Both the position numbers and the translations under genes were made by a program. From assembly GCA_010093705.1 (NCBI GenBank), contig MU006099.1:682001-746000 (forward strand): a stretch of DNA of 64,000 bases, written 5' to 3'. Source of the DNA: Patellaria atrata CBS 101060 (lineage: Eukaryota). This document shows positions 1 through 64,000 of this stretch, in pieces; the stretch's first letter is position 1; each line of letters begins with the position of its first letter. The notes beneath the pieces were generated by a model, which saw nothing but the letters and a program-made list of their open reading frames with translations, ran no database searches and was not told the origin of the DNA.

Positions 1-2
1 TC

Positions 3-776
3 AAAAGCGCTGCAGAAATCGCAAACATGCGAAAAGCTGGGCAAGCTTCTGGTCGTAGCATTAGCGAAGCTATGCGTAGCGTCTTCGCTACGGAGCGTGA
101 GCTAGCTGCGTTCTTGGCCTACAAATTTACAATGCACGGTTGCGATGGTCAGGCGTATGTTCCTGTGGTTGCAGGTGGCAAAAACTCGCTGAGCATCCAT
201 TATGTGCGGAACGATGATGTTTTGACCGAGGGGGAACTCGTTTTGGTGGACGCTGGAGGTGAGTACGGAGGGTACATCACAGATATCACGCGGACATGGC
301 CTGTGAACGGCAAGTTTAGCCCCGCGCAACACGATCTGTATCAAGTAATCTTAGACGTACAGAGGACATGCGTAGCACTTTGCCGTGAGAGTGCACACAT
401 GTCGCTCGATGGACTTCACAAGGTTGCAGAAAAGGGGCTCCGTGACGCTCTGTCCGGACTGGGTTTTGACATGTCTGGAAATGCTCTTGAGACTCTCTTC
501 CCTCACCATTTGGGTCACTACATCGGCCTCGACGTCCACGACGCTCCAGGCTACTCTCGCCGCGGCAACCTGAAAGATGGCATGTGTATCACCATCGAAC
601 CTGGTATCTACGTCCCCGACTCAGACCGCTGGCCTGAAGCCTTCCGTGGCATAGGCATCAGGATCGAGGATAGCGTATGTGTGCAGGCGGAGCATCCGTT
701 AGTATTGACGACGGAGGCAGTTAAGGAGGTTGTGGATATTGAAGCCCAGCATTCGTTGTTTGGACAGGGGCATTAA
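3..776 (+). CDS. ICP55: M24B Xaa-Pro aminopeptidase, Icp55/XPNPEP3-like (5'-partial; gene begins upstream of the window)
   Basis: Frame is open from position 3 (KSAAEIANMRKAG). It has the M24 metal-ligand motifs LVLVDAGGEYGGYITDITRTWP, HHLGHYIGLDVHD, TIEPGIY and GIGIRIEDSV. Assignment to the ICP55 subfamily is an inference from the overall sequence. Confidence 0.85.
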   Translation, partial: KSAAEIANMRKAGQASGRSISEAMRSVFATERELAAFLAYKFTMHGCDGQAYVPVVAGGKNSLSIHYVRNDDVLTEGELVLVDAGGEYGGYITDITRTWPVNGKFSPAQHDLYQVILDVQRTCVALCRESAHMSLDGLHKVAEKGLRDALSGLGFDMSGNALETLFPHHLGHYIGLDVHDAPGYSRRGNLKDGMCITIEPGIYVPDSDRWPEAFRGIGIRIEDSVCVQAEHPLVLTTEAVKEVVDIEAQHSLFGQGH

Positions 777-1399
777 GAGGACAACCCAGGAGAATGTAGA
801 AGTAAATTGGATCAACCGCATTTTTTCGAAAGTGAAAAGTCGTGTTGTGTTCCGAAGGGATAATTAGTGAACTGGAATCGACATGCGTAACATGGTTCAA
901 CGCAAAAGAGGAGCCGGATAGTAAGGGTCATTCGGAAGAGAATCTCTTTACTCCATTCCATGCTTATTTATGTAACTACGAAAGGAATAGGATGTGGAGC
1001 ACGATGTACAAAAACGATTGTATTATATGCATCGTTATATGCTATATCCATTAACAGTAAATGAACGGACCTGCAGGATTTTCTACTTTTGATTCTCAAT
1101 ATGCATCTGTTGCTCATTTCCTGTTTCTCCCTATCCTCGGCCCGTTACTACCTTTACTATTAGCCATCATTACTCACAGTTCTTTCTCTACGAGTAAGAC
1201 AGCACACAGGGATAACCATACAATAACACACGCCTTGGCTGTACTGCATCCATACTCACTCCACCCAAAACGGTACTCCACTTGAATCAGTTACCTAGAA
1301 AGTGAAGAGATTGGGTATGAGATATGACGTGGGCGCCATATAAACCGGGACTCTATATTCTCTCTCCCCGGTTTAGGAAGAGGATGATGTAGGTTCGAC

Positions 1400-3165
1400 T
1401 GTGCCGTCGCTATTCGTTCGTCATCCCTCCAATGCTCTAGTAGAGTGTATAGATTGACCAGAGTACGAAATGTGCTGATCGACGAGATGGTCTAATCGTA
1501 AATAATGAAATGTCTGTAATGGAAATGAGAATTGTACTAAAAGATCGGACAGTACGCGGGCAACGTACTGTGCAGATGGAACGGCTTGTACCAGAAGAGT
1601 GTACACTGTGCGTGAAGTTGGAGGTTTAAGGTGCAAAGGGTACAAAGGGTACAAAGTAGTAAGCCTGCATACGGTAGGAAATTCTACCTCACAAAAGAAG
1701 CAGACTATAGGGAAGGAGTAGAGTTGTACGAAACGGGAGAATTAGATTGAATTATGGTTGCTTTATAGGAGGGTTGATGGTACCGAAGGGCATAGTGGAC
1801 GAAAGGTTTAGACTAATCAATGGGCCGACCTATACCGCCGATAACGAATGTAGGCGCGGAAGGGCGTCATTAAGAGACGTCCTAACTGCGAAAATACGAG
1901 ACCCCTCGAAGAATTGAGAAGGAGTGACTCATGACACAGGGAAGGTGGGGAGCGGCTATCGCGGTATTCAGACCAATGAAGGTATTGTAAGCACCTTCCT
2001 CCTAGAGAAGGAGTGGCCCCGTATAGAATAAAAAGATTATATGGGAGCAGTGCATTACACTCTTCGAGTGGGCTTATAAGGGAGGAGTGCACGGTATAAC
2101 TTTTGATAGAGTGGATTCAATCGTGACTGTACGAAATGACTACACTATACGACATAAGCAGACTGTATAGTACAAATATACTTGGACTGTCGGAGATGAT
2201 CAGATGGTACAAATGAATAGACCGTGCAAAACCACGAAACTGGAATACGAATGGATACATCATACAAAATGTGAGCACTATGAACATGGGTCCACTGTGC
2301 CGGGTTGCTTGACTGTACTGTCCAAAATGGCTGGGCCGTACGAAATGTCTGGATCATGCCGTTCGTATGAAATGTCTTAATCGTGCAAATATCTAGATCA
2401 TCCGAAATGTCTAGAATATCAGAAATGTCTAGACTATAAGAACTATCTAGACTACAGTATATGAAAAAGGTAGAGTATAAGAAATATCTAGACTATAAGA
2501 AATGTCTAAACTACAGGAAATTTCTAAATTATACCATGGTAAAGTGAGGGAAGGGTACGCGAAGACCTGTTTGCTTACACAAGGCTGAACCGTGTAGGTA
2601 ACTGAGAAACCTGAGTACCTTTGAAACACGAGAGCTGGGTACTGAGTGAACAGCAAATGTAAAGCAATTAAGGACTGCTGATGGCGATAGGCGAAATGAA
2701 GCTGTTGTTCTTGTTCGAAGCGGCAATCTTGCTTCCCAGCGTTGTAGAACAAAGATACTCTTACTGGAACATTCTATCCACTTTTTGATGTTTTTATTTT
2801 CCTCAAGAGTCGTTAGATAGTCCTAAGGTCTACTCTCTTAATAGGATGTAATGGGTCACCATTAGGAGCAATCTCTTCCGAAAGATTAAGATTCAGTTCG
2901 CCTTGAACATGTGTCAATGGATTGGGTATAGGCAGGACGGAGCCGCTCGAAATATCGTCATTATTAACTTGAGAACTGTACGATACTTCCCGAAATCTGG
3001 TGTCGTATCTGCATATATCAGAACGAGAAGGTAGAAATGGAGACATCTTTCGTCTTCATCTCGTCATTTTCAGGTTTTTATCGTTCAATCTAGCCTCTCC
3101 CATCTGTAAATCATTACTTCTTAGGTTCTGCCTTCTCGAAACCGTTAACTGTCTTACTGGAGGCA
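1400..3165 (-). pseudogene. Degenerate, TA/TAG-rich relic ORF or repeat element; probably RIP/deamination-mutated; family not identifiable
   Basis: A minus-strand reading MPPVRQLTVSRRQNLRSNDLQMGRLD*TIKT*K*RDEDER has TGA stops in a basic context, as CGA>TGA would give. GTACGAAATG-like motifs recur and an 18-bp repeat array is present. No long intact ORF. Boundaries are approximate. Confidence 0.4.
2338..2532. repeat. Degenerate 18-bp tandem repeat, about 9 copies, consensus near AGAAATGTCTAGACTATA
   Basis: Units read directly: cgaaatgtctggatcatg, tgaaatgtcttaatcgtg, cgaaatgtctagaatatc, agaaatgtctagactata, agaactatctagactaca, agaaatatctagactata, agaaatgtctaaactaca, ggaaatttctaaattata. Confidence 0.9.
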
Positions 3166-6100
3166 TTCTTTACGGCCTCCCGTGACAATTGCGTGTACAG
3201 TCGTAGCCGGACGAAAAGTGTGGTTGAATGCTGTTTTCAAAAGTCATCATTTCTCTCCACATTCTGCAAAGAAGATTCGTGGCTGAAAATTGGCATTGGG
3301 TTACTGAATGAGGTAGGGCACGAGATCACGGGAAGTCGCCGAAATGGTTACGTGCCGTGTCTGGTGTGGGATAATGTGCCGTGTCTATATTGCCTTTAGT
3401 ATACCTAGTATCTGATTAGTGGTAATAACACTATTGCTTTAGGAAGTTGAGATATTCACCAGAATCTGAGTTACTTTTCAGGAACCTGTCGATTTGCAAT
3501 GTCAATTTGCAGTTGAAACCTGTTGGAGTTGAGTTTACTCAGAAAGCTCTGTGCATCCGAAACGCCGCGATTCGATAGGAGAAGAAGCAACGCAGATCTC
3601 GAATTGCATACTCAGCTTATTCGATTCTCAACACTGGCGGACAATTGTGTAACGCAGAAACGAGGTGTTGTAATTGTTTGTTGCATGCAACGGACGCGTG
3701 CATGCGGCACGCATTAGGCGTGATCCTTGGGGATTCTCTCCGGACAGCTGCGGTTGGTCTGAGCACATGTGCTGAAGAACGCAGTCACTAATCCCAACCC
3801 AGTAGCTGCTTGGTGTTCAAATCCTCATGGAATTCCGATGGAATGCGATGCGTGGGGTATTTGCAATGACCTGTACGATCTTTTCGCCTCGCGTGAGAAA
3901 AGGAAGGCATCGATAGCTTCCGCAGCAGGAACAGACCCGAAACAGAGGAAAGGTATGGAACAAATGACGCACAATTCATCGAAAAGATATCCCAATAAAG
4001 AATCTCCGATTTGAAAACGAGGCCGCACACCCCCTCAATTGAACCGATAGCTGTGGTAATGTATGGTCAGGTAGACCGCCTGTTGGTGAATTCTTCTCAT
4101 CGTCGCTGCTCTTGACCCCTAAGTGGAAATACTTGTCCTTGTATGTTCGAACTGTAGAACTAAAAATCACCCATTACCATGTTGGTGCAAGGTATACGAT
4201 CAGCTCGCTTGCAACCCCCGCCGCCAATAGAGGTAAATTGACCCAACCGAACGGTAACCAAAAGAAGATTCACGGGTGGTGTAACAAGTGCGAAATATGT
4301 TGAAATCTCGATCTACTAATCCGAAGTGTCGGGATGCGCGTAGCCCTTAGTGAATCCTCTCCCAGGTAAACAACATACAATACAGTATCTTCCCTGGTGA
4401 CCGTAGTACAGGCTAAATAACGCCTCAGATTCCAAGACTACGGACTGGGTGAACCGTCGGTGTCGGCGTCTGTGTCGACGCCTATTATCGGAATCAAATA
4501 GGCAAGAACGGAGTCTGCGGGTCGAGAATACGGAAGAGAGTAGATTGTGGCTGCTCAGCTTGCCGTCTGTTTACTTGTATTATCGGTCTTTTGATATGAG
4601 GATGTTGTAATTGACCAGTTTAAAAAAAGGAGAGTGATAGTACGGCGGCAGGGCTGAAGATATTACCTGGTTCGTGCCATCTTGAGATATCATTTACCTC
4701 TTGGTTTATTAACGCAACGAGCGGGATGATGCTTCGTGAGAACTTTCTCGTTAATCCAAGGTCATGATACGCTGAAGGTGTGAAACGGAACAGGGAATAT
4801 TTGATTTATAGTGAGTGTCTGGAAATAAAGAAGAGATGAACGATAACCTGTTGCCTGCAATGTTCAGCTTCACTTTCATAGCTGCTGTGCCTGTAAGGCT
4901 GGAATATGCAGTAATCATTCGTTTATTCCGTCAAATGTGAGTTTGCGTTACCGGTTCTGCATCAGCTCTCATGCTCAAGCGAAAATGAGATATGTGGTGA
5001 CTGCGAGCGTGGGGAGTTCTGCGTGTGAGAAGATTATTGAAACAATCTACATACCATACCTTACTCCGCAAATGAAGCAGCCCTGTTACCTGTAAGCGCT
5101 CACGTGCGGGAAGTCGTTGTTCTTGTCCCTTTTTCCCTTGTTGTGGTTGGATCCACCAAATTTGTTCTAGAAGATGCCCATGTAATACCGAACTGCCGGT
5201 CATTTTACAGGCCCAATTTTCATCGAGGGCTGACGGGAGTGGAGCAGCCTCGTAAGGAAATTTGATGACGAGCTGACGGACCGAGAGCAATAAGAACAAA
5301 TCCACCATAAAGCTGTGTACGATTTTGTAAGGGCCATATGAAAGGCAGTCTCAGGTTGAGACTTTTGATTTCTGTCATATACTAGCGTATTTAATAGCTC
5401 GATACCGAGATCTGGTAAGGATCTCTTTGAAACTCGCTGTCAAGGAGGTTGGAGACGGCCCGAGACAGAAGCTTGACGATTTACAGCGGGTTGTCGGGAG
5501 GTATTGATCAAAAGCTCCAGGCGTTGCGCGTTGGGAGCCCATGAACCCGGTTCGTTATAGAGCACATAATAGTTAACAAATTGCTATTACTTTATCGCCT
5601 ACCTTCGGGCGTTGTGGTGGCGATAGCCTTTATTGGGGCAACGTAGACGTTTCGACCACACAGTATCCACATATACTGTACCTTCACTGTACGGACTTAC
5701 ATATCCTGTGCTGGGCTGGCTAACAATGACCGGAAATTGAACTCGCAAGTCGACCTCATGTGTGGGCAGTCTGTCCACGTCAACGGAAAAGAGAACTGTG
5801 GGTCTTATACTTGAGTTTGCTCTCTGTAGTCTGGAGACGCAGAGAAGGGATTTCTCGTACAGTAGACTGTGCGGCTCCTTGTGGGGAATTCGCAGCCGCT
5901 ACGGGTCTGCATTTTGTTGGCTTCATGGCTTGCCAAAGTCCCGGACTCTTTTCAGTCGTGGCTTGGTTTGCGCTCGTGACGACAAGACTTGAGGCGTCAG
6001 AGTTTTGGGAAACGGGAGCGCCACGTTCATGAGTTGTTGTTTCATGATTGCCGGGTAAGCTACCTAGGGTTTCGCGTTCAGGGTATTCACTACTATTATT

Positions 6101-7341
6101 CAGGCTCTTCTTAGGTATAGGCTCGTAACCTTTTTCAGAAGTTGCCGACTTTGAGTGATGGTCAAGAACTGGAGAGGATACATCTGTTGCTTGAAGTGTA
6201 CTGCAGAAATTAGAATGAAGTCGCTCCCATTGACTGCTCATATCTGGCTCGCGTGCACGATTCACACAACAATCTATCTTACGTACAGAGCACTTCTATT
6301 GTACTGGTTAGTAGCTTTCGTATGATGAGAAAGGGAAGTAGGAATCATAGCCAGTTGAAACCTTGCAACCGATCGGTGGACGTTAAAAAAAAATAAAAAA
6401 AAATAAAAAATGGAAGGATTCTTGTCAGTATCGCATTCTCCGTACCTGCGCATGTATGAGGAGTGGAAACCATACCTTACTGTACTCCGTACATCAAGAC
6501 TTCATCAGCAGCGTACAGTACAGGTAAGTAATATGAGGTGAGACTAACACGTGGTGCGGATAGGCTCTAGCGTCGAGAAGTAGATACAGACTAAGCAAGC
6601 ACTAAAGCACAAATAGTAAGGTAAGGTAAGGAAGCGGAGAAACTGACCGTAACCTCCACTAAGTCCACTTAGGATGTAAAGAATAGGGGACTCAAAACTC
6701 AAAGATTGATACAGCTTACAGTAAGTTTCATCCTCGTGTTTACTAGACCTTAAAGTTCGCTTGTTGTCATCATTCATCAACAACAACAACAACGATACGA
6801 GAGTAAAGGGCTTCTGTAGGATGCGAATGCCGGTTTGATGATAGGAATAAACTTAGGACAGCGGCGTATCCAGGATTTGCAGGGCGCTGATGACAAGGTA
6901 AAACGAGCAAAAGGGACCGAGCTTGTCTTGGGTGCAGTGTATGACTCTGGCGTGTCTTGCTCGTCTGGCTTTCTCAAAAAGAAAGTATCCCTTTGCATCG
7001 GTGCATATTATTCGTTCAGCACGTCGGGATCGTTGGCTGAGAGATGATAAAAGTAATCTTATTGGTTATCAACTCTTTGACCCGCTGCGCATCTGACGCA
7101 TGGATTCCTCGTGCTTTTGCCTCGTGGATCCCCTGCAAAAGGTCGCCTTGTTAAGCCGTGCCAGCTTTAAGAGTTTACCCCAAAATAATCGCTTTGAGTG
7201 TTTTGAGGATCTGAGGATTTTTGGGAAGTCTTGAGGTTGCCTATCGGGCCTTGCCTTTTCATATTAGTAGTAGTTAGCACCCAAAGTTCACCCAAGCTGC
7301 TGCTCCACCAGATTATTGTTCCTTAGTCTATTACAAAGAAA

Positions 7342-7405
7342 CAGTCCAGGACTCCAGGACTCCAGGACTCTAGGACCAGCAGTCCAGCAGTCCAGCAGTC
7401 CAGCA
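7342..7405. repeat. 8-bp tandem repeat (ACTCCAGG)n grading into (AGTCCAGC)n upstream of the kinase
   Basis: agtccagg actccagg actccagg actctagg accagc agtccagc agtccagc agtccagc is visible directly. Confidence 0.9.
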
Positions 7406-7979
7406 CACCGTCTCGTCGACAGGGGGAGACTTTTGGAACTTTTGGCTTGCACTCCTTTCGCGCTCTTATTACTACATTTCGTACTAGTTCCAGCCCTAAC
7501 CTACTTTTTACTAAACTGAGTTTAAAGTCCCTTGAGCCTTGAGAGGAGAAGAAAGCCGATGCGATTTCTAGCTGCCTGAAAGTTCCTGAACTTCTCTCAT
7601 CTATCTCGACAACTAACTTTCTTGAACTCCTCTCTCTCTCTTCTCAATTATCTGCTTGCATCGCTGTCCCATATACGATATCCGGAATTGTTTACATACA
7701 TCTATCTTTAATCTAATCTTCGGCATCCCTTGGGCCTTGGGTCGAACAACCGGTGACACTGCCTACACACTTCCCCCCCCCCGGAGTTTTACCCAATAAT
7801 CAGGCCCGCTTCACCTTCACGTTCCACCAATTCCATCTTTTACCTGCGAGGGTCAAGAGGCAAAAAGTTTATAGAAACTCTCGAACTGTCGTCTCCTCAC
7901 CAAAAGCGATTCGATGGTTTGCCGTTCGATAACCCATTTGGCTTGAGGAACAAACTATTTCTTGTTCGTGCTCCCTATA

Positions 7980-9964
7980 ATGGGTAATTCCAATGGGAAG
8001 CCAGTGGTCTTTACCGACGAAGGTTTGTCCCATACCCCCTCCCTATCCAAAACAATCCCATCGTATCTGTACACAGGCGGCTTCAGAAATGGCTCCCGAG
8101 CACCTTTGGAGTTGGCCTCGACAACAAAACTCGCATACAGCTTCCTTCCGGGCAAAAGATGGAACAATTCAACTGACCAAGTTACGGAGTAGTAAATCTG
8201 AACCACTTTCGCCTGCTACGAGTTGTCGGCAAGGGCGCCTTTGGGAAGGTGCGAATCGTAGAGCGGAAAGATACTGGCCTCACATTCGCTCTGAAGTACA
8301 TACGGAAAGATGAAGGTTAGTCTACTCCGTTAGGCCTTCAACACACATATCTCTGCCGTCCTGCAATACTGATGCGGTGTAACAGTTGTACGCTCAGAAA
8401 GTGTGCGTAATATTATACGAGAAAGACGGATGCTGGAACACCTGAACCATCCGTTTCTTTGCAATTTACGGTACAGCTTCCAGGACATCGAATACCTCTA
8501 CATCGTTGTCGACCTCATGAATGGCGGCGATCTCCGTTTCCACATATCTAGAAAAACTTTCACGGAAGACGCAGTGCGCTTTTGGATAGCGGAACTGGGT
8601 TGCGCTTTACGCTACATACATAAACAAGGCATCGTGCATCGAGATGTCAAGCCGGACAACGTCTTGCTCGATTCTGATGGTCATGTGCACTTGGCGGACT
8701 TTGTAAGCGCCCCTCTCTTTGGTTCATGGAGACTAATGGTGCTGACTGCATACAGAACGTGGCGTCTGATATATCTGCCCACAAACAGTTGACCAGCAAA
8801 TCAGGTACACTTGCCTATCTTGCTCCAGAGGTGTACGAGGGGAAGGGATATGGTGTGGAAGTCGATTGGTGGTCGCTTGGAGTACTCTTCTACGAATGCA
8901 TTTACAACAAGGTATGTCGGACCTTAATATGCATTTCAAGTCTATACTGATTCTTGCAGCGACCGTTTGAAGCGAATTCGCATGAGGCATTAGCACAAAA
9001 GATCTTGGCAGGCGATCCGATATTCCCAGTCACTTCTCCACCTGTGACTATGCCTTGCTTACATGCAATCAGTTCGTTATTGGAGAAAGACAGAAGGAAG
9101 AGAATAGGAGCCTCTGGATTCCACACTTTTGTGGACAATCCTTTCTTCAGACCAATCAACTTCGAGGCCCTGGAACGTAAAGAGATCGAGCCAATCTTTG
9201 TGCCGTCAAGCGATAAGACCAACTTCGACGCGACGTATGATTTGGAAGAGCTATTGTTGGAAGAAGCTCCTTTGGAAGCCCGTGCACGGCGTCAAAAACC
9301 AAGAGAGCAACTTAAGGACGATGCGACAGACCAGGAAATCCGTGCGGACGAACTGCATAAGATGATCGAGACACTCTTCGAACCCTTCAATTACGAAACT
9401 GTTCAATTCCCGTCACCGATTGCTGCAGACGAGACACCAACAGCTACAACAAGCACGTCCCCAACTTCTGAATGGCCTGAATCGAACAGATCGGACGAGC
9501 CAGAAAACCTACGGGTGGTCTCCGGAGGACAATCCAGGAGCACAACACACTCACCAAACGGCAGTCCTCCCCTTCCTACATCATCTTTGGCTATGTCTGC
9601 GGCTGGACCTGATGGTGCGTCAGTTCAGCGCAATGGTGAGGATTACTTCGATGCTAGTGCGACATCCGCATCGCCACCGTCATTTTCCCGGCCCATTCAT
9701 CGCCAAAGGGGAAGTACGCGTAGTACTAGCATGGGTGGTGGTGTGCAAGTTGTGCTGAACGAGACCGGAGCTTGGACCGACATGGCAAACCCTACTAAGA
9801 TTGTTGATGATGAGAAGAATCTCGCAGCAGCAGCAGCAGCAGGCAAGCCCAACGGCATGTTAGGCTTTTTAAGTAGGAAGAAAGGAAGAGATAGGAGTCC
9901 AAAGGCGAAAGAAAGAGGTGTGTTAGGGAAAGAAGGAGCAAGAGTCGTCATCAGCAGCTCGTGA
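7980..9964 (+). CDS. AGC-group Ser/Thr kinase, YANK/STK32-like; exons 7980-8022, 8193-8315, 8386-8702, 8756-8911, 8960-9964
   Basis: Spliced reading: [34 protein letters not shown]...FALKY...[11 protein letters not shown]...HLADFNVA...[10 protein letters not shown]...DWWSLG. The DFN variant of the DFG motif and the [15 protein letters not shown] tail are typical of YANK kinases. The N-terminal MG is a possible myristoylation site. All four introns are GT..AG. Confidence 0.92.
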
Positions 9965-11846
9965 GTGCAGTTTTCACTTCTCGAAAACTACAGAATCAAT
10001 AAAAGATTCAATATTCGTTTGGTGAAAGGAAAGAAAATCAAGAACGGGCGAGAAGATGAGCGGCCCCATCTCAAGTGCGCCAGTGTCCAGACAGGAAACC
10101 GATGTCGCAGCTATCTGTGAAATCGTTTGTGATTCCGCCGTCCGCCGCGTCTCTACGTTCATTTCGTTACTTGTTTGATATCTTTCTCTCACCGACAGAT
10201 TGCATACTTTCATTTTTAGCATCCTCTTCTTGATTTCCTTAATCTCTTCGATATCTGGAACCGGCATCTGACAATACATTCAAGGGAAAGAACTCGAAGG
10301 GATAAGCCGAAGTCTGCGCGCTCTAGCTCAAAATCAACATCTGGACGGCAAAAGTCGAACAAAAGCAAATCGTACAAGACCGAACCCGGGACCAAACCAG
10401 CGTCATGACTATCGCCCATGGGAGTTTTCAGATTGTCTCGCCGACGGAAACTCAGGACTACATGAGATAAGGCCGTTGCAGATGAACTTAGAAACTCTCA
10501 GCACCAGAAACGGTCGACCCCTTGTGACTGGCCTATCCAGCAGCACTTTATCATTTTTCATGTACATTCGTTGCATTCGCGTTTCTTCATTTTGTTTCGC
10601 TTTCTTTCCCGAATATCACACTCGGAAAGGTTTGGAATCTGGTTTTTATCGTTCTCGGGGATGTTACATTGCCATTGCATTGGAAAGTTGTAATTTAAAG
10701 CATGATGATTTTCTGTATGAGTGCCAATTTTGGCGCTTTAGCGGGAGTTATGGAGTTCCACCCGAGCACCTTTTATCCACGAGGAAGGCCTGGAGGCATA
10801 CTTGGTTTGGCTTTTTTCAGTCAGTTTTGGATAAGCGTGTCGGGGGTTGAGAGGAAGAATGAGATGAAGCCAGGATTTTTGACGAACAGAAAGAATGCAA
10901 CTGCAAATTGGGCGGCACATCTTCCATCTACTTTTTGAGGCATTTCGGGTCGCCGGGTTAAGGAATTATCAGGGGGAGACTTTTGTACATAATACTCCCT
11001 TGCGGCTTCAGTGCTGTGAAGGGAAAGAGATTGGGAATAGAGAATGCGAACAACTCGACTTTAGATATCAGGTGGTCGTTCCCCGTTCTGTTTCATCCTT
11101 TCCATAGGTATCTTTCCTACCCCCTACACTCCTGCTTTCCTAATCCTACCTCGATCCTCTCTCCCAGCGCTCCTTCCCTCTCCTAAGGAACGATTAACAA
11201 CAACACCTCATCGGATATGCCGTACAAAAACGTCTGGAAACCACCTAACACTACGGTAACCTGCCCGTGAACACGTGGTCAATCTGGAGAGCGGCTCTTT
11301 GATTTCATACACGTTTGTATGGTTTCATAATAGCATGTGATCACTGCGAAAAGCGACGCAAGGTAGTACTTTGTTTTTTTGGGATTCAATATTTGTTTGT
11401 GTACTATCTTTCTCCGGAGATGGAGGCGCCAAATTATCGGGTACGAAGGCGAACAAACGATTGTAATGAGTTATTGTTCATTCTACCTACCTGCACGATC
11501 ATCATTGCTGAGCAGCGGAAATCTAATAATCAGACGATGTTATGCGTGTCTTGAAAACGCCTTCCCTGCTCGCCGTTATGAAGTAAGAAAAAGAGAGGAG
11601 ATCAAACCCCCTATCCAAGCGTCCCGTCCAGTCCCACGAAACTCGATCTCAAAAATCAATCCCACCACTCCATTGCCCGAATCATCAATCAATCAATCAT
11701 GAATATCTCCTGGTCTGAAACTCCACGTGTATGTCAAATTCAACGGGAGCCCTGAACTCCGAAACCGGGATGAGGATATGATGCCAATCTAAAGCGCGCA
11801 CTTGGGGAAGGTAATGCCATGCGTTGAAAACATGTTGAGGTATAGG

Positions 11847-13008
11847 CTATAGTTCGTCCATGTTACCGGCAGGTTCCTCGTCGTCACCGCTCTCATAACT
11901 GCCAACAGAGCTCATTTCGTCGTCGACTTCGCTGTCGTCCGAAGCTTCTTCAACTGCTTCTTTCGAGGCGTATTTGAGGACGTACTCTGTGGAACACATT
12001 GACAATGAGTCCCATATTTCCGAGCGATTTAGGCATACTCTTTGTGTAATAGGGGACTACGGACAAAGGATTGGGAGATGTGAGGAACGACTTACCTTTG
12101 ACTTTAATATCATAGCTCTTACTATCCCTCATCAATAGCGCAGCAGCTTCACCGTTCAAAGGATCAGTAGGATTCGGATACCGTAGCAGCTGTGGTAGGA
12201 AAACCTCGAAGATGTTGATGAGGGCATACATAGGAGACCATGTCTGATTGATCACGTCCAAGCAAACCGACCCGGAACTGAAATGGTGTGAGTCAATGAT
12301 GCAAATCATCACAGGGTATAGCATGGAACATGTGATAATGTTCAGTATAGGGAAAAGGTTGCGTGAGCGGGAATACTGACAGTTCATCGATGTTGGGGTG
12401 GAAAATGCGGTTTACGAAACCAATACTCGGGCTCTTGTAGGGATATTGATCGGGAAGCTCTACGTGAATTTTCCATAGACCGCCAGAAAAGGGGGCTATA
12501 CAGTAAGTTCAGGCTTACAACATGGAGACATTATGGCGGGGAACACGTACTCTCCTCGGGACCCTTGAAGCGAACATAGAATTCTTGCCTAAAATATATT
12601 AGATATCAGGTCGGGACATTGTTATATCACAAAATTGGGAGAAATAGACGAACACTATACTGTGTCAATAAATGGGTACCATGGTGGTTGATCTAACACG
12701 AGCTTACTATTATCATTCACAAGTGTAACTTCATAATCACTCATCAACCTAACATTCGCGAGTTATCAGTATCCATTTGAAACTTAGAACTTTTCTTGCC
12801 GCAATATGACGCATGAGGGCGAGTGTGCATACATCCTGTGCTCTTGTCAGCAATGGTCCTTGCGTTGTCTGGACCAACAAAGCTTACTTCATGACCTAAA
12901 CGCACAGCAAAACGCATCCCGTCAGCTTAGAGTCCAGAGGCAAATATCCAAACAGAAGAATAGTGCGCGACCTACATCCGTCTCAATTCTGCGCTTGGGA
13001 CTACTCAT
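11847..13008 (-). CDS. UBC8: Ubiquitin-conjugating enzyme E2, Ubc8/UBE2H type, with several micro-exons
   Basis: Spliced reading: [97 protein letters not shown]...[12 protein letters not shown], then an acidic tail ending MDEL*. The HPN motif and catalytic Cys are present. The 5' exons are 13008-12976, 12895-12888, 12835-12833, 12748-12708, 12654 and 12588-12551. Confidence 0.95.
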
Positions 13009-13517
13009 GGTGACGGCTTAAGCTAAAACAGTGCCGCGACGAGGACGTATGATGAGGTGATAAGGTGCGTTCGGGCGAGGAGAGGTTGAAGGACGAGGTA
13101 GCGGACGCTGGTGGAAAAAGGGTTGTAGAAAGAGTGTCTTGATAGGTAGATAGCTATGTGAAACGGACTTCTACTCCGAATCCGGGCTTTGTTGCGGGGA
13201 CGAGGTCGAAAGCTATGGGTAAGAGTAATAATCAGTTATGATGGGTCTTTGTATGCTGTTGTTCTCAGTGTGAGAGCCGTGGGTGTGTTTGGTAACAAGT
13301 TGTAAAAGTGTTGTGAGTTGTAGGAAAGAAGAGGTAGAGGAAAGAAGGAGTGGTGGTGGTTATGTGCTCGCGGAATATGTACGTTAGGTACAAAGTCATG
13401 GATATGGGATCCAGGTCACGCAAGTCCCGCCCCGTCACCGTTCTTGGTCATGCATTATTTGCATTTGGCGGGGAAATTGGATAAGGGCCTGAATGGGAAT
13501 AGTTGAGGTCTTTATCA

Positions 13518-13590
13518 TCACGTGCAGCGGCTGTAGCCGGTTGATTTTAAAGAATCAAAGAAAAGGGATTAGAGGGAGATCAGCACGTGA
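13518..13590. promoter_or_regulatory. Two TCACGTG E-box elements in the divergent UBC8/ECM31 promoter
   Basis: ATCACGTG at 13517-13524 and CACGTGA at 13584-13590 match a bHLH (Cbf1-type) consensus. Function is inferred only. Confidence 0.4.
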
Positions 13591-13945
13591 TCGGCTTCGG
13601 CAATCGGCGTTAGAAGGTTCCTCGGCAAGTCAAACCGGCCAGAACCGCGTCCACTTGCTTCCGTAATTTTTGCAACCAATCATATCTCACACATCATTGC
13701 CCTTTGACCGAGGCAATTTTGGTTAGCTGCCAAGGCCGTAGAAACTGCCCGCAACACCACAAAAGTGCTCCCTGTTCTCTATCTTGCGCTGTAGAAAACA
13801 TCATGAACCAAACAATAAAAACGCTACTCACCGCACCGCCCCAACAAAATGGGCCCCTCTCATCCATTCTCACTCCCGGTCGCGAACTCTTCGCAAACTC
13901 GAATCTCGCAAAATTTTCAATACTTTCCAACTTTTGCGCCTTAAC

Positions 13946-15029
13946 ATGACTGCCGTAATGTCGCGGGCTGCAGTTCGTTCACTGTCATCTATACCACGCC
14001 AGACGTCCTTATTGTCATCGCATACAGTTGGAAGGTTCTTGCTTTCCCCAATAAACCAGAGCAGACATTCGTCGCATTCTCCCCTGGGTACGCCAGCTCC
14101 GCAGAGGAAGAAAGTCACGATCAATATCCTTCAGTCTATGTATCGCAAGAAGGAACCTATCACTATGATAACGGCCCACGATTTTCCAAGCGCCCATGTT
14201 GCAGACCATGCCGGAATGGACATAATACTTGTTGGAGATAGCCTGGCCATGGTAGCTCTGGGTATGGAGGACACCAGTGAGGTAATAATGGAAGAGATGT
14301 TATTACATTGTCGGTCTGTTGCAAGAGCTACCAAATCTGCCTTCATTGTATGTCTTTACGCTGTGACTACGTCGTCCTACTCTGAACTTAACTCACTTCC
14401 CACTGCAGATCGGTGACCTCCCCATGGGTACCTACGAGATCTCTCCCGAGCAAGCACTCGACTCCGCTATCCGCTTCATTAAAGAAGGCCGCGTCCACGC
14501 CGTCAAGTTGGAAGGTGGTATCGAGATGGCCCCGACAATCGCGAAGATAACCCGTGCTGGCATTCCTGTCCTTGCTCACGTCGGCCTGACCCCCCAACGG
14601 CAAAATAGTCTTGGCGGCTTCCGTGTTCAGGGCAAGTCGACCGCCTCCGCTGTGAGAGTGTTGGAAGATGCTCTTGCTGTCCAGGAAGCCGGCGCCTTCG
14701 CTACTGTAGTAGAAGCCGTGCCTGCAGAGGTTGCGTCTCTAGTCACGAAGAAGCTGAGCATTCCTACAATTGGTATTGGCGCTGGTAATGGCTGTTCCGG
14801 ACAAGTCCTCGTACAAGTTGACATGTCCGGAAATTTCCCACCTGGGAGATTCTTGCCAAAGTTCGTCAAACAATATGGCAACGTCTGGGCCGAGAGCATG
14901 AGGGCTATCACGGCGTACAAGGAAGATGTTAAGTCTAGGGCGTACCCTGCACCGGAACATACATATCCTATGTCTAAAGAGGAGTTTGTAGAGTTTGAAC
15001 GTTTCGTTGAGTGTAATGCTCCTGCGTGA
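13946..15029 (+). CDS. ECM31: 3-methyl-2-oxobutanoate hydroxymethyltransferase (ketopantoate hydroxymethyltransferase), probably mitochondrial; intron 14348-14408
   Basis: PanB motifs ITMITAHD, ILVGDSLAMVALG, GDLPMGTYE, AVKLEGG, HVGLTPQ and PTIGIGAG. The N-terminus is Arg/Ser-rich like a presequence. Confidence 0.95.
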
Positions 15030-15341
15030 TGTTTTCGTCTGGGTGGTTATGCATTGTTGCATTATGTTGGTGATCTGTTGTTTGTTCATATACCCCGTCA
15101 TTTGTTTTCCCTTTGCAATGGTCGTTGGTGGTATATTTTCTTTGATTAAGGAACGCATGGCCAGGGAGTTCGGATTAGAATAGGTTAGACTCTAGATCGT
15201 CATTAGCATTACCGTTCTCGTCACAATATATCATTGATATTCATAACAACCCACATCCGCTCTTCATACAATATCCTTCACATTTCACCGGTTGTTTACT
15301 CTTGTAGTGCCACTAATATACCAAAATAATCCCCAAACTGC

Positions 15342-16122
15342 TCACCCAAACGACGGCGTGACCGAGTATCCTACTACCAACTCATCTTTCGTCTTAAAGC
15401 ACTAAACTTCGTCAGCATCAACCCTTTTGTCTGACCATCACCTCCTTCCCGTCTCGAAAATTCCCACCCATCTCCATCGAATTCCATTAAGGCTGAATCT
15501 CTCCCGACTCACATCCATGAAAACGCAAAAAAAAAAAAGAACTCTCCCCTCAACTCACCTTCCATAAATTCCCTACACCTTCATCTAGCGCAGGTGCAAA
15601 CACACTGCTCACGTAACAAAACACGCTCTCCCGTTCGGCAAGTCCTAGTTTCTTACGCAGGAACCGAACCACGGTCTCAAAGCGCTGATGCGCTGAGACT
15701 TTGAAAACGCGTTGTCGTAAATGGGGCGCGGAGCCTACTGGCTGGAAACGAATAGTCACTGTGATGTGGTAAGTATATCGGGCCGAGAATTGAAGTCAAA
15801 AGAGAGGAAGAAGAGAAATATTCTAGTCAGGCTTTATTACGAAGCGAGATAAGGTAAAGGATATTGCAAAAGGGTACTTCAAGTTAGAAAGAGATGAGCC
15901 TTAAGGTTATGGTAATAGACGTCACAAACCTTTCTCAACTCCCACATCCCCCGCCTTCTCCAGCGCTGCTGCCGCATCTCTCGGCAGCGCTGTTAAGGTG
16001 ACAGATGCGGCGAGCGTGAGCGGTGCATCAGTCGTGTCGTCCGAGTCTGGGATGGGCGTTGCGGTGGACTCTGCGGTCGAGGGTGAGGGTTGGCGGGGAG
16101 GGGATGGGAATGGGGAGGCCAT
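15342..16122 (-). CDS. ATG12: Ubiquitin-like autophagy protein Atg12; exons 16122-15930, 15758-15559, 15401-15342
   Basis: [39 protein letters not shown]...[40 protein letters not shown], ending in the C-terminal Gly. Confidence 0.95.
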
Positions 16123-16406
16123 AGTTTGGATTTGATGTGGTGGGTTATTGGGAGAAGCTGTGGAGAGGATGTTCTATTCCCTCTTTTATTAGGAAGAAAC
16201 AACTTTTGGTCAAGGTTGAGGATGTTTCCATATTTGTTTGGAGGGGTCGATGGGAGCAGTTGCCATGGTGGGGTTTCGTGTTTCATAAGGCTGAAACTGT
16301 ATTTGGACCTCGACGAGATGAGATGGTAGGGTAGATGCTTTCTCACAATCCTTGGAACAAGGGATAGCTAACTAGAGAAGGAGACTGTAAATCACTTTTA
16401 TTCTTG

Positions 16407-16414
16407 TGACGTCA
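16407..16414. promoter_or_regulatory. Perfect CRE palindrome TGACGTCA about 285 bp upstream of ATG12
   Basis: Exact ATF/CREB bZIP consensus seen in the sequence. Function is inferred. Confidence 0.35.
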
Positions 16415-16922
16415 TCGTGAATCATAATCTAGATATTTTACTTTTCTTTCATCTGATATTTGAAAATGCTAATAAGAATACGGTCCTGCTAATTTGAACT
16501 CTAAGATGAGGGCTATCAGAAACATCAAAAGATGCCTGTCCTGTGCTCATCAATCGCCCCCCAAAATGATATGTTTAACACCTACGAGGACACAAGCTCC
16601 CAAAACGTCCATAGTATATACAAGGAAAAGCTACCGTCCCGCCATAATCATAACCATCAGCCATGTACAACAAAACATGCTCAGATGAGCCATGCAAGCG
16701 CGCCAGTTAAATGCTAAGTAATTAGACAGCTGCTGAAATGCAGTGCTAGGGTATTCGCGGCCATAGGCGGGAATGCCATTGAAGAAGAGAAGAAGATGCG
16801 GAAAGGAGTTGAAAATGGTGAGGAAAAGGGGTAGTCTGTGTCATTCACCTTAACGGTGATATAAATGACTGATTGATTTTTAGCCTACCATACCAGCTTA
16901 TATAAGCTTTAAGTGACGGAAG

Positions 16923-19083
16923 TCAACGAACTTCCTTAAGAGGGCGGTCAAGTTGACACAACAACTCATCCAGCTCTGCCCAGTTTTGAGGCGTTAAGGC
17001 AAACTTGCGATGCTTGCGAGAGACGACATGCTATGAATCTGTTAGAGAAGCACTATGTGAGAGTTGGAGTTAGATTAACAAACCTCATCGAAATCATTGA
17101 ATTTCTCCCTGCAATTCTCGCAATAGCCGGGTTTTGATTCCTTCTCCGCGGCCTTCTTCTTCTTGAGAAGCAAAGCCCTCCTACGAGCGTTCTCCTCGTC
17201 CTCCTCTGGTGACACCTCTTCACGAATATGGGCAAGATTGTCCTGACCTTTGCGTCTGGCAACTCTAGGTGCCACGACATGTTCATTATTTATGGCATTT
17301 CTCAAGTCGTTCATGTAAGATGAGGGAATGCTGTTATTCGAGGGGACACTGTTCTTCTCCAGGACCTTCCTCTTCAACTGGTGAACTTCTTTACTCGTAC
17401 CTGCTTTGGCACCCGGAGCAGCAGCGGTTGAAGAAATCATCTGAGATTTTATGGCTGAAGTGATGTTTGATGGCTGTACACCAGAAGCTACTGGCTCACC
17501 CATTGCAAATCTAGGGATTGGACGCCTGGTCGCTTGTGAACTATCGAAGAGGTTGGGTATACTGTCTGGGTTCGTTCTCTTCGCAGGAATAATCTTGGGA
17601 GGGTCCAATGGCTTTGAAATACAGATGCCTAGGCTTTCAGCAGTCTGGGGTCTTCTAGCGACATTGTTGTTTTCGGCTAGGACTCTTTTTCCTGAAACAT
17701 TGACTGGAACATGTTGTTGTGATGCTTCCATTGCTGCTGCTGCTGCAGCGGCACGCGTCCGTGGTGGGGCCGTTTGGCCCCTTTCTCTTTGCGCGAATCG
17801 TTCTTTTTGTAGCTCCTGCTGTTGTTGGTAGCGTTTTAATGCAGCTGGATCATCAACAAAAGGGCATCTGCCGGGTGCTGAGTATTTGAACTGCGGCCAT
17901 TTACCGTCTTCCTTCGATGTCTGAGCATACTCTCTTACCATGACCGGGCGTGTTTGTTCGTCCATGTCATGAATATAAACATAGAATCCTCGAAATTGGA
18001 CCATTTCCTTTGTCGCAACCGCGAGATCACGGTCGGAAGGACCATGCATCTTTTCATTTTGTAAAAGCTGGGAGAGGTCGGCATCTCGTCCACCCTTCGT
18101 GGGAATAGCCACCACGGCATGGCTTCGTGTGTTGTGAAGATGCCTAGGTTGTTCCCCAGTTTCCGTATTAAACATTGTATTCATCATACGTTGAACCTTC
18201 TCCAACGTCCAAATCTTCATACCCATCTCCCTCGCCTTGTGTAGGATATCTGCATTACTATTTTGGTGTCTACGCAAGTCTACATCCGCTAGGACTTGGG
18301 TCTTCCTCTGCATCGGTGGTTCCAAAGCAAAGCGTGCTTTTGGTTGAAGAGTCTGTTGTTGAGCGGCATCAGTGGAGCGTTCCAGAAGCGATGGGTTAAT
18401 TGTTCTGATCGGTACATTGGTCTCATGCTGTTTGGTGGAAATAGGAGCTTGTTGAGTCTCCGTTGCGGTCGTGATCTCATTTTCTGCAGGAATTTGTCTG
18501 GTGGTGACGACATGAGTAACGCTCTTGGAGAAGAACTTCTCTTCGCACTGGAAAGAAGTTGTTAGGACACTATATCTGCTTAATATTGAGGTCGTGTAAA
18601 ACTACTTACCGCGCCCAGCATCTGAACCTGACGAGAAACCTTGACACGAACATCTTCGGGTGTATGCTCGAAATAAAACACAAATGTGGGGAAGACTTTA
18701 CGATAATGCCTTTGCCATTGTCGTATAGTTTCCAGATTCTCAGCAGTCGCCTTCTGTGACCGATCTACCGTCTTCTTCGTGTCTCTTGCAGCCTCGAGCT
18801 TCCTCTGAAAGGCATTTGGAGGGTTGAGAGCAGCTTTTCTTAGATTGAGTCCACGACGTGCTTCGGCATCATCAACCTCAACCATCTGTCTCTTAGCTGG
18901 CGGCGGTTGGCCATAACTAAGGTCCCGTAGATCGCTCGCGTGTGACCGTGCTCGTTTCGTAGCGGCTGTTGCAACGGCTCGTAATGGCGAGTTCGCTGCA
19001 TTTGGGTTATTCGCCAGTGGCACCCTTCGATTCGTCATGGTGTGTGGGAACTGAGGTGAGGGAGGAATAGAGACTGCTGCCAT
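16923..19083 (-). CDS. DBF4: Cdc7 kinase regulatory subunit Dbf4/Dfp1/NimO; introns 18609-18548 and 17083-17031
   Basis: BRCT-like motif N (WQRHYRKVFPTFVFYF...EEKKFFSKSVTHVV...MKIWTLEK), motif M (YVYIHDMDEQTRPVMVREY...WPQF) and a DBF zinc finger (PGYCENCREKFNDFDEHVVSRKHRKFA). Confidence 0.93.
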
Positions 19084-19556
19084 AGATCAAGAAATAAGAG
19101 CAGAGCTTGCCTGCTATATAAGGGAGCGGGGGTTCACGCAGCCAGTACGCGACTTGCAACACGTGCAAGCTGTACTACTAGAGGGTTGAGAACATCATAA
19201 ACGCTCTCAAAAAGCAATTGAGGTGAAGAAGAGCATGACTCCAGATTGGTCAGGGGAAAGACAGTTGATGGTGAATTATGTTGGTAAGTAGAGGTTGAGG
19301 ATTGTGTATATCCATGGTATGTTATGCGTCTGTGCGTAGGTCGCGCTAGGGAAGGAAGAGAATCCCGTGCTTTCCATGGCAACATACTTTGCATGCACCA
19401 ACAGAAAACAGAAAACAGACTACATCAGTCCCAGTGACACAAAATCCCGATTTTAATCAAGGATGTGGGAATTTAGAGAATTAATTAGAGATTTACTTTT
19501 GTCGGTGAATGCTTTAAATTTATATCCTCATTTCACGAGATTCGAAGCGCGACTTT

Positions 19557-19562
19557 ACGCGT
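19557..19562. promoter_or_regulatory. MCB element (ACGCGT) upstream of DBF4
   Basis: ttACGCGTt with an adjacent GCGCGA, about 475 bp upstream of the start codon. Yeast DBF4 is a G1/S MBF-regulated gene. Confidence 0.45.
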
Positions 19563-20351
19563 TAACAGCGAACATCTTCAATAGAACAGAGTTGATCGAA
19601 CGATTGTGCAAATCCTTATAACCCCGAATCACTTCAAATAATCATTGAGGGCATATCTACTGCTCTGTCACGACCTCCGTTTCTTGTTAATAAACTATGA
19701 AGTAGGCCATTAAACTCGAACCATCAAAAGACTTCCATGTCGATTCAGTCAAGTCGCAACGGTCGGTCTCCAGCCTTACGTACCCATCTTCTCGACTCTC
19801 CTGTATAATATAGTAAGGGGCTTCTTAAAACATTTGGTGCGCCTTACCTAAGTGAAAATTGATAGCTTATTTTTACAACGAGAAGTCTCCGTAAGATTTG
19901 ACTTTTCCGTACAGTAGCCTCGGAGACAGCTTAACAAATTACCTTATCGTACAGTATTTAGGTACTACCCTAAAGGGAAGGGATAGTCTGCACTATTCCA
20001 ACTGACGGGGCACATTCTATCTAGATCGTGGAAACACTCCACTCGAGCCCAGAAATTAATTCAATGAAATAGACCATAACCATTAGAGTTACCAATGTAT
20101 GCTCTGATTGTGCATCTTTAGTCTACAGTACTTTTTGACCTAGACTTATCAGCTCTATGGGCAGGTCGAAGCATTACACATCTGGTAGCCCTCTTAACGT
20201 AGTATAAGACCGAGGACGGTAGACTGAGATAACTCAATAGATGTAAATAAGGAGGTCGCATATACGTGAAGTAGTGAGAGTTCGGAGAGTAAGCCCCGCG
20301 AAGCTTTTACGTAGAGTGTTATACTTATCCTAATATCACGCGTAGGTGGTC

Positions 20352-21485
20352 TTAGAAAACGATTGCACCACCTTACCAGAATAATGTCAGTAACCTGAAC
20401 AGAAGGCTAACGGGAAGCGGCCATACCGTCAACTACAAGATCAGCACCATTGATAAAGCTGCCTGCTCCTGAGCACAGCAGTATAAGAGGACCTGCAAGC
20501 TCTTGAGGATAACCCATTCGCCCCATAGGATTTCGAGAAGCCCATATATTTCTTGCTCGTTCGAGACCCTGACCTTCATTCAAGACCGTATCCATGTATC
20601 CAGGACTTAGACTGTTCACTCGTATACCGTATCTTGCCCATTCTGCGGCGAGACTTGACTTCATTTGCAGTATAGCTGCCTTCGACGTATTATACGCAAC
20701 TTGTGGCTGAGGAAAATTCACCCTATGTGCGGATATAGCTTTTTCATTGTAAGTTCCTAGCAAGCTGTAAGTGTCTTTTAGACCTTGACGTACATGCAAT
20801 GAAAACTATGGCTCCCCCGTTTCCTTGAGCTATCATTTCTCTGGTATACTGTCAGCATATACGCAAAGTAGAGACAATAGGACCAATAAATTTACTTTGC
20901 TGCAGCTTGGGCACTGAAAAAACTACCGTTGAGATTGATATCGAGCGTTCTTTTCCATTCCGAAGGATGCATTTCTGTTGCATGTGTACAACCTACTACT
21001 CCAGCAAAACAACATAACATATCAATGCTCCCTAACTCTTCCTTTACTGATCTCATAGCAACATTAACATCCTCGGGACTGGTAACGTTGACCCTTCTAG
21101 TCGTGACTCTTGCACTAGGGAAGTCTTCTTGTAATTTAGAAATTGCTTCGCTAGATTGCTCTGGGCGTATATCCAGGAGAGCAAGGCCACTTAATCCATG
21201 CTCAAGCAGAGCGCGTGCATTTTCTAAGGCAAGAGTACCGGCTCCACCAGTGACTTGAAGAGATTACATCAATTTCCCTTTTTGATGTAGGGAGCTTGGG
21301 AACGAATACTCACATGCAGCGTTACCCTCGATGGCGAACCTATATTGTGCTCTTCCCTCCGCGTTTAAGTAGTGAGGAGGTGGAGCGGGTGGTCCGGTCA
21401 TACTTCCCGATGAACCATCGGAAAGTCTCATCTCTGGCAATTGTCGATTGACAAGCGCATCCCGTTCCGAAATATTATCTGGCAT
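20352..21485 (-). CDS. Short-chain dehydrogenase/reductase, polyol (D-arabinitol/sorbose-reductase-like) dehydrogenase type, multi-exon
   Basis: Rossmann motif VTGGAGTLA, LCCFAGVV, catalytic YNTSK in PQPQVAYNTSKAA, IRVNSLSPGYMDT, and the end GADLVVDGGAIVF*. Exact substrate unknown. Confidence 0.88.
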
Positions 21486-23596
21486 CTTAATAATAGCGTA
21501 CGGTATAACGCTACGGTACTGGACAATCGCGCAACGATGAACTTAGGACTCGATTGATGAAAGACCTTCTTTATCACTGTATTTGTTTGATCGAAAGAAG
21601 CTGATAGCTTTGAAGTTTGATTAATATCTTCTCCTACGTTATTAGAAGGAAACGGGCATTGAATGTGGGGAACTACAAGAGACAACAACTCTGGGAAAGC
21701 ACCCGACGTCATCGTCAGCCATCTTCTTTAATAAGTAACGTTTCCGATGGTCTTCCCAACGCTTTGCGGAGAAGACGCTGCTCAAGTTGATATATGTCTA
21801 GACCTGGATTAGGTGGAGTAAGATCCGGAATAGTTCTCGTGAAGAAGAGCTTGAAATTCAATGTTCCCTGCCCTGGAAGTACCTCGTATGTGAAAGATGG
21901 CTAAGTATAAACCAACCTCAAGTCATATCCTAGGGTATCTGGTACATCATCTCCCCTAAGGAAGCTCTGAAGATGCCAGTAATTGACTTATGTGCACCGT
22001 TCTTCTCTAACTTTGACGAGTAAACCCCTTTTCTACACCTTCTATCGGGATGGAGTCCTCAATTTAGGGGTCAAACCACTTAGTTATGAGCCCATCATTT
22101 ATTTCTGATAGAAGATTAACAAAATGTGGTAATGTCGAAAAGTTGATCTATGTCTCACATTGATAGGAGTTCCAGGTTCATGTGTGCTGTTCTGGGACGA
22201 TCTTGGCAGAGCGGCACAGTCGCACATCGAGAATTTTCAGTTCAACTTTCTTCTCACGACATCTCTCGCTTTATCAGACGATATGGATTCCTTTTACTCC
22301 AACGTGACAACGTCGGATGGCAACTTCATATCCATCGCGCTGTTTTATTAGATGCACTCCCTCATATCTCTGAACCTTACATGTGCTAGAGTAAAAATCC
22401 TCTCATCTATTCTCATCCAGGTCAGTCATGAGTTCCCGCTCCTCAACCGCTGAAAACCCAAAATGATGATTTCGCTTTCCTAAATATGTTTCAACCCCAT
22501 ATGATCATCTGTGATTCCTCATAGCGCACGAAATCTGATGTTAAATCTGTATACAATACTCTACTCTTATCCGTCAGTTCATACGTATGCGTACGTCCAG
22601 CTCCACTAACAAACCGCGACGATAGTTTCACTCCAGGAAACGTTTAACCAATGCGTCTTCGCCGTCATGCAAGCTGTTGCTGGTAGACCGGCATCCTGCA
22701 ATGCACGTTACGACTCGTGAGGACTGTGAGATATTCTGTGCCTGTACCTCAAACCCAGTAGGCGGGTTAAAGTGTGACCGAACACTAACGTACAGCAACC
22801 TTCGCGTGAAATGCAGTCAAATTGTCCTCATTAACGATTCATGCTGCGCGGTTTAATCCAACGTCACTGGAGATTAATCTTTAAGACATATTGGCGTTCC
22901 CGCTCCGAGGATGATCAGACATAATCCCCCTACGTTCAGGTTACTGACGGATGTTCCGGATTCGGTTCATGAACCTCGCCGAATTCCTATTTCTACTCCC
23001 CATCTGGATAGCCGCGATAGGGCGCTTACCCTATTTACATTCGCCTATTCCTGCATGTTTGCTTGGTAGGATTCGCATGAATCCTTCGAGTTTGAACGTC
23101 AACTGGGGCCCCCTTTCTTGAAGTCAGTCCACTGCGGTAAAAGGTTTGGTTAACGTCATATTTGTTTCTGCCCACTGGGCGAGTTTCGAGATCACTATTC
23201 CGCGCTAGCTACTCTAAACATACAGTACACTCTAGATACTCAAACATGGGTCCGTTCGTCTTGGGACTCTGTCGAGGTCTTCTCTAACCTCCAATAATGA
23301 AGTCGCAACTGAAAATGCAAATGGTATCATCGTACAAGAATGAGAATTCCTCAACATGAGTTCTTAAGCGCCGCCCAATGCCCCATTCCTTGATAACCAG
23401 AACCGCCCGCTTCATCATAAAAGGCCTCCCTTCAGTTACGCCATCCGACAAATGAAAACGGGCAGCCTGCCTAGATTTTGTACATTGACCCTAGAGATGA
23501 AAGATTGCTTCGCCCTCCCGATATAAGCGAAAGACATAAGAAATACGATTAGTGGTAGTATCCGGCCGTAGTCGAACCGGGGACTTTGATACATGT

Positions 23597-25367
23597 TTAC
23601 TCATCTTCTCCATGCTTCAAGCAGAAAATGGTCGAAAAGAAACTGGTCCAAGTTTGAGTTGCTGGCTTTTTCTGTGGCTCTTCGAGGTTGAACTCGACCT
23701 TCTTCGAGCTGATATTTTCAGAAATGACTGAGGATTTGTACGACATCTTGGGAGTTGGCGGTTCTGCCGGTCCTTCCTCCATGTAGTTTTCCTGGATGAA
23801 ATTTAGGAATGTATTCACATCGGCCATTGTGCTCATGGCTCCAAGAGAAACTCGTACGACTCCGGTTGGCTTTCCCTTCATGACTTGAGTAGGTTTGCTA
23901 CAACGATGTCCAGCAGCATATGAAGCTTTCATTTCCCAAGGTCTCCAGTCGAGGTAGGTTGCAACTCCACCGGGATTACATAGGCCGCCGCTTCGTACAT
24001 AGATGCCTTGGCTATCTGCGAGCTTTTCGACGTCTGTATAGCCGATCAGGGCCCCATCTGTCCGCGTAACGTTAAAAGCTATTGTAGCACTCTGGGTTTG
24101 AGAATCCCCGTAGATTGCAGCATCATCCTTGTAGACATGTACTACAGGCGAACCGTCGTAATGCTTCAAGTTAGTCACCCTCCGGTAGAGCTCTCGTGCT
24201 AAACAGGTGGTGTGCGCAGATACCTGCTTCATTGAACCGAAGAGCCGCTGGTGAACGTCGATAGCAGCATTCAGGGCAAAGATTGCATGGAACGCCGTCG
24301 TACCATCTTCGAGCTGGTCGTGGAGAGAGCTATCTTTTCTTGCATGCCAGGTATCATTGATTGACACTACCATATCCACAGTGCCACCTCCGAAATACTT
24401 ACGGTGCTGGAACATATGGCTAGCACGTTTGCGGACAATCAGGGCGCCTAGATTGGGAAAGCCAAAGACCTTGTAAAAACTCATGGAGATAAAATCTGGG
24501 GCTTCTTCCTCATTGCTCAAGTCAATCGGACATGTAGTTGCCAATGCTGCAGCATCTAGAAGAGTGTACGTGTCAGGCTTCGACCGACGAATCTTGCCAG
24601 GCCTATGGTTGTTAGCATATGCATGTCAGCACACCTCCACATTTCAATACTCACCAAGACAATGGCAATCGTCGACCAGTCATATTTGATTGGCCTGGAT
24701 ACCCGAATAATGAGATACGCCGGCTAGGGAAACGATCTTTCTCGGCAATCCATTTCTCAACTTCGTCATCGCTCTGGAAACAGCGATGGCGACCGTTTGT
24801 TAATTCCCTCACACCCACAACACTGGTGTGCGCATCACGGTGATAGCCATACCAGAAATTCTTCGAGTTGAACAAAGAGCTCTTACTTGCATCCGCGTAA
24901 TCCCGGAACGCCTCCATGACTAATTTGACGGCGGCAGAGGCATTTGCGACGAACACAAGATCGAAATGCTCAGGATCGGCATTAAAGAAGCGTAGAGTAC
25001 GCTCTCGGACTTCGTCCACCTTGTGGCCAGCAAGTGCGGCGGGAGTCGAGTCTGAGTGAGGATTTCCATACAAGTTTGAAAGAAGATCGGCGGAGAAGTC
25101 GTCAACCAGAGATTTTGCGTAGAGCTGTAAGTTATTCTGATAAGCTACGTTTCCAAGGTAATTGAATTCTCAGAGCATACCGTCGTGCCTCCATGATCAA
25201 GATATGTTTTTCCTGCGATATATGGTCAGCCCCGCTCTCGCGCATGAGTGGTTTCGAAACTCACCTTTGAGCATAGGATACTCTCGCTCTCGAATTTCCT
25301 CCACATGATAGTTATATCCCTCTAGCTCGTCGACCTTGGGCTCTTCCGTCCCCGCAGAGACGTCCAT
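23597..25367 (-). CDS. PLP-dependent aminotransferase class V / molybdenum-cofactor-sulfurase-like protein lacking the C-terminal MOSC domain
   Basis: REREYPMLKGKTYLDHGGTTLYAKS...LYGNPHS, HTSVVGVRE, YPGQSNMTG, LLDAAA, PLP-lysine motif SFYKVFGFPNLGALIV, RSGGLCNPGG and GVVRVSLGAMST. A stop follows about 65 aa later. Confidence 0.88.
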
Positions 25368-26170
25368 AGCTATTACTGTACGCGCTGAAGATTAGCAACA
25401 GTGGAGAGTGTTAATTAAGACAAGTAAGGAGCGGATGGGTGAGGTATTTGGCAACATGTGCCCAGGGAAATAGAGCGGCAGGTGGGCAGTATCAGTTCCG
25501 GATTCAAAGGGATAGGGACCGTGGTCAGTGATGCGCCTGCTGATATATGATAAAGCAGGTACGGGCTGTAATCGAGGGTGATCAGACCTGGATTACGGGA
25601 ATTTTCTATATCGGTGTGGAGAAGAACAGGCGCGTCGCACTTTCGGTCTAGCAGCCGAGAAAAGACGATATGGTGATTATTCTTGCTAAAGCGAGACCCC
25701 TGCCGCCTTTCATGCCATCTGCATTTGGAAAGCATTAGGTGAGCATGGGGGGCTTCTGATATCACATGGGTTTTATTGATATCCGTAAAGACCTCATAAG
25801 AAGCCACGGAAGTTCATCATACTCAGATGGGAAAGGGGGCAAAGCCGTTTGCATGCTTATTCTGGGTATATGGCGTTGTTTAGTGACGAGTAGTTTACTT
25901 GTGAAAAGTGCGAATCTCCTGTAAGAATGCGGGAATGATTTGCGTGGCGTAGATAATCCATGCCTTTGCATATGAACCCCGGCGATTCCCTTGCTTCAGC
26001 TTCTTTTTTGCCTGTGAATTCGAATCTGTTGGCCCTGTCATGCCTGTCTGCCCTTTCAAGGCTCAAAGGGCCCTTTTCACGCCTGTACGGTTCCTGCAAG
26101 CTAAATCCTTGCAATATGGACAGTCGGTAGCGGGAAATGGAGAGATTAGGTTCTTACCTGATCCAACATT

Positions 26171-26204
26171 AGCCTTCATTAGCTTCATTAGCTTCATTAG
26201 CCTT
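26171..26204. repeat. Short tandem repeat (AGCTTCATT) x3 in the divergent intergenic region
   Basis: agccttcatt agcttcatt agcttcatt agcctt seen directly. Confidence 0.8.
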
Positions 26205-27579
26205 CTGCTAGTGGCACACCATCGAAGGTCGCCGACCTCAACTCTCCCTTGAATCCATGAATAGCGCTCTTTCGGGGACCTAAACTTTACTTGCCGTACC
26301 CCGGAAAAAAGAGAAAAAAGAATTGGAGAACGATGGAGATAGCCGTGATACAAAGTGACTTGACATGTTACAACCAACTGCTTACGGCTACCACTCACCC
26401 CAAAGACGACCAAGGGACCCGTTTTACCCAGCGCATCGTGATCATTTCCCCCTTATTTGACCATTTTGCGGGCGAAGTTTCAAGTAGCTGAAATCAGAAT
26501 GTTGTAATTGACACCGTAATTGCCCTGCTCTCTGCAATTATTTCAGGTTTTACTGTAATAATAGTAATCATTCTCTGCGCGGGCGAGAGGCTGTGAGCGT
26601 GTGTGAGAGTCTCACCATATCGCCGGCATGCCTCTTCGAAACCCGTTGTTCTACTTCTAGAACAAATATCCCCTTTTCCCCTCCTTAATCACTGCTTCAA
26701 GGGATTAACCCACTTCCGCGGTCCCTTTTTATTGTGCATTATTTTGATACCATTATTATTTGTGCACTTCCTTTGCAAATCCCCTCCTTTTTAGTTTCCT
26801 TATCCCTTATCTCCTGAGCTACGGGTTATCAGCCCCCTCACGCCTCTGTCTCCAGCCCAATTCCTTGCGCTACATTTTACTTTAGATTTCAGTCTAGCAT
26901 CTGGCTCTCTCTCTCTCTCTCTGAAACATTACGGACGTACCGAACGACCTTGACCCCTCTATCTTAATAACACCAACTACTATTAACTTAAGCAAACTCG
27001 GCTACAGTACGGGCAATACGCTACAACATCGCTAGGCCATCGCCGTTAGCCACTATCATTTTACCTCGAGATCATTCTCTAGTAGTAGTTCACCCATTTT
27101 CCGTCGTCAACCGCTTTCGACATTTAGCAGACGAAACACATAATTTTTTTTCTCTTGGGACCAGTCGTACAGGTACCTTATCTTACTTTGTACCCACCTT
27201 TAGCACAAGTACCGTACAACAACAAGGAGATTATAGAAGAAAGGGAACCCCTACCTTCTTCACTTCGCACCCTCGTTTCCCTCCTTCCGGGTCTGTTACC
27301 CTGTACCCCGCGGCTGTATGCACCTCCGATCTCCTTGGCCGTATGCCTGTAAACAATTAATTTGTCGCACAGCAGCAAGGAAGCAGTGATAAAACCTATC
27401 ACCGTATCACCTCTATCTCCCCTTTGTGGCTAGCTACCGTTTGGCCGTGCCACTTATCTCTCCAACGGGTCCCACGCCTGTAAAAAAAAGTACTAATCAA
27501 CATCATCGCGGCCCATCTTTATAGTTGGACTTGCGTATGCGAGAGAGAAAGCGTTGAGTCGATGAGTTGAGTTGAGTGA

Positions 27580-29850
27580 ATGAGTATGGAAGAACAATTG
27601 TCGGCACAGGATGTCGAGAAGTACAGTGGAGAGTTCGCTCACTTAACAAACGATTGTGTCCGAAGCTTCAGTTGGGAGGGTGTCAATGCTACCGTTCAAG
27701 ATCGACAGACCAAATCGCCAAAGTCAATCCTATCCGATATCAATGGCATCGTCAAAGCTGGTATGATACCTTAAACGCTCTATATTGAATTAATGGCTGA
27801 CCGTATTTAACATTAGGGGAGTTACTTGCCTTGATGGGCCCAAGGTAGATAACCATCCGCACCTTCTACCTTTTGAAACTTGTATCCTAACCCATCCCCA
27901 AAGTGGCTCCGGTAAGACGACGTTGTTGAATATTCTCGCACGACGCGCACCATCCTCGGGCCTGAACGTAAAGGAAACCTTATGTGTCAACGGGACCAAC
28001 GTCTCCTTGGGTCAATTTCGAAAGCTTAGCTCCTACGTCGAACAGGAGGATGCTCTGTTGGGAGCGTTGACCGTTAAGGAAACCCTTTACTTTGCAGCAA
28101 AGCTATCTTTACCTAGGTGTGTTGGCAGTCACGGGGTTCCAGATGTGTAATATTCTAATGATGCATCAGTTCCGTTGGACATCATGAGCGATTGGCAAGA
28201 ATCCAGGATCTACTCGCCTCCTTTGGCCTACAGAAGCAAGCAGACACTTTGATCGGTACTCCTATTCGCAAAGGCATTAGTGGTGGTCAGAAGCGTCGAG
28301 TCAGCTGCGCAAGTCAACTTATCACAAGCCCACGGATTCTCTTTCTCGACGAACCAACAAGTGGATTGGACTCAGCCGCAAGCTATGAAGTTATATCATT
28401 TGTACGAAATATTGCAAAGAGACATAACGTAAGTTACTGTGCTCCCCGTGGCCTATTACTCATGTTAATATCCTTTTTAGCTCCTTGTTATTGCAAGTAT
28501 TCATCAGCCGTCGACTGCAACGTTTGATCTATTTGATAAGCTGCTTCTACTCTCGGAAGGAAAGACCGCTTACAACGGCCCTGTTCCGAAAGTCAGAGAT
28601 TATTTCGATTCTTTGGGATTCACAATGCCCCTTTACACCAATCCAGCCGAGTTTATTATCGATTTGATCAATACGGATTTTTCTAGAGACCAGGAAGTAG
28701 CTCACCAACAGTTGGATCGCATCCAAAATTCATGGAACTTGTCGGAAGCAGCCAGCTCTGTTACAAAGGAGATATCACACGCAAACTCCAGAGCTGATAC
28801 CGCCTCCCAACTAGGCGGCGAGCAAGGGACCGCAAACTCGTTCACCGTATCACTAACCCTAATACATCGTTCATTCCTTAAGAGTTATCGAGATGTGGTC
28901 GCATATGGTATCCGTATAGCCATGTATATGGGTCTTGCTATCATGATGGGTACCGTTTGGTTGCGTCTCTCAACAACTCAGGACAATATACAGTCCTTCA
29001 TCAACGCGATTGTAAGGTTTTAAGTCTAAATGTTGAGATTCAACGCTGACTGTTTTTTTTTTAAAAAAGTTTTTCGGTGGCGCCTTTATGTCTTTCATGG
29101 CTGTGAGTAAACTTTTCTCACCATTATTTGTATAATACTAATTTTCACATTCAGGTAGCATATATTCCTTCCTTCCTTGAGGATCGAAGCTTGTTCATCA
29201 AGGAGCGAGCAAATGGTCTCTATGGTCCTACTTCATTCATGGTTGCAAACTTCGTGACCGGCGTACCATATCTTTGTATGTTTAGCTGTTGCGGATGAAT
29301 CAAGGGCATATACTAACATTTCGGTACAGTTCTCATTACAATGCTCTTTTCCATCACCGCATACTGGCTTTCGAATTTCCGATCTTCAGGGTCTGCGTTT
29401 TTTTATTGGGTCATGTGGCTTTTCCTCGACCTCCTTGCCGCCGAATCTTTGGTAGTGCTCATCTCGAGTCTTGTCCCTATTTTTGTTGTCGCCCTGGCAG
29501 CGGTAGCGTTCGCCAATGGTCTCTGGATGTGCGTTGGCGGTTTCTTAGTACAACCGCAGACACTCAACGTGTTTTGGCGGTACGTGTTCCATTATATCGA
29601 CTATCAGGCCTATGTTTTCCAGGGCATGATGGTCAACGAATTCGCGGAGCGAACATACAGCTGCAGCGATGATTGCCAGTGCATGTATGTTACAGAGCTC
29701 GCGGATCACTGTCGAATTGCGGGTACAGGCGTTTTGAGGAATTACGGATACCGGACGGACAGGATTGGAGAATGGGTCGGCATTCTCATTAGCATCATTC
29801 TAGGCTATAGACTTCTAGGTCTACTAGTCTTGCACCTTCGAAGGACTTGA
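27580..29850 (+). CDS. ABCG (White-like) half-size ABC transporter, NBD-TMD, multi-exon
   Basis: Walker A GPS|GSGKTT (split by intron 27845-27903), Q-loop YVEQED, signature [11 protein letters not shown], Walker [22 protein letters not shown] and an ABC2 membrane domain ([32 protein letters not shown]). Confidence 0.93.
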
Positions 29851-30334
29851 TGTCCTAACAGCTTTTCTATCTATCTCCCTCATACAGTGTCATTTCGGTT
29901 TCTTAAAGCATATCGGTGGAAAAAGCATATTTGGCGCAACATTGCATGGAAGCATCAGTCATAGATTGTATATAATATCCCCTTTTTCGCAAAAGGTACA
30001 ACAAAATCTTGTATGAAAAAGGTTTGATTACCTACTTTGGATCGACCCTTACCTTCTCCTTTCATGCAAATGCCGTTCCGGCCTCGAATCGGGCATGACT
30101 CGGGGCGTTCCCCGCAGTGTTCGGCCAAGCCGTGAAATGACGGCTTTTTGCGGGAGCTCCATCCCCCCCCCCCTCGGCCAACCTCTGCCCACTCTCCCTC
30201 TGCGGCACTTACAATCATGTAGCCATTGACATTTAGCATAGAAGCCTCAATTGTCGAGAAACGTGTCAATGTCGTTGTAAATTCTCTTAAGATATCTTCG
30301 ATGCCCTTTAATTGGGCTCCTTGACCCCTTGATC

Positions 30335-31938
30335 ATGACCGCGGCAATTCGTATAGCCCCCACGAGGGCTGCAAGAGCTCTAAACCTCCTAAGAACGGTC
30401 CAATATGCACATCCACCAAGCTGCCCGTGCCATTCTAATCCCTCACATCAACACCATCATCCGTCGTTGCTCCCCTCAACCCTCAAACATGCTCGACGTT
30501 TAGCTACGCCGGTGGACGTTTCGCAGCAGAAGGAGTATGCCTTCGAGATGGCTGCGTCGAGCATCCGGTTCGGTCCCGGATGCACGAAGGAGGTGGGTAT
30601 GGATTTCAGGAACATGGGTGCGAAAAAGGTGATGGTTGTAACGGATAAGACCGTTAGAAAGCTTGATGCTATGAAGCAGGTTGTTGAGGGGTTGGAGAGG
30701 GAGGGAATTCCGTTTGAGGTTTTCGATGGTGTGAGGGTAGAGCCCAAAGACACATCGTATGTGACTAATAGAGCTCCTGGGATAATAGAGCTTCGTTTTG
30801 ACTGCAATTAGGGTACGGGAAGCTATCGATGTTGCGAAGCCTTATCAACCGGATGCTTTCTTAGCGGTAGGTGGTGGGTCGGTTATTGATACCGCGAAAC
30901 TCATGAATCTTTACACATGTTTTCCAGGTTCGTATCATATCCTGTGTACCGTCGAAAATAGAGTCTTATTGATTTTTTCCTGCAGATGCCGACTTCCTAG
31001 ACTTCGTAAATGCACCGTTGGGGAAAGGAAACCCTATAACTAAACCCCTGAAACCCCTGATAGCCGTACCAACGACTGCTGGTACTGGATCAGAAACTAC
31101 AGGTACGGCGATTTTCGACCTCGTATCAAAACGAGCGAAGACTGGTATCGCACATCGTAACCTCAAACCCACCTTAGGAATATGTGACCCGCTGAACACC
31201 CGTACCATGCCCTCTGCCGTCCACGCCTCGTCCGGCCTCGATGTCCTCTGCCACTCACTTGAATCCTGGACAGCGATTCCTTACCATGAGCGAGTTCCGC
31301 GGCCTAATAATCCGATCAATAGACCTGCGTATCAGGGAGCAAACCCGATATCAGATATTTTCTCCCTTCAGTCACTCCGTAGCACGGTCCAGTATCTCCC
31401 CAGGGCGGTAAAGGATCCAGATGACCACGAGGCTCAAAGTCAGATGCTTCTGGCCGCCACTCTTGCCGGTGTGGGTTTCGGCAATGCGGGTGTACACCTG
31501 TGTCACGGCATGAGCTACCCGATTTCCGGTCAGAACCCCGGTTACAAACACGCGGGCTACGAAGTCGACTCGCCCATCATCCCCCACGGCGTCAGCGTTG
31601 CCGTCACCGCACCCGCCGTCTTCAGGTTCACAGGAGCGTCAAATCCGGAGCGTCATCTTGCGGCCGCTGAGTGCTTCGGAGTCGACGTTAGCCAGGTGAA
31701 GAGGGAAAGCGCCGGTGAGGTCCTGAGTGAAGCACTGGCAGAGTTCCTCGTCAAGCTAGGTGATCAGCCCAGAGGTTTAAAGTATCTGGGTTTTACGAAG
31801 GATCATGTAGATGCCTTGGTGGAGGGTACGATTCCACAGAAAAGAGTTCTTATGTTGGCGCCGAGCTTGGAGTCGACCGATGTCGAGGCGGAACGGGAGC
31901 AGTTAAGGAGCTTGTTCGAGGAAGCGTTGGAGTATTAG
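30335..31938 (+). CDS. Hydroxyacid-oxoacid transhydrogenase (ADHFE1/HOT-like, iron-type ADH family), probably mitochondrial; introns 30757-30811 and 30928-30985
   Basis: KEYAFEMAASSIRFGPG, AVGGGSVIDTAK, PTTAGTGSETTG, GLDVLCHSLES, NRPAYQGANPISD, NAGVHLCHGMSYPI and PHGVSV are characteristic of the HOT subfamily. Confidence 0.93.
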
Positions 31939-32976
31939 GGGCTGAAGGATGTTTATCTTGGTGGGTAGAATCAAGTGTCGTGCCGTTGGATACGGTCCTT
32001 GTTAGCTAAGGGACTATTTTCCCAGCCGGGCCTTACCTGCCCTGCGCATGATGTCCCGAAGGACTCACCGAGTGTATGTAGTAATAAGTCACGATTTGGG
32101 CCTACAAAGCATTCGGCATTAGGGATGTCGCTCAGTCCACAAGAGATTGTAAATGTCTGCAGCGATCTCGTTGCGTAGCCAGGTATCCTGGGAGAGAATA
32201 TCGGTGTCTTTATGAAGATATAACCGGGAATTATAACTGTACCTTAACCTGCTATATTCCCCTACCGCAGGTTTACGCTCCGTAGTCTCTACTGGATGTG
32301 AGTCATCATAACACAGCACAGTCTAAGCTCAAAGCATCGAATGTATACTTCCGTAGATCCAGGCGATTGATTTATTCACGAACGCCCAGCGAGCTCTCAT
32401 GAATTCCCTGTTCGGGAATAGGGGAAACTCGCAACTCCGAGTACCATACAACTTGGCGCATCCAAAGCGGACAAACTAACTATCCGCTGTCCAATATGCG
32501 CAAAAAATGCGAATAGATCAAGTAGAATTCCTGCTGGTGCCTGATCTTCGTGGAAATGGAGTGAGGGCATTGCACGTGTTGCTTCTCCTATTATCCTATA
32601 TAAATGGAAGATTGATTGCTTACAAATAGGAGCAGCTGCCATGCCTTTCTATGGGACGCGAAAAGCGCGACGGAGATAAGTCCTAACGTCCATTCTTTTC
32701 CAGATTGACAGATTGATCCTTTTTCTTTTCACCCTCTGGGCCAGTGTGAGATCATGGGAGGTCAGATAAGATGTCGTTAGGGCGTGTGTGTGGGCCTTAA
32801 TCTTGGATTCCAATCTTTTGAGACCTGGTGGGATTCCTAGATACCTTACTTCTCTTTCACCGTCACTTCCACTACTAGTCGATTTCCATTCGAGGGCGTC
32901 GGACTCGTTTTCCGCTGTACACTTACGTAGACCTTTGGAAGAGACCTCTGTGCGCATCGCGGAATTCCTTGATGAG

Positions 32977-35039
32977 ATGGAGAGTCGGTTCGGTTACCTG
33001 CCTGTGAGGTGCGAGGAAGGCGGTTGGGAGTGTCCACTGTGTAGTAGAAAATTTGGGCAGAGTAAGTCTTTTACGGAGTTCCACCCTCATACCGTCGCAG
33101 TCAATCTTTTCTTCTCTTCTATTATCTTCCTGTCTTTTCCTGTTTCTAGTCATAAATGCAGAAATAGAAAGATGAAGAAGTTATGCCCCGCCCATGTCAA
33201 GGCATCGCCCGGCTTACTGTAAGCTCCTCACTTGGATATCTTCGACTTGTGCTGTACAATGTAGTAAAGTCTCACGAGGAGCAAAACTTAATAGTATAGC
33301 ACTATGTATACCGTAAGCGTACAGTGCCTAAGGGATGTGATGTCGACGCTTGACCAAAGGGTGGGGACAGCTCCTTCATCATACCACCTGATCAGCTCTT
33401 AATTCCGTTCAGCCTCATAAACTGTACATCAAGAAAAGGTCTGTACTAAAAAATATCTCCTAGAATCGTCCTGCGTCCGACATCTCAAACGTTGTAGCCA
33501 AAACACCGCCCCGTTACCACGCCAGAAATCATGCAAGCACTGCGCCAGTGCAAAAACTCGATGCGACTTGCAACGACCGAGTTGTGCGCGATGTATCTCA
33601 AGGAACGTCCGATGTGAATATTTACTCCCACCAGGAGGCAAACATACTCCTGAGCAATACGATAGTTCTAAGCAATATGAACCGCTACGACAACCTCCGG
33701 ACCAACTTCAAAACAATCAAGACTTGAGTGACATATCGTTCAACACGACTCCCATAGACGACACCACTGTATGTCCCTTCATCGACATGATGCCAACACC
33801 TCGTACGCTCTCCCCTCCCTGCGCAACTCTCGACCCAGACCTCACCTTCAACACTCCCTCCGTGGCCGGCTATATCCCGGGTTCCACCTTCACGTTCTTA
33901 CAGAACGAAATCGACGACACTCCGCCCGACTCGACCCATCAAATTATCCCGGACCATGTCTTCGACAGCATGCACGAGCGGTGGCTGATGAACTTCGTGC
34001 CCGGCCACCAAGAGCCTCGGAAGTTATCGGGCAGTCTGCACGGTATGAACCTCGTCTTCCGTATTTTTAAGACCTGGCCAAGGATGCTCGCGAGGAGGGA
34101 GCAAATTCCGCCGTTTATACATGCGAGCCAGATGACGAGCGAGGGCATGAAGTTGCCGCTGGCGAATTGCGTGAGGTTAGCGAAAATGTGGGATGGGGGC
34201 CAGGACGCGCAAACCAGCGTAATGGTGGCCGGGTTTGTGAGGAAAGAGGTCCTGAAGTTATATTCGGAAGTAAGTCGCCAATCCATACCCTGTAGTTCGT
34301 AAATGTTGTGTCTGATTGTGTGTTCTTTTTTTTGTTTTTCCAGCACAAAACCTACGACCCCCAAACTCTCCTCGCAACCATCCAAGCCCTCCTCCTTTAC
34401 ACCATAATCCTCCTTTTCCCTCACCATGGTTCCGGCCCCGCTCCCCTCCCCCCCGACACATTCCTCCAACTGCAACAAGTCTGCATGGCCGTCGGCAAAA
34501 CTGGCCTGCTCCTCCGCAGCGAACGCACCTCCCAACGGCCCGAACAAACCCTCTGGAATGAAGTCGAGGCGCGCCGCCGCACCATCTGCGCCCTCTACAT
34601 GTTCGACTGGGCTTACTGCGTGCTTCAGGGGAGTCCGAAGTTCCAGTGCGAGGAACTGGGCGGAGTGCCAATGCCGGCATCAAAGGCACTGTGGCAGGCG
34701 CGCTCGAGCGAGGAGTGGGAGGGGATATACCTGAAGAGGTTAGCTAGGTGGAAGGGTGCCCCTATGCTCATGGCGGAGTTTACGGAGCTTGGGAGTGAGT
34801 ATCCGGAAGAAAGATTGGAGATGTGGGTTGAGGAGGCGGATGAGTTTGGCATCATTATGACAGCTTTGGGCACATGGTGAGCGTTTTGATTTCTTCTCCT
34901 TGGAAATTTGCACCTGCTTTGCGATCTCCGTGTGGAACTGATCTGACTAAGGGATATACGTAGTTCTGCGACCATACCGAATGTTATAGACGATTCGGAG
35001 CCTTTGGGAGGAGGACGGGGATTTATAGAAATGTGTTAG
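32977..35039 (+). CDS. Transcription factor with an N-terminal C2HC/C2H2-type finger, a Zn(II)2Cys6 domain and a fungal TF C-terminal region; predicted exons 32977-33061, 33464-34269, 34344-34876, 34964-35039
   Basis: RQKSCKHCASAKTRCDLQRPSCARCISRNVRC is a complete six-Cys binuclear cluster. The C-terminal motifs WPRML..PPFIH, EARRRT, PMPASKALWQA and WVEEADEFG are typical of this fungal TF class. The first and last exons are inferred from splice signals. Confidence 0.85.
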
Positions 35040-35439
35040 AGGGAGCTTCAGATCCCCAGTGGATCTGGTGAGATTATACCTCAGTTGATGAGGGTTATGT
35101 GGGGGTTTCAACAGGAAGGAGGTTATCTGAGGGAAGGAAACGTGACGATTAACGACGTGATGAAGTCGGGATCCGATGTCTGTATTTGTACGATATGGCT
35201 CTTATCATCTCCATTCGAACGTATTCGATTTTCTCGGGTCCCATCTATGAGTGTTCGTTAAAGAGAATGCGATGCCCCATCATTGTATTATCGCATCCGT
35301 ATCAGCTGGACCAAGGGGCCTAAATATGATATGTTCCAGCCGCGGAGCCAACCCGCATACATAAGTCAGCATTCGGAGAAACAAGAATAGCGCTGGATCC
35401 CGTCAATTGATCATCTCGGTATCTTATATATCAAAACAT

Positions 35440-37153
35440 TTATCTGCCCTCCAGCCTCAACTTCTCCAACACCCTCCCCTCCTCCCTTCTCGCCTTGACA
35501 AACCACACCGAACACGCCCAGCACATTGAGATGCCCACCCAGCTATGCACAGGCATCTTGAAATGATTGAGAGCGACGAGTTGCAACGCCGCTCTCGGGA
35601 CTCCGATGAACGTCACTGTCAGGGGACTCGTGGCTTTCACGAGCAGCAGCGTGGAAGCGAATACGCAGACGGAACCGATCGCGCCGCAGAAATTGAGGAA
35701 CCAGAAAAAGGGCACGTCGAGGACGTAGCAGTTGTATATGATATCGTGTAATTCCCCGAAGATGAGCACGAGCGGCGTGAGTATGATGAGGGAGAGGAGG
35801 GATGTGTAGTGCAGCGTCCGCCAGTATGCCCGTGTCTCCTCACGGCTGCCGGTGGGTTCATCGGCAGAGGTCCCGGTGGATGTGACGTACCCGGTCAGAA
35901 TGTCGCCTTGTGGGACAAGGTCGGAGACTAGCGCGCGGTAGGTACGGAGGAGCAGGATGGGGTAGAGAGCGGTGAATGCGGAAGAGAAGACGCCGGCTAC
36001 TATGGATTCCCAGTTTACCCGTACGGAGGAGCGGACACTGGCGAGGAGGAGGTTTAGGAGAGCTGTTAGTGCGGAGGAGAGGGTGCCGATGGAGTAAGTC
36101 GTCCTGTTTAGGGTGGAGGTGAGGATGATAGAGAGAGGGACTATGCCGATTCGAGCGAGGGTGTAGGTGGATGGTTCGGAATACGTGAAGGATATGTTGC
36201 TGAGCAGAACTTTCCCGATGTAGACCGCGGCGAGAGGGAGAACTTGTCGGGCTGTCTTGCGGTCAAATTCGAATATTCCTCCTCCTGCGATACCGCCGTT
36301 CCCACCGACGAACCATCTATACAGGTATCTAAGGGTATTGGGTCCTTTCCCTGACCCTCGATAGCCCGGGGCGACCGGTGTTGTCGGCTGTGACGGAGCC
36401 ACTACGGCACTCATACCAATGCTTCTTAGAGGTCCCGCTAGCATTCTTGTAAGGCTTGCACACATGACGAGGAGTGAATGTGTCATCGAAAGTTGTATTA
36501 AAGTCGCGATTAAGGGGTACGGGATTTTGTAGACTCCAGCTATGGCACACCAAAGGATTAGCAACGATTCCAACACCCAAAAGCACACTATAACCCGCCG
36601 TCTGTGACATACTCGCAAGAATCAACCTATTCATGATCAAAAGCCCAAATCCACACAGGAAAAACCAGAGGACCAAGATCGTCACATATATCTGCCAACC
36701 CAACCATGTTCCAAAGAGAAAGCTACCAAGGCCTCCCGACTTCAGTATCCTCTTCCATGATCCTCTTATACCACTTCCACTTCCAACACTTGACCTTACC
36801 AGCGGCCGTATGGAGGACTCTGGTTCATAAAAGTCGTCCTCGTCTTCCGACGTTGCCGCACTTCTGGACCTCGCATGGAAAGGGGACGGCGACCGGGAGA
36901 AGTCTATCAGTGGGATTGCACCTGGTTGGAGTTCGCCAGAGCTGTGCCGCGAGTGCTGGCTAGATCTGCTCTCCATATCTGCCTCTCGTGTACGGGCGAA
37001 CGCGCGTTTGGGGGTTTCGAATTCGGTGTCATCGAGTGAGGGATCGCGGTAGTGGGAGTGCTTTGGCCGCAAATCAGATTTAGAGATGTTGGAAAGATAT
37101 TGTATTGCAGGTTTGAAGGGATTCCCGGAATTGAAGGGGCGGGGACGGTTCAT
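35440..37153 (-). CDS. Nucleotide-sugar/triose-phosphate transporter family (DMT/SLC35-like) membrane protein; intron 36612-36540
   Basis: MNRLILATGVYKIPYPLIATLIQL, PLAAVYIGKVLLSNISFTY, YTLARIGIVPLS and LLVKATSPLT, with about 9-10 hydrophobic segments after a disordered N-terminus. Confidence 0.8.
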
Positions 37154-37420
37154 TGGTGCGGTACAGGCATATTGTAATGGTGTTGAAGCTACTGGACAAC
37201 TCCGCTCGAGCTAGAGCTTCGACGATGTTGATGAATGCAATGTCTTGGCAAATTTGACAGCACAGGAAGGGGCATCATTTCATTGCATAGACTTCTGATA
37301 GACTACCTAATACATTTTGTCTCCTATCCCTATGCTCTAGCTATGATCTGGTCTACAATCACATTCCGTTCTCTTATGCGTCACTGGCTGTCCGATATCC
37401 TTTTATTGCACATGTCCATA

Positions 37421-39841
37421 CTAACGTAGTGCGCCCATCGCACGACGGAACGTCTCCTGACCAGATTCTAACATTTTCTTCTGGCTCTCCAGGTATGTAC
37501 GCCGTTCTGTCACCTCTGGGCGCTGTGCTGCCACGAATGAAACTTCTTCTTCGCTCATGCCGGCGACAATAAGCGGAGATATGATGTTGTCTGCGAGAGC
37601 ATTAATCAAGTGGCGTTCAATGACTTGCTTTGCGACCACGTTGATAAAGTACTTTTGTTCGTCCTATTATTGTTGTTAGTGTACTAGATTCCAAAGGCAG
37701 GCGGAAATGCTTACTTTGAAATACGCTTTTTGGCTGTCGAGTGCTTCCTCAGCAGAGAAGTGGTCCATATCCAGCTGTAAGTGGTCCGATTCCAAGTTTG
37801 CCTTCAATGCCTGAAAATTGGCGTAAGTATAGAGATTGCCTGTGTCCTTACCGGTGTTTGTCGCCTTATTTACGGCTTGCATTAAGGAGTCTTGGAACCT
37901 CTTTTGGCGCTTTTTCTGGAGCGTCGTTTTATAATAATGGTTATAGGTTATTGGGTGAAGACTTTTGTCCGCAACGATACGCTTGAGCTCTTCGCAACAA
38001 TTTGAGTACATCTGCTTAAGAGCTTCCCCAATCTTAAGGGTCCAGATTCGGGAAGCAATATCTTCGTCGGCGCAATGTTCCAAAACCAGACTTACAAACT
38101 GATTGCACGCACCGTAAACACGATCGATGTGTGTCATCGCTATAGCCTCCCACGGTTCGGATTGCTCCCAAAATAGCTGATTGATGAGCAGAGGATTGAA
38201 GTTTCCGGGAAGTTCACGGCCTCGGGAGCGTTCAAGGATCTTAAGGACCCATTCCACTGCCTTATGACGAGTGAGAGACTTAGGAATGTGATTGTCGGAT
38301 TCGTTACGAAATCTGACCATGGGGTCGGTTTCCCCAGCATCATTTTTGTCTGATTTAGAGGAATTGTCGCTGAATCGCTCCCAAGTCTCCTTAAGGGGTT
38401 CCTTTGTCTTTTCTTTTTCTCCTCTAAAACTTGAATCTTGCAGAGGCCTTGGAGATTCTGCACGTGCTACCGATTCCTCCGTCCTCTCGCCCTTCTTTCC
38501 TATACAGTCCTCCAAAATCTTGAATTTGTGGCCTCGGCTCCGCATATCCTTAGCAAACTGAAGGTTCAGATACTGTGCAACAGCTCGCAAACGTTTAGTA
38601 TTGTCAATACTATCGATCGGACTCTTTGTCTTCACCCCTCCGAAGAATGTACTCTCATAGTGTCCACTGACAGCACTTTTAATGATGTCATGAATATGGA
38701 TTGAGATACCCATGAGGAATTGGCGTTGCTCAGTGGTTGTCGCCCTCTGTGGGCCTAATCCAGAGAGTAACTCTTTAGTTTCCGATAATTTTTGTTCCAA
38801 CTCTTTCTTGAGCCCAGGAAGCTCCTTCTTGAGATGATTGTTCAGCAGTCTACTAAGCCTTGTTCGAAGACTACCGATGCCCACCCGATCGCGTGGTAAC
38901 TGAGCGTACCGCCCTCTTGAAAAAAAAGACAATTCTGCTTCGTTGCGTTCGTTGAAGGTAAGTTGGTGTTCATCATCCCCACGGTTTTTCAACATATGCC
39001 ACCCTAGTTCAAAATAGACATCCCGGTTCTGAGCAAGGTCGAGCCAGTCTTGTTCATTTTGAGAACCTTCTCGTAGGAAATCCGGCTTGGTGATGATACC
39101 TAGGGTGCGAGTTCCGTTAAGATCGACTTTACGGCACTTGTCTAAGATGATCTGATTCGCGTAATCATTCTTGGCTGAGATGACTGCAAGAATGATTGTC
39201 CGTTTGTTTGCGATGTAATCTTGTACGAGACTGTGGATCAGTTTCACGTCTTGCTTAGTTTGAGATTTGTTCTCAGAATGGATAAGACCGGGTAAGTCGA
39301 CTAAAGTTAGTTGTGGACGGTCGGGTCCACAAATTTCAATGCTCAGCACATCTCTAGCAAATGCCCTGGTAGTTGCCGACTCAGGCTGGTCCAAACCCAT
39401 TTCCTTTGTGGCATCTTCGATGAGTTGGGGAAGGATGGAGAAATCCTCAAGCGTTTTTGACCAAGATCTCAATCGGACTTGTTCGTTTTCCGGACGATTC
39501 TTATCAGGTGTGATTTTTGTTGTGATAGAAGCGGTGTGATCACGTCTCAGGATGATCTCAGTCGCAAAACGAGTGCAAAGATTCTCTTTACGAGGGAATG
39601 GGATCTCTGTAATCGCTTCTAGAACTGAGCTCTTACCACTTGACTGATCACCACAGACGACCACTTGCGGGAGCTGAAGAACGTTGCTGAGACCGTTTCG
39701 GCGCAGTTTATCCACAACATCAAGAGTTTTTCTCTGACCAGCATCTTGAAGCGCGTCCAAAGAAGAAGTGGTGATATTCTCCACGTTAACGGGAGAGCCA
39801 GTCCGCTGGCTTTTTGACGGAGGTACATTCGTTTCAACCAT
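37421..39841 (-). CDS. Dynamin-like large GTPase (fungal Mx-like type) with C-terminal GED; intron 37714-37664
   Basis: LPQVVVCGDQSSGKSSVLEA (G1), CTRFATE (G2), LVDLPG (G3), RTLGIITKPD (G4), SRGRELPGNFNP, PITYNHYY and GED-like KYFINVVAKQVIERHL. Confidence 0.93.
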
Positions 39842-41664
39842 GTTGAGGTGAGGCCGTTGCTTAATGATGAACGAACGGTTGATGAGAGGAGAAGAAAGTA
39901 TGAGGCGATGTGGAAGTGGAAATAGTAAATGTGGTCGATTGTGAGGTCTAAATCACTGAACTGAAGAGAACATATCTATGACTGCAAGACAACTCTTCTT
40001 AAATAGAAGATAGGAATCCGGACAAATAAAATCAAATTTAACAATAGTTAAACACCTAAACACAAACGAAACCTTCGTGTGTAAACTGTTACAAACAGAA
40101 TGCGTAGCAAAATATCATCTACACGTGAAATAAAACCTATGACATGGGAAAACGGTGGATGTAAAATTGTGACACAGCGAGTGTTTCTGTCCGCTCCCGT
40201 CTCTTCACGGATAGTAGCATGGGCACATGAACATCATGCTCTCGATTTGCCATTCCTGAGCGAGCGTTTACTTCAACTGTACAGTGTACAGTATACAAGA
40301 TGGTATACCTCTTATGAAGCGTTTCTCACTTACGATATATCCTAGTTAAGGAAGAATATATCATTGGGACTAGTATCTCTCAAGCTCATTTCAGCATAAT
40401 TTGAAGCAATTTCACGATTAGAATCTTTGGACGGAAATCCAAATGTGTACTGTACCAGTACTGCATCATAGGCCAAAACCTGACTAAACTCGAAAATTAA
40501 TGAGATGACAACGGATACCGCCCTGATCTTTGCGTGCTGTTACGGTGGAAATCCGAATGAATGTTCTTCATAGCCTGAAGCGAAAATGGAATTGAATATA
40601 GGGTAAGAAGGCGCTTCCACTCGAATATGAACATAACATTACATTAGCCATAACATAAATAGTACCTATGGTTACGGCACTGTCACATCGTCTTGGTAAA
40701 TCTTGTTAGAAATTATTGAGAGAAATTATTGCTCCCCTCACCTAAAGCATACCATCCAGGCATGACTCCAAGTCGATCACTTGCTCCATCATGCAAGGGC
40801 ATTTCTCCGACTTTTATATGTTTGTGAACTAGGCGTATGTCAGCTAATCTATGCAGTTAGCTAGTTCGTGATATTCCGGATACCAAGTCTATTCCCCTTT
40901 TCTAGGTACTAGACTCGGAGACACTTTGAAAGTGAGCATATACTTGACGAGAAATATCATGAAAGGGAAGCTGATGGAAGGGGAGTTGAGATCTTCGCCA
41001 ACTGACGTATCAGTCGAGTTTCTCGTCATTAGAATGAGGTCAATTTGTGTGAAAGATTGTACAGTACTGCAAATATGTGCGATTGATGCTTACCTTAATT
41101 CTCTTCCTGAGGTTGAGCTGTCAGATGAGATATGGAGGTTCGCTCTAGTCATAGTTCTAGTCCTAACGGAGTATAGACGGAGATGCCAAGATTCTCGGAT
41201 TTTGCCTGCGGGAAGCAGTGACCTGGAACTTTCTTCAATTTCTCTAGACCACGAAGGCATCATACCTATTAATTGCTCTCTTCACCACCTCCTCCCTCGA
41301 GTCCGTCGATCTCTGGGTGGTCCTAAGCACACACACTACATTTTTTCCTCTGCACTGCTTCACTGCTTGTCTGTATATGCACTCAATGGTCAATATGGCC
41401 TAATTTTGATGTCAGGTTCGTATTCCGATCTGGAATTTGACTGCTGCCCGTCCCCATTCGAGCACACTATAAGGTGCGTTCCCTCGTTCAATTTTTCCTC
41501 TCTGCATTTCCATTCACTCTTATCACTGAATAACGCTTACTTCCTCTCACACGCTTAGCTCATATACTGATTTCCGCTACCCTTTCGGTCTCTCTCTCCG
41601 TCGGTTTCTATCCGCAATATAATTATCAAAACTTATCCATACTATCCAAAACACCTAACTCTCA

Positions 41665-44600
41665 ATGGCGACCCATACTACTTCCGGTTCATCCTCTACT
41701 TCCGAAGCCCCGTCCGTAGCACAGCAGCTTCAGGAAAAGCATACAGCTAATGAAGCCCGCCGCGCGAGTGTTCTAGTAGAAGAGGTTATAGATGAATATG
41801 ATCTAGAACATCCAGCGCCTTCCTCCCACATGGCACCCCCTTCTTCTACTGAGAATATGGTAAGCGAAAAAGCGGCGGGAAAGCAAAAGGCTCAAGATGT
41901 CCCTGTCAAGAATGCAAAGGAAAACGTTCCGCTCAATACTCAGTCTGAGGAGTCCTTTCCATCGCTGGGGGCCCCAAAAGCTCGCACTCCAACCCCAGCT
42001 GCGTCAATGTGGGGCAGGAAACCCGCATCGATTTCTACTAACGGTGTTAATGGGTCTACTAATGGTACACCTGCCTCCAACAATACCTCCCGTGCGTCGA
42101 CTCCTGCTTCTGGAATGTTCAGTCCTCAATCAGGTGTTCCTTCGCTTGGTGCTAGTCAGAGAGGCTTTGGTCAGACAGTCTCGCTCCCTGGCCGCCATGT
42201 TGAGCATATTTCCTTGACCCCTGCGCAAATGAAGCCTAAGGCACAATTAAAGCGTCCAATTCCAGATACTCTGAAAGATATCACGAGACAGTATAAAGCT
42301 AAGGTGGACATGAAGCCTGGTCTTGGTGGAGCGTACATTTTTGAGGGTTCGGGCAACGTTGAAGCTGTTCGTCAGGCTCTAAAAGAGGTTGCTAACCAAA
42401 TAGGTTCTAAGGTAAGCTCTATAAATATATCCTATAATTACAGTCCTAGCTAACCGAAATGAAGCAAACCACGAAGGTTACCATTCCTTCATCTCTACGG
42501 GCCCATGTCATTGGTCGTCAAGGTGCAACAATTCAAAACATCAGTAAACGGACCGGAGCTCGCATACAGGTCCCTAAGCAAGAAGAGACTCCTTCAGCCG
42601 ACGATGATGACAGCGCTACTATTGATGTCGTTGTAGAAGGCGACGCTGTGGCCGCAGAGATGGCTCGCCGAGAGATTGAACAGATTGTTAATGAGAGAAC
42701 TTCTACAGTCAATCTGCGCCTTAAGGACATTCCCGCTGAGTACTACCCATTCCTGGCCGGCGCTCATAATGCCCGTATCAATGCACTCGAGCAAGGGCGA
42801 GACGTACGCGTGCAGATCCCGCATTATCATACATGGAATGAGCAAGCGCCCCCTGAAGCACCACCGGCTGGACAACCTGTTCCTTTCGTTCCTCAAACTG
42901 GTTATCCGATTCACATTTCAGGAGATCGTAATGCTGCTCAAGAGGTCCGTGCACAGCTGGAACGCGAAGTTGAGAACCTCCGCCGCCAATTGATCATGGA
43001 GCAGATGGCTGTTGAGCGTGGTCGGCATCAATTTATCGTTGGTGAGCGTGGTAGTTCGCTTCATGATTTTCTTCAGGAGACCGGTTGTAGTGTGATATTA
43101 CCACCTAGTTCCGGAGACAACGAGTTCATCACGATCGTTGGCCCACCGCGCAATATCAAGAAGGCTCAAGAGAAGATCGAAGATCTGGCTGCTTCTATGT
43201 CAATGGCAACGATAGATGTAGCAAGACAGCACGGAAATGCAGCAACTGGTGGACAATCTCATGCTCGCGCCTTGACTAGGTACCTGCGACAACGCCAGGC
43301 TATAGAAGAACTCGAACGATTGCATAACTCCAGCATAGTCCTTCCTGGTTATTCTGATCCTTCGACAAACTGGGAAGTATATTCTAGGGATGGCAAAGCC
43401 ACAATGCGCGCTCGTGCGGACTTGATGAACCTAATTTCAGGGCATCCTCCGACCCGAATGTCAAACGTGGAGGTTGATCCGTTCTTCCACCAACACCTCC
43501 AACAACGAGGTGCACCACAAGTTAGGGAAGATTACGGTGTCCACGTTGTATTCCCAGAAGAGTCTGATGAGTCGCAGGATTTGATCCTTGTCTTCGAAGG
43601 TCTTGGGGAGCCGACGGACTATGAATTGCCTAAGAAACAACCTACCGCGGCAGAAGTTAGAAACTTTCAACGATCGCTCCAGGACGCCCAAAATCATATT
43701 CTCAATATCATTAACGGTCATGGCGAACTCTCCTCTAGGGAACTGGAAGCTCCTCCCAAGTTTCACGAGAAGATCCGACGTTATGCGGAGCGGGAACAAG
43801 CAGGTCTACCCAATGACGCCATTCCCGTTCAAGTGCAACTCAGTGGAGAGTCCTCACGAGCTGCTCCTCGTCGCCCGTCTGGTAACAATTTCGCTATTCG
43901 TGGACCTTCTGGAGCCGTTGACTCATTAGCGGAAAAGCTTCGTGCATTTATTGAACAGGAACATAAGGACGAACTTGAACGCGGTTATACGACTAGCTTT
44001 GACTACCCTCAAAAGTATGCTAATCATCTGATCGGGAAGCGTGGTGAGAACATCAAGAAACTACGAGATGAGTTCGATGTCGACATTCAAGTCAACGATG
44101 GTAAAGTCGAAATCAAGGGCCCCAAGGCAAAAGCGGACGCCTGCAAATCGCATATCCTGGCATTTGCAAGGAAACTGGATGATGAGGCTACTTATGTTCT
44201 CAAGATTAAGCCGCAGTATCATCGTGATCTCATTGGTGCCAAAGGCAGCCAAGTCAACCGCTTGCAGGAGAGATATGATGTCCGCGTCAATTTCCCTCGA
44301 AGTGCTAATAATAACGATGATGCTGATACTGAAGCTGGGGCGTCTGTGAAGAACCATCGTTCACAAGCTCCCGATGAGGTTATCATCAAGGGTCCAAAGC
44401 GAGGTGCTGACCAGGCCAGAGAGGAACTCCTCAGTCTTCTGCAATATGTTATTGACAACTCACATAGTGCTACTGTGTCCGTTGCTCAGAATCAAATACC
44501 GCAGCTCATCGGTCAAGGTGGACGCGAGATGGAGAACCTTCGCTTGATCACTGGAGCACAGATTGACGTTCCAAGTGCTCGAGACGCTGCAGACGATTCC

Positions 44601-45797
44601 GGGCGAGCCGAAATCAAGATCAAAGGAACCAAGAAGCAGGTTGAAGATGCCAAGAAACTTCTCCAAGAGAGGGCACAAGTCTTCGATTCGACCGTTACGC
44701 GCACATTGAACGTCGATAAGAAACATCACAAAGCGCTCATTGGTGCTGGCGGTATGTTATAGCCCGTGTACTATGTATATTAGTAACTAACATAATATTT
44801 AGGAATCAACATCCGTGACATCGTGGTCAACGCCGGTGGTCCAGATGACCGCCGGGAACTCGCGCGTATGGTTCGCTTCCCTCGTCAAGATACCGATGAG
44901 AATGTTATTCGGGTCGAGGGTAACAAGGATGTTGTCGAGAAGATTATTGCATCCATCGAAGCTCTCGTACGCAATCGTGAAAGTCAAACGACGGAGACTC
45001 TCGAAGTGGCCCCGGAGAAGCACAGGCTACTCATTGGTCGTGGAGGAGAAACTCGTCGCAACCTTGAGGCTCAACTGCATGTTAATCTGGATATTCCCAA
45101 ACAGAATACGACGGGTGCCGCTCGATCTCAAGTTAAGATTACCGGAAATCCTAGTGATGTTGAGAAGGCAAAGGAGCATATCCTTTCCTTGGTCAAAGAA
45201 CAGGAAGGTATTACAATAGATGTACCACGTTACCTTCATCACACCATTTCGGACAACGGTCAATTCTTCCGTCGTCTCCGTAATGATCATAAAGTCACCG
45301 TCGATCATAATGGCCAACAACCACCGCCAAAACCAGCGGCTGCATCTTCGCAGCGTAATCGTGTCAATGGCGGTGCTCTCCCTCTGATAACGGATGATAC
45401 TAGTGCTAGCGACGACAATTACTCATGGGAAATTGTCGATGCTGCGACTGCCGATGGTGATGATTCTACCATCCCGTGGGTGCTACGTGGGTCGTCTGAG
45501 AATGTTGCTAAGGTGCGCTCAATTCTTGAACAGGCGCTCGAGAACGCGAAGAAGCCTTCCAGCACTGGTTATTTAATTCTACCTGATCCGAAGACCTACC
45601 GATTAGTCGTCGGACCTGGAGGGAGCCAGGTGAACTCTATCAGGAAGAAGACTGGATGCAAGATCACCGTCCCTCGTGACCAGGCGAAGGGTGAGGCCAT
45701 TGAGATCCAGGGTGTACGTGAAGGTGTTGAAGAAGCTAAAGATATCATCTTAAACCTCATCAAGAACGGTGGCAATAGTGGAAGGAGATATAGTTAA
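41665..45797 (+). CDS. SCP160: Vigilin/Scp160 multi-KH-domain RNA-binding protein; introns 42412-42464 and 44752-44802
   Basis: Many KH GxxG loops (HVIGRQG, FIVGERG, LIGKRG, LIGAKG, LIGQGG, LIGAGG, LIGRGG, VVGPGG) over about 1340 aa. Confidence 0.93.
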
Positions 45798-46301
45798 GTG
45801 ATCTAGATCTAAAGGATTTCTCAACGATACATATCAGAGAGCGTATTGGTGGAGGTATATGAATACAAAATTATCCTGTAGGGGTGCTTTATTTTCATGG
45901 CGTTGAAAATATCTTATCCTTTATTCTTATAGTTCTATGCCTGGATGGGCTTGTGTAGAGTATGAGCTTGTTTCCTAAGTGAGTGATGGATATCATTGTT
46001 AGGTAGCGGCTTTTCATGTAGGACATTTCTCAAAATTCAAGTATGTATTTGCATCCAATATGCGCATCCCGGGCGCATGTGAACTACCTAACTGTGTAAG
46101 TGTTCCAACCTCGTCAATTTGTCCACCTAATCGACTCATCGACTCGTGATAATCAGCTTGTACTTGTACATTGGAAACAGGACGCATTGGCAGTATTATC
46201 GGTTCAATATGATCTCATAAGGTCATCTGAACTCTCTCAACGGATTTCCACACCTCCAGTTCCATCACTCGAAGGAATCGGTAGTTACACTTCTGGAATC
46301 C

Positions 46302-47462
46302 TCACTCGAAATCGTCGAAATCAATTCTAACACCTCCCCCTTGAGCAAACTCGAACTCCTCTTCATTGTCTACAAGCGTGCCGTCTTCAAATTCATCTTC
46401 CAACTCTTCATCAGGCGTCGCATTCCGCTTCAACCACGCCTTCCACAACCCCATTCCCTCCTCACCCGCAATCTCTTGCCCGCGCTCAAGTAACTGGCCA
46501 ATCAAATCCTTCTTCTCGATCTCCAGGTCGCCGATACGCGCACGCAGAATCTCCTGCTGGTCCTCGAGCTCTAGGATTCGCGAATCTTTCGGGCTTCCCG
46601 AAAGGAGGTGTCTCGTGTGCTGTCCCTCGAGTTCCTGGATTCGTGCATCTTTCCTGTTTTCGGAAAGGAGATGAGTGGTGAGCTGCTTGGTCAGGGCTTT
46701 TATGTCGTCTTTGAGGGTCTTGACGTCAGTCGTTAGCTCCTTGTTGAGAGATTGCAAGGTCTTGTTGTCCGCGTTCAGCGTGGTTATCGTTTGGGTCGCG
46801 CCGGCGAGGTTTCCTTGACCCATTTTTAATTGGGAGCGGAGAGACATGAGCTCAGATGTGCGGATCACGGTTATCTCGGAGTTTTGGGTCAGGTGGTACG
46901 GGTCGGGGCCTTTCCATTGGAATTGCGGTTGGAACGGATGCTGCGCCGGTGGAGGTGGGCCGTACTGCGGGCGCGAATGCGAATGGACATGATGATGGTG
47001 AGGTTGTTGCTGAGGAGGCAATTGGGGACCACCACCTGTCATCTGCTTTACCTTATGGTGCTGCGAATCGAGGTGGAGGCTTCTCGGGGTCAATGGTAAT
47101 CCCATGTTTCCCATGACCTGTTGCGGGTGCTGAGGCGGGTGGGCTCGAGATTGAATCTGCGACAAGTGCTGATAAAAGTGCGGCGTGACGGAAATGTTCG
47201 GAGTGGCCTGCTGCTGCTGATTTTCAGGCGACATAAGAGGAGGAGCGAAGTGCATGGCGATTGGATTTTGCGATGCGCGAATGTTTGCCTCCTGCTCGAT
47301 GGAGGAAAAGTGTTTCACTAGATGATCGATTTGGGAGGAGTAGTAGCTTAGCGTCTCATAGAGATTCTCGCAGTGCGGGTGGTCGGTGAATTGCGGTCCG
47401 ACGAGGAAGGGAAGAGAGTCACCGGTGGGTTGTTGTGGCGGGTAAGGTGAGTCACGAGACAT
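46302..47462 (-). CDS. Hypothetical protein: Q/P/H-rich region, coiled coil and acidic C-terminus (386 aa, single exon)
   Basis: Long ATG-initiated ORF with protein-like composition and a heptad pattern (LNADNKTLQSLNKELTTDVKTLKDDIKAL). No recognised domain. Confidence 0.7.
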   Translation of the reverse strand: MSRDSPYPPQQPTGDSLPFLVGPQFTDHPHCENLYETLSYYSSQIDHLVKHFSSIEQEANIRASQNPIAMHFAPPLMSPENQQQQATPNISVTPHFYQHLSQIQSRAHPPQHPQQVMGNMGLPLTPRSLHLDSQHHKVKQMTGGGPQLPPQQQPHHHHVHSHSRPQYGPPPPAQHPFQPQFQWKGPDPYHLTQNSEITVIRTSELMSLRSQLKMGQGNLAGATQTITTLNADNKTLQSLNKELTTDVKTLKDDIKALTKQLTTHLLSENRKDARIQELEGQHTRHLLSGSPKDSRILELEDQQEILRARIGDLEIEKKDLIGQLLERGQEIAGEEGMGLWKAWLKRNATPDEELEDEFEDGTLVDNEEEFEFAQGGGVRIDFDDFE

Positions 47463-47979
47463 TCTGTTGGGAGCGGAGTTCAGGTTGTTGTTCGGTGAAG
47501 GTGAAGGTATCTTATGAAGATGACGGGTAGTGGTCTAGGTAGTGGCTGGCATACCTAAGGTAGGTACCTGAGTGTCGATGATTATCTCTGCTGCCCTCTT
47601 CTATGGTGAAGGTTACCGTGGCAACCGCCTAAGGTAAGATGAAAAGTTTTTCATCTTGGTAACCTAATCTGAAGGTTCCTTTACCTTGCCTGTTTGTGTC
47701 GAAGGTAATTATCTTCTTGCAAGTGTTCACTTGTTTGCTCTTTCCCGTAAATCACCACAGGCTCTTTCCTTTTCAGTTGTAATTTGATTGAAGAAGGCGC
47801 GTTGTATCAACTACAAACAACCTAATACCTTACCTAACCTGCCTACCCTTACCTTTCTATTCTACTTTACTCAATATTCTCTTTACTTCTTCGCTTCCCG
47901 CCACAGCCCATACTTCAACGACATCATACTTTGCACCTCTTCCAGTAACATCATACTCTGCATCTTCTACAGTATAACC

Positions 47980-49314
47980 ATGTCTCTTGACAGAAGGGCA
48001 TGTTTTGGCTACACACAACTCCTTAATTCTCTCACTAAAATATCGTGCAGTCAGTTCATATTGCTCAATGTATGAAAGCGTGGACGGAAGACACCGCCAC
48101 TGACCCCAAGGATGTTCGTGCTCGACTTGGAATCGGCATCCCTCATCTGCTCGATCAAATCGAAAGCAACCTCAAGATCCCAGAACGGCCTAACAAGAGA
48201 GTCACCGTTGATGATCTTATTGACGCCAATCTCCCACACATCGTTGAACGGGATCGCGATCTGGCCGGCCAACTACTCTTTGCGTGTATCGGATGGGCCA
48301 CCATGCTTTACAGTGCGACCTCTCAACCGCACAGTAGTTTGACCCGCTACATGATCATGGCGTGTAGATCTCCTCCCTGTCCAGAAACTTTGCTATCTGT
48401 CACGCATTCGCAAGGTTCCAGAACCGAACTGAGGTCTATCTTGAAGTCTCTGGACATATGGCCGCTTATCGAAGCTTTGGACTCCCTGGATGTAGACGCC
48501 GAAATATACCCTCTTAGCGATGGTGCGCCCTTGGAAAAACATCTCGTATTGAAACCCAGCATTTTCAAGGACCAGAAATTGTTCACGGAGTGCGGTCTCA
48601 AGATCAGTTTGAGTATGCATTTGTCTGACCATCTGCGCTTGATCGATACCTCGAGACCTCCACAACTTCTATTATTTGCCTATCCTTCCTTCTGTTTGAA
48701 ACAGCTCACTTCGGGGGATAGCAGTACCCTTTATAAGTAGGTGCACTCAAAGTCTACTAGGAGTCATGACTGATTTGCATTTTAGGGTCCTTGATCTACT
48801 ATCGGATGACAAACCGCGTTTCAACACTCTTCTTTATCTTCATGAAATGCTCCGCTCGTACCGATTGTTGTTTGGTCGGTCAAAACCTGGCCCGGGGTGG
48901 GCTCCCCGCGGTTTTAGTTATGCGTGGGGAAAAGTCCATAAGGGATTCATTCCCTTTGAGCCATTCGCTCATGATGGTGAATTTGACAGCGACTTGGTTG
49001 ACCTGTGCACGAGAGATGTTTTACCAGCACACCTGCAACATCTTGATTCAGACAAAGAACGATGGGATTTCAATTATCTGTACGACAGACTAGTGAAGGT
49101 ACAGGAAGTGGCCGCAGATTCTGAAGGGCGCAACCCTATACATGTTGGAGGACCTGGTGGTTGGCTCGTCTTCTATCAAGGTGCAGTTCTCGTATTGATG
49201 AGTCTATTAGTAGGTTTCTGTCAGTACGGTCTGTCATCGATTGCATTTATTCACACTTTGTGGAAGGAGGCGGTAGAGGATGAGAGAGTGCGCGCGTCCC
49301 TTGCTGGGCATTAG
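47980..49314 (+). CDS. Hypothetical fungal protein with a C-terminal hydrophobic segment; predicted introns 47998-48050 (GC-AG) and 48737-48785
   Basis: Two consecutive ORFs join in frame across a GTAGGT...CTGAT...TAG intron. Motif-like segments HLSDHL, LFAYPSFCL and SYRLLFG, and a TM-like FYQGAVLVLMSLLVGFCQYGL. The start exon is uncertain. Confidence 0.65.
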
Positions 49315-49811
49315 ATTACCTCTATTGATTTTCTGCGCTTAATCTTATGATCTCTATTTTTGATAGTGTTCGCGGTTCTCAACACCTCTGGTTCTATTTC
49401 ATACAGCTCTCATGATTCTACCACTTCATTTACTTGGATTGCACAGTCTACTCCATTTATACAGCCTGCTCATGTTAGTACGACCCGTTCACTCCATACA
49501 GTTCGCTCATGGTATAAGGTCATGTTGGAAGCTCTCCCTGAAACCTACCGTGCGGTATCTAAGAGGCAAATGGTGAAGGAAATTGTGCAGCGTATAACTG
49601 TTTGAACACTGCCGTGTCTGAAGTACTGTGCAGTCGAAAGTATGCTCCTTGCGGGAAACGCTCTATTGTTAGTACGCTCTACGTGAACGGATAATTCAAG
49701 GCTTTTAGCGGGCTTGCATGAATATCCGCTCCGTTCGAAGAAATTTGTACATTTCCTAGGTTGATGACTTGCATTCTTATCTGTAATATTCTAATTCGGC
49801 TTCCCTTCCAT

Positions 49812-51641
49812 TCAATAGTTGAACGACTCAACTATAACTCTCCTCCCCTCTAGCCATTCTAATACATTCTTCTGGAAATGCTCACCAGCACATACATACC
49901 AATCATCTATACACCCTTGGTCCACAAGATCCTCCTTAACCAACCTCCTTGTTTTTATCTGAAGACCTTTCTCCCTTATGCGCTCGATCAGGTTCCTTGT
50001 ATCTCCCTCCAAGCCCCCATCCCTACTCGTAACAAATACTCTCATAGAGTCTTTGAACCCATTCTGTCCATGCCTTTCCGCTTGCCTAAGCACTTCCTCC
50101 ACGAACGGCAGGTCAGCAACTCTCAGGCTCCAAAACACTACTGGGGCAGCCTTATCTAAACATGCCAAAAACGGCGTAATTCCGACTCCACCGGCCACAA
50201 ACGCCGTTTTGCTTTCCCCGGTTCCTTCCTTCAGTTTAAAATCGCCCCCAAACCCCTTTAACGGGACCTTCAGCTCGCTCTCTCCCTTCTGTCTAAAAAG
50301 ATATCCCGTTACTGGCCCGACGTTGCGGATGGTGATCTCGAACTCATTATCTGCTAGCATAGCTGGCGGTGAAGAGACGGTAAACGTGCGTACAAAGTCG
50401 TCATTCAAGCTGCGAGGGTCAGAATCACGCATGTGGCTGTACCCCAGGTCGAGCTCCTTCTTGAAGTCGAAGACGGCCCACTGACCGCCTGTATAGGAGA
50501 CCGGCTTCGCTGTACGGAAGCGAAAGCATGCTATAGATGGTGTGAGGAGTGTTTTCTTGATGAGAGTGGCGGTGGGGAGCTGTATACTTGGCGCGGAGAG
50601 TGACGACATACGACTACCTTCTATACTAAGAAGGCGAAGAGGAGGGTTGTACGGGGATTTCTCGCGCTCGATGCCGCGGAAGGGGAGGCCCCGTTCGACG
50701 AAACGGGCCGCAGTGACGGTTACCTTTACGGCAAGGTTGGTATGGGGCATCACGTTTTCGGAATCTTGCCCGGTGAGAATGGTAGTACGGCCGGTCAGAT
50801 ACAGTACGTTGCCGGTCGAGAAATCGGGGAATACGAGACCGGCGAGAGGCGTCCCATATAGATTGCCGAGAGTCTGATACAGCCGGTTGCCGCTGTATTC
50901 GGGCCAGACGAGCTCAGCCCCTAAGGTGTCGTTGGATAGGACTCGGATGAAACCGGCTGGACCTCCTCGGTGATTCGTGTCCATGTCTTCCTGGTTGTTG
51001 GAGCTGGTGATGAAGAACAAGTCTGCCTTGGCGAGTAGATTCAATGCCGCTTCAGAAAGTTGCGGGGAGCCGGAAGTGAGTATTGGTACGGGCGAAGCAG
51101 AATGTATTTCCTTTTTGTTCAGATATTTCGGACAGTTCCCCAGGGATTGCTCGATTTTAGTGACAAGTTGGATTTGGCCAACGCCCGAGACATCCAGGTT
51201 GGTTTCCTGACCTTGTTTAAGATGATCAACTGCACCAGCAACCATACGACCGTACAATTTCACTCTTCTCCTCGTCATTAGATCGATAGTCAGGCCACCT
51301 ATCATTCTGCCTTTCCCTTCTTCCTTCACAACCTCCCCGTCAGCTCTTCCACCAAACAAAGCTTGTACGACCGGATCGTATTTCCTGTCGACTAGAGTCT
51401 TAGTTCCGATGATAGATGACCCAAGCGGCTGAGAGAATCCAGGATCACCCCCCCAGATGGTTGTCCATGGTCGGTTCTCTGAGTCTAAAGTACCAATGGC
51501 TAGAAGAGGTGCTCTTTGAAGCATGAATACTGCTCCTGGAGCTAAACCAGTAGAAGTCGGGTTGTCCTGTTCTGGGACGTTGAGAAGGCGATGCATCGCT
51601 TCTTCTCCTTCATTCCAACCCATCGCCATGGAGAAAGCCAT
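49812..51641 (-). CDS. Oxidoreductase with pyridoxamine-5'-phosphate-oxidase-like FMN-binding domain(s) and an FNR-type FAD/NAD-binding domain
   Basis: GWNEGE, GTLDSENRPW, GNCPKYLN, DTNHRGGPAGF, PEYSGNRLYQTLGNL, NDDFVRTFTVSS, FVAGGVGITPF, YVCAG and terminal ESFNY. Start taken at MAFSMAMG. Confidence 0.85.
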   Translation of the reverse strand: MAFSMAMGWNEGEEAMHRLLNVPEQDNPTSTGLAPGAVFMLQRAPLLAIGTLDSENRPWTTIWGGDPGFSQPLGSSIIGTKTLVDRKYDPVVQALFGGRADGEVVKEEGKGRMIGGLTIDLMTRRRVKLYGRMVAGAVDHLKQGQETNLDVSGVGQIQLVTKIEQSLGNCPKYLNKKEIHSASPVPILTSGSPQLSEAALNLLAKADLFFITSSNNQEDMDTNHRGGPAGFIRVLSNDTLGAELVWPEYSGNRLYQTLGNLYGTPLAGLVFPDFSTGNVLYLTGRTTILTGQDSENVMPHTNLAVKVTVTAARFVERGLPFRGIEREKSPYNPPLRLLSIEGSRMSSLSAPSIQLPTATLIKKTLLTPSIACFRFRTAKPVSYTGGQWAVFDFKKELDLGYSHMRDSDPRSLNDDFVRTFTVSSPPAMLADNEFEITIRNVGPVTGYLFRQKGESELKVPLKGFGGDFKLKEGTGESKTAFVAGGVGITPFLACLDKAAPVVFWSLRVADLPFVEEVLRQAERHGQNGFKDSMRVFVTSRDGGLEGDTRNLIERIREKGLQIKTRRLVKEDLVDQGCIDDWYVCAGEHFQKNVLEWLEGRRVIVESFNY

Positions 51642-52581
51642 AACGGTAGAAACGCTCGAGATCTTCACCAAAGGGATAGTCAGAGATATATCTAAGGTTT
51701 TTGGTGGCTCGTAAGTGGTGATTAATCTCAACAATATTTGATATGTGTACAAAAAAAAAAAACCACAGGAACTCATACAGAGATCCGATGCTAATAAGAG
51801 CCGATCGTTATATACTATCTCATTTCAAGGCCGCAAATAGTTGTACATCATATCCCTCGGAGATGGTGATTTGTGCTGACAATATTCCGAACTCGAGAAC
51901 CCCCTCGTATCCTCATCATTGGAATTAGACAACGGAATTCTAAATTGAGGTTGGAAATCAGAGTCTATAGGGTGGAAAAATTGAGTAAGATGATAGGTAA
52001 TCATAATACAGCAACCTGGAGATCGATGGTGCGGAGTATAGGGTTGTAACTATCCGAAAAGCAATTATAAGCGGGGTGATACCAAAATAGACGTCGATAC
52101 CACAGAAGAAACAACATCAACGAAGTAACAATAGCAGTTGACCAAGTTTGACCTTTATGATTGAGATAGATGAATACAGTACTTTCCTACCTTTGATAAT
52201 GAGTTGAGACCAAGTCCTCCCCCGTCTGTGCGGTGATCTGTTCGAGAACAATTCAGCATACGGCTCAACCAATATCCATCACATCACATCGTCTCATCAG
52301 GGCCATCAACAAGCACATTACCTCTTGCATTCTAGAGTTTGCCAATTCCATAAACCGAATTGTTTCGCCAGTTGGCCATCATGTTGGAGAAATGTTTTAG
52401 TTAAGCGGCATGAAGATATTCAAAACGCTTGCCAAGCCGTCCGATACCTCTTTAGAGCCTTACGGAGGAGTAAACAAGAAGACCAAAGATGCCATTTCAG
52501 GACCGTCAAGCTTTTCAATCTTTTGTTTATTAAAATCGTACTGTATATGTACTCATGGCTCCTCAACATGTTGTCCCACCT

Positions 52582-53749
52582 ATGACTCCTATACTATCCT
52601 CTCAGAAACCGAAGTTCAAAATGCCCAGTTTCCCCAATATCAAGACCCAGATCGAGAGGCTCAAGCAACTGAAAGCGGGAGCTTCTTTGCCCAGATGGAA
52701 GAGCAAGGGTAGTTCTGTCGGAAGACCAACCAACAAACTGGGATCCTTCAAGTTAAAAGAGTCAATTGCAAGATTGCGTGCAAATATATCAAAAGAGAAA
52801 GTGAGGATAGCACCAACCCACTATCCCCATATTCCCTTCCATGGCCTCCGAACTATTCAACTACTTTCTTCCGTCATCGTCGCCTCGTTTATATGGTATT
52901 TTATGGACAATTTGAAACAAGAGAATGACGGTGTCCCTTGGACGTTCACTCTCGTACTACCTACCTCTTATGCACTACTACTCCCCTAATCTAATTGTAC
53001 CATAGCTCCTAGTCATCTCCATGCTCACAATTATATCCCTTACCGTAACCATCATCCTCCACCTCTTCTACGGCCTAAACCCTCGCCTCAATTTCTCCCT
53101 CAACAGCTCTCTAACCATCATCTAGGCCATTAGCTTCTCCCTCCTGAGCTAGTGGAGTCGCCGCACCCTCACACATGACTGCAGTGTGACTTACTGGCGT
53201 AACGATACTGGCATCAAGATCTGCGAAATATACAAGGCACTCTTCTCCTTTACACTGTTTGCAACGTATATACCCTTTCCCCCTTTGGTCTTCACCTCTT
53301 CTTATCTCATTACCTTACTAACCCCTTCCAGTCTCTCCACCATCGCAGCACTCCTCCTCGACATCCACGTCCACAAACGCTTCACCCGCCTTGGCCCCTA
53401 TAACAACCTCGGCGATGTCGAACTCAAATCGACTTCAATTTTCAGCACCTCGACCTTGAATGTCGAAGCGCCAATGTTGCCGCCGAAGTCGCAGACGCTG
53501 TCCAAGCGCATCCAGATGTCCGAGGAGGAATACGAAGATATACCTGTGGAAAGGTTCCAGGACCCAGGAGAGACAAGCGGTGGTGCGATGACGCCGGTTG
53601 AGCAGGTCGTTGCGGCCGCGACCGGGGCGGCGAAGGGAAAGAAGGGAAGAAGAAGGCTAGGGTACATGAAGCTGTGTGAGTTATATATAGATGAAATTAA
53701 TAGAGTTCACAAACAGGGACTGCGGCTGGCTGTAGCTAAAGGGGTCTGA
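52582..53749 (+). pseudogene. MARVEL-like four-TM membrane protein gene interrupted by two in-frame TAG codons (53123, 53150)
   Basis: YPHIPFHGLRTIQLLSSVIV...VPWTFTL | LLVISMLTIISL...LNPRLNFSLNSSLTII*AISFSLLS*WSRRTLTHDC...W...GIKICEIYKALFSF. Introns about 52954-53005 and 53266-53331. Start codon uncertain. Confidence 0.7.
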
Positions 53750-54237
53750 AATGAATAGACGGTTTAGGTAGCCGGGGGTAATGTATCTTTAAGGGACGGA
53801 AGGCACTTGGTGGCGTCGAGTCCCAATAGAGCTGTAGGAAATCAAGTCTAGCTTTCTTGTACTTATGTATTGCTTGTTATCCAACTTACCTGTATGTAAG
53901 ACCACATCCGATAGACCACCGATTGGAAAACTGTTCAGCGCAACTAGACGCCTTCTACATCCTATAAGTTTTGATCTGTTGGTATGTATAACGGATATAA
54001 GGAAGATATCACGGTCACCTGGCAATATCGATGTTTTCGAACAATCCCTTTTCATTGACTACCCTAGTCTTTTAGATATGATAGCTCCAAACTTCGCGTG
54101 CAATGCTATCTCAATCGGAGCTCATCAAGTCATCTCATGTCGTCTCATTCAATCATACACTCATCAGCCATAATGGACTCTTTATCACCATCATCAGAGG
54201 ACCTACTATCTAGGACCCCATAGTCCTCCAGAAATAT

Positions 54238-55128
54238 CTACTCCTCATCCCAGACCGAAGCAATAGTCCTTGTAGAATGAACCTCCACAATCGACATATT
54301 GGATTTCGTAACCGTAACAAAAGTGGTACCACCAATGACGGGACTCGTCGGCTTATCCGAATACACATCGATCAGAGACCAAGGGCCAAAGGGGTTAAAG
54401 CGGGTAGTCGTAAGCGTAGGTCCGTGGTGGAACGTGTGCGCGGCGCGAGTGCTACGTGAAAGTTCGTAGGTACCTGGGTGAGGGTGCGGAACTGTAGCGA
54501 TGTAAGTTCCGAGTATTGAGATTGGCGTTGAGAATGGACTGGCGGTGGCTCCGAAACTAAAAGTGGGGATTTTCCCGGTCTTGATGATCTCCGCATGAGT
54601 GGAGATGACGGGGGGTTCATCGGGAAAGGTCCAGCGCGTCGTGGTACTCATAACCCGGGTGCTGAGGGTCGGTGGTGGCCAGATGAACCTACGCGTGGTG
54701 GTGCTTGCGAAAGAATGCGTGGGAGCTTGTGAATCGATGCTCGAGGTTTCCATGATACGAGGTGGGAGAGTAGCTCCACTGGCAAGGCTCGTGAGGGGAT
54801 AAATCGAGGAGTTGCGAAAGCACCTGTAATGATACTTAGTACAATGCTGGGATGGAGCACCTGGACCAAGGCTACACATGTTTATGCGGGGGGTGGGAAG
54901 TTATACGTACCCATACACATTCGGATTATAGCAGTCTTGTCCACAGGGTAGGTAGGCGAGTCCATCGACGATAGGGCACAAATAATCGGGAGAAAAGCAG
55001 TTGTAGAGCTCAGTGTCGTAGACTACGTTTCCGCAATACTCTTGACCATCATCGCCTACGGTGCCTGAGGTGCGCTGGCCGAATGCCACGGCCAAGAAAG
55101 CTGGAATGAGGATGAGGACGGATCTCAT
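54238..55128 (-). CDS. Secreted protein: signal peptide, Cys-rich CBM52-like (beta-1,3-glucan-binding) module and Thr/Pro/Ser-rich tail; one intron at about 54910-54824
   Basis: Signal peptide MRSVLILIPAFLAVAFG. CGNVVYDTELYNC...YLCPIVDGLAYLPCGQDCYNPNVYGC matches the six-Cys spacing of fungal CBM52. The intron (GTACGT...CTAAG...CAG) joins in frame to CFRNSSIYPLTS. Confidence 0.75.
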
Positions 55129-56704
55129 GACGGAGATAAGTGGTGCAATTGGAGTAGAAGAAGAGAAGGCAATGGAGAGTTCGCGTTCTGGGAAACTCTA
55201 TAAGGGAGAAGGTAGAAGTTAGGATTGAGGCAGAGTCAGTGGGCTACTCATAGAGCTAGCAAACGTACGTCCCCGAATGCAGGAATTAACAAATAGACTT
55301 GTACCGTGAAGTAGTGAAGAGATCGATTATGGAGGGGTTGAGTTATGTAACGTTCGCCGTGACTCTTTACGTTGGAAGTTGACATGTGACTTCAAGATAA
55401 AACATACGACAGTTGCATTGGCAAGACCTCATGTAATATATTAAGATTGAAATGGATTACTACATAATTTTCCTAGTGTGACTTCTAGTAAGGATATGGA
55501 GTTGACTTTAATCTCCCTTATCGAGAGAAAAGACTAAGAAACATACCGAGCATACATTCACCTGCTATTGTATCCTTTCATAGAGTAACTTACTATGGCT
55601 ATGTTAATGTTCCAGGAGATAATTGATATTTCCGTACGAAGCCGGTCGAGCAGATGCCTCTGCTTCATACTACCTCTCCACCCCTAAATGTTTATAGTAG
55701 TGACAGAGGTATAAAATCATAGCGATAGGGAAGAACCGTAAAGATAGCTCTTACCATAATATGCCTGAATTTCTACGTTTGTATCAAGTGATGAACCTCA
55801 CTCACCACCGTACATGACATGATAGTAGTCCAACGTATATGCGCATCATGCGTTCAGTGATCGCAAGCTGTACCAGACACGAACCCTTACGTATTTGCCT
55901 TGGTTAAATTGGAAGGAGAAAGTCCTGAGAGTATTGCTGTTGATCTCCTCATTGCTATCATGTGGGACTATGTAATAGAGAACGCGTATCGACAGTCTAA
56001 CTTTATTGGACCAAAGTCTCGCGTTATGCTGTATGATCCGGTTACATAAGAATGCGAACCCTTTTCGGTACTATGGAGGTATAGTACAGCAAAATTCAGA
56101 CTTAAGGTATCGGTCATTGAAGCTTCGAATTTGATCTTGCTTGATATCATCATTGTGATAATCTTTTTGCTGAATGCCTCGGTCAAGGTATGGAAATCGA
56201 GCGTTGAAACAGGGTAACTGTACATCTAGTCGTTGACTTTTAGTTAACAGAGAAAGTGACACATGGAGCAGAGATGGATACAGCGACAAAATAGTAGCTA
56301 TGGGAGTCACAATTGATGGTTCTACCTACCTTATAAATGCACTCAGACACTGAAGGTATTCTGTAATTTACACCCAGTTGGCATGGTAGTTCTAATCGAA
56401 AACCTAACCGTCCATCATTGTAAAGAATGAGCAGTTCAACCTTAGCTAGGACAAGTTCCAGAATATAAGTACAGTACCTAGCTGACATTATTCCCTTGGT
56501 GAGGGTATTCTGATGGTTGCTTACAGTCGAAGAAAAGGAGTCAAATACTGTACTCTACTGAGTCATTAAGGTTGGCGGGGTGCGCACTGATGATGTTGTT
56601 CCCCCCGCCAAATTCTTGAAATATATAAGAACCTACCACCTCCTCGCGAGAAAATCAATCCCCTTATTGTGTCTGGACTCAATCTCCTCCCCTAATCCTC
56701 AATC

Positions 56705-58847
56705 ATGGCTGAAGCAGTTAAAGAAGCCATTCAGGGCGCAGTGGAGCATGTCACCGGCACACAAGGCCAATCCTCTACAGCAGATCCTGTTGCTGCGACT
56801 ACAGAATCAACCGCAAATCTACATCTCGACGAGGTAACTGGAGAGAGGGTTTCCAAGACTGAACGTATGTTTTGATACCTAACATAATTGAATGGTTCTA
56901 ATTGTTGCATTGTAGTCAAGAAACGCCAGAAGCAACGCGCCAATGAAGCTAAGAAAGCGGAAAAGGCGGCGGCAGCTCCCCAAAAGCCAGAGAAGAAAGC
57001 CAAGAGTGGTGAAGAAGACGAGAAGGAGCTTACTCCAAACGTGTGTTGTCATCAGATGTGACAGCCATGAGTAGCGTCTCTAACATATCCATAGCAATAT
57101 TTCGAGATCAGAAGCAGGACGATAAACAACCTACGACAGACTAAGAACCCTAACCCGTTTGTTTCCCCAAAGTTGATCTCAAGGCACATGGAATGAAAAT
57201 TGACGGTTATTAGGTATCCCCATAAATTCCATGTCAACACAGATCTACGCGAATTCGTTGAAAAGTACAAGGAACTTAGGAAGGGCGAGACACTCAAGGA
57301 TGTTGAGATTCGAATTGGGGCGAGGATATACACTAAGGTGATACAAATCTAGAGAAAAACGGAAATAGATACTGACAATCGCTCAGCGTGCATCCGGCAC
57401 CAAGTTACGCTTCTATGACGTACGAGCTGAAGGAACAAGAATACAGATTATGTGTCAGGCACAAGAAGCAACCGGGGATGTTCCCTTTGAAGCCCAACAT
57501 GAACACCTAAGAAGAGGCGATATCATCGGTGTCATTGGCTATCCAGGAAGGACGAATCCGCAGAAAGGGGGCGAGGGAGAGCTTAGTATCTTTGCGCAAC
57601 AAGTCATCCTACTCACACCGTGTCTTCATCAGTTACCAGGTGAATATTATGGATTTAAGGACCAAGAAGAACGGCATCGTAAACGATACTTGGATCTCAT
57701 CATGAACGACTCCACCCGCAATACTTTCATCACTCGGTCGAGGATGATCACATACATACGCAAGTTCTTCGACTCGCGCGACTTCATCGAGGTTGAGACG
57801 CCAATGATGAATGCTATTGCTGGAGGTGCAACAGCTAAACCGTTCAAAACTTACCATAACGAGCTAGACATGGAGTTATACATGCGTATCGCGCCAGAGC
57901 TCTACCTCAAGCAACTAATTGTTGGTGGCTTAGAGAGGGTATACGAGATCGGTCGCCAATTCCGTAACGAAGGCATTGATCTCACACATAATCCCGAGTT
58001 CACAACTTGCGAGTTTTACCAAGCTTTCGCGGATGTATATGATATAATGGACCTCACCGAAGAACTCGTCTCTGGTCTTGTCAAGCACGTGACCGGGTCC
58101 TACAAGACGAAATTCCACACTCAACATGGCGAGGTCTACGAGGTTAACTGGGAGAAACCGTGGAAGAGGATCGAAATGATGACCGCACTAGAAGAAGCAA
58201 CCGGAGAAAAGTTCCCTCCCTCAAATCAACTACATACCCAAGAGACGAACGAGTTTCTTAAGCGCGTCCTTAAGAAGGTTAACGTCGACTGTACACCTCC
58301 CCAGACCAACGCGCGCATGATCGACAAGCTCGTCGGCGAGTTCATCGAAGAAAAATGCGTCAACCCAACTTTCATTACCGGACATCCTCAGGTAGCATTC
58401 CTAGCTCCGTTGTCTTTCTTCTCGGGAACTAACTGAATCCTACAGATGATGTCCCCCCTGGCGAAATATCACCGCTCCTCCCCCGGTCTCTGCGAGCGCT
58501 TCGAAGCTTTCGTCTGCAAAAAGGAAATCGTAAATGCTTATACCGAGTTGAACGACCCCTTCGACCAACGTATGCGTTTCGAGGAGCAGGCGAACCAGAA
58601 GGCCCAGGGCGACGAGGAGGCCCAGCTCATCGACGAGACCTTCTGCAATGCGCTCGAGTTCGGCCTACCTCCAACCGGCGGCTGGGGCATGGGAATCGAC
58701 AGACTTGTTATGTTCTTGACGAATAATTATAGTATCAAAGAGGTGTTGACATTCCCCTTTATGAAGGATGAGAATAAGGAGAAGCCAAAAGCTGCGGAGG
58801 TTGTGGGTGTTACACCAATGCCAGAGGAGGGCATCCCGCACAAGTAG
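56705..58847 (+). CDS. KRS1: Cytosolic lysyl-tRNA synthetase (class II), five introns
   Basis: [52 protein letters not shown]...[35 protein letters not shown] and [14 protein letters not shown]. Confidence 0.97.
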
Positions 58848-59245
58848 ATGACGTTGTTGCTGGGGCTACTGGCTCTGTGAAGAGAAGCCAGATTTGTGAA
58901 TGTAGAACTGGTTACGCGTTCAGTTTGCCGGAATGAAAATTACCGTGCACCTGACGAGTGTACTGTCGTGGCAGTTTCTTGTTTTGGTAAAGTAGCTATC
59001 CATTCTGGATAGAGCTATCACCAACATATAGAAAATAAAGGATACCAAAATTACCTATGTAACCTAGATAATTGCATAGAAGAAAATTTCCCATCTAGAT
59101 TTATGCTAAAACAAACATTACGCCTACACAATTTTCCTTTTCGTAACCACATCACAAGAAAAGATGACTGACAAGGGGTATTAAAATACAGCCAATCCAA
59201 GTTTTGGACAAAATACCCAACTATCACCCTGGAAAAGATACTAGA

Positions 59246-62200
59246 TCACCTCTTCGGTAGCTCCCTGAATACAAACTTAAAGATATCCTTACTCTTCCAC
59301 AGGTTCAGAATCCGCAACCTCTCGTTATCCAAATGCGCCGAGTCACTCGCTTGTCCACACGGTAGATGTGCCGCCGGAGCTTGGAACTCCTTTTCTAGAA
59401 AACGGATCGAGGGAATCGATCCGCCTTCGCGGATGTATAGTGGTTTTCGGGAGGTGGGCTTTGCGGAGGATTGAAGGGCCTGGGCCATAGCGTTCGATTC
59501 TTGGGCCGTCTCGTCTACGTCGTCGGAGTCGGCACCCGCGAGCGTGGAGCTGGTTGTAGGAGTGGGCTTATTATCCAGAGGTGTGAGTCCCGAAAGTTCT
59601 GAAGGGCGAGGGGGAATCGACGATGTTCTGCGATGATGGATGGGTCCCCAAACGTGCATGATAGCTTTTTCAAGGGTCTTAAAGATCTGGTTGTTGAAGT
59701 CGCCGAGCCAAGGTTCTGCGACGTGGTCGATAGTGACTGTGAGTTTGTTCTTAGATCCTAGGTTGGCGAACTCATTTTGCAGAAATGAGACGAGGGAAGC
59801 AGAGACCTGTACCGCCTCTTGATTTGGTACGAGACGGAGAGATAGAGCGGCTTTGGCGAGGCGGGGAATGATGGTTAAGTTCTCTGGACCGGAGGTGTGG
59901 AAGCGGTGTATTGTAAGCGATGCTTCGCGCCAGCGGCGCATAAGGGACGTGGCCAGCGCTTCTGGATCACCGAGACTAGGGTTACGTTGGAGGAGGGCAG
60001 TGGTTATGTCGTCGTAAAGACGGCGCTCTTGATCCGTCAGGGGTAAGATTGGGTCGTAGAAACCAGGAATTTCCACTTTCCCGTGGGTACCAGTTAGTTT
60101 AGCCAGGAGCATCACAAGGTCTTTAAGAGATTCATCGAGGAGTGCACTACCGTCGACACCACTATGCAGATCTGGATGTTGGCTTTCGATTTGAACAGTA
60201 GCATGTATGACGCCACGGAGACCGTAAGTTAGGCATGGAACATGGTCGTCCAGCCAGTAACTGTTAGCAAGCAGGATCCAGTCAATGTGCCCGATGAGCT
60301 CCTTATTTTTCTGGACGGCTCTTTCGAATCCACGAGAACCACTCTCTTCCTCACCTTCGATCAGAAATATGATATCTGAGTCCAGGGCTTTGTCCGCTGC
60401 TAGTTCGGCCACAGCATAAATGGCTGCCATGATTGGTCCCTTATTGTCGGATGCTCCACGGCCATAGAGGTAACCATCGATACCTTCCATATTGAAAGGG
60501 TCGCATATCCATTTACCTAGAGCATCTTTTGCAGCAATCACATCATAGTGGCCGTAGAAGAGTATCCTTTTCCGGTTTGCTGACGTCGCAGGATTTCCCC
60601 TGAATCTTGCAAACACGATAGGGTTACGAGAATCTTCAGTGTTAAGCATTTCAGTAACTGCGCCAAAATTCTTTAAAACTGATTTCAAATAAGCGGCACC
60701 TTCAATGCAGTCCACCTTGTACTTGGGATCGGAGGACACAGTTTTGTATGAGATGAACTGTCTCAGAGATTCTATCAAATGATCTAATAAATCTGTATCA
60801 GTTAGGTCTCAATGATATATTCATATATACTCACCATTGCTAGTTCGCGTAGTTCTTACTGGTGCAGTAATACAATCTCGAATATTCCACAGGGCAATAG
60901 TGTTGTCGTTTCCACCGGTGACATATAACGGCTGGCCTCGATACGTAGTGAATGTTGACGCAAGGACACGGCCATTGTGCGCTTGAAAGCTTCCAGATGA
61001 CTCGTACTGACGATTAAATTTCTGGCCCATTGTAAGCTAATTGTACCATATGTTGTCAGTCCACCCGAACATACCTCAACTGTACCATTCATACTACCGC
61101 TGAACAAGAAGCCTCCACCTACAGCAAGTGATAGAACATCACCATAGTCACCTTTCAAACTTCGTATAAGCTGCTTGGTCTCAAAGTCCCAAACGTTCAC
61201 TTCACCATCCAGTCTTCCACTATAAAGGAAGGACCCATCAACGGCCAAGGACAAGACGGAGTCTCCTTCTTCCCTACCATCATCTAGTTTGTACAGTGGT
61301 GTGATTCCGCCTCCGCGCTTTTTCTCTAGACGCCATACGTTAATAAAGCCATCCCCTCCTCCAGATATGAGCACTTCCTCATTAGGGTCCTCGGTCCCTG
61401 CACCCCTAGCAAGTAGCATACAATAGACATATCCATAATGTGCAAACTGCCTAATATGATGTTTGTCTATTTCTAGGGTCTGTCCACCTTGTGCGTGTCG
61501 TGGTCCGCTTTGTACTGAAGATGGACGAGGTGTGCGTATACCTCCAGGTCCGGGAGAGTCAAAAAAACGATCCTGGCGGAATGAGGGATGAGAATTGGGT
61601 TGAGGACGTGGGCGGTAGTCCTTCTCCTTTAAATCGTACCACTTTAAGAGGTCAGTTTAGGTCCTCAATATGAGCAGTTTTAGACGTTACCTGAATACTA
61701 GTATTTTGGGCCCCTAGGTATACTGTTTGAAGCGCGGAAGAGTATGAAACGCAAAAGATGTCACCAACATCATAAGTGGAGTAAATTGAATATATGCGAA
61801 CATATGTTTGTGTACACCAGACCTAAGTTTATGAGCTAAGGTTGGGATGGAGCAAGGAGGGTGTTCTTACATTGACAATCCGGTCACCAGCACTAGAAAA
61901 GAGAAGCTGTTGGTCCCGAGACAGACATAAGCCTAATACACTGCCTCTGTGTCCCTCGATGATCGCTTTTCGACCGTAGGTATCCAAGCTGTACACCTCC
62001 TCCTCATCAGCAGAAGTCCTCTACATTGGGGGACATGCTTACAAGTATTTGTCCTCCTTGGGTCCCTGCATATATGCAATCTATAGAGACTACTAGTGCT
62101 AGAATCGACTTGTCATGCCTCATCCGGTGGGACAATACTGGGCAAACTGCCTGCTTCTCAGCCATGGGTGCACGATGCCCGTTGCTGGCTGAGACGCCAT

Positions 62201-62270
62201 TGCTGCCATTCGCGAGGCCTGTTGTACGACTACCAGTCAGCACAACTTGTCGAAGAGGTAAGGAAGACAT
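59246..62270 (-). CDS. DUG2: WD40 + M20 metallopeptidase fusion, glutathione degradosome component Dug2, multi-exon
   Basis: N-terminal WD40 repeats (GHRGSVLGL, LFSSAGD, HYGYVYCM, LISGGGDG, YVTGGND) followed by an M20 domain (FYGHYDV, LYGRGASDNKGP, EGEEESGS, DLHSG, IREGGSIP, AHLDNER). Confidence 0.92.
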
Positions 62271-64000
62271 GAGTGGGTGCCATTTCTGCGTGTATTGAGA
62301 GCTTCATTATTGAGACTTGTGACAAGCTGTCATCCAAAAGGAATGCTATTCCCCCGGCTCAATGTCGGTTAATGGAGCTTTCTTCTTTGGACTTGAGCCA
62401 TCTGTGAACCTTTCCCTTCAATTATTCTCAAGGAATTTTTTCGAACTTTTTATTTAACTTACCTTCACGTCGTCGTGTTTGTGTGGCTACCATTAGCAAA
62501 CCATCCGGAACTGGTACTATATCTGGTACTGAACCTCCGCAATCCATGGATTTATAGGTCCAATAGCCCTCGCGATCGATACCACTGCACCCAGCAGCTA
62601 TCGAGTTGAACGAGTGCTCCCACTCGACGGGTGTGGTAGAGGTTGTACTGGTGTTTTGAGGAGAAATAATAGATGATACATTTTCCGGAGAAGTCGGTGA
62701 CTCTGCTTCTCTGATCTCAGTGTTATCTCTATCTCTACGAGTAAGCATACGGTTAATCTGAGTCGCATATCGACTGCTCGACCTTCTCAGCGAATCACGA
62801 GTCATCTTTTTCCCTTATAGCGTACGTGCACCATGTAAAAAAAGGGAATATCCGGTAATGACGAACATATTCTTATCTATTGCGAATTCGTCGATACCAT
62901 TTACGACTTATATAAGGTGGTACATTTGTTTCAACGGACTGTGTATCGCTGTTCTAACTACATCTCATCGCATTGCGTGGATCGCGAGCAAGTCACAGTT
63001 TGTACTGCAAGCATAATGCGGCCATGTTTTTTATGATGCAAGATACTGCAGGTACTTTACAGTGACTTAGCCAATCGCCAACTCATTTTAATATCATTTT
63101 CCTTTCTTCATCTACGTATGCTGCGTTGTCTCACTCTCTTATACCCGTTCGTCATTACTCGCCCTCAGTCTACTACGGAGCTTACCCTTCCAGCCATTCC
63201 TACAAATCAGTCTCCATCCATGTGCGCATTGCTTATGAAAGATCCTAGAAAATTTGAATGGTTGCTCGCTTTTCAGAGTATGTACAGTGCTACCGGTGTA
63301 TGGCGGGCGACACCATAAACTCAAAGCTAGAGCAGCTGGACAGATCACGGTTATGGCTACAGAGAGAAGTTGCACGCTTTACAATGCGCCTACATACTCT
63401 TCTACACAAAAATTGGTATTACTGCATTCCTGAAGCAATTTGCTGTTATCCATCATGAATCAGGGAAAAGCTACGGCTTTGTTTTGAGACCACGGTCTTA
63501 CTCTACTCAAGGGCTGGTCAATGCGAAATATCCCCGAATTATATTCCGTGAGGTAGGTTCACGCTATTTCTTTGCATAAATGGAAGATCTATCCCATGGC
63601 GATGATGACTGGGATTTATGTCCCGACAGATACTTGGTAGAGCAGATTCTTCGTTTATACGTATGCCAACTATGTTGTTCTGTGTTTTCGATGCATTACC
63701 AGCTCGTTAACCGTTCGCATAAGTCGTGCTTGCGCATGGGGAAGTTGTTCTATGACCTCTGAAAGGCAAGTCTGAGCCGAAACAACTACTCTGAATCTAC
63801 CTATGAGTTACTCGACCAACTATATGCCTTCCGAGTTAACCGGGGGACATTGAATTCGTCCTCTGTACACTTATAAGTACCTATTCCCGCCTGGTGGAGT
63901 CTGTGGCGCGGCTTTGTGGCGCGGGTACACCAGGTTCGGTTTTGATTTCGCCGCCTCGTGTTTTCATTAGGGACGACATTTACCGCACATACAGTAATCC

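Follow-up and report, generated by a model that had tools for sequence, protein, structure and literature searches.

A probable one-nucleotide exon in the UBC8 gene of Patellaria atrata and of other Pezizomycotina fungi

Introduction

One-nucleotide exons are already known from both plants and fungi. The APC11 gene of Arabidopsis has been described as carrying a constitutive single-base exon, mis-annotated at first, which was tested in Arabidopsis and in rice by means of GFP-fusion constructs (Guo and Liu 2015, PMC4674806). For the CYP621A P450 genes of Fusarium, which are rarely expressed, a one-nucleotide exon G in an AG-G-GT context has been reported in 20 orthologues, all from this one genus (Nelson and Syed 2026, PMC12940212). 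The evidence for it came from RNA reads, from a mismatch in phase and from comparative alignment; almost every public model is wrong at that point, and the authors termed their case the first from a fungus and the second on record (PMC12940212). A long-read annotation of Coprinopsis cinerea contains 13 1-nt exons, the omission of which breaks the gene models; in the passages and the searchable supplement text of that study, no gene for a ubiquitin-conjugating enzyme (E2) is named among those that carry them (PMC12230235).

The present work concerns a candidate exon consisting of a single T in the UBC8 gene of Patellaria atrata CBS 101060. As in CYP621A, a fungal nuclear gene would have a single base placed between two short introns and completing the codon of a conserved motif; the UBC8 case is different in that the base is a T within AG-T-GT, the gene encodes a housekeeping E2, the layout is found in loci whose protein tails resemble those of several Pezizomycotina classes and a 3-nt exon lies upstream. 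With APC11 it shares a single base between two spliceosomal introns, although APC11 is a plant gene examined with constructs, whereas the UBC8 exon is proposed from sequence comparison. Coprinopsis cinerea exemplifies genome-wide, in a fungus, the splicing of one-base exons that is proposed for UBC8, but this species is a basidiomycete (PMC12230235). No description of the UBC8 one-base exon or of the structure of this gene was found in the literature searched, which reaches few subscription journals. One-nucleotide exons being already known, the UBC8 case would add one to them, which stands out by the range of fungal classes involved and by the adjacent 3-nt exon.

Two types of abutting introns also invite comparison. 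Stwintrons, together with a 1-nt intron shift, have been described in Pezizomycotina (Fekete et al. 2017, PMC5587772). The UBC8 introns are similar to them in that two short U2 introns abut, that splicing would be consecutive, and that there are lineages with the introns one base apart and a lineage with one intron (L063). In a stwintron, however, a splice signal of the outer intron is split by the inner one and the mRNA retains nothing of the stretch, while the UBC8 introns are both complete and one base is kept. The original prediction had placed the arrangement close to such twin-intron structures, a kinship that was not borne out, as the splice signals of each intron are left intact by the other and the T would be kept in the mRNA. 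Assignment of the window introns to the stwintron class was considered and rejected, each of them being complete alone and their removal as a whole leading to a frameshift. Ratchet points are zero-nucleotide exons in very long animal introns, at which recursive splicing proceeds stepwise and no base is kept. With these the UBC8 layout has in common the juxtaposition of an acceptor and a donor and a stepwise removal that would start upstream; unlike them, it retains one base, and its introns are of 53 and 65 nt.

Identity and structure of the UBC8 gene

The window, which is the whole stretch of 64,000 nucleotides that was analysed, contains on its minus strand a gene that can be taken, from its translation and its closest matches, to encode a UBC8/UBE2H-type E2 of a Pezizomycotina fungus. 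The coding region (11847..13008, minus strand, as are all exons and introns of the window given below) is modelled with nine coding exons and eight introns, encoding 186 aa. The first coding exon (13008-12976, 11 aa) is followed by an 80-nt intron (12975-12896) and by an 8-nt exon, GTCATGAA (12895-12888), which encodes V and M and contributes two bases to the K codon. A probable exon of 3 nt, GAT (12835-12833), comes next between introns of 52 nt (12887-12836) and 84 nt (12832-12749), and precedes an exon of 41 nt (12748-12708) that encodes 13 aa plus the A of a Met codon and ends with ...GAT AAT A. Beyond the region of the one-base exon, a 38-nt exon (12588-12551), which starts with GCAAGAATTC (G CAA GAA TTC), provides the G of this Met, 12 aa and one base more, and the coding region is completed by exons of 115 nt (12495-12381) and 182 nt (12277-12096), the latter being the largest, and by the tail exon (11986-11847).

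When joined by their coordinates, the nine exons give an open frame of 186 aa, which is the length of the transcript-derived relative P0098. Positions 12276-12097 of the largest exon are 100% identical to P0006, a deposited protein of 194 aa named 'ubiquitin-conjugating enzyme h [Patellaria atrata CBS 101060]', and the tail exon has a 100% match to P0006 alone. The Pfam family PF00179 is assigned, in precomputed form, to P0006 and to all fungal relatives listed, and the window translation contains FHPNID and SGSVCLDV, that is, the HPN motif and the catalytic Cys of the UBC core. The relatives are labelled 'E2 8' or 'E2 H' in the source databases, labels that are to be taken as names only. Rfam returned no match at E up to 1 for either strand of window positions 11000-14000, and the predicted RNA fold of 12716-12580 has no unusual structure (z = +0.45).

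It might be argued that the gene is a broken copy, owing to an assembly indel or to decay, and that AG-T-GT is a coincidence within one long intron. A transcript-derived protein of Patellaria atrata was sought with the tail exon, and only the deposited model P0006 was found at 100%; none of the sequence runs listed as containing this locus is on record as RNA. No RNA support for Patellaria atrata was thus located among the runs and proteins listed, which is compatible with a broken copy. On the other hand, Logan contigs of two runs, spanning 11905-13400 and 11772-13400, have no other letter and no gap relative to the window; these runs are probably DNA, possibly from the assembly's own sample, and show no joints. 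A comparison with raw data had been named in the original prediction as the way to detect an assembly indel, and the base-for-base agreement of these contigs with the window gives no sign of one. Considering also that all nine exons are open and add up to the consensus length of 186 aa, and that 12 further distinct loci share the layout, a broken copy is exceedingly improbable.

The probable one-base exon and its splicing alternatives

The codon of Met-29, located at the turn between VTLVNDN and QEFYVRF, is very probably spread over three exons, the middle one being of a single base. The layout that had been predicted for the minus strand can be read directly, with A at 12708, a 53-nt intron, T at 12654, a 65-nt intron and G at 12588. 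Intron A (12707-12655) has the donor GTAAGC and a branch-like TTGAC 10 nt before its acceptor TATAG, and intron B (12653-12589) has the donor GTTCGT and a branch-like CTAAT 10 nt before its acceptor TTTTAG; both introns are therefore complete as claimed, neither sharing a donor, branch-site-like motif or acceptor with the other. Some of these signals deviate from the ideal, the donor of intron B having pyrimidines at +3 and +4 and the branch-like motif of intron A being off consensus. A direct join of 12708 to 12588 shifts the frame, in agreement with the earlier statement, and A+T+G rebuilds the Met of VNDN-M-QEF as one codon over three exons, which is the sole canonical solution that gives the conserved peptide. 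The T at 12654, middle base of this codon, is flanked by two complete introns and its omission breaks the frame or the conserved protein, which are the marks of a one-nucleotide exon. Based on this anatomy, on the conservation of the layout and on transcript-like contigs of relatives, we infer that the T exon is spliced in Patellaria atrata.

The motif AGNGT occurs exactly once in the 121-nt gap, and when the gap interior was shuffled 5000 times, a fraction of 0.025 of the shuffles had an AGTGT that leaves neither intron shorter than 40 nt. There are 16 single GT/GC-AG introns in the window that keep the frame, none of which yields the Met, and both flanking peptides are kept by four of the 16. 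These four, on the minus strand, are the donor at 12707 with an AAG acceptor at 12584 (N-K-FYVRF), a GC donor at 12703 (N-SK-QEF), a GTTAGA donor at 12697 and a GTACCC donor at 12679, which gives exactly the deposited model P0006. If two introns are allowed, each of at least 40 nt and with a middle exon of up to 30 nt, 11 solutions keep the frame; VNDNMQEF results only from the T exon, which also has the best, that is, most consensus-like, donors.

Among the alternatives that the original prediction had dismissed, the nearer CAG acceptor does lead to a stop (ATA TAG), but the frame-keeping AAG acceptor at 12584 had been overlooked. Its use would define one intron of 124 nt (12707-12584), ending 5 nt into the next exon, and a protein with VNDN-K-FYVRF that is two residues shorter and devoid of the Met. 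The frame of this product is open and GTAAGC is a good donor; nevertheless, AAG is a weak acceptor situated behind a closer TAG, VNDN-K-FYVRF is present in none of the segments listed for 217 proteins, and the AG-T-GT conserved in 14 loci would be left unexplained. A single intron of this kind is very unlikely.

Conservation of the layout in related loci

A scan of metagenome contigs retrieved 428 matching stretches, 351 of which encode relatives, and 80 loci were kept. The arrangement A/GT..AG/T/GT..AG/G is found at the same codon in 14 of these 80 (L053, L054, L060, L064, L067, L069, L071, L073, L075, L076, L077, L078, L079 and L080). Twelve of them are distinct, the gap being identical in L075 and L078 and nearly so in L069 and L076, and the window brings the number of distinct sequences to 13. 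In the 14 loci the first intron measures 48-84 nt and the second 50-73 nt, and, with the window and the duplicates counted, 28 of 30 introns have a YTRAY motif 7-17 nt upstream of the acceptor. An alignment of the 13 distinct sequences has a mean column identity of 40%, and the only invariant positions are the exon flanks, both GT, AG-T-GT and the last AG; AG-T-GT has survived while the intron interiors diverged beyond alignment. The alignment of UBC8 loci proposed in the original prediction as a search for a conserved AG/T/GT was thus successful in 13 distinct sequences including the window. Shuffling of each locus gave a suitable AGTGT in 0.01-0.064 of the trials, which are not independent as the loci are homologous.

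An uninterrupted ATG is present in 62 of the 80 kept loci, mostly on short, intronless, transcript-like contigs, and in some cases on long genomic contigs that have other introns. The remaining kept loci are one of each kind: L049 (Leu), L063 (first intron only), L017 (partly spliced) and L056 (exons absent). In the transcript-like L049 (positions 1-200) the segment reads VNDS-L-QEF, with Leu replacing Met, which indicates that the Met is not invariant among more distant relatives. L063 (3132-3184) has the first intron only (A/GTCAGT..GCAG/TG), its second exon being of 11 nt, and its lineage either never gained intron B or lost it. L056 (1493-2170) is UBC8-like and does not have the exons LMSDYE..GPEE; its ..VMKM enters an intron-like stretch that is joined directly to PFAGGNWK, and the locus could be a pseudogene or else a truncated paralogue.

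A second very small exon accompanies the T in the same gene. The GAT at 12835-12833 is, to judge from the reading frame, a probable 3-nt exon that supplies the second Met of VMK-M-LMS; it is situated upstream of the one-base exon, at a distance given as 93 nt, and the 8-nt exon described above precedes it. With the 3-nt exon included, the protein has the consensus length. In 10 of the 14 sequences with the 5' part on the contig, the layout is AA/intron/GAT/intron/G, with GCT in L069 and L076, and the remaining four carry a single fused exon of 11 nt.

Transcript-like contigs and probable order of splicing

The short intronless contigs are presumed to be transcripts on the basis of their length and of the absence of introns. 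L014 (1142 nt, intronless) is 99.5% identical to the genomic L077 over 389 nt and 100% identical over both the 41-nt and the 182-nt exon; identity is 95.4% over 153 nt, where seven differences fall in one exon, all of them synonymous and at third codon positions, which points to close relatives that are not provably one organism. L014 reads A-T-G where L077 has A/GTATGT..CACAG/T/GTCTGT..TCTAG/G and, as no T adjoins either flank in L077, a single intron cannot give the L014 cDNA.

The second contig, L017 (1062 nt), reads ...AAT A T, followed by 57 nt (GTACGT..AATAG) and then by G CAG. A gap-free alignment places these 57 nt on intron B of L071 (identity 43 of 57); elsewhere in L017 the other 5' introns are absent and one more intron is kept, at DEL/SGS. 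L017 is read as a partly spliced transcript from which intron A was removed first and in which intron B is retained; it could in principle also be genomic DNA of a lineage devoid of intron A. The original prediction had suggested looking for intermediates with one of the two introns removed, and this search provided one, the relative's contig L017, in which it is intron A that is gone. The reverse order, with intron B gone and intron A kept, was seen in none of the 80 kept contigs. The base is present in the transcript-like contigs L014, paired with L077, and L017 of relatives, the organisms being close relatives that are not proven identical.

These contigs also bear on the idea that the gap is a nested intron of the stwintron type, removed whole, with the T supplied otherwise. 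Two abutting introns do resemble the complex introns of Pezizomycotina; however, removal of all that lies between 12708 and 12588 shifts the frame, no donor, branch site or acceptor of one intron is interrupted by the other, and the relatives' transcript-like contigs do contain the T, so that this explanation is hardly credible.

Taking the T as an exon between two separate introns, it is proposed that each short U2-type intron would be recognised as a unit, by intron definition, the sizes being typical for fungal introns. Since the acceptor of intron A and the donor of intron B are one base apart, two spliceosomes could presumably not occupy them at once, and the introns would have to be removed one after the other. 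The order would likely be upstream-first, as suggested by L017, one molecule in which A has gone before B, in a manner similar to recursive splicing but with one base kept.

By comparison with the cDNA L014, an extra intron of about 124 nt is located near the stop codon of L077 (1907-2032), in the acidic tail, and the window gene is devoid of it.

Distribution and age

The loci were placed taxonomically by comparing their tail exons with named proteins, which serves as a rough pointer, summed tblastn matches being too noisy. By this rough pointer, L053 is nearest to Fusarium, L067 to Penicillium, L071 to Drepanopeziza, L073 to Coniochaeta, L078 to Teratosphaeria and L079 to a lecanoromycete, the placement of L069 and L076 being uncertain. 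Taken together with the residues found at this site in named protein models, these pointers suggest that the layout is found across Dothideo-, Sordario-, Leotio-, Eurotio- and Lecanoromycetes, and that both introns were lost in some lineages. As for the origin of the pair, a tandem duplication of the intron is conceivable. A wider proposal is slightly more likely than not: that the one-base and the 3-nt exons predate the split of the main Pezizomycotina classes and have been kept since. In that case no known one-nucleotide exon would be older or more widespread, most public genomes of the group would model it wrongly, and its splicing would be obligatorily upstream-first, like that of a recursive splice site at which one base is kept.

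One-nucleotide exons represent the lower limit of exon definition by the spliceosome, and such an exon in a conserved and expressed E2 gene, common to many ascomycete lineages, would constitute a natural series of variants for the use and order of abutting splice sites. In addition, lineages with both, one or none of the introns bear on intron gain, intron loss and one-base shifts.

Public protein models

A first list of 120 proteins comprised 63 from NCBI; without two that bear plant labels and one of Taphrinomycotina, 60 Pezizomycotina models remain. None of these 60 has ..NDNM(Q)EF; both flanks are present in 17 of them, with 15 different fillers in between. Among the contig-derived proteins from Logan, JGI and ENA that have both flanks, 11 of 12 have NM or SM. 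The fillers M-Y-V, M-F-V and M-S-V correspond to T plus GTATGT, GTTCGT or GTCNGT; such M-x-V fillers are found in Salinomyces, Hortaea, Plenodomus and Septoria, and M-Y-A in Fusarium sp. Ph1. The filler S-K corresponds to A plus GTAAG (Dissoconium, Coniochaeta, Drepanopeziza, Coccidioides and Epichloe). Some of the fillers in named models are in this way spelled by splice-site sequence.

In a second list, ranked by likeness to the correctly spliced protein, ten named Pezizomycotina models from NCBI do have the Met; either the introns are absent from these genes or the one-base exon is already included in some public models. The claim that gene predictors generally miss such exons consequently fits the first list and has to be softened in view of these ten.

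The deposited model P0006 has a spurious-looking filler of 10 residues in place of the Met, and the second Met of VMK-M-LMS is absent from it. If this model were correct, splicing would use the donor GTACCC at 12679 and the acceptor at 12589. It has in its favor that it is the deposited model and that its frame is open, but position +5 of GTACCC is not a G, no other NCBI model shares the filler, these models disagreeing with one another at this site, the insertion corresponds to what is intron A in relatives, and the residue of the 3-nt exon is dropped as well; P0006 is highly unlikely to reflect the true splicing. With the one-base exon as the preferred reading, P0006 and the NCBI models of the first list, all of them without the Met, represent a concrete annotation error to fix. 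Both protein searches are topped by P0001, a protein of 302 aa labelled Quercus suber that scores far above the fungal full-length proteins; the plant assembly may here contain a duplicated or fused E2 of fungal-like character.
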